Shown here piece by piece: positions 1 to 64,000 of a DNA stretch of 64,000 nucleotides. Source of the stretch: Perna viridis (lineage: Eukaryota); assembly GCA_037379345.1 (NCBI GenBank), contig CM074514.1, positions 16,244,001-16,308,000 on the forward strand. The letters run 5' to 3'. Under the pieces are notes generated by a model. That model made no database searches and was not told the origin of the DNA. It saw nothing but the letters and a program-made list of their open reading frames with translations. Numbering within the stretch: the first letter of the stretch is position 1; the number at the start of each line of letters is the position of its first letter. Made by a program: the position numbers and the translations under genes.

Positions 1-1351
1 CTCCTTTAACTTCCTGAAAGTAATAAGTTTGGTGTTAAATCTGCGCTTCATTTTCTGGTTCAGGCATAGAGTATAGAGCATTATAAACTCTTACCACAAA
101 CGTTGCTTAACTATCGTTGTTTCAGAGTCACTTCAACCAGTGACTGTCAGTATTACTACACGTACATATCTGAAAGTGCAAACTCGAGGCTACTGTAAAT
201 ATTTTTTATAGGTAGATGTAAAATAAAATATGAAGTATCTCTACCACATAAAGAGCTAGCTTGCCTTCTCGCTTGACCATTCAGTCTAATACATGTATGT
301 ACAATCATTAATGGACTGTATGTAAACGAACAATTAAAAGTACAGATGCTTGTGGGGAGAATAGTACTTGCATATACACATACTTTTACCTTGATCTATA
401 GCTTGCATTCGAAAATCAAAGATCATTTTTCTGAATTCTTACACCTAGAAAAAAATTTGTGATTGAGCTATTCTCGAAAAAAATCTTCCGAATTCTTCAA
501 AATTTTAATAATGTTTATGTACCCCGTGATTTTTTGGCATGTATACTTTGTAATCTTCTTCGATAAGAGCTGAATGGTTACACTTGGCGAATTAAGCTAT
601 TAATTTGGCATGGATGCTGGTAAATTATTTTAATAGCTGACACAAAAAGGGAAGGGGTTCCGTTATTCTTTGCAAAGAGTCTGAATGGTGATTACCTGAT
701 ATTGACATAAAGATGCATGTAACTAACACCCCTGCATGGAAAGTTGAAGTTGCTAAACTCGTTAAACCTTGTTGCTGCCTGATGGTACTTCTTGCCAGTA
801 AAAAACGTAGTTTTGTCACCCAAATGGATTTTAATAACGTTCTCCTGAAGTGTAAAGCAAACAAAAAGTCAGTAATAACAAAAACAAATGAATACATATA
901 TATATTCGTTGACTATATAATGGACTTAATCACTTAATTCTCCTCGAAACCCTCAGCGAACTGTATTAACGGATATAAAAGTTCCACAATACACTGTAAA
1001 GTACCATTAAACTAAGACCTTTTATAAAAAAAATGGCAACAAATGACACCTAAGTAAATTCGATAAATATATTATCAATGTAACATGAACATCGTTTCAC
1101 CTCTACGTTTGACAAAAAACGAGCAAGTAACATTACTGTTGATTTACATGGATATTTTGTGTCTTGTCCTCGCTGTTAACATCTGACGAATATATTGAGA
1201 AACACGTACATGCAGGATGTAAAACATGAACATTAGCTAAAACAAAACAAAAAAATACTGTTCATTGCATTTTATAATCAGACTTAGCTGTATTAACTTG
1301 ACCTGCAATAATTAATGGATCTAAAAAAGGGAATTTCTACTTTTTGCCAAG

Positions 1352-2451
1352 ATGGTTGACACGCTTATTATTTTAAGTTTACTGAACATCGTATCGTATT
1401 GCGAGGGTCAGCTACCTATTAATGGCCGATTTACCGATCGGTTTGGGAAAAGTGTTGATGATCAATTTCGTATTTTAACGGGGGAAACTACTCGGAGGAT
1501 TCTTAATCAGTTTCAGACTCGGGCGACAGTAAAGGATCAAACACATATACTAGATAGCAGGTTAAATAATATGGGTAGCGATTTAGTGCCCACTGACGCC
1601 CAATCGTTGTTTTCTTTCATTCAAAGCGAACTTGGGAGATTAGGAATAAGCAACACAGACTTTAATTCTAATCTGCAATCTGGAGTATTTACTGGAAAGA
1701 ACCTTGGAAACTTTGGATCTACAGATTTTCTTCAAGGACAAAATGAAGTTACACCTGTGTGGGGTAACATAAAGCATGTTAGTGTACCAAGTACGATAGA
1801 GCCACAGGTATCAAACAAGGAACGACTCAGAAATAAGATTATAGACTTCAACACTGGTGGTCACAGACATACCATTGTTAATGGGTGGTCTGGGAACAAA
1901 AGTGATCATGACCAACTTTTCGAAAGAGAAAATAATCAGTCAAGTCAAGAAAAAAGAACAATTTACAATTCAGAGGGACAGGTCCAACTCCCTTTTAATT
2001 TCAACCTCAACACCGTGTCTCAAGGAAACATCGGGGAACGGGCCTTGTCTGAAGCAGATCTTTTACAAATGGGAACTGATGAGTTAGCTGCTGTTGCGAA
2101 GAACAAAATTGACTTTAATTCAGAACAGAGTTCACATTCCAATCTCCCGTCCGGTCTTGGAAAACACGCAATGAGCTTAAATTCAATTGTTGATGTCAAT
2201 ATGCATCAGCCTCCTTCAGATTTATATACATCGAATTCTTCAACAGAAGAAAGGCTCATACTTGCTCTATTAGAAAGATTAGTTGAGCTGAAAGAGAACC
2301 GTCTACAGAGACAATCTGCAGTACTAAGAAATGAAAACGATATTTCGAGTCGTTTAGCTCCGATAAGGGATGAATCAATATCCAGTAGAGGAAGTACAGT
2401 TGTGTCCCCTGGCTGGCATGGTAGTGTCCAATCATCATTTTGTCATTACAG
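1352..2451 (+). CDS. Uncharacterised secreted protein, coding exon 1 (signal peptide plus N/S/Q/G-rich low-complexity region)
   Basis: 367-codon ORF in AT-rich DNA. Hydrophobic N-terminus MVDTLIILSLLNIVSYCEG|Q looks like a signal peptide. Ends at donor AG|GTAATT (2451/2452), phase 2. Confidence 0.8.
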
Positions 2452-2726
2452 GTAATTATACTCTTCTTTTATATTATGGAGTCAATGGTATTGGATAAAG
2501 AAAATAAATATTTTTTTACGTTACATTATATAAAAATCAGAGAGAGAGAGAGATAAGTAAATTATTTTTTGAGATCGTTATTGCCTTAACTTCATTTCAA
2601 TCAAATCATTTTTATTATTGTTACAAAACTATTAACTATGTAAAGTCTAAGTACAGTATTTATACTGACAAGATCGTACTATATATATAATATAGCATAA
2701 ATGTATATGATTGTCTATCTATATAG

Positions 2727-2827
2727 TGGGTGCCCTACTACATATTACTGTGTGACTATAGCCTCGTCTGACTTGTTTGCTGATTTCTGTCCCGCTGACT
2801 CGCTCGAACCATGCCAATGTGCTCCAG
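2727..2827 (+). CDS. Uncharacterised secreted protein, coding exon 2 ((S)GCPTTYYCVTIASSDLFADFCPADSLEPCQCAP)
   Basis: Acceptor ctatctatatag|T and donor CCAG|gtattc. Phase 2 in and phase 1 out link exon 1 to exon 3 in frame. Cys-rich. Confidence 0.7.
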
Positions 2828-3327
2828 GTATTCTCTTTATTTAGTCAGTGTAATAGGTATCGGCCAGACTGAAATAAAATTGCCTGTTTAATTTTCTGTA
2901 TTTGTGAGAAGTATCTAAAATATCCGAGACTAATAACTATTTTCTAATTTACTTAATACGCTCTACGCTTTTCGCAAAGGCTGCACGAAATCAACTACAT
3001 ATCTACAAATTTAAAGCTCTTAACTGCGTATTTTATTTACTGGGCTCGACAATAATAAATGTTTTGAACCTCTGAACCAATGATTGTGTTTCGATTTATG
3101 TCCCTTTGAACAGTTACATTCGAATATTTTTTATAGCACAATACTCAGATTTCCCATCATTGGGCTTGTTATGTTTGTGTCGTGTCTTTTCTATTTATAT
3201 TTTTTTTTTTTGTGGATTACTTTTTGTTCATACTTGATATCTTGTCTATTATCAAATACTCAAATGGCTTTATTTATATCCTTTTTTTTAAGTACCAATG
3301 TAACTAAGCGTTTCTTTATTTTGGCAG

Positions 3328-3413
3328 GTTGTAACTTTCAGAACAGGTTCTTACCTGAAAATGCAGTAGAAAGGGTTGGTAGATGTCGGAAATGCTTCTG
3401 TGAACACGGCGAG
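3328..3413 (+). CDS. Uncharacterised secreted protein, coding exon 3 ((G)CNFQNRFLPENAVERVGRCRKCFCEHGE)
   Basis: Acceptor tttattttggcag|GT and donor GAG|gtgtgt. The CxxCxCxxG motif resembles the N-terminal half of a VWC domain. Confidence 0.75.
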
Positions 3414-3559
3414 GTGTGTACTATCAAAACTAAGCATGGTTCAAGTATACTTTATTTACTAGACACCACGAGTTTTTTTTTAAATTAATTAAATGAGTCC
3501 TTTTAATGACCCTTGAAATCCAGGAAGTATATCATGATTATGATGTTCGTCCGTCCCCA

Positions 3560-4010
3560 GTTCTAACCCACAACTCTTCTGAAACCGCTGAGTGGAATTT
3601 AATGAAACTTTCACAAATAATTTATCACACGATGTCGTAGTGCGCCTATCTTCCGTTTTTGTTCTTATACGAAAGACTTTTGGAGTTTTCTGAAGCAAAA
3701 TATGGACTTTGTCATTGGTCACTAACAGGGACCATCTTAATCGCAACTACTTTAAACCGCTGAATGTAGATTTTGACGAAACTTTCACAAATTCGTTATC
3801 AAATAATGCCATTTTGCACATTATTTTGTCTTTTTTTCATCTAAATGACATGGAGATTTCTGGTGTAAAACATGGAATCTGTCATTGGCCGACCAAGGGA
3901 GAACCATCATCATGTCCACAACTCCTCTAAAACCGCTGAATAAAATTTGATGAAAGTTTTATAAATTTATAAATTCACATGGTTCAATTGTGCACCTCAT
4001 AATTTTCATT
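3560..4010. repeat. Degenerate ~173-bp tandem units resembling the central repeats of bivalve Helentron/HINE-type elements
   Basis: Motif CAACT..TC/TT.AAACCGCTGA..GAA.TT.A.GAAA.TTT recurs at 3571, 3744 and 3919. A further partial unit resumes at about 4910-5010. Confidence 0.5.
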
Positions 4011-4011
4011 T

Positions 4012-4902
4012 TCCGGTGCATTACATCTACGAACTTTCTTGTTACAATTGCGAACTTTTTTGTTATACTTGCGAACTTTTTTGTATTACATTTGCGAAAT
4101 ATTTAATAATTTAACATTTGCGAACTTTTTGAAAATATACATCTTTACAATGTTTTAGCCATGCTTCTGGGAAGTACGTAGGATTACAAGTAGGATATAT
4201 AGCACTTAGTCTATTTAATTTATTAAAATATACATTTCTGAAATGAAAAAAAAATCACACACACATGCACATGCACATGCACACGGATTGACAAACATGA
4301 TTTAAAAAATAGTTCAATAAAATAGCCTCAGTTACTTCAGTGTGACACAGTTTTACATGTCGCATGGGGCGGCAAACTTAAAAACTAGGGTTTTCACGAA
4401 ATAAACTTCTGTCAATAACACTAGTCGTGAACTGTAAAAGCTGTTTCAGGAGAAAGTCTAGTTTTTCCTTTTATGCATTTCTAGGAACCGAAATGTCTAA
4501 CAGTCAAGTTGTAAACATTGGTTCCCCCTATTTGTCTCAAAGATTGTAAAATCCATTGTTCAGTAAGATCGTACGTAGTTGTACCGAAGTGACCAGTTGA
4601 TTAGAATTACAAGTTAATATGGGAGACGAAAACAAAGAAATATGCATATAGCCAAAGTAATGTGAAAAAGTGATTAGTGAGCAAAATTCAAAACAGATCA
4701 GACCACATATCTGAACTGTTATATAAATATTTATATAAAGTCTTTACAAAATTTTTATATAGTATATATCATTTGGTTCGCAAATGTTAATTTTACAAAT
4801 GGTTCGCAAATGTAATTAAAGAAGTTTGCAAACGTAGGTGCTAAGATTTCCACATGTAACAGTCCTTAATTACAAAGAGTTCGAGAATTTAATGTTCCCC
4901 GT
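4012..4902. mobile_element. Non-autonomous DNA transposon (MITE-like) with sub-terminal inverted repeats
   Basis: Several TTACA(T)TTGCGAAC motifs at 4020-4130 are mirrored by GTTCGCAAATGTAA-like motifs at 4775-4890. It interrupts the ~173-bp array. Confidence 0.5.
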
Positions 4903-5685
4903 TATTCAAATCTAAATGATTTTTGCGAATTCAGGTTTCCTAAGTGCAAAACATGGACTTTGCCCGTGGGGCATTTCTAACCCACAACTCCCAATACATG
5001 TAGAATTTTATGTTGTGGTATCACAAAGTGAGCTTTGACCAGTTTATCTGGTTTTAAAATTAAACATACAATGTGTGCCTCCTATACACATGTATGGGAG
5101 TTTACCGGTGTTCGACTTGTTTCAAACATTCACGAACACAAATCACAATGGAGAACCTGAAAAAGCTTTTACACTCGATAGGTTAAGTTGTAGGTATTAT
5201 CGCTTAACGAAAGACAACTCTAATAAATGTTTGTAAAATAATGAAATATAAATTAGTAAATAAATAATTAAAAGTCGCATTTAATTTGGAGCTCAATTAC
5301 AATACGTTATTTTTTATGAGAATTTAATAGTGCCTGTACTCAGTAGATCTTGCATGCGCCAGAAGGATGTAAGTTTGGGTTACCGAATGTAGACATTGCA
5401 TGCACCAACGGGATACCAGAGGGGTACCTAATGTAGAAAAGGACGTCGCATGGGTTCTGCATGAAGATTGTGCATACGCAGATTGATACCAGACGGTTTC
5501 CAAAAAAAACAAAAACAAAAAAGATTTTGATTGCAACAGGGGGTAATGACAGTGGGGTAATTTAGGGATTCCAAACCTTTGCAAGCTATAATTATTATGT
5601 TTTAGAATCATTTTTACTTCTACGTTTTATGTCATTTTTAGGTCAGTAAGTGAGAAATTTTATTATTGATTTGTTTTTTTTATAG

Positions 5686-5775
5686 ATCTTTTGTCAGTTT
5701 ACAAGGAGATGTAGAACACTATATAGACAGGCGAGTAAAAGTGGGCGTTCAATCTTCCCTCAAGACTTCATTTGA
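5686..5775 (+). CDS. Uncharacterised secreted protein, terminal coding exon (IFCQFTRRCRTLYRQASKSGRSIFPQDFI*)
   Basis: Strong acceptor ttgttttttttatag|ATC in phase 0. Completes CxxCxCxxGxxxC and ends at TGA 5773-5775. Confidence 0.65.
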   Translation: MFCQFTRRCRTLYRQASKSGRSIFPQDFI

Positions 5776-6712
5776 TGCTATACTAAATATCGTATCAAAT
5801 ACCGATAAAAATTCTTGATTATTGTTAACGCTTCAATATTTTAAGGTCCACCAACCCAAAGATCTAAGTGATTTTATGTAATGTTTACCCCCTTTGTGGT
5901 ATTGTTTTTGTATGATGCTGTAGTTCTCGGAAATAATTATAACTTTCTCTCTACTGATAGAAACAGTGCAGAGATTAACATGCTGGTTTTATATAAAAAA
6001 ATTGATTTAGAAATATAAATGTTGTAATAATATGAATTTCTAAATTAAAACTTTTTATTTATCATTCAGTAGCGGCATACCCCCAAGAAAAATTTGAAAA
6101 TATTAAACCTCCAATCCTGCATTCTGATGGTATCTGGAACAATTTTTCAACAATTATTAAAAACTACAATTTTCTAAGGGGGGGGGGCGCCCCTTCTGGA
6201 TCCTCTGTCACTTTTTCAATAACACTAAATGGTCAGTTATCAAAGATGATTCCATAGTTTTTTCCTCCATCTATATGTTTTAAAATTCTTATAAAACATC
6301 AACAAATTAATTAGAAAAGTACCCCTTTGGAAAAACAGTCAATTGTTATAGCTGGTAAGCATTTACATGTATCAGGTAAATCGGTCGGGATGATGAACTG
6401 TTATCATTTTACGCTGACACATGAACGTGTTTTTGTTGTGTTTTTTTTTGTAAGAACGTCATTGTGTTTTTAGTTTTATTAATTTACTCATTAGTCAGAA
6501 GGCCTATCCTACCCTTCAGTGCGAGATTTACTCTGTATCGAAGTCTCTTGTTTGTTTTATCAGCTTTACCCATGAAGTGGTTGTCTCCTGTGCATTTTAT
6601 TCACTACAGTATAAACGCCAAAGAATTCGTATAGTGTATGCAGGTCGAGTGACATTGAAATTCCTTATGTAATTGTCTTACAGTTGTATATGCATTGCAC
6701 GCGAAATTAACC

Positions 6713-7370
6713 AAAATCCCGTTATCTTAACAGACCGTTATCTACGGGTTAACAGACTGTAACTCACAATATTAACTAACTACCCAAAATACTTTCAAAA
6801 ATGTCAAAAACTGACAAAATGATATGAATTTAAACCGGGCATCTATACGGGGCCAATATGGATCAAACCGGGGCCAATACGGCATCATAACTTTCGGTCG
6901 TTTGACACCGCCATTTTGAGTTAGAATTGGATTTCATGAACTTTGATCATCGGATCTGAAAACTGCAGAAACACAAAAAAATCTTCCATTTAATACAAAA
7001 AGGATATTTCAGACTGATTAATGCAAATAAATCTACATGTTCTCGGTAAAACACAAAAACAACTGTTCTACAAATTATCTAGTTGAGTTGTTTAATAAAA
7101 TTGTCAATAAATATGTAATTTCATATTAGCCCTGTTATAGGTTTCGGTCAATCATATTGGCATCGACAGCCGTATTGGCCCTCGGCGATGCCTCGGGACC
7201 AATACGACCGCCTCGACCAATATGACAGACCTCAAACCTATAACAGGGCCAATATGAAATTACACATTTATTAACACATAATATCACCTGTGATCGAAAA
7301 TTAAATTCCGCTATAAAGCTCGCTAACCCATAGATAATGCCTGCTAACCCATAGATAACGGGAAATTCCG
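6713..7370. mobile_element. Non-autonomous element with inverted ends and an internal ~165-bp hairpin
   Basis: CCGTTATCTACGGGTTAACAG (6735-6755) matches the reverse complement of 7341-7361 at 19/21. Internal imperfect palindrome at 7106-7272. Confidence 0.6.
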
Positions 7371-10300
7371 TATATATGCCCTCTTAGTGTGATCCTACAT
7401 CACATTCACCTCAATAGAGGCCTCGATAGAGGTAATATGAAGTGAGGTCACAGGGATGTGAGTTTACACCAGTAGAACTATTCTCTTATAAAATAAGGAG
7501 TATGGACACATTGACAGCAAAGAAACAGATATAACAATCATAACTACCTATTAACTATTACCGATGGGAAAAAATCTGTAAATGTATTTAAACAGCGTAG
7601 GAAATCAGTTTCCTTATGACAATGTCAATCCTAGACGACATTAACTTACAGTATATAGTAGGAAATAGAGGAGTATTTGATTGCTTTTGGAGTAAAAACC
7701 ATTATGGAGGAAATGAGTTCATTGGTCAATACAAAAAAATCAAGGTTCATAAATAGTTAATATAATGGTGAACATGACAGAGAATTATGGACTAAGGCAA
7801 AATGTCTGTGTAAACAATATAGTTCAAATTTTGGCACAGAATTTTGGAAAAACAGTAATTAACGTTGAATACTTCTTTGATAGTTTCAAAGAAAAGAAAA
7901 TATTTTCAAACATGGGATATGATTTTTCTATGCAATTACATCCAGGATTTAATTCTGAACATATATTAGCACAGCTAAGTAAGTTAGGGTACAAGATGGT
8001 TGATTTCCATAGCACAACATTAAAAAATATAGAAAAAATGATAGAACTTAGAACATACGTATACATAAAGACAAAGCTATGTGTACATGATCGTTTTGAG
8101 TGGACGAAATAGGAAAATAAGGAAACGTAGATTTTTTATAGAAATTTGTGCTAAAAGTGTAACAACATATTTCAATATAAACGCAAACTCCAAAAAAAAA
8201 CCGTCGAGGGCTGAGAGAAAACTGATACTTCACGATACATACGGGGCCTTTGCAAACCATTTAAAAACATTTAGATAGAAATTTAAACTATTTATGGTAG
8301 TTACAAAAAGAAATTTTATTATATCTAAATAGTGTGACAAACTCAGGCTCTGTTGTGTACTTGATACGGAGATATTTGCCACTCAATTATATTGTGTCAG
8401 TCGTCTGTCAAATATTAAATAATTTGATTGAGAACCATTTCTGCATATAAATTTTACACCAAATTAGATTTGGCTTTATATGCACTAGAGTAGAAGACTA
8501 TTAACTCGCAAGACAGTTTCTAAAAACAAGACATTTTGGGTTAATTGGAATTTTGATTGAGAATTTCGTCTGTCAAATTTACTGGTAATCGCATCCTAGA
8601 GCTTCCATACACGACTTGAGCACGTACGAAAATGGAAGGCACAGGGTCGTAGCAAGATAATTTTGGTTTGATATTCTGATCACTAAATCGTGATAAATTA
8701 ATAAATGAGTTGAGAAATAGACTGCTATCTTATAATCTACCACTTATTCACAAGAAATGAAAGATTAATGGGCGATAAGTTATGTTTATTGAAATAAAAT
8801 GAGCAGAATGAACAGAGATTTGTCAACTCCTTACAACCGTGCTGGATATTGGTTTTAATTGATCAAGCAATGTACATGTATGGATTCCAGTGTGGTTTTT
8901 TTAACAGATTACGAAAGAAAATTGTTATTTTCCGAAATACAAACACCCAAACAGAAATAAATGTTACTGCTGTGTGAACTTTATATAAATATTGGCTAGA
9001 CTGAGTAATTAATATCCACGAAAAACTGATTTCAAGTAAATACCAGGCTAGGGATTTTTATGAACCAATCACTTGGTTCCTAGTAACATAATGCTTAAAA
9101 AATATGTCTTGATTCTTTCCTGCTTCTGCAGCCTTATCAGGCGTTTCGCGAACAACCTGTAAACACGATTCAATACAGTTTTTGCTTGTAAAACATTTTT
9201 CTTCAACTTTTAATTACAAAAACCGTATCTATAGATGTCTGTATTTCCAGTCTCTTCAGAGATTATATAAAACTGCAGTCGCAGAGCAGCAAATGGTATG
9301 TATCAATGCTAATTACTATATCTTTCAGGCACCTGGCATTGTTTGTTGATGGCTTGCCATCTGCTGAAAACTTTCTTAATTTATTTCACAAAAATGTGAG
9401 CTAATTGGCATTAACAACGTAATTTGGGCATGTTGAGCTACAACATTCACAATATTTTTGGACTAAGTTCATTTGAAATGTCAAACATTACATTGAATCT
9501 TTGCGTTTCTTTGATGCAATGTTAAACCACCGCTGGCATATATTACATGCTTCAATGTCAGTGATAATTCCACGTTGTCTTAAACGCTTCCGACCTTGTA
9601 TTCCTTTGTTTCTGTCATTTTGAATCAGATCGAATCGTCCTTGAGATATATATCAGAATGGAAGTTTTAGGTCATTTATTTTTTTTTTCACAGCCGGTCC
9701 ATTTAAAGTTGACTTCGAGCAAGCTGCTCAATTGACCTGTGTTTTGTCTACATGCATGAACCTTGACAAATATAAACTCAACATTCGAGCCACTCCTCGT
9801 TTGTGAAATTAAATACCGAATTATATTTATTTCTTTGACTTACTGTTATTTGGTGTTAACTAAATGTCAAGTGATTTCTAAGCCTATTAATTAATATGAA
9901 TGAAAACTCTTAAACATGACACACTGGACACAAAATAAAAGGGTAAAACTAAGCGGCAGGTGCAAGAACAAATCTTATTGTGTTTATAAGGCACTTGAAT
10001 TGAAAATAAGACGCCTATTAGGATTAAACAATGCCATCAGTTCCGTGGTCATGGCTAAGACTTTATTACCTCCCTTGCTGGAATTGTCAACGTCTGAAGT
10101 GATTTAAGAAGTAAAGTATAAAACTCGTTTTAGCATGATGAAGCATTATCAGCGATCATCGTAAAGATGTCACAATAAATTTACAACTGAAAAAAAAATA
10201 TATATAGAATCTTTTTGCATTGCTAATATGCAATGTTTGAGTTAGATAATAATTACATAATTCATACCAATGGCGTTCCAATGTAGTTAAATTTGTACAG

Positions 10301-10639
10301 GTAGATTCCGATTCTTAAGTTTTTTTATGGTGTCAGAAAAAAGTTAAGGTTTTGATTTGCTTGGTTTTTTTTTTAATTTATCAAAATAATTCTTTTGGAA
10401 AAGTTGAAATGAATTTAGTAATTGCATAAAAACAAAATAAAAAAAAAGAAAAAGAAAGACAGTTTAAAGTTAAGACGGTGTCCATGTAAAACTGCATGCC
10501 ATGGACTGTCTCTTAAGATTTAAAGTTTTAAGGTAATGCTCTAACAGTAAACAATGACGTAAGGAAGGAAATATGATAGTGATTGACCAGTCAATATTAA
10601 CATCTATACAATGCAAAATAGAAAGTACATCTACAAAAC

Positions 10640-10752
10640 CAAACAATAAATATACAAACAACCAAAAAAAAAAAAAAAAACAAACCCAAAAACAAAACAA
10701 AACAAAACAAAGACAAACAACAACAAAAAAAACAACAAAAAACAAAAAAAAC
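10640..10752. repeat. A-rich (AAAC/AAAAC)n low-complexity tract
   Basis: Seen directly. Confidence 0.9.
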
Positions 10753-13339
10753 CTACAACTAGCAAAAGCATACTAGCAGAGAAAACCTAGTTTAGGTATC
10801 CAGGATATGACCATTCGCAGCATAGATCAAGTCGGATGCAAAATAATAATTTAAGTATACTGATATATAATTATTTAACGATGATCGTTGCGTAATTGTT
10901 TGATATATGTAGCTTTTGAAATGACCAAAAAATGTTGATAAAATATTGTCTTTAGTATAACATAGACATAGACAAAACGCAATTAAGCTATGCTTCGGTG
11001 TCACTCCCGTAAACGGGTTCTCAAAGAAGAAGAAATTTACAAGAAAAAATAGCTAATTTTAAACTTTTAACATTCAAATATAAGGCTTTTAAAGCCTTAA
11101 ACTTGTGTCGTATGGATAAAGCGTAGTAAAATATTATACCAGATCTAGGCGATCAGAGGAAAAGACATTACATAATCTAGATACTTATGTGTTGCATTCG
11201 GTCGAATACACAGTTCACGAAGTACGACCATATTCCGTTGATTTCTCTTCGCAAAATACCGCCAATTGACAAGAAAAATGAAATATCATGGTTTATGACA
11301 TATTTGTACGCTTAATTTGTCACCCCCACTTTGTGCTTTGAAGATATGAAAATTTTCTTTTCAATCATACTTATCGTGTTCTCATACCAGCCAACAATAA
11401 GCAGTATTATACAGTGGGACTTAAGATTAACAAAGATCCTGTGAAGAAAACACATTGAACAAAAAGATAAGTGTGAAAATAACATGACATGTACAGCATT
11501 ATAACGTTCTGAAGTCAATAATATTGAGCTCTTTAGTCTGTTGTATCGTTTGATCTATGTGTAGTTCTTTTAAAATGTGGCAAAGGTTAACTACAAGTGA
11601 TATGAAGATTTGTTTGTTATTGAAACGACTTAATCCTCGTTAACACTAGTCTTTTTATGGTGTAAATCTTACAAAACTCCCGCTGTTGGTATCTATTGAT
11701 TAAACTGTTTAAAGTTTATAAATAAGAGTTTTGAGAAAAAAAAAGATTTCGTGTTTTCTACTTTGGACAAACTAACAAAAATATATAAATCACTTTTTGA
11801 GTCTATTTTAACATACTTTTTTGGTATTGCGTAGCTAGGAACTAAAACCCAGATGTCGAATAAACAAATATTTCAATTAAATGCTCCTTCAACAAGCATA
11901 TCAAAGATTATTCTTTGTGTTAATAGAAACGAAAAAGATCCTCTTGATCCGTTTCCATTCATGCTTAAGAATACACGTGTTTACGAATGTAGAAATTAAA
12001 AGATTTGTGTACCTGTGACAAATTTTTTCGTCTAGTACGTGGGAAATAGTTAATTTGATCAGTGATACGGTTAGCATGAAATGGTTACAACTTTTTTTCA
12101 GTTTTTACTGCCCACTTGTTTAAATAAAAAAACTATTTCTCTTATTGTGGTTTTTACCAAGCACACGGCCCTCGCAATGTAAAATCGTTGGTTAATTCTG
12201 CAGTTATTCACAATTTTATATGTTCAATTACAGATTATCGTGCCCGAAATACTGTACCAATAATTACGGTGCCAAGATAGGAATGCCATAATTAACGTGC
12301 AACTATCATAAGCGGAATGGGCTTTAAGGTTCCCCAAAATACTAACGAAAAAAAAAGTCATGTCCCGAAGGTTACAAAAGTTGACTGTCCTTACGGAAAA
12401 AAATCATCGCTTCCTTAAACCAAACAAATAAAATTACATATGTTAAGATTAAACTTTAGTAAAAACAAATTCATCTTTTCTGATAGTTTTTTTAGTCTTT
12501 CTCTATTTTTTTACTTGTTAAAACAAGTTCATATGATGTTTTTTTTAAAAAGTTCGGGAAACACGTGGATGTACATACGTGTATCTCCACTGTTTCACTG
12601 TCGCTGTTGTCAAGAACCTAAACCGCCTTGGAAAAAAATATAACTCCGATTATATCATCAAAATCGAAGCACAGCTTTTCTAAGATAGGAAAGGCAATCA
12701 TTTTCTTGTTTGGAATTTGCAGCTGTCGCCTGAATTTTGTTTACGTCACGTGATATGTTAAAATATTCCCACCATCCGTGGAGAACTGTAATATATCCGA
12801 TATCTGTACAGATTGATCTGACCGGCCAAAACTGAAATGGATGTTGCATAGATGCCCTTAAGGGATAAAAAAGCAAAGTATTGCGAAGTGCTATAAAGTT
12901 ACCAACCATTTTGAATGCAAGGGGAAAGGGGGGTATGGAGTTAGAATTTTGGGAAAAATATTTTTAAGTTATTCATTTATTGGAAAAGAAACCTCCCCCA
13001 TTAATTAACAAGACAGATTTTCAAATAGAAATATTGACTTTGCTTGGTGCATAAATATATTTAAAAATATTGCACTTGCGAATCAAGAAATAGGCAATGT
13101 CTACCCCATATTATTTATACAAATGAATAATTTCTTTGTCATAAAAATCGTTACCCTTTGTTAATCCCGTCAACCTGTACGTAAATCGATATTTCTCCTA
13201 CATCTTTCTCATATTTTACTCTTTTCTGGCCCATGATATATATTTCCTTTTTTTTATATTCCTATAAACTCTTTCTCGACCTTCCGACATTTAGTTTTTT
13301 TTCAGTATAAGTAGATGTAAACTGAATCATCAGATTCTT

Positions 13340-13507
13340 ATTTAATGAAAGGAGATCTTGCACCCTTAGGCCATTTAATGAAAGGCCCTCTTGCACCCTT
13401 AGGCCATAATGAAAGGAGTTCTTGCATCCTTAGGTCGTTAAATGAAAGGACCTCTTGCACCCATAGGTCATTTAACGACAGGAGCTCTTGCACCCTTGGG
13501 CCATTAA
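13340..13507. repeat. Minisatellite, ~33-bp unit, ~5 copies
   Basis: Unit ATTTAATGAAAGGAGATCTTGCACCCTTAGGCC repeated with substitutions. Confidence 0.9.
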
Positions 13508-16500
13508 AGCCTTGAAGAGTTTTGCAAGCCAATATGGAATTTGTAGGGGTAGATAAAACAAACGACAAACATTCCCAATGTTTTTAATTATGATGGATTG
13601 TGTGTAAATATAAATATACCCATTAGACTGGCATAATTGTCAGTGTTAATTACCTAGCTACAGACTGCTCCCTTATAACTTGTTTCTACAAAAATAAATG
13701 CGTTATAAAACTTGGTTTCACCAATCATTGCCGATGGAAAAGTCTGTACCAAGTGAGGATCATTACGCTTGTTTCCAACTTTCTGGTTTTTGTCTATATA
13801 TTGCCATTTGTTTTATGGACTTCTTTTTACTATTGCCTTGATTTTTATCAGTTCAGTAATTGTTTTATTACCCTCTTTTGGTGATTGTCAATGTCATAGA
13901 CATTGAAATTGCATGAAAATATTGTAACACAAAATGAACAACACTTATCCCAAACGTTTAGAAGATTTTTGTAAAGTGACTACTTAACTTTCACTACATG
14001 GCTTTACAAATACAAAATGAATGGAGATTTCATTATTTTTAGGAATATATAAATAAATAGCTAAACAATAAAATGAATAAAAAACAATAGTAGAATATAC
14101 AAGAAAAACACCAGTAAAATTTTAAAAAAATACTGAAAACAAAAACAAACAAAAAACAAAAACAAAAACGAACGAACAAAACAAGCAACGTATTAAATAT
14201 AGATGATGTTAAATAATTGGAAATTGTAATCGTCAATTGTAGAAAAGATCGCGCCAGACATTATCTAGCCTAAATAGATGTTTACCGCTGGTATTTTGCA
14301 CGATACATTATTCATTTTTTTAACATTTTACTAAAATATCCATGTAAATTGTGTTTTTTTAACATACATGTAGTTATTCTTCATGGTGAGGGTTTATTTT
14401 CACTCACTGCTAATCAATTGATGTAACCACAATTTTGTGTCCATGTGAAAGCTTCAAGTGCAGTAATACAAGTTCGGCGCTTTAGTGGAATTTCAAATCA
14501 AAGTGATTCAATGGGAAAGTGCTTTTACAGATAACAAACAATGTTTAAGCCAAAAGTATTTAACACATTATAGATATATATTTGAAAGCACTAAATTGAT
14601 TATTTCGATGCTTCCAATCAGACAGACTGCAAGCTGACAAACTAATTTGATAATGCGCCTTCTAACGATTCATTTTTTAATAAGATTTATTGGTGATATT
14701 AGTATTTTGCTAAAAAAATAAAATGTCAATATATTTCACGGCAATATCTGTCTTGCACTTAACAAGTAAGATATATGTTAAACAACATACGTATATATAT
14801 ATCAATGGTAGGAATGTTGCTTGTTATAAATACAGGTATGTGTGAAACATTACGTAAGTTTAACCCAAATAAAAAATTAATTCAAACTTAAAAGCAAAAT
14901 AAAATCTTACCAAGATTATCAAATATAAGGACGTAGCTTTGATATAAAACTCTATATTTTTCAAGTTTTTGCTAACACTTAAGAGAGTAATGAAAACCGT
15001 AGAGGAAAAATGTAGAACGTACGGAAATTTATGAAACTTCAGCAGCAGCGGGTTTAGAGATGTAGAAAATACGATGTCAATAAGTAAACTTCAAACTACA
15101 ACAATAAATTCATGTCTTCAAATTAACACTTCTAAATGACTATCGATATATGTCCAAAAATACTTAGAACGAAAACTACATGTGGGGAAAAAGATAAAAA
15201 ATACTTCTATTCTGTGAGGTGGATGGAAAAGAGAGATAAACTGCACATGGGTTCAATCAGCTGCCCATCCCTATATTCGAAAAAAGAACATTTCATAATC
15301 TTTGAATAATCGTTTGAAGAGCAGACTTTTGAGCTCTTAAAAGATTTATGGGAGAAAATATAACATTAAACAATAATAGCAAATCATAACGAGCAATTTC
15401 TCGCTATTTCAAGTATTTAAACAGAACATCAAGACAAAACCAAGTGCTATTACGGAGATATGGAGAACTTCCAGGTGTTCTATAGAGTGGCTTATTGTTG
15501 CCAGAATAATTGCTAGGATCTTTTGTACTTTACCAGTTAATGCAATCAAAGATTTCCAGTCGTTTCGCTGGAGAAACTCACAACTATTTCCCATTTTTAA
15601 CTCAGTCTGCGGTTTTTCTTGTATGTTCGTTGAGATTAAGTGCAATACTCAAAATACGAATGTACCTAACTTAGAAATATATGTAATTCATTCAATGCTG
15701 ATCTGCATCGAGTCAATATATTCGATCCGTCCTGTAGCTGTGGCCACCATGTTGAAGATGCTATTCATTTCTTTTTTGGAATGCAAAAATTATGCAATTC
15801 ATAGACGAACATTGTTTGCCCAGATTAATCAATATGACATTTCGATTGAATTGATATTAGCTGGTGATGAAAATTTAACTCTAAACTGTAAATCAAAATG
15901 TTTATATTTTTTCATGTCTTCATTCATACATCAACAATACGAACCGGTTTTCATGATAAAATAACAACACTTCTCTCTCCAGTCACATTGTAAATATTGT
16001 ATGTCTATCATGGTCAAAGAATTATCTGATTTTTGTTGTAGTTTATATAATTGTCGTCATTATGTATACCACTATAACCATTGTTTATACCGGGAGAGGA
16101 CCTAATATTGTATAACTTATGTCCAACCTCATTGCTGATATTGTAGCAAATAAATGTTTTAAACCTAACTTGTCAGATGCAATACACTTTGAATGTTGAA
16201 AGAAGTTTTTGGCGTTTGGATATATTTCATTTTAACAATTAAGTCATTGTAACTATGAACTTATTTCGTGGTCAGTACAGTTCTATATTGTCCAGTTCTG
16301 CTATGTACCGAACTTCTACAATTCAATGGTTATAAAAAGAATACTGGTTCTATATAAACCTTAACGATAAGATTTATTAATGGCCGACTGTGTAAATTGT
16401 TTAACATAAACAGAGTAAAATACTACACGAACGCTAGAAAATAAACCAACCGAATTCGTAAAACAAGACCGCAGACGATCAGAAACTACGCCACACAAAC

Positions 16501-17649
16501 TCATAAAACACCGCAATATCTAGACCTCCATAAAAAAATAAGCCAAACCAAACTCCTAAAACACCGCAATGTTCTAGACCTTCAATTTTACACATCGTGC
16601 GTACATTGTACATGCACATCCTTGAAACTGCATGTTCCTGAATGGCATGGCACATCGAACTCGGGGGAGATATTCACGATTCATGCCCTGAATGACATGA
16701 CATAGATATATAAAGTAAATGCTGAACTCTTGACAACGCTTCGTGTTTCCGTGACATTTTTAATGCTCCTTTTCTTCGTGCCACTATGCATTATATAATT
16801 TGTAGTATATATAATTTCTCTAATTTCTATGTCCCCGAATTAATTCTGATTATTTTTCTAATCACATATAGTTTTTTTTCTGTTTCTCATTCCATAAACA
16901 AACTAATAGATAAATAGATAAATTTCGTTTACATTATTTTCTTGCTTACATTTTCCTTCAGAATACTGAACAGATGTTTATCGGCGGTACAAATACCAAT
17001 CCGTGGTTACACCTATCTATAAGATGTTTTCACTGCTTCGTATTTAGAATGCCAGTTAATCACACTTTTAAAACGGAATAATTCCTTCCGATAGTGGCGA
17101 CGTACCTACATGTACCTCGTAAATATACAAGTACTCGTCTCTATCACAGACAGCATTCTTGTAAATATCTTGGAATTGGTATGCCAGAAAATGAAAAATT
17201 AGAATGTTCTTGGTAACACCACGGAGCTGTAATTTTTATCACGTCTTATCGCAATTCAAAACACAAGATATCGAGCTCGTTTGTTATAACTTCCGTACGC
17301 ACAGTCAGTTGTTTTATAACCTTTTATTTATACATATAATTATAAGAAAACGTCATCAATCGGTCAGTACCTCTCTTTGAAATAATTCATCTTTTGTATA
17401 TAGTTATTAATTTGATATGATATATGAAACAATACAAGTTTAAGGTTTTCATTTATGTAAGGAGATTGTTTGATAGAATTTACTTAAAATAACTGACTTT
17501 TCAAGTATTCCATACTGCCAGTAGTTGCAGTTTATTCAATTTAATTCGTATGGTGAGAGTTTTCGGGAAGGCATTTCAACCGTTGTTTTTAATGCCCCAT
17601 ATCTTTCGTTTCAATTCATTGTGATGTCCAATGTTTCTCCTGATATTTA

Positions 17650-18137
17650 GTGCCCCGCGCAGGTCCGGGTGTCAAAAGAATATGCCTGCAGCAGCGCTAA
17701 GTTTGTCGTAAAAGGCGACTAAATAGTGCTCAGAACCCTAGCCGGGGGCTAGGGCGCTCTGCCCACAGAGCAACTGGGTTGTGTGCCCCAGGTGGTGGAA
17801 TGGAATACCCCTGGTGTGTTACATGCTGGGGTTATCAGGCTATAATACGGAAAACCTGACCGCACCGTGTTGGGAAAGATGCCACGTTCCTCGCACATTA
17901 AAAAAACCCTACTGTGGTATTCTCCCGGAGTATGAACCATAGAGGCTAAATTGCCCGACCCTACCCACCTTTCCCTATTTCCAGTGGCAATCAAAATTTC
18001 TCGACCCCGTTGTCCTTGTGTCCCATCCCATTTTTCATTTCATCATCATTTCATGTTTATTTTATCATCCACTTCATGTTCATCGCCTGAATATAGCTGA
18101 AATATTGCTCGGGCGTTAAACCCCAACAAACAACAAA
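17650..18137 (+). mobile_element. Non-autonomous retroposon (SINE-like) with a 10-bp target-site duplication
   Basis: CTGATATTTA direct repeats at 17640-17649 and 18138-18147. The 3' end ...GCTGAAATATTGCTCGGGCGTTAAACCCCAACAAACAACAAA is like mollusc SINE/LINE tails. The 5' part is GC-rich and structured. Confidence 0.8.
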
Positions 18138-19065
18138 CTGATATTTACTTTCCACTACTTCCAGATGTTTTTTACCAAAAAATATCGGGGCTTGGGATTG
18201 GCAATTACTGTAGTTTCTTGTATTTTCCGATAAAAGCTTTCCATATCCATTCATTTGCCAAGGGCAGGATCACTAATACTCTTCGATCCTTGGTACCTGG
18301 CTGTCTTCAAAATCTGGAAAATTTGATTGTATGTGTATAACAAATATTTCTCGCTGTACTTCTTAAATTCCACTCACAACAGATCGAAACCTGAAAACAA
18401 TTCTTTTACAAAAACGAAAATGATATACCACTATTAATCGTAAATCAGTTGTTTACAGCTGTTTAATATACATGCATTTGATACTAAAATCTAGATTTGT
18501 GTATGTTTTACAATTAGATCAAAGTCATACAAGTAGCTGGAAAAACCGAGTATTTCGTCATAAATTGGTGTTGTATACTGATGATTCAAAGACCGAAACC
18601 AGGTTAATTTGGCGATGTATACTGATAATTTAAAGACTGAAACCAGGTTGAATGTTAAAACAAAGTTTGATGAGCAAACGGCCTGATATGCTTTTGATTT
18701 TTTATGTCGATTGTTTTATTTTCACAAAAACTTTCATGGAGCCAGAATTAATAGTTTTTTTCTTTCAATACACCTGAAGTAAGTTTAGTCTATTCACATA
18801 AAAGTGCTAAATATAACATTTGTTAACTTATGTGTTTTCTCCTCCCCTTCATTGCCTACATTTTGTATGTAATGCTACATATATTTATTAATGACTATAT
18901 AATGTAGAAGATATTTAATCGACTCTGTAATATACATGTTTCATGTAGAGTATTTTAACAAGGCCTCACATCAAAAATTTTTTTGTTCGTTGTTTTGCAA
19001 TCATACTGTATACATGTATCTGGTTGTTGAAAGAATAATCAAGGGAACCAAGGTTATAGCGGTAA

Positions 19066-19900
19066 TCAAAAGAATGTAATCCAGGGACAGATATGGAAAA
19101 CAGACATACACAACAAAGAACATGAAGTAACTAAACTCATACATACAAAGTAAGAAAAGTAAATGAGCAACTCGGACTCCACTAAAACCTGGGAGTATGG
19201 ACCAGGTGCAACTGTAAAGTAAGTGTCCTCTGCTTTTCTAGAAACACCCGCCGAGTTGCTCATAAAAAGATAAAAAGTCAAGTCCAGGGTCGATGAAAGA
19301 GGAAAGACAACAATGACACGTTTAATAAATCAGTTTTCCAGTGCAGAGGGATACACCGTAACGAGCAGGCGCGTAGCTGCCGTTAGGCAAAAAAGCTTTT
19401 GTCTGCACTTAATTTTGCCAATTTTTTTTTTTGGAGATAAAATACATCCAGGAGAGGCATAAATGATGCTCTAAAACGCTATATCCGCGGATCTTCGGGG
19501 GGGGGGGGCTTCGCCCCTAGACCCCCTACCAGGGCTCCGCCCTTCACCTGCTGGGGGCCTTAAGCGGCACCCAGACTCCCTGCCGTAATTTCAATTTGGC
19601 CTCAGCTACGCGCCTGCCGAGCCTTATTGTAAGAAGTCTAGCGATTACAAAAGGTCTGCGTAGTTACGACAAGCTCTGGCATAACATATGAGTTGTGACA
19701 TGTAATCTCCATACGCAGGTGCTGAAGTGATGTTGCCATAGATGAAAGGAAAGCTGACAGTACGGAATAAAAAGTCATCGCGTTTGTCGTATTTTGGTCA
19801 ACATATTTTTTTTACCAACGATCTCTAAGTATAGGCCAAGATATGAGGCTGATTTCATAGTGTCTGTAGTATCCGTTGTCACAAGTTGTTCGAGGTAGAC
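19066..19900 (-). mobile_element. Decayed Penelope-like retroelement (RT C-terminal region and 3' segment)
   Basis: Minus-strand translation gives TTDT..SASYLGLYLEI and ..APAYG.YMSQLICYARAC, typical of Penelope-like RT. Nucleotide similarity to 60350-60755. Confidence 0.75.
19366..19616. mobile_element. GC-rich MITE nested in the Penelope-like copy
   Basis: Perfect 14-bp terminal inverted repeats CAGGCGCGTAGCTG (19366-19379) and CAGCTACGCGCCTG (19603-19616). Confidence 0.8.
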
Positions 19901-20675
19901 GCTTTGTATATAAACACCTTTGATAATTGTTGTCAACTCTGAATTGATATAACCTTCCAATATGGTAAATTTTATTATGATATAGGGTTTATGCATTATC
20001 CTGATAGTTATAGTCTGAAATGTCTATGGGCCGAAATGTCCGGCATTCGTAAGGAATGCTATGGTCTGAAATGTTTTTGGGTCGAATTGTCCGGCATAGG
20101 TAAACATTATGGTACCTATAAACTGCGAAACGTCTTGAAAGATTTACTTCACTTCATTTAGATTTGTTTCATTCTGTTATGATTTATATTTTATTATCTA
20201 AATTTTATTTCGTTTTGATTCAATCTGCTTAGAATTGTTTCGTTTCGAGTCTCGTTTTATCAGTTGTTTTGTATCGTTTCGCAATTTTTAAGCACCCAAG
20301 AATTATGGGTAATACAGATCACGTCATTCCCGTAAACATCTGGGCGTCATGCTGCAGACTGTTTTGACCAACTCTATCTTAGAAAAGCTATTATTCGATT
20401 TGTATTTAATCATCAAAACTAACGAATATTTTTCGGGGGCTGGTTTGGTTCTCAACTGCTTTTACAAAGTATACGCAAATGAAGCTGCCATGATGTTATT
20501 TCTCTGCCCCGAACTGAAGGTACAAACCGGATATTCGTGTATTTTCTGACCTTAAGTATACAGAACCCAGTTGATAATACAACCATTAACGCTCCCTTCG
20601 GGGGTGTATAACAAGCATACACTGGTGATGAACCGAATCAATCATTAAATACAATGTAATCCCAATTTCAAGGGT

Positions 20676-20985
20676 TACTTACATTTGATCTACCCCTACG
20701 ATTTGGAATATGAGACAACTGCTACACCTTCGTATGCTTCATACCCAAAAAGCATGCGTATTGTAGCGGACACATGTCGTTTATGACAAACATGGTAATT
20801 TTGACTTTCCAACTGTAATCTTTCTCAGAGGTAATATAGTCCCATCTCCAACCTGAAGTATACATTTCACACTCGATTCATTACTTCCGTGCTCGTGGTT
20901 TGTACAATGACTTTCTAAGTAAAGCGATCGCGAGGATGTTGTAAAATAAGCTTCTATGACAGGGGTACGTTCAGCCTCGATACTG
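20676..20985 (+). mobile_element. Highly decayed Penelope-like RT fragment
   Basis: Broken-frame peptides YLHLIYP.DLE..TT.TPSYASY, YDKHGNFDFPTV and YISHSIHYFRARGLYNDFL. Confidence 0.6.
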
Positions 20986-21198
20986 TCTGTCGTCAGTTAT
21001 TATATTTGATTTTATTTTTCTACAATGTACATTGTGTATGTGAATCATCTGTTACGTTTTAACTTTGTCTTGGATATTGGTAACTCTGAATTGTTCTTTC
21101 ATTGTGTTTTGATGCTTCGGTATTTTTGCCAATACATACAGATATAATATTTTCAAGGCACAAGTATAATAAAACACAAAATAACAAATGGATATTGT

Positions 21199-21204
21199 TT
21201 TATT
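21199..21204 (-). promoter_or_regulatory. Candidate netrin polyadenylation signal (would give a ~1.4-kb 3' UTR)
   Basis: AATAAA on the minus strand followed by a GU/U-rich tract (TTGTTATTTTGTGTTTT). Other AATAAA sites lie nearer the stop (about 22305 and 21781). Confidence 0.35.
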
Positions 21205-22580
21205 TGCATTCTTTCAGTTGACTGGAATACTTTTATCATATGCGCAAATTAACGCATAAATATTCAAGTTTCTAGCTGGTACCTGTGCTTTATACAAAAA
21301 GTTGTCTATTCTTTTCAAGAAGATAATAATCGTTTAAAAATTTTTTCTCCTATAGTGGCTTGCACATTTTAAAAACTATGGGAATAGTAAAATTGAAACG
21401 CCTTTTCAATATTAGTCCAACAAATGTGTTTACGACATATAATGCTGAATTCATTGCATACTTTCTGAGGCATTTATCATATTTCAATAAGAAAGACATA
21501 CAACTTAAAATTTAAAGACAGCAAAACATTATTTTGAGTCAATTTGTACTATTCACGCGTAAACTTGTTCTATCAAGACATTGTAGACTTGTTTTACAAA
21601 TATATTGTATTGGTTTCTATTCAGCATTTGTAGGTCTGTAGCTAGAATCTAGAACAAGAAGATATACCATAATCGAAGAAAACGGAAGAAATATTTAATA
21701 AAAAAATAAATATGTATTTTAAAATAAGTATCCTTATATGAATGACAGCATCTTCGTTTCATCAGCAACACATTTATATTTTTATTACTGTACAAACTAC
21801 AACAAATGAGGAAGATGGAAGCCAATAATGGATGTAATGAGATGTATAGGTATAATGAGCGTAAGAGTATGCAATTTACCTTAAATAAGTTCAAAATTAG
21901 GAGAGAAACCTGCTTATTTACAAAAGTTTTCTTCAGACTTTCAAAACAACATTAACGGAACAATAGCTTTCAGTAGAAACCATTGATATGCTTATTCTTT
22001 AAAGTGTGAGTAGATACCAAGTTATACTTTGTATTTTATGGCTCAGAATTATATTGCATTTACAGTATTGGAAGAATGGCTAACCATTCATACACAATTC
22101 GAACTATTTAAGTATATATACAAAAATTAATAACAATAAAATATTATCACAATTGAAATTTACAACAAATAAAACGCAACAATTTGACATATGCAATTAA
22201 AAAGTACAAACAACCAATCGAAATGGGCATTTTCAAATTACACAAAATGTATTTAACATATTCATTTCAGATGTCCTGTCATTAAACAAAACAGTATCTA
22301 CCCTTTTATTCATATCTTCACTAGAACACCTCAACCAGCTCTCTATGCCAACTATTAGAAACATCTGGTAAAAAGGGTGTCTTCGGCCGGCCGACGACAA
22401 AAATAACGTAGTACCGCCAAGTCCCGAAACTTGTCAATTCAAATGAGATCTCAGTTCTCCACAATCATAAATCACTGTTCAAAACGAGGTACTAAAATGA
22501 GTATTCTACACGATATGTCTATGTGAAAGTTCACATTGTTTCGAACTGTAGCACTCGACGTCACTTCCGTGAACACACTT

Positions 22581-22927
22581 TCAATGTCTCTTCTTCCGCG
22601 ATGTGTTGCCACATTTTAATTTGCGTTCATATTGCATAAATTTACGCATGCGTCTCTGGTATTTATCTCTCCATCGTATTACGGCAGTTTTTCTGTCTAC
22701 TTGGTACCCTGGTCTATGTTTATTTTTGTGGTGACGGCCTATCAACAGATATCGTCGACCAAGCCTTAACTTGGGACACTTGCATTTATGATCACGTTTC
22801 GCCACAAAGACATAGGCCTCTCCTCTCATGTTTTGGTTCGGGTCTCGTTTGTAAATGCTGATGATATTGACAGTGTAACGGATCCAGTCTCCAAATGATT
22901 CCTTGGCAACCACAGATGCTTGAATAG
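22581..22927 (-). CDS. Ntn1: Netrin terminal coding exon (C345C/NTR domain)
   Basis: cattttacag|CT ATT CAA. Encodes [56 protein letters not shown], with TGA at 22583-22581. Confidence 0.93.
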
Positions 22928-25900
22928 CTGTAAAATGTACAAAAAAGAACGTTAAAACCTTGAACATGTCAAAATGAATGTACGTTTTGAGGTATTCTTA
23001 CGCTAGCAAGTCTTTTCATTCAAAGTATGAATAATGATAAAATTATGGCATCTGCATCTTTTTCAACACAACATCTAAGATTAAAAGGTTCTAGCTCGGC
23101 CCAACCTTCACTTTTGTTTCTAAAACTACAATTGTAAATCACCTCAATGTCAAAATACACTAAGATTTTATAATCTGACTTGCATGTATCAATCAGAGTT
23201 TTGACAAGACGCATAAAATATAGAAAAGGTTTTTGGCAAGACACGGTGAACCGTTGTCTGTTGCTTGTCAATGGAATATTTATTATATGCAGTAACAAAT
23301 GTATGAAAGAATTGTACATTTTGAAAGGTAAATCATGTAACAGCGATGAGTTACTAATAAAATGTCTAAAAGAATGAGAAAAGCTTCTGATAAAACATTA
23401 CATAAGCTACTGACTCAGCTTCAGTGAGAAATATCTTTCGTTGAGTAGGAATCGTTATCACAGAAATGATATGTTCGATCACAAAAAATACAGGAATTAA
23501 ATTGAGTAAACCAAATGTTGTTGCTAAAATGTCCTACCTAAAGAACAAGGTCGGAATAGACAAATAGATACCACATAAGAACAGGACCGGGAAAAGACAA
23601 ACATATACCACATAAGAGCAGGACCGGGAATAAACAAACAAATAATTGCTAAGAACAGGGCAAGCAATAGACAAACAAATACCACTTAAGAAGAGGGCCG
23701 GCAATACACAAACAAAGACGAACAAATAATTCCTAAGAACAGGGCAGGGAATAGACAAACAAATACCAATTAAGAAGAGAGCCAGGAATAGACAAACAAA
23801 TAATACCTACATGTAAGAACAGGATACAGAATAGACAAACAAATACCACTTAAGAAGAGGGCCGGAAATAGACAAACAAAGACAAACAAATAATTCCTAA
23901 GAACAGGGCAGGGAATAGACAAACAAATACCAATTAAGAAGAGAGCCGAGAATAGACAAACAAATAATACCTACATGTAAGAACAGGGTACAGAATAGAC
24001 AAACAAATATCACTTAAGAACAGGGCAGGGAATAGACAAACAAATATCACCTATGAACAGGGCCGGGAATAGACAAACAAATACTACCTAGGAACAGGCC
24101 AGGGAATAGACAAACAAATATCACCTAAAAACAAGGCCGGGAATAGACAAACAAATACTACCTAGGAACAGGCCTGGGAATAGACAAACAAATATCACCT
24201 AAGAACAGGGCTGGGAATAGAAAAACAAATACTACTTAGGAACAGGCCATGGAAAAGACAAACCAATATTACCTAGGAACAGGACAGGAAATAGGCAAAT
24301 ACTTTCCATGTTTAATGAGGTAAAATAGACAATGCAAAAACAAAAATATACTACTAGAATACATTCACTTGAACGAATAAAGAAATCCAAGACCTCAAGT
24401 TCAGGTTGGAAACAAATCAGAAGAATATACCAAGAAATAGAAGGATAATTATGCCTTATGTTCAAAGATGTTTACAGACACAAAATGTCACATCATTAAA
24501 ATTACTGATGAGACAAACAACTAATTCATATTTTAAAGGTTGTTCTAAAATATAATCAAAGAAATAATTCTCTTTGAAATTAAGTAAAAATATATTGGTT
24601 TGAAATCATATATAGAAATGAAATATTAAATTTCGTTATTATATGACTTTCGGGAATTTTTGTTGCTAACAATATGAAATGTACTTTGATGATTGTATCA
24701 ATTACGTGAAACCAGATGTGCATAACTATTCTATCCAGTTCCACTCCACGAGGTAATTGTATATGAGTTCAGATAATTAGACGTACCATAGTCAGCTCTG
24801 CAATACTTTTTATTGTTAATTTTTCTTTGTTTCTTTCTGCATTTTCCACACCTGTCACCTGTAAAATAATTAAACCAATTAAAATATGTTAGAACATTTG
24901 TTGAAATACCACATACGTACCTTTGCATGTTCGTACAAACAAAAAAAAAAACAAAAAAAAACTTAACTATTTACAGACAGTAGACTGATACGATATGTTT
25001 ATAGATAGACAGATAAGACGTGATGCCGCAGAGACAACGCCTCCATAATATACCCGACGAAGCCCGGCCAAGTTTTACGACAAGCTTGTTTACTCAACAT
25101 ATTCAAATTGTTACAATATAATTTATAAGCTCTTAGGAGACCGTCCATCCAGTAGATATGTTGGAGATCGAGGATAAATTTTCTGTTTGTGTTCATTTGC
25201 ATATTACTGCTTCGGTTATTTTGACGAATAGTTATATCCAATCATGGGTGGTCAACACGATGCGAAATCGTACAAATAGCACTTCTTTATTTAAAAAAAA
25301 ACGTAAACCAATAAGGAAAAAAAACTTCTTCGAAAGATAGTGCACATTTTGTACCCTTATGTACCCAACGTTCGATCGTTCGGGTTCTTTGGACATTAGT
25401 GCTGTAATATCTTATTTTAAAAATCAAAACATCAAATCAGGACCATTTTCTTTAAAGAAAACAACTTAATAATGACATGGAGCAGTTGGTAGAAAATGTT
25501 ATTTTGTTAAGGAATGATTTTGGTAAGGTAGAAAATAAGTATCTAGTCAGAATCATATATTCTATTCAACTGCCCAGTTCAGTTTAAAAGCTTAAAGAAA
25601 GACTATTTTAAAACTTCTGCCTTAGATCATGAAAAAAGGAAAAAAAGGAGACCCACCAAATCAAATGCCAAGCAATAAACTATTTAACTTTTGCATTTTA
25701 CATTTTAATTATACAGGTCACCACACAGTCTTCAATGATGGACAAAACCCATACCATAAAGCGAGCTGTAAAAGGCCCCTAAATTAATCTGACAACAGAA
25801 ATTACAATACTCAAATGATTCCCCATAGGTCATTAGGTTAACATAAGCGTACATATCTAGAGCAATCATATAATGAAAAATCTTAGAAATGATTAGCAGC

Positions 25901-28900
25901 AGGGCGCGTCTGCAAATGTCATTTGTTCTTCAAAAGCTCAAAAATAAAAAAAAATACATTTGATGAATAATTCATTATTTGAAAAAAAAGAAACACATTC
26001 TTGAAGTATCTGTGGAAAATCAATTAATTGATGATAAGCATGTGATGTTAAAGTACTGGACATTTCCCAAGGTAAATAAACGTTCTTTAGCACCTGAATG
26101 CGTGAAGCCATCAATCACAGGGAAGCTTGGAACGGTAATGACTTTACCCTTATCTTATCTTTCTTCATTCAATCACGCAACAGTCGCAATTAGTCAAAAG
26201 CTCACCAATTACAATACATTTCTTTAGACAATTTCAAGCATTCAAGTGATAGTGACACTTACGACACGTGATGACTTGTGATTCGCCTAACGACAGGAAG
26301 TTACTCTCACGTGAAATAGTTAATTACTGTTAAAAGCAAAATACTAATAAAACAATTATTAGAGGAAGTTATTGTCTCTTTCGTGATGTAAATTGCTCAC
26401 AAATGATGCCAAAAATCTTCAAAGAATGCATAAAGATTTCCGTAGAATGTAGCAGTGTTGTGTAATGATGCTATTCTCTGATTTGACTTGCACCAGGAAT
26501 GCACAATTTCCATGTACAAATAAATAATTAGACTTATTTAAAGTACAAAATTGTACACTTCATTATGCACTCATACAAATAGTGAATACAGAAAAATATA
26601 TGTATAGATAACCTGAAGATACTAGCTCATACCTTTTGGCTTGGGCTTGGGTGAAACGTCAGGGATTTCTGCAAGAAAAAAACACAACATCTTCCAGTTT
26701 ATCAACATTTAAACTCTGTAAAAAGTACGTTTAATTTGTATTGAAAAAGTATCAGTTTCAAGTTAAATAAATTTACATCTTAGAAAGACATCTTTTGTAC
26801 ATTTTTTTTTTGCATCTTTAAGTTCATTAAGAATTAGTAAAAATTGGTTTGTTTTACTCATAATCACATCGACTTGAAAAATGATTCCTTCAGCAAGTGT
26901 ATGCAACATATGTTTGCTTGCGGCGTCACTTTACAAAATTTTACAGTGTGTCAGTAAACACATTTGAAGTCGTTTCACCATGCATTCAATCGCGAATTGA
27001 AAAAGATGCAGTTGCAACGTAAATGAGCATCCAATTGCAAAGACAACTAGATTTGAAAACAAGTACGATTAATTAGTGGATGCTGGGATGTTCTACAGCA
27101 TTCCCTTTTCTTTTGTAAAACAAGTTAGTCTCTGACGTTAGTGCAGTAATCACACAGACGTACAAGTATGTCGGCCTACTAAGAACTTCGGAGCTTCTTA
27201 CCGATAAAATAAAACAAATCATCAGAAGTAATTATCTCTAGGTGAGTAGATTCAGAAGGACTTCTTCCAATGCACAATTTCATCAACGACAAATGTCGAG
27301 GTACATTTACGGGTGAAGTTAGTTACCAGATTTTAAAAGTTGATGTTTAAGTTCAATATAACGTTTACTTGTGAAATAAGACCACAAAACCAAAAGTAGA
27401 TTGTATTATATTTGTCAATACCGCTGATGGACTAATGAATTGGTTGAAAATTCCTCGAACTCTTGTTGCTAATCATAATCATGACAGTTTGGCAGGTATA
27501 TGCAAGCACAAACATCACAATTTTAACAAGAAATCATTTTTTTACATTAAAATCTAGCTGCTTTGCAATTTCCTGAGTTAACATTTTCTTTTTCATAACG
27601 TGATGTGTGTAAGAACTAAATCATAAATTGTCATTCATAACATCTAGTTCAGAAAAAATCTGCAGATTGGTATCCTTCTATAGTAGTTCTTCAAATTCAG
27701 ATTAGAAACGGTACACAAAAATCCCCTAAATGTACATTGTATTTCATCCTTTGTTATTGTCTTGACCGAGTAACTGGTCAACGACGTAAATTGTTTTGTT
27801 TTGATTACTTTCGACTTCATAAAAAATCTTGAAATAGTTTTAATGAACTTCGAAGATAAAACTGCAACTAACAGAAATATCATGATTTTGTAGCAATAGT
27901 GTCCTTCCACAACACTCTTAGGCCATCCAGTGACGTCAATAATAGGATAATTAATTGGAAAGAGTGGATGGCCAAGATATTATCACGAGTGCCGAAGAAC
28001 GCCTAGTTTAACGAGTGTGCGGAACTTGTTCCGTACACGAGTTAAATCCTCAAGCGTTTTTGGCACGAGTGATTATAATATGGTTATTCACGATATCCAA
28101 TTGATTACCCTATTTATTATATAGATTTTATTAATAATTTATCGGTATTTTCAACACGCAATTTTAAACTCTGTGATTGTGACGTTTTTGCGGTAGAAAG
28201 CCCGAGAGTGAAATTACCGAATCTATTTCACAATGTGACTTATCGAAATTTATTACACTGGGAACATTCGATAAAACACTGTTATCTATATAATAAATCT
28301 TTTTATCAAATCTTTAAATTCAGAATGAAGACATTTTTTCTAGAACAACGTCTTTTTGTTAGGTTAACGGACAATAGAAACACGAACAGACTTATAAGAC
28401 GCAGGAACTCGATGAATGAAAAAAGTACGCGAATTTACATGTTATCATAGGTGAAGGATAATAACATATACTAGTCCAAAGTATACTACAATTACAATCA
28501 CTGAATCAAAATGCATGGTAAAATGATTTTAACTTGCATCAGAATATCAGTGGATAGTACATGTATGTGAAAATGACGAAAGCCCCTAAACAGGCATCGA
28601 ATGATGAGTTTTCAACTCCTTTTTGAGACGGTACTACACTATTTGTTTAAATTATATTTGAAACACTCACAGATCTACTTCAAAACATCCAATTCTATCA
28701 TATATATTTTTAAATACACAATGCAACAGGAGTGTATTTCAAATGTTTAAAAGGCGAACGATAAAATTTTGAAGCGACCATACACGTACTTAATAAAATT
28801 CCGAGCATTACTTTAATTCATTTGATTTCAGGAAGAACAATTAATAAATAACGATTTATTCGCTTAAAAGTTCTGTTTCGCATAATAATTTCATATCATG

Positions 28901-31900
28901 ATCAAAGTGCAAAAGCAACAACATCATCATGCATTCTCGTTCTATGAAGAAAACTGCTTTACCATCCTAAGGAATAAATGTAGCGTGCATCATTTCCTAT
29001 TCCCCGCTATTCAATGATCAAGATCATGCTTAAAAGAGACATCCAAACAAGTGCTGGCCGACACACTTATGCAATTAGAACTTCACAGATTGAAAAAACG
29101 TATGTAGCATTAAACGATAAACAGTTAATGATAGAGTCATCAATTATAAAGACAAAACTACTATAAACCCATACGTATGAGGCAGAGTAATTCAAATTCC
29201 TGATATTTGTAGATTTGCTAAATAATTTAAGCCCTCGAAATTATATTAATAAAAATAGGAATCTATGGCACCTACACGTATCTCCATAGCGCTAACCTTA
29301 AATCACCTACATGTATCTCCATAGCACTAATCTTCAAGCCTCATTTGAGTTAAACTTAAATTTTAATTTTGGCAAAGAGTTCTTCAATTTATCAGTTTTT
29401 GGATATGATTTTATGTCATCTTTTTTCTACTTTAATACACCAGGTAATTGTTTTGATGGCATTAAAAAGGAGTAGTACAATTTATGAGTTACTACTAAGA
29501 ATACTTTTAAAGTACGAAGTTGTGCGCTAGTATTTATTGTGTAGGACTCAGATATTTTGAAGACTTGTTAGGCATATACAGACATGTACATATTGAGTCG
29601 TGACAAACTGATTAGACGTCAATATTAGTCATGCTTAAACTATTATCTACAAATTTTAAGTAAACTGTAAAGGTATAATATTTGTTTCGAAATCTGTATA
29701 GTCCATGCCGCACAGATCTGACAAGCAATTACGATAACCAAAGCGCCCATGTGCACGAACTGAAATTCACTAAATCCTAAATTCGCTCATGCGCTCTGAA
29801 AACTAACTCTTATCTCCTTTTCCTTTCTTGTCTGTAGTTCCGTCTGAAACAATAACCAAATATATATCAGATATTGTAATGGTGAGACAAACGCAGAGTA
29901 AACTGTAGATTCTTATACTTTTTATGTTAAGACGTAAGCAAGATGATTGTCTGAATACTCACTAATGCATGGGGCTATCGGAGATTTGCTTTGCTGGTAC
30001 CCATTGGCACACCGGTTACAAGTTAGGCCGGTAACTCCATCTTTACATGGGCATTGTCCAGAAGTCTGGTTACAAGTCTTCCCCAGGGCGCCAACAGGAT
30101 GACAGTCGCATGCTATAAGATAGAATATAGTTAACTTAACATGTGTTTATTAAAAATTGGGGATCTAGTTAACCTTTTTATTTTATAATACGATATTTTG
30201 TGAATTAAAGTATACAGTAACAGTGGTTAACACAGTAACAAACCAGACTATTGAATAGTGAGCATGTTAAAGTCAATATCTTATGTTACAAACACACTAC
30301 ATGTTGAAGTTTGATTCTGGTAAACATCACCTTAAGTGAAATAACAACAACGATGTCACATCTTGGTGGAATTTATAACGTAATTAAACAACTTTATACA
30401 AAGTCCAATGTATCTTCACGCAAATACGGAAAGGGAAACTACGTGTTAAATACATATTAAATCTATGACCAGCTTCATTATCATATCAAGTTCCTTATTA
30501 CATGAAATTTATATACTTTTTATGTAATTAAGGGTAAAAATTAAATCGTGAAAATGAAGATGAAATGGATCTGCGATATTTATATAACACTGGACGATAT
30601 AATCCAGGACCGGTCAATGTTTTGTATATCATTTCAACATCAAATCCGACTTGGGGTCTCACCTCGGTCTTCAATGAACATTAATTTATTACCGAACTTC
30701 AGAACAGGGAAATATACCATACAAAAGTATGTGAGCTTTGTGTTCTGCATAAATGGTTGCCAAAAAAATTGTAAACTGTATAGGACGCATTACTGTATGA
30801 ATAAGCAATTCATACAGTAATGCGTCCTATACAGTTTACAATTTTTTTGGCAACCATTTATGCAGAACACAAAGCTCACATACTTTTGTATGGTATATTT
30901 CCTGTATACTGTATTTATTACTGGCATTACTGTATGAATTGCTTATTGTCAAAACAGGAAGGCAAAACGTGAAAAATACACTTGACAAGAATTCGGTGTC
31001 GTATCCGATACTGAGTCAGAGTTTAAACTTTTCCTACTAGTTTTACCATCGATAGCTTGTGGTAAGATTCCGGGAGAAACACTGAATTCATTTGTTGTGC
31101 GTCTGTAGACAGCGACATTTTCCTTTATCTTTGAATTTAAAAAAAATCGATATGGACTTACGGAACGAACTTGTTATAAAAAATCCGAGAAAAATGTGTT
31201 GTAGTAAAAAAGAAATGACGGCTAATATACTTCAACCTTGTAGTGTATATAATAAAATCAAGGACTTGTGTGGTTTTGGTGTGTTCATTGTACATTTATC
31301 CAATAATACATTTGCAAGGATATTGATGAAAAAAATACTGGTTCTGCTCGCATGGTTTCAAATTGGCTGCATTAGATTTATACCTTTATCAAACTTCAGG
31401 TTTTATAGATTTATATTCATGTTCTAAAAGTGAAACAGAATGTACCTATTTGTTAAAATTTACTATTTACTTTTATATTAGTTCAGTGTAAGGTTTAAGG
31501 AGGGTAGTAATTAACAATTAAAATCAAACCTAACTGTGAAAACGAACGATCACTTTACCAGTAGCGAAGGTTAAAAGACTTGAACAACTTTACTTGTCAG
31601 ACTTGGAGAGCAATCTTATTTTTTTAATTAGTGTCAAGAATACAAAATGTCCAGTTAAACAACCGAGGATGGGCATAAATTAAAGAAAGTTCAGACATGA
31701 CTGGGAAGGATTCATGGTGGTTCTCTTATCATTTTCACATTTGAAGAAACCAGGTTATATAACCAGATATTGTACAAGGAAACTAAAAAGTCGGAGCACT
31801 GTAAATAACGTGTATTGAGAATTAATTAAAGGTGTGAAAACTGTAATCTAGATTCGATGTCAATGTTTACACAATAGAAATTCCACTGAGGAGGTCTAAT

Positions 31901-34900
31901 TCAGCGGTTAATCTGAAAATTTTCAAGTAGCAATATTATCGTTAATGAAACATGCGTTCATCAAACCATGATATTTATTTGAAAAGAAATCTTTGTCCAA
32001 TTTCTCAATATGGGTTTAGGTGTAAACCTCTTCAGTTTAGTTCTCAAGCCACTGGTTTCTATATAAGCTGGTTTCTTTGGTTGATGACAAAGGTAGAAAT
32101 GCCTTAAATCTCCTCGTTCCATGCAATGTCACACCAAGATTAAGACGTGGATGGTGTTTATACAAATATATAAATACCTTCCATGAATTACTGTTGGGTG
32201 ATATAATATCATTCAATAAAATGACTTGGATTTTTTTGTTTTCTACAAATCTAACACATGTTTTAGTATGATTTATCTCAATAAATTGATTAAATCGTTA
32301 AAATTTATAAACCAATGAATAGCATGAATCTAGATGATGATAAATATATTGTAGCAGTTTCAAATGCACACGATATGCTCGTCATAAGACTGTTCAGGTT
32401 TCTAACGAAGTATTTCACCTTACAACAATGTTTCCTTAGTCGTGTGTTGAAATAAGCAGAAAAAATGATAATTACATTAATCCCTTAAACCTTTTGATTC
32501 ACAAGTTCACGCGCTTGTGCATCGCAAATACATCTTTGAGCTTTCATACAATGATGACAGTATTATCTTAAAGGCTAATATAGAATTTACATCAAAATGT
32601 TCTTGAGATAAAAAAAAAACTTGTTTGCTAAACTCGAATAATCACTGTCAAATTTCGTAACAATTATATAGCTTTACATATGTAAAACTATGATTCCAAG
32701 TAACATAAACATCATAAAACTTCACAGTGGTACAATCATTTTTTTTAAAGTACAAAAATACTCCCAAAATATTTTTCTCATTAATCATAATGTGAAAATC
32801 ATCTGTTGAAAAAAAAACTATCTTCTGGTGTTTTATTTCAAGAATGTTCTACTGAAGCTATCGTCATATTGTGTTGACACGATATCAAAACACTTCATAA
32901 CATTACATGTCAAAAATACAAAGAAAAGGAAACCAATTTTGTACAAATGGTGGGTTGGAACATGTGTCAAAATGTAAAGATGAGAAATCCTCTAGGTTGA
33001 ATGAAGTAACGTTCTTTTCAAAATTAAGAACCGTATGGTTTTAATTAGTTTTACTTTTAAAATATTTATACGAGAAGACCTAATATTATTTGTTTGCAGT
33101 ATATATATAAGTTTTCAAGAAAACAGTATACATGTACATTCTAAAACCATATTACCATTGGTTTGGCCTTTAAGAATATAAATGCACATACACATATAGA
33201 ATTATATTAGGGACTCTTAGAAGTTTTCTGAACAAATATAAAACTCAATCAATAGGAACATTAATTTCAAGTTTAAATTTAGTTAAGTAAAAATGAATGA
33301 AAGAATTTTACGACAGGGTGTAACTTTTGATAACACAGATTTACCATTACCATAGTAACGCGACGTTGTAGCACGGGTTTACAAAGAACTAGACTTACAG
33401 AAGAAATGTAACATATATCCATCGCTAAAGACTACATTGTACCAATAACACAATATCAGTTAGTGCATTTTTATACTACACTGAGTAAAGTTTCACTGAA
33501 GTTCGTCGAATGATTTAAGACAATATCGTGTGTGAATTGCAGTATCTGACAGCAAAGATTGATATAATTCCTTCATACCGTCATTAGGGGCTACTTGATC
33601 ATATTATATTTATAGAGGCTATAAATGACTAAATAGTATAAATCCCAGATAAATAGGAACTTCAAAAATAGTTCCTCTATTCCATTTAATGTCTTTTTGG
33701 GGACGTGCATGCATATATAATGTATGTGTTTTACATTTCCAAACACACGAGGTTCCTCTCTCCGCGAATAAACCAGAGCTTTGCAAGCAATCTAAAAGCT
33801 GCACTCCAAATCATATTTTAATTTTAAGCTCATGAGCTTAGCATTTCCAAACAAAACATTTAAATAATTGAAGCTTTAAACAAACACAAGAATTATGAGA
33901 AGTGCAATCATTAGAATTCATGCATTTACTTGTAAATATTGCCTGAAAGATATAGTCACATTTAACATAGACAGACATGTTTTCTTGAATTCTGGAACTA
34001 TCGACCTAGACACAGTACAAAATATAACGCAAAAAAAAAATGTAAGTACCAAATATGAATACTCAAATTGTCAGAAACACAGTTTGAATTGAACAAATAC
34101 AAAGGAAGGTAAGCGGGGTAATAAAATTGCGTGTGAATAGCAGCATGAAAACAGAAAGAAAAATCATTTAAATAAAGATATAAAAACTAACAGAAAACAT
34201 GCATGCAAGTACAAGTACTTCAAGCGTGCAGTTATGTTGTGCTAGAGAAGAGAGGAAGACCCCATACCTCTACAGACTCTTCGATCTGTTATGTGTTTTG
34301 TTGGGTCACGGTAAAAACCCTCTTTACAATAATGACAAAATCTGCCGGCTGTGTTATGTTTACAGCGAAGGCATACTCCACCACTGCTGAATCCAGACAG
34401 CAAATACAGTTCTCTATTGAAGGTACACCGTCTTGCATGCAAATTACAGTTACATGCTGAAAGAGAAAAGGACATATGGAAGATAAGTGTTTACTATGTT
34501 CCTACCTTTGCATGCTTTCCTGTGCGTTATAGGCTTGTTGGAATCACGATAAAATCCTTCACGACAATAGTGGCAGTTCCTGCCTGCCGTATTATGTCGA
34601 CATTTCAAGCATACCCCTCCACTTGTATAACCCGACAATGTGTACAGCTCCATATTAAAGCGACACCTGCGAGCATGAAGGTTACAGTTGCAAGCTGAAA
34701 AAACAAAATACTGTTAAAATTCAATCAAGATGGAAAATCAAAATACATGTGAATCTCCATAATTTATCTTTAAATCATATTTACGTTCATTTTCTACACG
34801 CCTGTAATTCAATTTACGTTAGTTATTTATATATTTAACAAGAACACATCAAATTTTACAAGTACTGATAGCATTCCTAAATCAATCTTAACATAAAATA

Positions 34901-37900
34901 GTCATTTATAATAATTGAAATGGCCAATGCAGAAAACAGTTTGGGTCATTTTTTAAAGTGAAAAAGTAAAAAGGTTCTTATTTTCGAACTATCCTTCTAT
35001 TCAGGTACATGTACGATTTTATTTTTATGCAGTAACTTCTTCTCATTTTGCATGGAATTGTGATAACTGCTAAATAAGTATATTTATGGCATATTTGAGG
35101 CAAAGGACCAAATCTTGTATCAATTCAACAGAGCCAATGAATCGTAAAGGTACATGAATAGGTGAACACCTGGGCTGACACCACATGGACTATTTAGGAG
35201 AACTTATTATATCTTCAATGATAATGTTAACACGTATGATTTATTTCTTAAATTAAATATTATTTACACAAATATAAAACAATGAATAGTACGCGACATG
35301 TATCTATTATTTCTATGCTTTAAACTATTACATTTTGAGATGGGACACAAACGGGGTTTTACATGTAAAGGCGAAAGCTCCTTTGACCTATGGTTGGTCA
35401 AATGATACTTCCATGAATTTTTTTTATTTTGTTGATCAGGAGCCTATTTTATTTTTCTTGTTTTAAAATATTCTTGCGAGTTTATTTAATTTCTAATTTA
35501 CAGTATTCCAAGCTATCAAATGAATCTGTTAGGCCACCAGAGAACACAAACTCGAGGATCTCATATACAATATATACGTTCAACCATCTAAATGGGTCAA
35601 ACTACAAGATTCTTGGCAATATACCCCTATATACATGTTATGGAAAAGTAAACGATAATTAGAATTTTAAGATCAAACGGACCTCGATCTTATTCACGGG
35701 AGGTAATTCTGGGTATCAAATTACAATTAATGTCCCCGTATCATAGCCATTCGTCATCTTATAAGAGAAATTGACTATTGTCAAGGGATGGATTCTTTTT
35801 AATTGTACTAAATCAGACGATCATTACAGATACTTTTACAACTTAGCGTATGAATAATCAAGATAGTTTTAACTAAATGACCTTTCCAGGCTCATAAAAC
35901 GGATCGGGTAGCATCCTACCTCTCCACAAAAGAAAAGTCTTCCAACCCAATAGCGTGAGAGAATGATGCATAATATAGATTGAAGTTACCTTACACAATT
36001 GTCACAAAAATAATCCATTGTTTTACTTCGTTAGTTATTTTACAAATCTTAAATTATGTTTTTAGTTAATTTATCTATTTGATACATTATACAATTATTT
36101 CTATAAAGAACAAAAGTATCTTTGGATTGCCATTTTAAAAAAAAACAACTTTTTTTTTTTGAAGTTTTATCTCTGCAAGCGAATAACACTTTGGTCACGT
36201 ATACTACAGTACACTACCGACATCATTCATCATCTAGTAGTCATACAAGTACCTTAAACGGCTACAGAAAGTACATATATCCATGAACTAAGTACATGTA
36301 GTATCTTGAAAGAAACAAAACAATGAATATTGATACGTTTTATGTGAGTCGTTTATTATATTTTTCAGTTATAATTCAACTTTCCTGTTTTTGTAGACAA
36401 CAGGAGTGCAATGGAAAGTGTAACTCTCATTTATAAATTTAAAAAAAACAATGTCAAAAATATTATGTTTGGGTGTGTATTACGGAAGAATTTTATTAGG
36501 AATTTACGATTAATCGATGATTCAATACCTAACACAACGCTGCTGGAATTACGGGTTATTTCTATAATCCTCAACATGATTGATTTCGAAATAAGTCATT
36601 TGGACCGTTGTCTTAAAAAAAAACTGCTCCACTTTGTCGCCTAACTTAGCAGGTACAATACCACAAATTGTGAAAGTAAACAGATAATGACGTTTTTATG
36701 ACCAATTTATTTTACGCGATTGTTAACCTTTCTAACAAGTACAATACAAGTATTACGTTAAAACTTTATTTTGTACATGTATAAAATAAAAAAAAAAAAA
36801 AAAAACAAATGTGGAAGAGAAATAACTGTTTATGATTGGACAGTTTTGTTGTTATTTTTCATTTGAGATCAGATTTATTTGGTAAGCTTGGTATATGTTT
36901 AAAACCTTAACATTTTTTACATAACGAATGTACAATATAAACGTATCAGTTTTTAAACTACTGTTTTTTAAAATGTACGAAAAAATTGCGCTGAGAATGA
37001 TGTATTTCATGCCCACTGATTTCTGCAGGTATAGTATAGACACCTATCAGATGTTTATCATTGTAAATCTAGCTTTTGTTATCGGCATGCACTTGAATAT
37101 AATTTTTTGTTTGAAAATTTAATTATTCAGATTTTACACGGATAAGACAACCTGGGTAATAACCCACCTAAGGAAAGTAATTTGTGACAAGAATATGACT
37201 ATTATAGCCTGCTGTTTTCTTTAAAAGCAGCGTTTTAACAGAACATGGCTTTATAATAAACAAAATTGAGCATGAAATATGACCTGAACCGCATCTTTAG
37301 GAGAGAAATTATATCGTTTTGTATCTCTCAATGGGACTTTTTTTTTTAACGTACAGAGTTATCAAAATGGAAAGTCTAGAAAATGAAGGACTTTTTCATT
37401 CAAATCAATGTTGTTACCGTATTAATTTTCAATTAAACGATAAAAAAGTCACATTTTGATGTGATTAAATGCAAATGTAAAAACATTTTCCTATAAGGTA
37501 AACTGAAATATCTACAAGATCGCAATTAATTCAAATAGATGTGCTGTAAAGTGTTCATAATTGTACATCATGGAATTACAGCTTCAATAATGGATGTTAG
37601 AAAAGTGTCAGAACAATTTAATGTCCAGTATTTTTTTCAGGTGGGTGAAAATCACCACATGATCGGCCTACACTTACAATGCTAATATGCGTGACCGTGT
37701 TTATTGTAGTAATTCGTCCCGTAATTACACATCATAGTTCATCTATAAAAATAGTAAGCACAATTATTGAAATTTGTATTGAAGTTATAAACAGTAACTA
37801 TCTGCTCAATGGCAAGTAACCTTTCCCCACAAAAGGTAGAGAATGATAGAAACCAACACGTTTTCCTTATGCTATGTTTGTGTACCAGTGCAGTAAGGAT

Positions 37901-40900
37901 GACATAGAGGAAAAATAATTATCAAACTAGTTTAATTTCATCTAAAGAGTGTAAACTGTGGAAATCAATCTGGAGTATCGGGTTCGTTGAAACCATTTGG
38001 GCATAGAAGTTATTAAGTTAAACGCCATCACAATTGTTGATATACACGTTAGTCTATATTTGCTTGGTTCAAATCGAGTGTATTTTGTCCCAAGATTTCT
38101 GCGACATAGACCGGAGTCGTTTTAATCTACATAATCCGGCTGTTACAGAGTAAAGAAGGTAACGACCCTGTTCTGATTATAGCCTAGAAAGTAACGTGAT
38201 ATTCCGTTTGATATTTTAACCATTTTGCATCTTATGTTTGACGACATTTTAAGCAGATGCAAACAAGGTTTTAATGTCAATCGAAACGATAATTGGGTTC
38301 AGACTCAGAATAAAGACATCCAAGTATAATAGCTTAAGTCGTTTTCTCATCCTTAACCCTATACCCTCCGTAATTACATTTCAATATATAGCTTGATAAT
38401 TACAGAATTGCCGAATATCTATTGCGACGGGTAACCCGTATTTGACTTCGATATCATTAAATAAAGATTACTATTAAAATATCTTAAGAAATCCTTTCAT
38501 TTTGTGTGGCCATTGCTTGGACTTGAAAAGAATATCTTAGTTTTACAAAACCGGCCACGTAGAAAAATATCGCGATTTATGAGTAAAGAAGAAATCGAAT
38601 CAAGTGTCGTTAGAGCGTCAGGGGTCTGAAAAGAAGACACTTTCGCTTGCAGTGCTGTAATGCAAAATAAGAGGCGTGCACTTGAATAGCTTGAATCGTA
38701 ATTTGTCTTCTTAATTTTTCCTGCTGGATACAAGCCAGGGTGACAAAGTCAAAATTTGTGAGAAAATAGTCGGAGATGATTTGTGTGGTGTTAAGATCTA
38801 AAGTTAAATGCAATAAAATTGAAGATCATGAATAAGCAGAAGTGAGAATGAGAGTTTAATAAATGGTTATATGATAGCAGGAAATAAGAGATGAATTTAG
38901 ATTTAATATTTGTATGATTATTTCAGTACAAATTCGTTAGGTTGGAAGTTCAAAGAGTATTTCATTTGCGGTCATAATGAATCTTTATGAGCCTATGAAT
39001 ATATCCCATCTATGACACACATATACAGAGACCTAATATTGAATTCCTATGCAAATATATAACAATAAAGTCTAGCAGTTATCCGACCCCTTGTTTGTGA
39101 TAGTGGTTTACATGCAACATTCAGTAGTCGTTAATTTTGATTTGATTCATATGTCAAATAACGTTAAAATAATTGTACAGAAAGTCTCCACTCAAATACA
39201 TGTATGATGGACATAGGCGGATACAAAGGGGACAGGGCCTTTATGCACGAAAAGTTTGGTTGATTATATAGTAAAAATTGAAAATCACTGAGTGCCCCAA
39301 CCCTAAGCCAGACATCCAATGGTATTTTGCTTAAAAAATGTATAGAAGTGTTAAGCAATTTCAATAAAATGTAAATGTAATACAAAGTCCCTGCTGATTA
39401 ATCGCTACATGTATGGTGTTCATGGCATTATTAATTGAATATGGAAACATATAATAATATAGCAAGGAACAAAAAAGTCACTATTTACATTTACAGTACA
39501 TGTACTCTACCATCGGTTTATACACATTTACAGTACATGTACCTTACTATCGATTTATACACATTTACAGTACATGTACCCTACTATCGGTTTATACACA
39601 TTTACAAGAGCAGTCTTAAACTCTTATAACGGGCATTTTTGTCAGTGAAAACTATGTTCAGTACACTTTAGTGAGTCGAGCTGTAGAGTTACTTTCCAAG
39701 TACCGGACATTCAAATCATTATATTCTTGTAAAATATTGGCAACATATAGTTATGTCACCGACTGTTTAATCAAGTTTTGGCTTACAACTGAAGGTTTAA
39801 AATGTATCATGGGTTTGTTTATTTCTTACTCCAAAGTGAGTAACACAGGAAGCTTAATACGGCAAGGATAGCTGTGCTAGTTTTTAAATTAAACAATATC
39901 GAAATTCTAAGTAAACAAGTGTTAGTAGAAATCGTCATTATGTTTGTTCTAGAACTTGTTTACAAAGTAATATCAATAAATACGAATGAAGAAATAAAAC
40001 AGGTTTACATAATGGTGGGACTGCCTACACATGAATAGACCTCATAACTTAACATAATGGTGGGACTACCTTTGCCATGAACACAGACCCTATAACTTTC
40101 ACATAATAGAGGGACTACCTTTCCATAAAAATAGTTCCTATAACTTAACATAATTGAGGTACTACCTTTACATGAACAGACCCCATGACTTTACATAATG
40201 GTGGGACTACCTTTACATTAAAATATACCCCATAACTTTCACAAAAAGATGAGACTACTTTACATGAAAATTGATCCCTTAACTTAACATAATAGTGGTA
40301 CTACATTGAGATGAAAACAGACCCCATAACTTTACATAATGATGGAACCACTTTAACATGAAATAGACCCCATAACTTTTACATAATGGTGGGACTACCT
40401 TTACTTGACAACAACCCGTGACTTTCATATACATATGAAACGATCCTTTATATGAAAATAGATCCCATAACATTCATACTGTACATGTATATGGTGGGCA
40501 TCCCTTACATGAAAATAAACCCCATAACATTCATTGAATGGTGGGAATACTTTTACATTAACATAGATCCCATAACTGTGACATAACGGTGAGACTATCT
40601 TTACAATGAAACAGACCCCATAACTTTCACATAACGTGAGACTACCTTTATAATGAAACAGACCCAATAACTTTTACATAATGGTATGATTACTTTTATA
40701 TGAAACAGACCCCCTAACTTTCACATAAACGGTGGTACTACTTTAACATAAAAATAGACTCAATAGATTTCTTGATTTTGAATCACCATGACCTTTCCAG
40801 CTGTATTTTGTACTTGTATGATGATAGACTTGTGTACTTTCTATACCAGTTTAATTTTATGTGTTTCTGATATCTGAACAATAAATTCCTACTTTTCATA

Positions 40901-43900
40901 TCATTCAAAATAATGTTTACATAGAGTTTAATACAGGAATATTCAAGATAGTTAGTGAGAAGACAGAGATTAAAATTCTTCTAGCTCTAACTAACAGCAA
41001 GAGTAGAAATCTGAACTAATTCAATTCAGTTCAGTTTTAGAATACCATATGAGCCATTGTAGGTTTATCCGAACTATTGAATGACAAAGATTTGAATAGT
41101 TGTGCATAAAGATTCACAAGACAAAATATTCCGTTGGTATCCACTCTACAAGTTTAGCTTAGGTTTCCACCATAGTTCCTGGTGCGCTGTCTATGAGCAC
41201 ATCAAGTAGAACTAAAAATTTCGGTCTAGTACGGCGCATGAATCATATATAAATGAAGGAGAGAAATTTGACCTATTAAAATTCAGGATCTTCAGCACGC
41301 TGACATAAATATTTTTTTTTAAAATGTATTTTTGATTTACAATTCAGATTTTGCTATAGGTCTTTTATACAATAATCAGAGGTCACAGATAGTTAAAATC
41401 AAAGCACCGTTTAAGTTCAAAGGAGATGTGAGCGTGCATACTGGGAACAGACAGATAAAGCAGGCATAATTATAGTCTATCAATTACTATCATATAAATT
41501 TTGATTTTTGTCTTTGACCTTTGTTTGGGTACTTACATCAACTGTTGTCAGTCTTAGCACCTTTAAATACATGTAAATACATGATGTAAATTAAATTCAT
41601 TGCATAACAAGCTTCTGTATAATGGTATGCTTTGATATTGTAAATTTATAGGTGGGTTGGTGGTATGATGTATTGTGTACTCCAGACATTGATGAGCTTC
41701 TATACGCCGCTATAAATCAATTTTTTTATTTTTTTTCGTCTACTGATTTTATTCATGAAATTTGATTCAACAAGAAGTCTACTCCTTTCCCGAGTTTACT
41801 GAGAAAACCACAAGAGCAAGGTCAGACAGAACAAATCTTACTGAATGAATTGTCCTACAATATAAACTAAAACAAACTCGTTCTAAAGATAATGACTGAA
41901 GGGTCTCTGAAAGTACTGCCTAAATATAGATAAGTTTTGTACCACCTTAAAGTGAAACAAATCTAATAGCAGGTCCTTGTTACATAGCTGGGCTTTTGTT
42001 TGTTGAACATAAATTTAGAGCGACGATAAGGCACGTTTGGTTGTACATCTAAATCAAACATCGTTGAACACCTTACACATAGGTTTATCATATTAGAATG
42101 GTACTATACTGTCAAATATTTCAATATACAACGGCAAATCATATCGTCCAAACAAACTTGTAAGTCTGGGTCAACAATATCGTCAAAAGATGGTACTTGA
42201 ATTCACAAATCGTAATGCCAATGACATGAGAAGTTTAAAATGACTCAAATACAAGCGAGCGCTACTGTACGGTGCTGTAAAGATAAACTGAATTCACGAA
42301 ATAAGGTAATGTGAGGTCACTATTAGAAAATACAGACAACACTTCAGAGTAATCAAGCTTATTACTTTAATGGACAACTCAAAAATATATTTACTGTTAA
42401 AAACTAAGATATCTGTTATTGATCAATATATCACTTGATCACAACACTGTATATATGTGCTAAATATGTATATTAAATCCTTTGTGAAACTGCCCAAAAT
42501 ACCATTATTCAGCTTTTAGTTAATATCACTTGTGCAGATTTTTATATGAAATAGCTCCGAAAAAATATAAAGGCTCAGCTATTTAAAGTTTAAATTTCAC
42601 ATGCATTTATATTTTCAGTGTATGCTTTGGTGCATGCAAACTGCAGTCAAAATAAACAAATAACTCGTGATATAAACAGGTAAAATTGGTAAAGACTTTT
42701 TCTCTAAAATGCTTCGAAGAACTTGAGAGTTGCCAATTGTTAAGCTTATGTTTTATTCAATTCTTCAATCAGTGTCTTCATTAAATCTTATAATTTGAAT
42801 GGAACTAAAATGTAATGTAGTTACTACAGACAAATTGTTATTTTCTCTTCATTTACGTCAACTTCATTGCAGACTTGGCTGGAGGGAACAAATAACGATG
42901 AAACTGTTCCCATTCACTGTTAAATGGCGATATAAAACTAGCAAAAATAGGCACGGATAATTGGTTTAATACTGATAAATTACTCCTTCCCTGGCTTTAT
43001 CTAGAATATTACTACTCGTGTGCATGATAATGCATCAAAATTTCGTAACGATGAAGACCTTGTAACACAAGTTAGACAGAGAAAACGGCTTCTGTGTCGA
43101 TTGGAGATATGGACTGATAGCAACAGATAGCAATAGAGACATTGAATCGCTAGAATGACAATGAGAATTCACAGTGAGAGCTTAATTGTCATGGGCGTTA
43201 CCCCTACCAAAACTCACCGATAAAACTACATGTATGTACGTCAATACTGCTATCCGTTTACTGTCTTCGTCCCTACTACCACATACACCAAACAGAGAAC
43301 ACTGCAGTGCGTTCATATGAAAAGCACAGTTAAGTAAATAGTGTTGGATATGAGAAACTCTTCATTATACTTACTGCTTAGATTGATCTTTTAAAATTTA
43401 ATTAACTGAAATCTTAGTAGTATTGCTTATAGGTCACATAGAGAATTTTATGACAAAAATAAGCGAAAATTGCAATACGTCATTTTTTTCAAAAAGAGTC
43501 TTAAAAGATGTCAAAGTTCTAGAAAATCGGTGCATGTATTATACAGTGTTAGTAAATAGACTCGAAGCAGTAAAAGTAATATAATTTTTCATTCCAGCTC
43601 CTGTGAACAAACTATGATTGCCGTGAAAGTGAACGTCCTTTCTAGAAATGCGTCGAAATATTCGTTGTAATTCCCGTGTCTTGATAAATTTTCTGAACAA
43701 ATTAGAAACATACTCTTTATCGAGTGCATTGTGTGATTTGGTATAAACATACCTGAAACTTACAATGATAACAACAGAACAGTACGGCTATATGTAACGA
43801 AAATAACACGTGTAATCAGCTTTTGTAACTATATTATGATCACAAAATCTTAAAATAGCTTAAAACAGTTTTGTTTTTGGTCATTAGAGAGTTTTTTGTT

Positions 43901-46900
43901 AATTATTTTATCATTACAAGTACTTTCTTTATTATTGATAGTGTCAGTTTTTTTTTATCATGAACTGTTTTCAAGACAGTGCCAAAATAGAAGATCACTT
44001 ACCACCCAATTATTAAACCCGTGGACAAAACATATAAAAGGCCGAGAGTGCTTGATGTAAACAGTGGGATGTCAGAGGAATATTGAACTTAGATATAACC
44101 AGTGTATTGTATCAACATTCCCAATCTTTATGATCCAACCTCGACTATAATCCCTACTGTCGATTAATATCTATCTATCAGATCCAGATTTTTTGTTTTA
44201 CACTATATTAATGATGAGGACTGATTAGACATTGATTTCCTACTTCGTCATGACGCGTGCACTAGAAACTGTAAAGTTTAATATACATTTTAAGTTATAT
44301 GTTTAAGACTCGGCCCGTTATTTCCCATTCTTCTCTTCGATGTAATAAAATGTAATTCCAAATGAATTATGTAACAGCTTAATAATAACATTAAGTTAAA
44401 ACCAACTTAGGTCTCTATTCTTACCGGAGTATGTCTGGAGAAATATTACAGATTTTCTACAGAAAACCATCAAATTATTTCGGAGATATCTTTGATTGAA
44501 TAGTATCTCGTGTTCGATGAGAATAAACATTCTTCTTTTAATTTAATTATTGTTAAATGGTTAAAATTTGCAGATAAACCCCTTTTGTATCGATGAAGAC
44601 GTTCTCAAGAAAAAGTCAATATTTGTTTATAGTTAAATTTCTATATTTTTTCTCCAAACTTTGGTATTTGCCCAAACAGATACAAAAAGAAATCTATAAT
44701 CAAACGTAGAAGCTTCAATTTTAATAAAAGTTGACCAAGTACGATTAAGCCACCAGAAAAATTCAACAAAGTCACGTTCTACAAACCCAAGGGGCGTTTT
44801 TTAGGTGAGCAGTACTGTTTTGCAAAATAATTGTTTTCAAAACTTCGAAAGAGAAGTCGTTTTTGCAATTAGTTAATTTGCACCGAACTTCAAACTTTTG
44901 AGATGCCAATTAAAAACTTTTTTCAAAAAAGAAGCAGAGACATACTGCCAATTATCCTATCCAACACGTATACACGAGTTGGAAGTAAAATTTTGAATGA
45001 CGTTGCAAATTTCAGATGTCACATTTGTGGACTTAAAAATTCTACTAGGAAAAATATGACCAGTTTTAAAACCAGATATGGAGGAAAAGTATAATGAAAA
45101 ACTACATGAGAGCGTGTCATATGTCGCTTCAGAAAACATCTTGCCGTCCAATGCTATTTTGAAATGGTATGGACTTAGATAAAGTATGTCTTGAGACATT
45201 AACTTAATCAATGAATTCGAGAAGAGAAATATTTTCTGTTGATGCAGACAGACTTTGATGTAGAGAAGATATTTATTGTAATTTCACGCCATTGATAGGC
45301 TATTAAGTGTTGTAATTAGATTTATCATTTGGACAAATTGTTACATCCCACTTGCCTAAAGGGGCCTCTTAATTATCCCATTAACACAAAACTTGAAAAA
45401 GACTAGGCGATACTTTTGACACTTATCTTGTGACGCGTTATTGTAAGCAGTAACCCGGGGTAGTTTTACGATCAGTAATTAAAACGCATATAAACCGATC
45501 ACAATCCATGATATTGTTAAAGTACCACGTCCATTCATTTCGTACCAAAATAGTGATTAATACATATGATCGCTTTCAATCCTTGCTTGTGTGAGAGGTT
45601 TATTTTGCCATTCAAGCAGGTGTGATAAGACCATTAGCTACTAAATATACAAACTCCTAATTGTGTAATAATCCTAAACCTTTCAAATTCCACTGTTTAT
45701 AAATGCTTTTAATTTTCATAAAACATTAATCAGGTACTTCAATTAAAGATTAAGGTTTATATAGCAGATTAATGTCAAAAATTACTTTTACATTTTTTCC
45801 AATTATGTAAAAATTTAATTTATTTTATATGTTTTGTTACTGGAAAGCTTAGCATTTTTATTCTGTGGCATTTATGAAAGATCTCAATTTGGCTTAGTTA
45901 TCTAAACACACGTCAGAAGTTTGTGTGGTTTGAAAATAAACGAAAGGAAGAAAGTATGAACTGAACACCTGCGGAATTACTTCAAAGCAATCAAGGCTAC
46001 TTTACATCGGTAAAATATTACACGTTATGACGAGTGTCTTTGAGAGGCTACATTTATAGGATCTTTATGCTTAAACGTGCTTTTATTCTGTTTAGAGATT
46101 CTTAACAAGTATATGGTAAATGTATTCATTAGAGAGATATTTTTTAAACAGGGAAATTGGGTGAGGAAATTATCAACTAAACATATTTCTCCCTCCCTAA
46201 CGATTCGGCTAAGTTGTCAATTAATTGACCTGCGTCTCATGTTCGTTATTTCTTTTCTAAAAAAAAAAAACAATATCCTGTAAACTTTCTAAATCGTGGT
46301 AATATGAAATAAATTTCGAAAACCCAAACAAAGCACTCAAAATAAGAGCAAAAATACTATAATTTAACTATATCTAAAATTTAAAAAAAGTTGTATCATG
46401 AATATAAAATAGATGATCATATGTATGAAAACAAATCTCGGGTTTACAAACTTTTTATTTTAGAGTTACAGTTTAATGTAAATATTTACCAAATTGATGT
46501 TGACTAATGTCAACCACCAGCCCATGCATGGTCAACATATAGACATAAAGTATATATACACATATTTAATAAGTCGTCCTAAATTTTGTATCGAGTAAAA
46601 TATACACGAAATAAAACACCTTAGGTTAGTAATATAGCGGCTAATGTTACACTCTGTTCTTAAATGCTCAATGAACGGTTCAAGATATTTTGGTATAGTT
46701 TTAATGTATAATGGATGTTCAGCATGCAAAAATGAATCAGCTAAATAGTTTATAAGGCTGTGATTCGGACGTAAAAATCAAGTTAAAAATCAATGAAATA
46801 TTTCCACACAGGGTCGTGAAATATGATTCAATACCTCACAAAATGTTTGGAATTTTTACGCTGACCTTCTCACTTTGAGCAATACAAAATACTTGGTGTT

Positions 46901-49013
46901 TGAGATGAGATTGTGTTGACCCGTGATACCTTTTATTACAAAGAGGTGAAGTAGGATGCAGTTTATGGTAAAAAATTAACATGCATTGATAACTTGCAAC
47001 ATGGGTTTCAGAGGCAAGGTTCGCCAAGCATCGGCGATAAAGAATAAAAACTGGCTTGTGTTTACGGTGTACGATATCGGTACGAACATTAAATATTTAT
47101 GAACTGCTTAAAATGGACATAAATTTCTCATGAACGCCTTTCATTGAAAACAATTTACGTATACAGTCTGTAGCCTACATCAATACGCAGATAGAAAAAA
47201 GTTGCAAAGATGTCTAGCGCTGGGTATTTCATATCGTTTTCCCACTGAATAAGATTTAGAAGAATTTGTTCTATTTAATATTGAAATTCATATCAATACT
47301 CAGATCTTTATTTTTTTTATTATTTAATGTATATGATATTTATGTAAATTATTTATTATATAAAATATGTGAATAAACTACTAAATTAGCATACAATCAC
47401 CTAGTTATAAAAAAATTATAATTTAGGAACAAATTTGTGAAAAAAAGAATTCTATTTTCCTTGATGTTATGGCGTAGTTCACACCACCTGCCTAAATAAT
47501 AAAAAATGTTTTTTCATACATATTAAACACTCAAACAAATGTTATTATCATCCAGATATTAATAATTCTACGTATAAAAATGATGTATTGCATTTATAAC
47601 GTTGGTTGAACAGTGGGTTCTTGGATGCTAGTTTGAGTTCCATCAGCGTTCTTTGGCTTAATGCCTTTCTTATCTCGTATACCTCATAAATCTATCATAG
47701 TTGCATTAAAGTATCATCATCATATCCAAACTTTAAAAAACTAATACATAATGTTGCAATAAAATATTACTTAAAAACCATTTTTTCAAGTTAAAGCTAG
47801 GATTGTCTAGTAATGTTGAACTCGAGAGATTAAAACAATAAATTTTGTTGTTAATTTTTGACTTTGAATAATGTTTCATACGTGCACTTAGGCTTCTTGG
47901 TACATATTGAATATTGCAAGTCTGAAATGACACAAATTTTACACATTTGCCTGTAAAAATCTACATTAACTCACCGACACACTCGTTGGCAATTCTGCTG
48001 GTAGCACGTGCCCACGGCCTGTCAAAATGGAATGGTTTACATTTTTCACATTCTGATCCCGCAGTATTGTGCTTACAATCACACACATATTGACCTTCTC
48101 GATTTGTTATGCAACGAGATGCATGACCGTTACACTTGCACCTGCCACCAACAGCAAAATCGGATAAAGAATAGTAGTAGCTCTCTCTTGCAGATTCATC
48201 GTCGTGTTCGTCTCCATAAGTATTCAGTCTGCTAAAGACTACCATAACATCGGTTGCGGTAACCCAATCTTGGAGAATAGGACTGTTGTCAAAATCATAT
48301 GCTGATGGTCTACCTTCAAGTGTGCTGAAAGCAACACGTGCTCCAGATAATGGCTCTATATTGCTGTATGACTCTGTGCATAAAGCCTCTTGTTCGTTCG
48401 CTTTTGTCACTAAAGCTCGTGGAGATTTGGAATACATTTTCTTACAGTTACTCGAATAATATTGGAATGGTACCCATGTTTTCCCATAATCCATACTTTT
48501 AAATAATGCCATGGAATCTGGTCTCGCAGAACAAAACTGTAAACTAATGTAAGTGATCTCATATTTCTTCCCCAAAGAAAGTTTCAGAGTAACATTTTGT
48601 GGATATTGTACATATGTATTAGACATCCAACACGTTAAATTATTTGGATTATTCAGGTCAGTTAAATACGATGGTGGATGCATGCGTTTTGGATGGTTCC
48701 CGTCACAAATAAAACAATTCCGAATAACACGACCGTCTTTGTCCGTTGTAGATTTGCAATACCTAGTTGGCGGCGAACCACACGTACTGGATGCTGTAAC
48801 GTCTTTGCCAAAGGCTGCATTTACGAAATCAGGGGTACACAGTGTAGGTTCCCCTCTCTCGTTGTAACAAGGATCGGGTGGTGTTTGTTGACGAACGAAC
48901 ATATCCATATATGATCCTGTCCACGAATCACGAACACACAAACAAATTAGAACTATTGATATCTTAAGCATTTTTGTCACTAATTTTGAAATTCTCAGCA
49001 TCCATAGTCTCAT
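22581..49013 (-). CDS. Ntn1: Netrin-1 / UNC-6 orthologue (about 596-610 aa with one LE2 exon; LN-LE1-LE2-LE3-C345C)
   Basis: Exons 47975-49013, 34506-34694 and/or 34268-34456, 29963-30112, 26633-26668, 24787-24858 and 22581-22927 join in frame through phase-1 GT-AG introns. Hallmark netrin motifs: [86 protein letters not shown]. Confidence 0.97.
23534..24303. repeat. Intronic minisatellite, ~37-bp unit, ~20 copies, with a 164-bp higher-order duplication
   Basis: Consensus about AAGAACAGGGCCGGGAATAGACAAACAAATA(T/C)CACCT. The block starting at 23688 is repeated at 23852. Confidence 0.95.
24787..24858 (-). CDS. Ntn1: Netrin C345C/NTR domain, first exon ([24 protein letters not shown])
   Basis: ttttacag|GT...TAT G|gtacgt, 72 nt. 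KKYC..DY motif of the NTR domain. Confidence 0.9.
26633..26668 (-). CDS. Ntn1: Netrin linker micro-exon ([12 protein letters not shown])
   Basis: tttttttcttgcag|AA ATC CCT...AAA G|gtatga, 36 nt, phase 1-1. Gives the PCI-KIP junction typical of netrin-1. Confidence 0.8.
27938..28295. mobile_element. Palindromic non-autonomous DNA element (possibly Crypton-type)
   Basis: Imperfect fold-back at 27938-28120 (…ATCACGAGTGCC…GGCACGAGTGAT…). Same family in inverted orientation at 58161-58346. The 28160-28295 part matches 56575-56820. The family name is inference. Confidence 0.6.
29963..30112 (-). CDS. Ntn1: Netrin LE3 (V-3) exon
   Basis: cttatag|CA...ATT A|gtgagt, 150 nt. Encodes [50 protein letters not shown]. 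Absent from the ORF track. Confidence 0.95.
30708..30902. repeat. Perfect inverted repeat, 95-bp arms and 5-nt spacer
   Basis: 30708-30802 is the exact reverse complement of 30808-30902. Spacer AAGCA. Confidence 0.95.
34268..34456 (-). CDS. Ntn1: Netrin LE2 (V-2) exon, copy B (divergent tandem duplicate, likely mutually exclusive with A)
   Basis: cttttctctttcag|CA...AGA G|gtatgg, 189 nt. Encodes [63 protein letters not shown], with all 8 Cys kept. Confidence 0.88.
34506..34694 (-). CDS. Ntn1: Netrin LE2 (V-2) exon, copy A (canonical-like)
   Basis: tttcag|CT...AAA G|gtagga, 189 nt. Encodes [63 protein letters not shown]. Confidence 0.93.
39487..39606. repeat. Minisatellite, 37-bp unit, ~3.2 copies
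   Basis: ACATTTACAGTACATGTAC.CTAC.ATCG.TTTATAC at 39487, 39524 and 39561, partial at 39598. Confidence 0.9.
40004..40765. repeat. Minisatellite, ~46-47-bp unit, ~16 copies
   Basis: Consensus about TTCACATAATGGTGGGACTACCTTTACATGAAACAGACCCCATAACT with divergent copies. Confidence 0.92.
47975..49013 (-). CDS. Ntn1: Netrin coding exon 1: signal peptide, laminin N-terminal (VI) domain and LE1
   Basis: In-frame ATGs at 49013, 49001 and 48971 ([19 protein letters not shown] is signal-like). Donor ECV-G|GTGAGT at 47975/47974. Confidence 0.95.
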
Positions 49014-49459
49014 TTTGAAAAAAACCAATTCTAAAACGCAACAAAATTAAAAGAAATTTCAGTTTTTTACATTGTATAAAACTCAAAAACTCATTTTAAA
49101 ATACGTCATAAGTTGTGTTATTCAGAGACAATAAATTTCCAGAATGAGTTACTCTCACTTTACCACACACTGACAAAACAAACAATTTAGCATTTCGCTA
49201 ATAGTTTCTCGCCTAATATCATCTTATCATTACATCTATCAGCATATATCCATCACAATTGTCTGTATTACCTTCAGATATTCACAGCTTCGGGACGTTG
49301 GAGGAGAATAGACAAAACAAGTCACCTGAACGTCCTGCTCTCAGTCCTACAGAGTACCATGAGTTGAGAAGGTTCTACTCAGTAAGTGAATTCAAGAAAT
49401 ATTTCTCTTCGGTTTATTCTTATCGAAATTCCATTAATACGTTTGTAGATTCATAGGGC

Positions 49460-49590
49460 AGGCAGTACTTGCAATTTAACAATAAGAATAGCTATATCCA
49501 TTAGCCACGCCCACTACCGTGATCGATCATCTGAAAACGGGTAGCTCCGCCTTACTTTGTAATTTGTGAGATCATCATTGGTTGCTAATT
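49460..49590 (-). promoter_or_regulatory. Candidate netrin proximal promoter
   Basis: In minus-strand order: CCAAT box (AACCAATG, about 49576-49583), GC box (AGGCGGAG, about 49545-49552), Sp/KLF site GCCACGCCCAC (49504-49514), weak TATA-like GATATAG (about 49492-49498). Lies about 450-570 bp above the ATG. Confidence 0.45.
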
Positions 49591-52194
49591 AAGATCTTAT
49601 TCACTGAATTACAAAGGTGTTAAAAGATTATAAACTAATTGATAGGTTATAAGAAAAACAGATATGCACTAATTGGAAACTCTCCAGAAATTCTGCTGAA
49701 GATGTGACGAGTAGATTCATGTGATTCTCTAGTTTCCATGTTAAAATGACCCTTACATTCAAATATAAGGAGACAAAGTTTAAGGGGACAAGGATTCAGA
49801 TTTCAGAGTTTTAAATCATTTATATCTTAACATATTATCTCTTGTTTGTTTTCCTAAAGAACGATAACACGAAACAAGAGATATTTAATCATGAATTCAA
49901 TATATAAATGTTACTATGAATAACCATACGTAGAGTATCAGTTCCAATTTAGATTGAGTATATTACCAAGGTGTTTTAGGCGAGGGCGTTAAGAATTCAC
50001 GTTTTTGTAGTAGTTTACAACATACGAATCCTTTCCAATGAAAATACCGTAACAATGATGACAAAAAGATGAGAAATGTCTTGAAAGAATTCTGTAGTGG
50101 CTTTTTAATTGAAATTTGTACATTAAATGGGCTTAAGATATTTTGGCTCCAGACAAAGCTAACTCGAATTTTAGTAACGCTACATTGTTACAAGCATGAT
50201 ATAAACTTTATTTTCGATATGTGTATATAAGGAAACCACTGCATCTATACATACTTACACTTGGAAAACAAACAAGTTTCCGAAGAACGCTTTGACGACA
50301 TTACTGAATGCTTTTGCAGTATTTAGTTTTCTTGTTTTTTTTTGTATTTTGTAAGAAAGATTTTCAAAAATTCACTTCAACATAGAACTATATCTCCTAC
50401 TATCTTGATTTTTATGAAAGAATTTGTCTTAATACAGAATAAAAGCATGTTATGATTAAAACAAATAGCTGTTGAGATGATAAATTCCTTAATCCAACAA
50501 ATGTAATAGCTAGAAAAGATGGTTTGTTTCCCCCGATCCAATGCTTACATTACTAGATTTGCAAGCAAAAACCAGCTCCATGGCAATGACTATGGTTACA
50601 CTCACCCCTGAAAGGTAAGCTACATTGTGTCTGAAGTAATACAGTTTTATCGTGGTATATACATTACTAAGTAGGCTGACAAAAAGAACGAGAACACACA
50701 TAGTGCAAATAATTTATTATCTGAATTCAAAAATATTAAGTTTCTAGGTGTAATACTACCTCTATGTATCAGAAAGAACTGGTCACACCCATAGGGAAAT
50801 ATACGTAGGGAATTAATTAAATACATTAAAGATTCAAAACTATTATCGTTTCGTCATTTTTCTAATTGAATAAAAATGATTGCATCACTTTTCAACATGA
50901 GGTGTTAAATTGATGACAATCAAAATGACTCCTAGATATTAAGATTGTATCAGTTTGTCAAGACATGATGAACTCGTCAGAGTTAACGCTTTACCCGTCA
51001 GCAGATAATAGCAGTATTATCTAGCTTGATTGTGTTTACTAACATAAACGAAAATATTCGTAATTTAAATTTATATTCACTACTTACTGTAATACTTAGC
51101 GACCTTGAATTTATCAAATGTCGGAAGCTGCAGAGTTAATTTACACTGCCTTTAAAACAACGTTTTAAAAAGTAGTTGTGAGATTAGGGAGGTCCCAGAC
51201 AATTGTAATTTTTATAATATAAAAAATGTAATGAGCGAAAAGATTCATACTTTCGCGAATATTTGCAAACCGAACAATACTGAAATAAATGCAAAATCTT
51301 GAAACAATAACAGAACAGAACAGAATAACAAAAAAAAAAAAAAAAGAACATTTATAGAGGCTATTTTCAGAAATGATTTTAGGTTAAAAAAAAGTAGGCT
51401 GTGTACTGGCACCATTCAAATTATTTTATTCTACAAAAATCGTCACGAAAACGTCATACATTTATATCATAGAAATTCCAAAAATATTTAATAAAATTTG
51501 AAAAGTAATAATAAATAAATGATAAAATACTGATAAATATATTGCGATAAAAAAGCAATACATTTTGTATATGTAACACTTTGAACAAGTAAAACAAACA
51601 CAAAAAAGAACTAAAAAAAATTTACAAACGTATTGTGGAATAAGTTATTTTTGTTAACCCCACTGGCGATACTTCGATTAAAATTTTTCCGAGACGTAAA
51701 TGTTCTTATGTGTCGGGTTCAATGTTGCTGCAGGTGTTCCCTGAGGGATACAAGAGCGCAATTATTTGTAATGCATTTTCCATAGGGTACCTATGTAGTT
51801 TGAAAATTAATTAAAAAAAAAAAAAAACACACAAATTAGCAGAAAATGGGTTTCAGTTCCTAAAACTAGAAAAGCATACTTTTTATTTGCACAAAAAAAG
51901 TATATGGTCATGCGGCAAAAGTTGACCTAAATTTCAGTTGTTATGGACTCTTGAAAATTCAGCACAAAATACACTGGAAAAAAAAATGAAGCACCTAGAT
52001 TTCATTTATGAGAAATCATTTCAACCCTATAACATTTGATTAATTATTACCAAAATAAAATTAATCATAAATGGGTAAGCTTTGAAATGAAAATAAATTT
52101 TATAAAAAGCCATATCCAACCAATCAGGTACCACCTTGTATTCAGTACTCAGTACCATGTTAAAAAGTTCCCGGTAGAATGTAAACAAATAATT

Positions 52195-52225
<31 letters not shown>

Positions 52226-52307
52226 ACGTCTCAGAATGTGACGACTCTGTTCTCTACACTGCTGCATCGGATCAAATTGATACAGGGAAGATAACGTAAA
52301 CTTATAG

Positions 52308-52647
52308 AAGGGTCTGAAAAATTCCCAACGATGTTAGAACTGTCAAATTTGCGAAGCAAATTTTTGTCGTTCCCTCCGCGGGACTCGAACTCGTACCGTT
52401 GTGACATCTATGTACTAAGTTACACCCCTAGATTAATCCTACGAGGAGGAATGATCCGGCCAGCGAAAGCTATATTTTTATATAGCCTAGCTGGCCGAGT
52501 GGTCTAGGGCGCTGGACTTAGTGCAGGCGGTGTTGCCATAGATGTCACAGCGGAACGAGTTCGAGTTCGAGTTTCGCGGAGGGAACGACAAAAATTTGCT
52601 TCGCAAATTTGACAGTTCTAATATCGTTGGGAATTTTTCAGACCCTT
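52308..52647. mobile_element. Fold-back element made of two head-to-head tRNA-derived SINE-like units
   Basis: ~100-bp inverted arms (AAGGGTCTGAAAAATTCCC… and …GGGAATTTTTCAGACCCTT). A box TGGCCGAGTGG (52492-52502). B boxes GAGTTCGAGT on + (52557-52566) and on - (52380-52392). (TA)n follows. Confidence 0.65.
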
Positions 52648-55600
52648 ATATATATATATAAATGGGGAGCTTTTTATCCAAGACCACAATTTACATTTAA
52701 GGCAAGCGACAGAGCAATATTGTGTGGACAGATACTGTTACATAGGATTTACAATATGAACACATCATGCAATCGTGTACACACTTGCGACCGTATCAGT
52801 TTTCTCGAATTGTTAATTTTAGCTTATGACACTTATAAAAAACATTCGAAAATGTCGTGAATGTTGTGTTATCTTATAAATGGAGTATCTGAGGAACTAA
52901 CCAACGACCGTTTACAGTAGAAAGCAATACGAACCATCTCTTGGAGTAGGAAAGTCAGCACTCCTCTAAACATCTTTCTAGTTATTGCATGGCAATCAGT
53001 ACAATCATGAATATCCCATAACAAATGTACTTAATTTCGTGGACTAATGTAATTCCTTAGCTCATTTCTAATTAGTGTTCATACATTGTATATGATATTC
53101 TTATTCTGAATTATCATTCACATCCTAAATTATTATGCAAGTAAACTTTATTCTATGTGTAAGCTTTGAATTAACGATTTACATAGGTGTAACATTAGTT
53201 ACTCCGGAAGGGTAAGCGTGTCCGGCTATCTCAGTGACAAACATCATATTACAAGCATTAGAGATAGAAAATCATACAGTAATGATCATGACGATGGAGT
53301 TATTTGACAATATTCTCGTTATACTAAGAATGTCAGCGTACAAAGCAATGGACGACATGAAAAGAATACTCCAGAGACCCGAGATATTGCCACTTAGGAG
53401 GGGGAAGTTTACAATTGGAAAAGTAAAGGCCATTACGTTTGTCATATAGACAAATGATGACTTTTATTAACAAGCATTTTTTAAATGAATTAATTTATTA
53501 GTACTTAAAAGATAATTATATTTTTCATGTCGGCTCTAACTATGTGAAAATGCACGAGAGACGTAAGTATTTTAGGTATTTGACGAGAGAAAGTATACGT
53601 AGCAGTTTTCCTGTGTAAAGTAATATGTAAAGTTATAAAATAAAAAGATAAGTTCTGGTTTCTGTAAGTACAAAAGCATTACGCTTACTTGATTTAGTGT
53701 TAAGTATTCAAAAAAAGTTCCAATAAAATGTGAATGTTGTGTTGGCAAAACCGCTGCAAAAAGCAGTAAACAGGATCTGGCAAGATGGTACAAACCGCCG
53801 AGATGTAAATTGGTATGCGTTTCTCTGATAACAGCGATAACGGAAGTTTCTCTGTGCATTACTGAGTGAACATGGAGCCCGATCCTCACATACGTAAGGT
53901 TACATGTAAATGAGTCACCTTGATTACAGAGGACGAAAATTTCCGAGTGATACCAATCGTGAAACTGCCGCTCCGGTAACAGACAAAGCCTTATTAAAGC
54001 ACAACTTCCCGTGGTACCACTACAATATGGCTCAACACAGAACTATAGGATCATGACCCCTCTCATCTTGCCAGATTCCGCCCGCCCATCACTACAACAA
54101 TTTCGTTTTATTCAATGAAGTAGCAATGAAATATAAAAAAATGTCATACTAAGTATAATACACACTCAATTCACTTATTAAAAAAAAAACAAACAAACAA
54201 ACAAACAAGCCAAAACAAGATTTGCAGCTTTTCAAAGTTTTAATCGATTCGTTCTTCAAAAATACAAAGGAAAGTTTCACTAGCGACCATTTCAATTGAC
54301 AAAGTGCGTGAAGTGTACAGCCAAATAAAGACAAATATGGCGGATCTAAGGTTACTATAACAGGTCACAAAAATGTAAACAAAACTATTTGGACAAAAAC
54401 TCAAAATAGCATGTGTACAATTGGTAGAGCCTACTGACGCTTCTCCAAAAGTTTCATTTAGTTGAACTATCTGGTTTAGAAGAAGTTAAGAATACAAAAA
54501 TGGGTACCCTTTCAACATATCATCTTAAAAAACAAAGTCCACCCCATTCTAATGGTTACCCAATATTCATTCAGATGGATCATTATAATAGCATGCTCTC
54601 ATTAGCTTCACCTGATGATCCAGGCTGTGCGTTTTAAAGAAATCATTCAGGTTGTTCTATGACAACATAGTCACTTTGAAATATTCTCCAATCTCTATAT
54701 ACATATATTTTAAAATATATTATACAATATATGTCTAAAACAACGAATAATCTCTGTTGCTCATTTCAGTGGAAAATTCTAGAAACCTCATCCTCACGTT
54801 TACCCAAGATATCACCTGCTATTCCACTTTCATTAAAGCTACCACACCATTCCCATCTTGAAACAAGCTATTTCACTTATTTTATCACTTAACCCTTGAT
54901 TTCACTCAAGCTAACTCCCTAATCCTAATTTTAAACCTCATTCTTAAGTGCAATGTCTATACAACTCTTAGTGGAGTTCAATTTCAGACTCGAGCGACAT
55001 TAACTTCCTGTTCGATGACCTTGTTTATGTTTTGAACATTTCACCGCCGCTTTATACTTTATAGAAATTGATCCACTACTTTTTTGTTACATTTTCTCTG
55101 CATCTGCTTATCACTGCCATTTGACATTTTGACAGAAGCTTTATATAGTTGTGCCGTATCTTGAGATTCGAGTTCAGACTGAAGCGACATCAAGATATTG
55201 CCTGACTGCTTTATCAATATTATTCGGGTGAGAAGCGGGGTATCCTTTAATGAGCTTTGCTCACATTTCTTTAGTTTATCATATATTATGATATTATATT
55301 CATTGCCGTGATTAAATTGAAATACATATACAATATGGGTAGGAAATGCGAGGCTCCGCCGAGCTATTTCCCCAGTTCCAAGCCGAAGGAGGACCCAGAA
55401 AGTCCATAACCTGCTAATGTAAGGATACAGCAAAAAAAAAATAACCGTATACCTTTATTCGTTTAACAAATAACCTCATTGCAGGATAAAAAATAGTATT
55501 TTAACACATTTCGACTATATCCCATGACTGTTTGTACCGTTCCCACACAAGAAACAGATGTTGCCAGGTCCTTAATCATCGCAATTTCTAAAGTTTAGCA

Positions 55601-56574
55601 TGAGGCGAGATACACTAGACCCGTTTGAATAATATAACAAAGGAAAGGACAGTGGACAATCAAAGTTGAAGCATTTGTCACTAAGTTTTGTTAAAAGTTT
55701 CCCTCTTTGGTCAATTTCGAGATGAAAGTCAAGTTAAGAAGCAGACTTAAATGTGTGTTTGTAATGCTCTTTATCGGGAGTCACCAAATACATGTACATG
55801 TATATGAATCGTAAGCTAGAATTAAATATTATACGACTATTGCACGTCGGCCTTATAACTGTGTAGGAACAGAACGGCAAGTATATAGCGAGATGCATAC
55901 TTACATGTATACATCTTACTCAGGATGCCTAACTGTACAAATATGTTGTCTATCAAAATGTTCAACATAGTAATGATTTCGTCATATATATGTATATTAG
56001 CTGTATTACTTTGAATTGTTTATCACAGAATAAGACTTACAACATTGTACAGTACTCAACAGGGAAAAGAAGGACAACTCGGCAGCGTCAAAAATAAGGC
56101 TTTTGTTAAACTACCTTTCAACATCCACATAGAGAGTTGTGTATTCTCCGTACATCAAAAAGAAACAATAACAAATAAAAAAATTAATGAAATAAACAAA
56201 ACAAAACAAAACAAAACTAACAAAAACATGCAGTAGTTCTATATGTTACCTGCATTGCTTACGTTACGATTACAATAAAGTTTCTTAATCCTGGAAATAT
56301 TCTGTTGACAGGCGAGGGAGACAACAAAGAACCGCTTAAATTGTTCAAAGACTTGTTATTGATTAGAAATAACATTTCGTTCAAACTTCAAGCATCCCAC
56401 TCACAGGCACTTCGGACCAGGATTTTTTTTTTATTTTCCTCAAAAATATCATTAAATCATTTTGTTTCCATATTTGAGTTATAATGCGTGTGACATGTCC
56501 GCTTGCTATTTATTGCTGTTTATACTATGCCTAGTTTTCTATAGAGAAGTATGTAGATGAAAAACTAGGCATGA

Positions 56575-56822
56575 ATTTTAAATTCTGTGATTGGCGGATT
56601 GATATCAAAGTAGTGACGTTTTGGCGGGAGAAAGTCCGGGAGTGAAATTACCGAATTTATTTTTTGTTATTTGCTAATGTTTTTTTATTTGATATATATA
56701 TATATATAAACTGTTCATATATCTCATGTATTTGAGGAAATAAAGGTATGAATGAACATTAATAATTAACGAGATTTATTTCACTGGGAACATTCGGTAA
56801 ATCACTGCTATTTATGTGATAA
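56575..56822. mobile_element. Fragment of the same DNA element as 28160-28295
   Basis: Shared GTGACGTTTT.GCGG.AGAAAG.CCG.GAGTGAAATTACCGAAT and CACTGGGAACATTCG.TAAA motifs. Confidence 0.6.
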
Positions 56823-57249
56823 TGAGTATTCAATACTTTATTTCTATCGTTCTCTGAACAAGTATTGAGATTTTTAATTGATTACCATTACCACTAATGA
56901 AAATCTTCAAATTCTATGAAATAAATAAGGTACTTTTTTCTCTAGATTGTATTCCGTAGTTATGATATTTATGTTAGAATAAAAATGTATATGTATTTAA
57001 GTTTTTATTTTAGCATTTATGATACATTTTCTTTTGATAATCACTTATTTGAAACCATAGCTGCATGTGTTAAGAGTAATTTGATGTTAATAAACATGTT
57101 TACTATCAATATTGATTTTTTTATTCATATTGCGACCGGGAAATATATTCAATCGTAAATTGTTTATAATAGAAACAATTTTTCATGAATTATTCTATTT
57201 TTTTCACTTGTTTGAGTTCTGTTTTATGTTTTGGTTACAACTCAATATT

Positions 57250-57760
57250 GCGTTTACCTATGATTTTTCAACTCTCTATTCCACTATTTCCCCATGCTCA
57301 GTTAAACTCTCCGACTCAATGGCAATATATATCGTTTGTTACTCGAAAAATATGTAACGTGATTACCAATACGTAATATTTGAAAGAGATTCTCTACTTA
57401 GCTTTTACTTTGTAAAACAAAATATTCTAAATTATCTTCTAAATATGCCCCAAAAAAATATGTTGTAAAACGCTGGATTTTTTATTGGTAACATATTTGT
57501 CCAGTGGAGTGGACGTGTTTGTCAACAAACGATGACATTCCCATGGGAACAAATTTTGTACCGCTACTCGCTTTCTATTCTTTCACTATTATGAGACCGG
57601 CTTCACAAATGGTAGTCACCATGAATTCTTTCGGGCATGACATTTTATGAGCAACTCGGCGAGCGTTTTTAGAAAAGCTATGGACGCTTATCTATGCACC
57701 TGGTGAGTGTTCCCAGTTTTTGGTATAGTGCAGGCTACTTTTATTTTTAGACACGTTTCA
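57250..57760 (+). mobile_element. Decayed Penelope-like RT fragment and 3' segment
   Basis: Peptides YDFSTLYSTI, FIGNIFVQWSGRVCQQ and IPMGTNFVPLL. ATGAGCAACTCGGCG…TAGAAAAGC matches the reverse complement of 19200-19264. Confidence 0.75.
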
Positions 57761-58160
57761 TGTTTTTATCATTGAGTGTTGACTATTTTCTTCAGTCGTT
57801 ACCATTGATTCATGTTCTTGAGTATTACCGTTCAAAACCTGACGTCGAATTCACAAAAAGTCGTAAATGTGAAATTGATCGTAATTTATGACGCCACAAT
57901 GATATTTTTAGATTGTGACATCATTATTACCATCAACTTTACACTGGCAACTTTTTGTCAATTCGACGCCTGGATCCCTTGGTTTCTCTAACACACCAAT
58001 TCTAAAACTGAAGGTAAGGTTAGCAAATATTAAACAATTAGGATCCCAATCAGAGTGAGAGTGGTTCACAGGCACTTGTTGGACAATCAGAGCTACACAA
58101 TTTTAAAATGTTGGACAATCGGGAATAAACCGAAAATATGATAAATTAAGAAGAAAATCT

Positions 58161-58346
58161 ATATAATAAATATTATAATTAATTGGTTATCATGAATAAA
58201 AAAAAATATGATCACTCGTGCCAATAACGCTAGAGGATTTAACTTGTGCATGGAACAAGTCTGCACACATGTGATCTAGGTGTTCTTCGGCACTCGTGAT
58301 AATATTTTGGTTATTCACTCTTTCCAATTAATTATCCTATTATTAT
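58161..58346. mobile_element. Second copy (inverted) of the palindromic element at 27938-28120
   Basis: …GTTCTTCGGCACTCGTGATAATAT…TTTCCAATTAATTATCCTATTATT is the reverse complement of 27938-28000. Confidence 0.7.
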
Positions 58347-60349
58347 CTGATATCAATTGCAATATATATGAGAAAAAAAAAGTCAGAAATACGATTAAAA
58401 ATAAAAACAAAATACTTCTAGGTATAATGGCCTCGTATTAATGGAATTGTCTGATAAAACTCTGTATTTGTAATAACGGAAACATCGGTTTTACAAAATA
58501 AATTCCAATATTTTGGTTGAAGATGTTAGCAATATTCATGTAACTGTACTGTTCCTAAGAGAAAGTAGTCATCGTCTTTTAGTTAAAAAAAAGTTTATGA
58601 TTATAACTTAAATTTTGATTAAGGTCGTTTTGAAATCCATGAACAAAGCGACTACATTTCATGTGACAGTTTGCTCTAAACGAATACTCGTTTTGTTCTG
58701 AAAATTATATGACTAACTTATTTGTCAGTTAATTTCATTTCAACACTATATACCTAAAGAAATAAATAGAATTAGTTTTATTATATTTCAGAATATTGTT
58801 GCCTGTGCCTGAAGTATCGAAAAATGACATACAGAAAATCATTTTCATCTAAATGATTTTAAATTATGAGCTGTTTCTGAGCTTTAATTTCAAAATCAGC
58901 AATTACTAGTCAAAGTGAGAAAAAAGATCATCATTGAATCAATTTACTTTGTAAATGGCAGTAGTAGAAATGCTTGTTGCAATGTTTGCATGCCATGCAG
59001 CCCAATACTGAAACGAGGATACAAATATTATAGCAAATGTTGTCGTTCATAAACCTACTAACGTATAGAACAATAGACTGTTATAACAACCTTTTTATCT
59101 CAGATTAAAAGTTTGAGTTATTGAAATGATTTACTTTTTGAACAAAATCGTTGTATTTCTGAAATAGTTTCTTTATTTATATCGATTGGACTATTAATAG
59201 ATATATTTTCAAACATCGATACGTTTTGATTTAGAAAGGTAAAAAACACACAATAAAAAATAATGTGAATATATTCTCAATGCCTTCTTTCACACGTTTG
59301 AAAATTTCTTGTCCGAGTAATTGAAGAGCTCAAAACACATCTAAGTAATCGGGTTTTGTGGTTGATCTTAAAGATATACAAATGGTATTATAGTATTTGC
59401 CTGTATTTCTGAAAATACCTATTTAAAGTTCAGCTTCAAATGCACATAGAAAATAATTTCAAAGTGAGATATTGTACGTTATGCATGAAGTGTCAGTCCG
59501 TGTAAGAATCATGTAGTGGATGAAACACGGTATAAAAAAAAAAACATCATAGTGTAACATGACTATTTCACCATCAGAATCAAGGAAAAGGATGATATTT
59601 TCCATATCAAATTGGCTAATTGAATTATAATTTCATTGAAATGCACTGAAATTGAACATTTCGAGGGCAGATAACTCTGTCAAAAAAATCACATTTTTCT
59701 AACATTCTATTGAAAATTTTTTGAGTAAAGCCGGTGACGCTGAGATGTTATAATGGTCTATTTAAAAAAAGAAAGTATCCTTGAGTGGTATTACATTGTC
59801 AGATCGATGGGGTTTTGACATGCATGTTTCTGATTTTTCCCATTTTGCCTGATTCTTACAAACACTTACACTTAATGAGTATAATATCTTATATTGTAAA
59901 GTGTGTTTCATGTAAATAAGTAACAGTATACTTAAATGCTTATATCATAAACGCGTATAAACAAAAAATCAGCATGAGAGAGAGATTAAAGATGCTGCAA
60001 ACCTTATAATTATGTCGTTTGTAATAATACAATGCATTCAATTCAATGGGCCTAATATTCCAACAGTAAAGCTGCAGCTGCATCCAATGGCAGATTATTA
60101 TACACATGAAAATGACAAATTGCCTATTAAAAGGAGGAGTGCCAAACCCCCGCATCCCCTGGATCCGCCATTTGAAAAGCAGGCTTTAAATTTGCACAAA
60201 TACATGTAATTAAATTCCCCACCAAAGACTGTCGTGATAGAACGTCGCAGGTATTTAAAAAAAAGGAAAAAATGTGACGTTATATTGCAACATTTCTTCT
60301 GATTTTCTCACGGTTATAAGTTGGTATCAAGAGAACCTGAATGGTTGTA

Positions 60350-60755
60350 GACGGACTCCACTAACAACTGGGAGCATAGATCAGGTGCACCGGTAGGGTA
60401 AGCGTCCTCTGCTTCTAGAAACACCCACCGAGTTGCTCTTAAAGAGTCAAGTCTGGGGTAGACGAAAGAGGAAAGGAAAACCATGACACGTTGAACAAAT
60501 CAGTTTTCATGGTGCAGATGGATACACCGTAACAACCCAAAAGTTCATGACCATAAAACCTTTGTGGTGATGACTTCAATCTTGTATCAATATATCCCTG
60601 TTCCAGAAGCCTAATTGTAAGAAGTCGAGCGCGATACAAAAAGTCTGCGTAGTAACGGTAAGGTCTGGCATTAGATGTGATATGAAAACTCCATATGCAG
60701 GTACTGAAGGGATGTTGCCACAGATGAAAGGAAAGCTGACAATTCTGTAATAAAT
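60350..60755 (-). mobile_element. Penelope-like element 3' fragment
   Basis: Peptide RARLLTIRLLEQGYIDTRLKSS.QRFYG.HELL..YGVSICTMKTDLFNVS. Homologous to 19170-19770. Confidence 0.8.
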
Positions 60756-60869
60756 CTATTAGAACCAGACGAACAAATAAAACTAGACCCAGGCATAGAG
60801 CTTAACATCAGAACAGGAATGAAATATAGATTGCTATTAAATCCATTTAAAATGGAAAATGAGCCTGAA

Positions 60870-61885
60870 TAAATGAATACCATCAGAAGCATAGAAAGCA
60901 GGCAGAAATGAAATTATCGAATACTTGTATGATTTGCTGATCAAGATATGGAACCAAGAATGAATATCATTAGAATGGGTAAAACATACTAGTCAAATTA
61001 GCAAAGAAAGATGATCTCAGTAACTGTGAAAACTGGAGAGGTATCACGCTTCTTACAAGAACAAGGGACAGTACTCAATATATATTTAAATTGTATAGAT
61101 TTTGAGAATGCTTTTGATAGTGTAAACAGAAATGGAATATAGAAGTTGCTACGACATTATAGTCTGCCCATTAAAATAGTCAATATGATAAAAGCATTGT
61201 ATGAAGATTTTAACGTATAAGTAATACATGATTCTAACCTAACTGAACCATTTCAAGTAAAACTGGTGTTAAGCATGGATGTCTCCTTTCACCTACCTTG
61301 TTTTTGATATTCATTGACTGGGTTACAAGACAGGTCTTCAGTTTAGAAAAGAGTACAATTGATACAACGGCAATGGTGAACAACCTTGAGGATCTATTCT
61401 TTGCTGATGGAAAATACAAAAATCAGAACATTCAATACAAATGTAAAATCTGTTCTACTCTATGGATCAGAAACCTGTGACTTACCAAAGGACTCCAGAT
61501 GTTGTCTACAGATGTCTTCGTTATATATATAGGATATGGTGGCCTCAAACCATTGGTAACAAGAACCTCTATATTTGAACAAAGCAAGACCTAGTGAATG
61601 AACAAATTAAAAAAAAAGATCTTGGCAGTGGATTGGACATACTTTAAGAAAACCTTTGAACAACATAACAAAACATGCTTTTGACTGGAATCCACAGGGA
61701 TGCAGGAGACAAGGGAGACCTACAAACAGCTGGAAAAGAAGAAGATTGAACGAACTAGATAATATTGAAACCATTTGAATAGAATCCAAACAAATTGCTC
61801 GAAACAGAGTTAGATGGCGGACGACTGTTTCAGTCATATGTTTCGTTAGGGACGAAGATGACTAAGTAAAGTAAGTAAGTAAGTC
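60870..61885 (+). mobile_element. Decayed, internally deleted RTE-clade LINE
   Basis: Peptides DLSNCENWRGITLL, IDFENAFDSVNR, KTGVKHGCLLSPTLF, LEDLFFAD, WQWIGHTLRK..WNPQG.RRQGRP..W and ARNRVRWR. Ends in a (GTAA)n tail at about 61863-61884. Confidence 0.85.
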
Positions 61886-62397
61886 ACTTACATTAAAAAA
61901 AAAGAGAAATACCTTCGTTGCATATGAAAAAAATGATTTTAATTTTTACTCTGGTTTGGAAAACATAATATAGTATTTATTTGATCAATACAATCGAATT
62001 TCAAAATCATTAAATGCACAATTTATATTAATGTTTTCAACTTTATCGACTGAAAGCTATAAAAAAACGAGCGCACTTTGCGCTTAGAAAATATTTTTTT
62101 CCAAGGATTGATTTTTATGGGGTCTTATTGCATGCGATGTGGCAGTAGATATCGAGACAGTTCGACCTCGAGTCCATTTGTCGTAACAACTAAAACTTCT
62201 TTGCAAATGTTACAGTTAAAATGTCTTCATGACATTTTGAGACTTTCATAAGGATACAAATCTTCCCTACATTATCAGGGTCATATCAAGTTGGCAGTGA
62301 ATGACCACAGGTTAATTGCAAATGTAAAAATGTAGCTATTAATCATGTACAAATTAGCAGTCACTTAATTTCAAATTAACGGTTACCGCTCAGTAAT

Positions 62398-62414
62398 TAA
62401 TAATAATAATAATA

Positions 62415-62460
<46 letters not shown>
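62398..62460. repeat. (TAA)n microsatellite
   Basis: Seen directly. Confidence 0.95.
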
Positions 62461-62463
<3 letters not shown>

Positions 62464-63129
62464 CGTAATAAGTCATAAATTTGATATTATATACCATGCA
62501 CCGCTGAACTTACAATCACAAATTATTCTTATTAAATTAATAAAATCGAATGACCACATTTAATTAAATGCAAATTGTGATAGGCAGTTAATTACCACAA
62601 ATTACCTACAAACACACAATATTAGTTCCCTTTACAATCAATTTAATGCAAATGATAATTGGTTGCTATTCAGATATGCATAAGTCAGTTTTATAATATA
62701 TACGAAGCGCAACACAAGGGTAGGCATCATCCTCTAAATAGATCTTTGGAAGTATGCCAAACCAATTGAACACGTGAATAAAACTGTTCGCGTGTTGTCT
62801 CAACCGCTACACAGTGGATGGGTCTAACGACCCGCGAACAATTATCAATGCACAATTCCGATGTGAAAACAATCCGTTTACCAACACAAAATGTTTAGTA
62901 CCATCTTGAAATACGTTCTTTAACACTGCCATCCCTAACTATTTCAGTTGCATACCATTAGAGCATTAAAACATTTCAATTTCATATACATTTTAGTACA
63001 TGTATCTTATATATTGTCAGCCAAGATCACAAAGGAATTATTTATTTATTATCTAAATGCAGTCATAGCTTTGGTATAGAAATATTTTTATCTGCTTCTT
63101 GCTCTAACGCCAACCACACCTCAGGATTT

Positions 63130-63990
63130 AAATAACATAATTTTATTATCTGCCACATAAAACGCAGATACATATGGCGTCCAAAGAAATCAGAGCAGTA
63201 AGTACTTGCTCTAGTGTAGCGAATCAATGGTGAAATATAAAAAAACAAAATGCTGGAGGTGAAGGCCAATTTAGGATTTTAAAATTAAAACAATTATGAT
63301 AAATGTTAGTTCTGACATGACCACTGTTGTAAAATTCGAGATGTAGGTTTCTGTAGTCTCCTTTATTTCGAGCTATAGAGGATATATTGGAGGTAACCAT
63401 TTGCCAAATGAATGGTTGTTAATGAGTAACACATCAGCAGTATATATGTAGTATAGATGCAGTATATATGTATGTGAAATTAAAGGATTTAGCATCTTTT
63501 ACATTTTTATTTTTTACGAGATTCTAAGGAAATTCTCGTATGAATATAAAAAAGTCGCCAAAGAGAGGAACACAGTAAGTGCCAATTGAAATGCCAACTT
63601 CTTGCTAAAAAGAGCCCCAAATATAACAAATATGTTATAGATGAAGAAATCAAGTATGCTGCAAACCTGATCTTCTGTGTAGAACACTTAACTCTTCTAC
63701 GATGTTTTAGTAAAATATGTTGATTTGTAAGCAAGAACAACATAACTTTTCGAATCAATAAACGATTTACGAATAAGTCCTTTTGAACGAGATTTCAATT
63801 TATCATGTGGCAACGCAGTGTAATGAGTTTAGAAGTCAAAAGTCTGAAGAGAACTAGTTTCCGAAATGCTACGGGATTTTCGGTTTTGATAATTTTTAAG
63901 TATGTAGTTAATTCTACTTCGACAGTAGGTGGTATTGCAACCAACTTTCTGTTCGCCCATCACTGCGCACAATATTTTTGTAAGATGAAT
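63130..63990 (-). mobile_element. Decayed Penelope-like RT fragment
   Basis: Broken-frame peptides QTFDF.THYT..PHDKLKSR, IGTYCVPLFGD and YISPLIRYTRASTYCSDFF.RH. Confidence 0.7.
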
Positions 63991-64000
63991 TGACATCTAC

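Follow-up and report, generated by a model that had tools for sequence, protein, structure and literature searches.

Two alternative LE2 exons in a netrin-1-type gene of the mussel Perna viridis, and their counterparts in other lophotrochozoans

Netrin is a textbook bifunctional cue, and work in flies, worms and vertebrates has assigned the decision between attraction and repulsion wholly to the receptors (DCC versus UNC5). Vertebrate netrin-1, UNC-6 of C. elegans and NetA/NetB of Drosophila have the same domain order, and for each of their genes a single LE2 exon is known. To our knowledge there is no LE2 switch in flies. The human catalogue of mutually exclusive exons makes no mention of netrin or NTN1 (PMC5740500), and unc-6 is absent from the catalogue of 29 mutually exclusive exon clusters of C. 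elegans (PMC4165533).

Alternative exons that re-specify the extracellular surface of a guidance molecule are found in the Dscam1 exon clusters and in the splice forms of unc-40/DCC and UNC5. Other tandem exons are kept apart by steric hindrance, e.g. exons 2 and 3 of alpha-tropomyosin. In C. elegans, egl-15 exons 5A/5B and let-2 exons 9/10 are pairs of homologous tandem exons that match in length and phase, and the intron between them is too short to be excised (PMC5740500, PMC4165533).

A gene that resembles both groups is present in Perna viridis. It lies on the minus strand of a 64-kb stretch of contig CM074514.1 (termed the window, 64,000 nt) and, unlike the single LE2 exon of the netrin genes above, its LE2 is a two-way switch, as it is in other spiralians. 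The reading favored here, to which a probability of about 0.85 is assigned, is that this mytilid gene of the netrin-1 type carries a mutually exclusive pair of LE2 exons that goes back to one ancient duplication, with exclusion that is likely steric and with a probable role in tuning the interaction with UNC5 and heparan sulfate. The features of the gene are as follows.

47975..49013, minus strand: exon 1, coding part; signal peptide, laminin N-terminal domain and LE1; donor after 47975, phase 1
34506..34694, minus strand: exon A (LE2a), 189 nt, phase 1-1; first position, canonical-type LE2
34457..34505, minus strand: spacer intron between A and B, 49 nt, GT..AG
34268..34456, minus strand: exon B (LE2b), 189 nt, phase 1-1; second position, derived LE2
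29963..30112, minus strand: LE3 exon, 150 nt, phase 1-1; acceptor common to A and B
29808..29843, minus strand: cassette exon, 36 nt, immediately after LE3; from RNA reads
26633..26668, minus strand: linker exon, 36 nt; from RNA reads
24787..24858, minus strand: start exon of the NTR module, 72 nt; from tblastn with the Mytilus protein and splice sites
22581..22927, minus strand: final coding exon with NTR domain, basic tail and stop codon; from tblastn with the Mytilus protein and splice sites

The coding exon lengths, with the cassette exon counted, total 1866 nt or 622 codons, and the exons were searched one by one. Exon 1 has 90% identity to Mytilus edulis netrin-1-like. It displays a laminin N-terminal (domain VI) module that covers the whole Pfam Laminin_N profile (PF00055, E = 1.1e-82), together with an LE match. 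The last exon has the C-terminal NTR (UNC-6/C345C) module (PF01759, E = 4.5e-22). Pfam matches and RNA junctions show three LE repeats per product, i.e. LE1 in exon 1, LE2 from either A or B, and LE3 at 30112–29963. Thus the gene is a secreted netrin of the netrin-1 type with the order LN-LE1-LE2-LE3-NTR. The all-phase-1 layout of the LE2 exon is shared with vertebrate netrin-1, UNC-6 and NetA/NetB. Exon A has ~87% identity to LE2 of human netrin-1 (residues 341–402), with which it aligns end to end in the solved netrin-1 structures, and the mussel LE3 and NTR sequences are equally typical. Judging by the 84%–87% identity of exon A to netrin-1 LE2, the mussel netrin may be expected to bind DCC/neogenin and UNC5 receptors. 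A Pfam search with the other long open reading frames of the window gave no match.

A sequence-only reading of this locus had pointed to two LE2 exons of 189 nt and phase 1-1, and both are present on the minus strand at the positions listed. Each encodes eight cysteines, is preceded by a pyrimidine tract and AG, and is followed by GT (gtagga and gtatgg, respectively). Both translations are above the Pfam laminin-EGF thresholds (PF00053, PF24973). When the comparison was recomputed, the amino acid identity of A and B was 46/62 over whole codons and 47/63 (75%) with the split Ala codon included, in agreement with that reading, as were the 30 of these 47 identical residues that differ in codon (29 of 46 without the split codon). 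The DNA identity is 121/189 (64%). The mature isoforms therefore differ at 16 of 63 LE2 residues. Exons A and B are the only netrin-1-type LE2 copies in the whole 723-Mb genome.

RNA reads show how the two exons are used. X21 and X22 are stranded RNA-seq runs, and their junction reads in the LE2 region are on the minus strand. Exon A is joined to LE3 (34506->30112) by 5 and 9 reads, and exon B to LE3 (34268->30112) by 6 and 5 reads. At the upstream side, the join of exon 1 to A (47975->34694) has 3 and 6 reads and that of exon 1 to B (47975->34456) has 5 and 4. The loose read ends at the acceptors of A and B (34695 and 34457) are identical, and both match positions 47976–48005 in exon 1. Thus A and B share their constitutive neighbors on either side and are joined to them at similar read counts. 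The assemblies of two further runs (X7 and X9) display A and B as two alternative 246-nt paths with common exon-1 and LE3 ends.

A join of A to B (34506->34456) was not found in X21 or X22 at the reporting threshold of 3 reads, and the 49-nt spacer was never seen spliced out; with the modest depth of ~10–15 junction reads per run, an A-to-B product below ~10%–20% would escape listing. No loose end at the LE3 acceptor reaches 3 reads that would denote a join of exon 1 to LE3 with both exons skipped, at this low depth and with exon 1 outside the read-mapped stretch. Retention of the spacer results in a frameshift into a stop codon. The exon pair is present in 20 sequencing runs from 8 studies, and 16 of the 20 contain a 0.82 share of the sampled words. 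With both exons present and the spacer absent, this is the share to be expected, and it is counted in favor of the reading preferred here. The data support the reading that an mRNA would take either A or B between exon 1 and LE3, with two three-LE isoforms and no four-LE netrin as the outcome. All four junctions that the earlier reading had called for, to exon 1 and to LE3, are thus present, and its suggestion of two isoforms with LE2 as the sole difference holds.

The 36-nt cassette after LE3 is a second, independent alternative splicing event, which doubles the isoforms to four. RNA reads show the LE3 donor at 29963 continuing either to 29843 or to 26668. At the same position RefSeq isoforms of six species have a 13–21 aa insert that is present or absent.

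The same switch is found in other animals. RefSeq has pairs of isoforms with LE2 as their only difference, among molluscs for mussels, oysters, scallops and a limpet, and beyond them for a nemertean, a brachiopod and an annelid. These are models annotated as "netrin-1-like isoform X1/X2" in Mytilus, Crassostrea, Ostrea, Saccostrea, pectinids, Patella, Lineus and Lingula, and two models in Owenia. All 14 of the 14 equal-length pairs compared (13 species, four phyla) differ only inside LE2. At the DNA level, Mytilus, oyster, Patella, Lingula and Lineus display two 189-nt LE2 exons in unchanged order. In the lophotrochozoan DNA examined, the introns that flank the pair measure 9.7–27 kb and 2.8–7.4 kb. 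In one scorpion and one sea urchin there is a single LE2 exon in the entire locus. A protein search for B-type LE2 sequences outside Spiralia was dominated by vertebrate netrin-1, and it also brought up tandem models from rotifers.

The spacer between A and B is 49 nt in Perna and Mytilus, 57 nt in oyster, 53 nt in Patella, and 46 nt in both Lingula and Lineus. Double inclusion of the two exons is most likely prevented sterically, as suggested by this length. Candidate branch points, judged by eye, lie ~17–30 nt from the spacer donor. A spacer of 46–57 nt would place the branch point of exon B too near the donor of exon A (~17–30 nt), so that A-to-B splicing would be blocked; U1 and U2 would be too crowded to assemble on one such short intron. 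The accepted steric criterion in human is a separation of donor and branch point of under 50 nt (PMC5740500), and in C. elegans short spacers impose exclusivity on exons of 3n length (PMC4165533). It should be noted that the steric limits are from human (under 50 nt) and C. elegans (introns under ~40 nt) and may differ in these animals. The steric spacers of C. elegans (14–30 nt) are shorter than the netrin LE2 spacer (46–57 nt), which may lie above or below the splicing limit of molluscs, brachiopods and nemerteans.

It is also possible, but less likely, that the exclusivity is real and is imposed not by spacer length but by competing RNA structures of the docking/selector type or by trans-acting splicing factors. 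Two conserved intronic sequences are relevant here.

34193..34267, minus strand: conserved intron stretch just downstream of exon B, shared with Mytilus; contains UGCAUGCAUG at 34207–34198
35673..35882, minus strand: conserved intronic block ~1 kb upstream of exon A, 78% identity to Mytilus over 215 nt

The stretch downstream of B, with its UGCAUG motifs, and the upstream block would fit with such a mechanism, as would a UGCAUG within exon B itself. This is located at position +17, is kept in four molluscs and in Lineus, and is formed by way of a TTG Leu codon where exon A uses CTN. The block at 35673–35882 has a single occurrence in the genome, which rules out a transposon origin. In the bdelloid rotifer Adineta this gene splices introns of 41–47 nt, which counts against the steric reading. 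Its LE2 spacer is 185 nt, and exclusivity there, if real, requires another mechanism. Some agent is in any case needed for the choice between A and B and for the avoidance of double skipping.

Against this, the spacer is 46–57 nt in six species of three phyla, and all other introns seen in the lophotrochozoan loci examined are at least ~400 nt. The pairing of the one candidate block at 35673–35882 with the spacer and the exon flanks gave duplex energies weaker than those of shuffled sequences, i.e. nothing above chance, and the conserved complementary intronic elements that characterize the RNA-structure class are not seen for this block. Nonsense-mediated decay (NMD) cannot police the choice either, because 189 = 63 × 3 and both double inclusion and double skipping are in frame; the exons of the NMD-policed class have a length that is not divisible by 3. 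Steric exclusion by the short spacer is preferred as the putative mechanism.

The pair would have originated by one tandem exon duplication in an early spiralian, with purifying selection on both copies since. In a tree of LE2 exons built on 62 columns, one clade with a support of 89/94 unites the second-position exons of four phyla, and in the set verified by DNA the clade is present in 98% of bootstrap trees. AU tests reject a species-specific duplication in the mussels (p = 0.003), Owenia (p = 0.0096) and Lineus (p = 0.012). Pair order, exon length, phase and the short spacer are alike in all lophotrochozoans examined. The second exons also have signature residues in common at positions 14, 18 and 39, and have a TTG Leu codon where the first exons have CTN, with the exception of Lingula (CTA).

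Separate duplications in individual lineages, or homogenization of the copies by gene conversion, are improbable as an explanation. Separate origins are consistent with the AU tests for Lingula (p = 0.42) and the rotifers (p = 0.25), where such an origin is not rejected, and with the small number of tree columns; addition of rotifers lowers the clade support from 89/94 to 57/91. The single clade, the rejections in the other three lineages, and the uniform gene structure and shared residues are evidence to the contrary. With respect to gene conversion, the DNA identity of A and B within a species is just 63%–72% and dS is saturated, which argues against an ongoing process.

Between A and B, dN is 0.07–0.24, far below the saturated dS. 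The dN of Perna versus Mytilus is 0.021 for A and also for B. (The dN/dS ratio is not computable, as nearly every comparison has a saturated dS, and the values given are dN and the saturation itself.) Taken together, the sequence comparisons support a duplication that is old, reaches across four or more lophotrochozoan phyla, and has both copies apparently under purifying selection. This is in line with the first interpretation of the window, which had excluded a recent copy.

That interpretation had also named, as less likely, a four-LE netrin, for which the mRNA would as a rule carry A and B together. With exons of exactly 63 codons' length the A-B join would be in frame, and a few gene models contain both copies, i.e. 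the X4 model of Saccostrea cucullata (692 aa), which is one RefSeq model, and those of bdelloid rotifers. Exclusion in Saccostrea may be leaky, or X4 may be a model artefact. The Perna reads do not fit a four-LE product: the A-to-B join is missing from the two runs versus 9–14 reads each for A to LE3 and exon 1 to B, and the run assemblies consist of clean alternative paths. The remaining RefSeq isoforms and the transcript-derived open reading frames all have a single LE2, which in the open reading frames from other bivalves is of the B type. A four-LE netrin is thus highly improbable. Nothing was found in favor of a pseudo-exon, decaying or unused, among the two copies, or of an assembly artefact as the source of the duplicate, and both have practically no likelihood. 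A and B are each intact, have similar splice levels, evolve with dN far below dS and are conserved across phyla, and independent assemblies as well as the 20 sequencing runs contain the pair. All three are rejected by the RNA junctions together with cross-species conservation.

The differences between A and B are at a surface of known interest in vertebrate netrin-1. The NP137 antibody blocks netrin-1–UNC5B binding in preclinical cancer studies, and K358L, a mutation used in mouse netrin-1, is a natural change in the second exon. In vertebrate netrin-1 the UNC5B clamp has the LE2 loop-b helix as one of its jaws, the lower one, and this helix is the NP137 epitope; the residue equivalent to mouse K358 is called critical for UNC5B binding (PMC13759497). 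The heparin site adjoins this helix, with the RRXR motif and R372 of netrin-1 binding heparin (PMC13759497).

A and B differ systematically at human positions 354, 358 and 379. The second exon always alters the loop-b helix, i.e. M354 is replaced by K or R, and in most species K358 by L. In Perna exon B the RRxR heparin motif is broken (R351T). Exon A of molluscs is likewise without Lys at the K358 position (T, A or I), and thus a simple picture in which A binds UNC5 and B does not may fail to hold. By analogy with the vertebrate netrin-1 helix, the A/B exchange may alter UNC5 or heparan-sulfate binding. The switch would probably tune the engagement of UNC5 and/or heparan sulfate, and the LN and LE3 sites for DCC/neogenin would be untouched.

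A broader proposal is put forward only tentatively. Spiralian netrin may be a two-state ligand, with an LE2 switch that was in place before molluscs, annelids, nemerteans and brachiopods diverged and is locked by the ultra-short spacer. One form would engage UNC5 and the other would be weakened for UNC5 and heparan sulfate, such that attraction versus repulsion would be set by the ligand.

A full-text literature search for mutually exclusive or alternative exons in netrin yielded no paper that describes the exon pair, its age, its short spacer or its position at the receptor surface. The supposition that the arrangement was undescribed for netrin thus holds for the literature searched, but not for databases, as the same two isoforms are listed by NCBI in many species as X1/X2 models, which are automatic predictions without commentary.

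The A/B pair resembles the short-spaced exons of egl-15, let-2 and alpha-tropomyosin in its construction, and Dscam1, DCC and UNC5 in the exchange of an extracellular surface. The diversity of the latter is on the receptor side, whereas the mussel netrin is a secreted ligand with just two variants and no detected docking/selector structure. The pair is a clean, very old example of 3n-length exons with a spacer of ~50 nt held across phyla, and is useful for the study of steric splicing outside of model organisms. The A and B forms are natural variants for structure-function work on netrin. If true, an exon switch found in four phyla and located on the helix of the UNC5B clamp would add a ligand-side layer of control.

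The minus-strand exons surrounding the LE2 pair form a standard netrin-1-type gene, typical of its family. All of its introns are in phase 1, and counting the cassette its exons add up to 1866 nt (622 codons). The protein sequence of exon 1 is 90% identical to that of Mytilus edulis netrin-1-like, which places the window in a mytilid mussel other than Mytilus.

Exons of the netrin gene (LE, laminin-EGF repeat)
49013–47975, minus strand: exon 1, signal peptide, Laminin_N (E = 1e-82) and LE1
34694–34506, minus strand: exon A, first-position LE2 exon, 189 nt, phase 1-1, 8-cysteine LE2-type repeat; alternative to B
34456–34268, minus strand: exon B, second-position LE2 exon, 189 nt, phase 1-1, 8-cysteine LE2-type repeat; alternative to A
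30112–29963, minus strand: LE3 exon
29843–29808, minus strand: cassette exon, 36 nt, optional
26668–26633, minus strand: linker exon, 36 nt
24858–24787, minus strand: NTR-start exon, 72 nt
22927–22581, minus strand: last exon, NTR, basic tail and stop

Exons A and B are separated by a 49-nt GT..AG spacer. Each has an acceptor with a pyrimidine tract and AG upstream, and a GT downstream. Both peptides score above the Pfam laminin-EGF cut-offs, and exon A aligns without gaps to LE2 in every solved netrin-1 structure (human residues 341–402). The sequence-only reading had described these tandem exons, with their splice sites and cysteines, as sharing 47 of 63 amino acids, about 30 of them in different codons. 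The coordinates and features were reproduced on the minus strand. The recount gave 46/62 identical residues over whole codons (47/63 counting a split Ala codon), and the codons differ at 29 of these residues (30 if the split one is included); at the DNA level 121/189 nucleotides are identical. A and B are the only netrin-1-type LE2 copies in the 723-Mb, 46-contig assembly, the next match elsewhere being 51% identical. In its features the pair qualifies as a homologous mutually exclusive cluster.

Transcripts take two forms, exon 1-A-LE3 and exon 1-B-LE3, of comparable abundance. The alignment to positions 29900–35800 covered raw stranded RNA-seq reads of two runs, X21 and X22, and the run assemblies X7 and X9. 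The first mate lies on the plus strand in all X21 and X22 reads, which matches a minus-strand transcript.

Splice junctions in RNA
Exon 1 to A: 3 reads in X21, 6 in X22; contigs in X7 and X9
Exon 1 to B: 5 reads in X21, 4 in X22; contigs in X7 and X9
A to LE3 (34506 to 30112): 5 reads in X21, 9 in X22; contigs in X7 and X9
B to LE3 (34268 to 30112): 6 reads in X21, 5 in X22; contigs in X7 and X9

Thus all four junctions predicted for two isoforms differing in LE2 are found. The A to B junction (34506 to 34456) is not listed in X21 or X22 at a 3-read reporting threshold and has no contig in X7 or X9; at this depth (about 10–15 junction reads in each run), A+B transcripts making up less than roughly 10%–20% could escape detection. 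No loose end reaching that threshold at the LE3 acceptor points to a skip from exon 1 to LE3. Unaligned read ends at the A and B acceptors are identical and represent the end of exon 1 (47976–48005). In both X7 and X9, A and B each form a 246-nt contig, i.e. the exon with 28 letters per side, and these ends are common to exon 1 and LE3. Such twin contigs with common ends are the pattern left by two alternative routes joining one pair of flanking exons; their depths are 30.5 and 15.9 in X7, and 13.4 and 12.3 in X9. Among 20 runs in which the sequence occurs (8 studies), 16 contain 0.82 of the sampled 31-mers of 34268–34694, which matches the expectation for A and B without the spacer (318/397 words); a few DNA-like runs contain 1.00.

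A second choice is made at the LE3 donor (29963), which joins the phase 1-1 cassette at 29843 or skips to the linker exon at 26668; loose read ends there are mixed (agreement 0.63–0.66). An insert of 13–21 aa at the same place separates RefSeq isoforms in Mytilus, oyster, scallop, Patella, Lineus and Lingula, and the cassette is therefore conserved by position, not by sequence. Together, the cassette and the A/B choice yield four isoforms.

Other features of the window include two intronic minisatellites, at 23553–24299 (37-nt units, ~19 repeats) and 40004–40759 (47/94-nt units, ~8–16 repeats), and a plus-strand open frame of 376 aa at 1325–2452 without a Pfam match. Some run-assembly contigs (one of 1137 nt, depth 43) meet the B-LE3 intron for about 20 nt at 30495–30515 and ~31407, beyond which their sequence is unrelated; the probable cause is a short repeat that also occurs at an expressed locus elsewhere.

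The nearest protein clusters contain equal-length RefSeq isoform pairs with 9–19 differences per pair, all within LE2. These come from mussels (Mytilus edulis, M. galloprovincialis), oysters (Crassostrea virginica, Ostrea edulis, Saccostrea echinata), scallops (Mizuhopecten yessoensis, Pecten maximus, Argopecten irradians), a gastropod (Patella vulgata), a nemertean (Lineus longissimus), a brachiopod (Lingula anatina) and an annelid (Owenia fusiformis). All five further lophotrochozoan genomes examined as DNA share this layout: a pair of phase 1-1 exons, each of 189 nt and flanked by canonical splice sites. The spacer is 49 nt in the window mussel and in M. edulis, 57 nt in C. virginica, 53 nt in Patella, and 46 nt in both Lingula and Lineus. 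The flanking introns are 9.7–27 kb upstream and 2.8–7.4 kb downstream, and apart from the spacer every intron seen in these genes is at least ~400 nt. Transcript-derived open reading frames from other bivalves have exactly one LE2, of B type. One RefSeq model, Saccostrea cucullata isoform X4 (P0169, 692 aa), has A then B within one protein; either the short spacer is on rare occasions spliced out, or the model is an error of prediction.

The duplication had been proposed to be old, with both copies under purifying selection, and the comparisons bear this out. A maximum likelihood tree built from 29 LE2 sequences has a branch (support 89/94) that separates every second-position exon (molluscs, Lingula, Lineus, Owenia) from the first-position exons, which stay with the outgroups; the split is recovered in 98% of bootstrap trees of the DNA-verified set. 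The AU test rejects A and B as closest relatives in mussels (p = 0.003), Owenia (p = 0.0096) and Lineus (p = 0.012), and does not reject this pairing in Lingula (p = 0.42). dS is saturated in all within-species A/B comparisons and almost all orthologous ones, with dN of 0.07–0.24; when the window species is compared with Mytilus, each exon has a dN of 0.021. Over the whole locus, only one LE2 exon is present in the scorpion Centruroides and in the sea urchin Lytechinus. The human MXE catalogue (PMC5740500) makes no mention of netrin, and unc-6 is not listed in that of C. elegans (PMC4165533). The LE2 duplication is certainly older than the mollusc-annelid-nemertean split, and it is best read as a single event in an early spiralian.

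Bdelloid rotifer gene models (Adineta and Rotaria; P0172, P0173) have two LE2 repeats in tandem, i.e. 4-LE proteins, and the second repeat carries the B-type FNKELYLLSGRKSGG signature. At the Adineta steineri locus (L011) the two LE2 exons (3607–3795 and 3981–4169) are both 189 nt and phase 1-1, with a spacer of 185 nt; other introns in the gene are 41–47 nt. The AU test for a rotifer-specific pair gave p = 0.25. It is plausible that the rotifer pair is orthologous to that of lophotrochozoans. Adineta may make a netrin that really has four LE repeats, or its two exons may be kept exclusive by another mechanism.

Because 189 is divisible by 3, a transcript with both exons or with neither keeps its reading frame, leaving NMD unable to police the choice; a retained 49-nt spacer shifts the frame into a stop. 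The very short spacer is the one feature constant across phyla. Candidate branch points read by eye (CTTAT, CTTAAC, CTTAC, CTAT and similar) lie ~17–30 nt from the exon A donor, well under the 50-nt donor-to-branch-point distance used as the criterion for steric interference in humans (PMC5740500), which may not be that of these animals. C. elegans 3n exon pairs, a comparable situation, depend on spacers too short for excision (PMC4165533). A spacer too short to splice thus probably blocks A+B joining sterically, although the S. cucullata X4 model includes both exons and the Adineta spacer is long.

Four features are leads to how A or B is chosen. The first is a conserved stretch just downstream of exon B, common to Mytilus, that includes UGCAUGCAUG at 34207–34198 (minus strand); UGCAUG (Rbfox-type) is present there in double copy, 62–66 nt past the exon, and this too is conserved in Mytilus. 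The second is a UGCAUG within exon B at +17 (about 34435–34440), kept in four molluscs and Lineus via Leu TTG where exon A has CTN. The third is dS between the window species and Mytilus, which is lower for exon B (1.43) than for exon A, where it is saturated. The fourth is a single-copy intronic block (35673–35882), ~1 kb upstream of A, 78% identical to M. edulis over 215 nt, its Mytilus counterpart being ~2.3 kb upstream of exon A; base pairing between this block and the exon flanks was tested, with a negative result.

Three positions differ systematically between A and B in 11 species pairs.

Residues changed by the switch (human numbering)
M354: first exon M, I, K or L; second exon always K or R; outgroups M
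K358: first exon K, T, A, I or N; second exon L in 9/11; outgroups K
H379: first exon N, S or M; second exon F, H or Y; outgroups H or Y

In addition, exon B of the window mussel has R351 of the RRxR motif changed to T, and R372 to K. Lys at position 358 is also lost from exon A in molluscs. According to a 2026 crystallographic study of netrin-1/UNC5B (PMC13759497), the LE2 loop-b helix (residues 350–366 in its numbering, +2 relative to human) serves both as lower jaw of the UNC5B clamp and as epitope of NP137, and UNC5B binding depends critically on the residue equivalent to mouse K358, studied there as a K358L mutant. Heparin, which high-affinity UNC5B binding requires, is bound by the RRXR motif and by the Arg that corresponds to human R372, and netrin dimerises via LE2-LE3 contacts (PMC13759497). 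The dimer residues in CHYCxEG are identical between A and B. Thus the switch falls on the UNC5/heparan-sulfate surface, and the LN and LE3 surfaces are unchanged. It is reasonable to suppose, tentatively and at somewhat less than even odds, that the two forms may differ in UNC5 or glycan engagement.

The sequence-only reading knew of no description of such a pair in netrin. Full-text searches on mutually exclusive, alternatively spliced or tandemly duplicated netrin exons likewise found nothing on the LE2 pair; in databases, however, the LE2 isoforms are already present as automatic RefSeq models without annotation. The interest of the LE2 switch lies in its site, in its long retention, and in its not being known from the model organisms behind current ideas of netrin signalling.

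Follow-up and report, generated by a model that had tools for sequence, protein, structure and literature searches.

How does a gene keep two adjacent exons out of the same message when the reading frame would tolerate both? The question is raised by a locus of Perna viridis, which lies in a stretch of 64,000 nucleotides that was analyzed as a whole and is called the window here. On its minus strand are two exons of 189 nt each, exon A (34506..34694) and exon B (34268..34456), separated by a spacer of 49 nt (34457..34505) that starts with GT and ends with AG. An earlier reading of the window from its letters alone (the sequence-only reading) had proposed that the spacer is too short for U1 and U2 to bind it together, and that this enforces the use of one exon or the other. 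We examined this proposal against RNA from the gene, the lengths of introns in the same genome, and the equivalent exons of related animals.

Netrins are among the best-studied guidance cues. By its sequence, the gene at this locus fits a netrin of the netrin-1/UNC-6 type, with a predicted LN domain, three laminin-EGF (LE) domains, and a C-terminal NTR domain. The first coding exon (47975..49013, minus strand), whose start is approximate and was taken as the first ATG in the open frame, encodes a signal peptide, the LN domain, and LE1, and has its donor (TCG/GTGAGT) at 47975. The protein it encodes has 90–95% identity to mussel netrin-1-like proteins, and its frame is 90% identical to the netrin-1-like protein of Mytilus edulis, for which the Pfam domains Laminin_N, EGF_laminin, and NTR are recorded. 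A frame for LE3 and NTR-like frames are also present among the open frames of the window, the netrin exons having been searched singly and not as a joined protein. Intron 1 (34695..47974, minus strand) spans 13,280 nt and is followed by exon A, the spacer, and exon B. A further intron of 4,155 nt (30113..34267, minus strand), defined by RNA joints, separates exon B from the LE3 (V-3) exon (29963..30112, minus strand; 150 nt), which is the downstream partner common to A and B.

Exons A and B are a tandem exon duplication, being adjacent, homologous, equal in length, and identical in phase (2 nt, 62 codons, and 1 nt). Of the 190 nucleotide columns in their alignment, 124 are identical, as are 46 of 62 residues. 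Both encode LE2 (also V-2), the second laminin-EGF domain. In a comparison with solved structures, residues 1–62 of each matched netrin-1 LE2 (115 bits for A and 105 bits for B), and both exons pass the Pfam thresholds for EGF_laminin and EGF_LMN_ATRN. Exon A is the LE2 version nearest to netrin-1 of other animals, and exon B is an alternative LE2, the ‘B’ version that occurs across molluscs. The possibility that exon B is a decaying copy was ruled out; its expression is similar to that of A, and its orthologues in molluscs group in a single clade with good support, as described below.

RNA showed that the two exons are used one at a time, with exon 1 joining either A or B, and whichever of the two is used joining LE3. 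The joint from A to LE3 (34506 to 30112) was seen in five reads of one raw RNA run (X21) and nine of another (X22), and that from B to LE3 (34268 to 30112) in six and five reads of these runs, respectively; one contig for each joint occurred in each of two contig sets (X1 and X5), so that both joints were found in all four RNA sets. On the upstream side, reads and contigs ending at 34695 (the edge of A) and at 34457 (the edge of B) continue into the same letters, which have a single match in the window, at 47976–48005, the end of exon 1. Contig sets X1 and X5 each hold two contigs of 246 nt, one with exon A and one with exon B, that at one end share 28 letters of LE3 and at the other run into the same letters of exon 1. 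Intron 1 is thus excised entire when exon A is used, and the stretch excised downstream, in which the spacer and exon B lie, is 4,393 nt in length. Use of exon B instead entails excision of intron 1 along with exon A and the spacer.

No joint that removes only the spacer (34506 to 34456), abundant use of which would speak against a steric block, was listed in the two raw runs, and none occurred among the X1 and X5 contigs. Listing required three reads per run, as compared with 11 and 14 reads across the LE3 junctions, and contigs lose rare variants; because of this threshold, double inclusion of up to ~15% would be compatible with the two raw-run samples. The spacer itself is absent from the RNA contigs. 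In 16 of 20 RNA runs holding the gene, a fraction of 0.82 of the sampled words was present, as against 0.80 expected if only the words touching the spacer were missing. Two LE2 domains occurred in none of 193 models of netrin-family proteins of at least 500 amino acids. Together with the RNA joints, this rules out constitutive use of both exons, which would yield a netrin with four LE domains.

Nonsense-mediated decay (NMD) does not account for this pattern. As the sequence-only reading had pointed out, joining A to B keeps the frame, 189 being a multiple of 3. Since neither double inclusion nor double skipping shifts the frame, NMD is unable to enforce exclusivity, and we rejected it as the policing mechanism. 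Retention of the spacer does shift the frame, because 49 is not a multiple of 3, and read-through from A runs into a stop codon right at the start of B. Incompatibility between U2 and U12 splice sites was likewise rejected. The donors of exon 1 (GTGAGT), exon A (GTAGGA), and exon B (GTATGG) are all ordinary GT types when set against the U12 consensus, and each of the three acceptors ends in AG.

The spacer, which the sequence-only reading had quoted correctly letter for letter (34505 to 34457 on the minus strand), has the donor and the good acceptor that were ascribed to it, starting with GT and ending with a pyrimidine-rich run of 16 nt followed by CAG. Its adenosines are at positions 3, 6, 7, 9, 11, 14–16, 18, 22, 29, 31, and 48. 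As position 48 belongs to the terminal AG, any branch point inside the spacer would lie within 31 nt of the donor. In other respects the layout is ordinary, with adenosines 18–33 nt upstream of the AG and then the pyrimidine run. Nor are the splice sites poor. Among 114 introns sampled from this genome, the acceptor and donor of A rank at the 79th and 78th percentiles, respectively, and those of B at the 61st and 49th. The acceptor of LE3 is weak, at the 5th percentile of the same sample. Nevertheless, the donor of A, though good, pairs with the LE3 acceptor 4.4 kb away and not with the good acceptor of B.

The spacer is also far shorter than any of the introns in this sample. The 114 unique introns, all from one gene family (11 dynein heavy-chain genes), have a median length of 353.5 nt and a minimum of 118 nt; none is 100 nt or shorter, and two are 150 nt or shorter. 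Introns of ~49 nt, which if common would have told against the proposal, were therefore not seen in the dynein sample. The method used to map the introns is able to detect ones of this size, as 22 of 24 introns shrunk in silico to 49 nt were recovered. Human introns of ~43–56 nt are spliced using special factors, according to a preprint (bioRxiv 10.1101/784868), and so shortness by itself is no absolute bar to splicing.

Taking the sequence, the RNA, and the intron lengths together, we consider steric interference by the 49-nt spacer to be the best explanation for the exclusivity of A and B, and probably the correct one. The control that the sequence-only reading had thought likely is supported by the lack of any observed joint between A and B, by a spacer shorter than any sampled intron, and by the closeness of its adenosines, all within 31 nt, to the donor. 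In the proposed mechanism, the two tandem LE2 exons would be spliced one or the other, because the spacer bars the joining of A to B. With a branch point within 31 nt of the donor of A, U1 and U2, bound to the donor and the branch site respectively, could not share so short an intron. If U1 commits at the donor of A, the branch region of B would be blocked and A would be joined to LE3, 4.4 kb on. If U2 instead commits at the branch site of B, the donor of A would be covered, exon A would be left undefined, and exon 1 would be joined to B.

Such a mechanism has precedents. In α-tropomyosin, the exclusivity of exons 2 and 3 reportedly results from a branch point too near the donor of the upstream exon, as Smith and Nadal-Ginard are said to have demonstrated by experiment in 1989. 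The α-tropomyosin intron is longer, with a branch point unusually far from the acceptor, whereas the mussel intron is tiny overall and its mechanism is deduced from the features above. A closer likeness is to Caenorhabditis elegans, in which, according to PMC4165533, 22 of 29 mutually exclusive clusters are homologous, and five clusters have intervening introns of less than ~40 nt whose excision is never observed. These too-short pairs are let-2 exons 9/10 (30 nt), egl-15 exons 5B/5A (14 nt), bet-2, gly-5, and gly-6. As in these, the mussel alternatives are adjacent, the intron between them is below the shortest sampled in the species, and its excision was not seen. Ten of the 29 clusters in that study have exons of 3n length, five of these with too-short introns, and there, as in the mussel, NMD cannot police double inclusion. 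The gene is different, however, and with a minimum of ~40 nt in C. elegans, an intron of 49 nt would be spliceable there. The steric argument therefore rests on the mussel's own longer introns. In humans, a survey that used a distance of less than 50 bp between donor and branch point as its criterion gave 57 clusters, or 9% (PMC5740500). These clusters and exons 4a/4b of OGDH, whose intervening intron is reported in PMC7969005 to have been held short through evolution, belong to the same mechanism class as the mussel pair. They differ in being from vertebrate genes and in having branch points that were predicted or mapped (PMC5740500 and PMC7969005). Tandem duplicated exons that are used alternatively have also been described in a bivalve, in a report on a different gene, the alternative oxidase of the oyster (PMC5589949).

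The exon pair and its short spacer are not peculiar to P. viridis. In an open frame of a related mussel from Logan (P0442), the end of exon A is followed by 17 codons and then by exon B in a shifted frame, corresponding to a spacer of 50 nt. This was the one informative protein among 50 from the open-frame search; the other 49 stop soon past the exon or lack a visible second copy. Tandem pairs of 189-nt LE2 exons were also present in six of 80 metagenome loci, two of which (L067 and L113) have a preceding LE1-like match ~1.3–1.4 kb upstream. All six spacers are of the GT..AG type, with lengths of 46, 49, 56, 57, 69, and 76 nt, and all share the layout of the mussel spacer, adenosines upstream of the AG and then a pyrimidine run. 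The short spacer has been kept elsewhere, at 46–76 nt in all eight pairs (the window, the related mussel, and the six metagenome loci). In RefSeq, isoform models named netrin-1-like X1 and X2 have the same exon pair in 11 named species (nine molluscs, a brachiopod, and a nemertean). The two isoforms, from molluscs, Lingula, and Lineus, are equal in length and differ only in LE2, which is A-like in one and B-like in the other; as automatic gene models, they are silent on the spacer and the mechanism. The exon pair is ancient. In a tree of LE2 exons, the mollusc B exons, which make up 10 of its 43 rows, form one clade (support 95/94), which places the origin of the mollusc B exon before the split of bivalves and gastropods. 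The tree has just 62 columns, with 25 of its 39 inner branches open, and the further copies of the exon in Lingula, in Lineus, and on metagenome contigs may share their duplication with mollusc B or have arisen separately. A literature search in a limited collection of papers found none on alternative LE2 exons of netrin.

Conservation of the spacer bears on whether the exons could be kept apart in other ways. Regulators and exon definition might set exclusivity through competition, with the short spacer being a leftover of the duplication. The choice between the exons is indeed regulated, as the ratio of A to B in contig depth varies between runs (80.6:45 in X1 and 7.8:9.9 in X5), and the two longest spacers (69 nt in locus L070 and 76 nt in L061) may be spliceable. 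A neutral leftover, however, should have varied in length as other introns did, and yet the spacer has stayed within its narrow range in every pair while the neighboring introns span 1.3–13 kb and the B exon is older than the bivalve-gastropod split. Regulated competition also leaves a strong donor of A and a strong acceptor of B with no pairing seen between them, and we regard it as unlikely to be the basis of exclusivity. A related proposal is that the acceptor of B uses a branch point upstream of the donor of A, within either exon A or intron 1. The spacer itself would then have no branch point, and the block would be topological and not a matter of spacing. The same outcome from a distant branch point is reported for vertebrate OGDH exons 4a/4b in PMC7969005, and the candidate branch motifs in the mussel spacer are weak matches when judged by eye. 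The ordinary arrangement of adenosines and pyrimidine run in this spacer, and its recurrence in all six metagenome spacers, argue the other way and make a distant branch point quite improbable.

Two further accounts appear very unlikely. Exon clusters of invertebrates are known to be controlled by pairing between docking and selector sequences, as described in PMC6071210, and competing RNA structures of this type, like those of Dscam or 14-3-3 ξ, could activate one exon only. In P. viridis, duplexes of the spacer with either flanking intron were at best no better than those of shuffled spacers (27 of 40 shuffles did as well for one intron and 32 of 40 for the other), and the local fold around the spacer had a z of -1.1; among pairings involving the spacer in this one species, none better than chance was found. 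A spacer of 49 nt, much of it needed for the donor, branch site, and pyrimidine tract, also has little room for a selector. The other account is that exclusivity is not strict, and that low levels of messages with both exons (encoding a four-LE netrin), or lacking both, are produced and tolerated. Both products would stay in frame, and the depth is low, at ~25 junction reads in total. Against this, neither such joint was listed in the two raw runs, no such contig occurred in X1 or X5, and the protein models lack any case of paired LE2 domains, as noted above.

Steric interference, our preferred explanation, would add a netrin exon pair to the known class of exclusive exons separated by too short a gap. 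It is possible, though we would stop short of calling it probable, that the pair constitutes a very old binary switch in netrin LE2, which predates the split of bivalves and gastropods and perhaps that of molluscs, brachiopods, nemerteans, and annelids. In such a switch, the sub-minimal spacer would have been kept as a two-way steric toggle, between U1 on the donor of A and U2 on the branch site of B, and one gene would yield, without recourse to NMD, two ligands whose receptor-facing surfaces differ. LE2 is reported from structures of netrin with DCC and with UNC5 to contribute to receptor binding. To our knowledge, the diversity of netrin ligands in flies, worms, and vertebrates comes from separate genes and not from the swapping of a domain within one gene. 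The spacer offers a clean natural experiment on the steric rule beyond model organisms. For genome annotation, it means that a 49-nt span bounded by a good donor and a good acceptor should not be called an intron in P. viridis. In the mussel, one gene gives rise to two netrin ligands that differ only in LE2, a pair that is conserved across molluscs.

The netrin gene lies on the minus strand of the window. Its first coding exon, exon 1 (~49013–47975), is a long open frame encoding a signal peptide, the LN domain and the first laminin-EGF domain, and its product is 90% identical to a Mytilus edulis netrin-1-like protein. An intron of 13,280 nt is followed by exon A (34694–34506), a 49-nt spacer (34505–34457), exon B (34456–34268), an intron of 4,155 nt and the 150-nt LE3 exon (30112–29963). 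The spacer is letter-for-letter identical to the string quoted in the sequence-only reading. Exons A and B, each 189 nt in length, share their splice phase; their nucleotide alignment has identical bases in 124 of 190 columns, and their peptides agree at 46 of 62 residues. Queried singly rather than as a joined protein, both pass the Pfam cut-offs, and both align over their full length with LE2 (V-2) in netrin-1 structures, A scoring 115 bits and B 105 bits. Among named species, those of Mytilus come closest to exon 1 and to each LE2 version, with 60 of 62 residues matching in A and as many in B. The source assembly comprises 723 Mb in 46 contigs.

RNA was mapped on 29850–34850, using two sets of raw reads (X21 and X22) and contigs of two older runs, X1 (same organism label) and X5 (a second label). 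Joints were listed from at least 3 reads; depth was low (~25 LE3-junction reads in total), and contigs drop rare forms. Exon B was joined to LE3 (34268 to 30112) by 6 reads in X21 and 5 in X22, and exon A to LE3 (34506 to 30112), omitting the spacer and B, by 5 and 9 reads, with one contig for each joint in both X1 and X5. Loose read ends occurred at 34457 (5 and 4 reads) and 34695 (3 and 6 reads) and carried the same 30 letters, which have a single place in the window, 47976–48005, adjoining the last base of exon 1. X1 and X5 each contain two 246-nt contigs with identical flanks (28 letters from exon 1, 28 from LE3) that differ solely in carrying A or B. Splicing of A to B, with removal of 34457–34505, was sought as a refutation, and no such joint was listed in any of the four runs at the 3-read threshold. 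The spacer was covered by no RNA contig of X1 or X5. Of 20 sequencing runs listed as containing the stretch, 16 carry 0.82 of 40 sampled words, as against 0.80 expected if only spacer-touching words were absent. These data show that A and B are used in a mutually exclusive manner.

Past the LE3 donor (29963), reads continue in two different ways, with an agreement of just 0.63–0.66; X21 mostly has one continuation, whereas the other prevails in X22, X1 and X5. RefSeq isoforms of relatives also include length pairs 13–21 residues apart (e.g., 628/613 and 622/609). The two continuations suggest a second alternative event downstream. Separately, a 4,688-nt X1 contig meets the intron after B in two pieces of just 21–25 letters (31603–31623 and 32734–32758), most likely a dispersed repeat rather than a transcript of the netrin locus.

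Intron lengths in this genome were sampled from dynein heavy-chain genes, the proteins being gathered with one dynein exon of this genome as query and the DNA being five 20-kb dynein regions and seven further 3.3-kb loci. Tblastn matches were chained, and GT/GC..AG junctions were placed by frame and protein fit. From 131 neighboring match pairs, 15 were discarded for a missing piece of protein and 116 were resolved, giving 114 unique introns after removal of two double counts. These range from 118 to 1,418 nt (median 353.5 nt); two are 150 nt or shorter and seven 200 nt or shorter. Introns of about 49 nt, had they been common, were to count against a spacing block, and none of the 114 is 100 nt or shorter. 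As a control, 24 resolved introns were cut down to 49 nt in silico and passed through the script again; 22 were recovered exactly, and therefore the lack of short introns does not stem from an inability of the method to see them. Very short introns thus make up roughly a few per cent or less, as bounded from this one gene family. One dynein heavy-chain gene (G000:C6:43207537-43208040) has adjacent matches, 258 nt apart, to positions 81–121 and 83–123 of the AAA_6 profile, which look like another tandem duplicated exon. Myosin heavy-chain genes form a tandem cluster at G000:C4:10.83-11.37 Mb, in which the open frame over the motor domain reaches 1,521–1,563 aa in some copies and neighboring copies are broken into short frames with stops between matches.

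Splice sites were scored with position weights from the 114 introns and ranked among those sites. The A donor falls at the 78th percentile and the B acceptor at the 61st, which excludes weak sites as the reason for the missing A–B joint; the A acceptor is at the 79th and the B donor at the 49th. The A donor and B acceptor, 49 nt apart, are never seen joined to each other; their partners are weaker sites 4.4 kb or 13.5 kb away, namely the LE3 acceptor at 30112 (5th percentile of 114, yet used by every message) and the exon 1 donor (14th percentile). The last adenosine ahead of the spacer AG is at position 31, and therefore 31 nt is the greatest possible distance between the donor and a branch point within the spacer.

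Steric enforcement of exclusive exons is a mechanism of known kind. A human survey (PMC5740500) took a distance of <50 bp as its criterion for a steric block, and in C. elegans intervening introns shorter than ~40 nt were never seen excised (PMC4165533). The C. elegans paper concludes that 10 clusters have exon lengths that are multiples of three, as in mussel A and B, and that 5 of these 10 have too-short introns. For the mussel pair, we consider it probable that the short spacer sterically blocks A–B joining, as the sequence-only reading proposed; the proposal withstood the searches for an A–B joint and for common 49-nt introns, and no rival is supported. As had been argued, nonsense-mediated decay could not police double inclusion because 189 is a multiple of three. 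Incompatibility of U2 and U12 sites is disfavored, all donors being ordinary GT types. Selection of the exon by competing RNA pairing is very improbable: shuffled spacers did at least as well as the real one in its best duplex with either flanking intron (27 of 40 and 32 of 40), and the local fold at the spacer is unremarkable (z = -1.1). A variant in which the B branch point sits upstream of the A donor, with the same outcome as the plain spacing block, is unlikely, though less so than pairing.

Whether a short spacer is kept elsewhere was a check suggested by the sequence-only reading, and the spacer measures 46–76 nt in 8 of 8 pairs seen (the window, P0442 and six metagenome loci). In P0442, an open frame from Logan that comes from a related mussel, the end of exon A is followed by 17 codons and then by exon B read out of frame; its last part agrees with what exon B of the window gives when translated in a shifted frame, which implies a 50-nt spacer. 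Among 80 metagenome loci found by scanning contigs with exon B, six have two LE2 exons of 189 nt arranged in tandem with a common phase, and four of these loci are close relatives of one another. All six spacers are GT..AG, with lengths of 46 (L067), 49 (L065), 56 (L113), 57 (L068), 69 (L070) and 76 nt (L061); a preceding LE1-like match lies ~1.3–1.4 kb upstream in L067 and L113. No LE2 pair with a longer gap was found among the 80 loci within the contig DNA examined. Some animals may be able to splice out spacers of 69 and 76 nt, and the claim about the spacer is tempered accordingly. Three loci with vertebrate-type LE2 peptides (L059, L063 and L069, the last with the same peptide as fish proteins) were excluded from all later comparisons. 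In seven contigs (L076, L082, L099, L115, L116, L122 and L126) LE2 is preceded at a short distance by an LE1-like match, and all except L126 lack an AG ahead of the LE2 match. Judged from these contigs, some animals seem to be without the intron found ahead of LE2 in the mussel.

Isoforms were surveyed in the proteins that exon 1 retrieved and in members of their clusters. Equal-length RefSeq isoform pairs with A-like and B-like LE2 occur in 11 named species: the bivalves Mytilus edulis, M. galloprovincialis, Crassostrea virginica, Ostrea edulis, Mizuhopecten, Argopecten and Pecten, the gastropods Patella vulgata and Littorina saxatilis, the brachiopod Lingula anatina and the nemertean Lineus longissimus. 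Each of these proteins has exactly one LE2, and none of the 193 netrin-family proteins of at least 500 aa from all searches together has two. A tree of 43 LE2 peptides unites the mollusc B versions in a single well-supported clade (support 95/94; 10 rows) that spans bivalves and gastropods, and exon B is therefore older than the split between them. With just 62 alignment columns, the tree is compatible with either a common or a separate origin of mollusc B and the second copies in Lingula, Lineus and others. Our search of one literature library found no publication on the netrin exon pair; the pair is already present in automatic RefSeq models. What makes the finding interesting is chiefly how old the switch is and that it resides in the LE2 domain of netrin.
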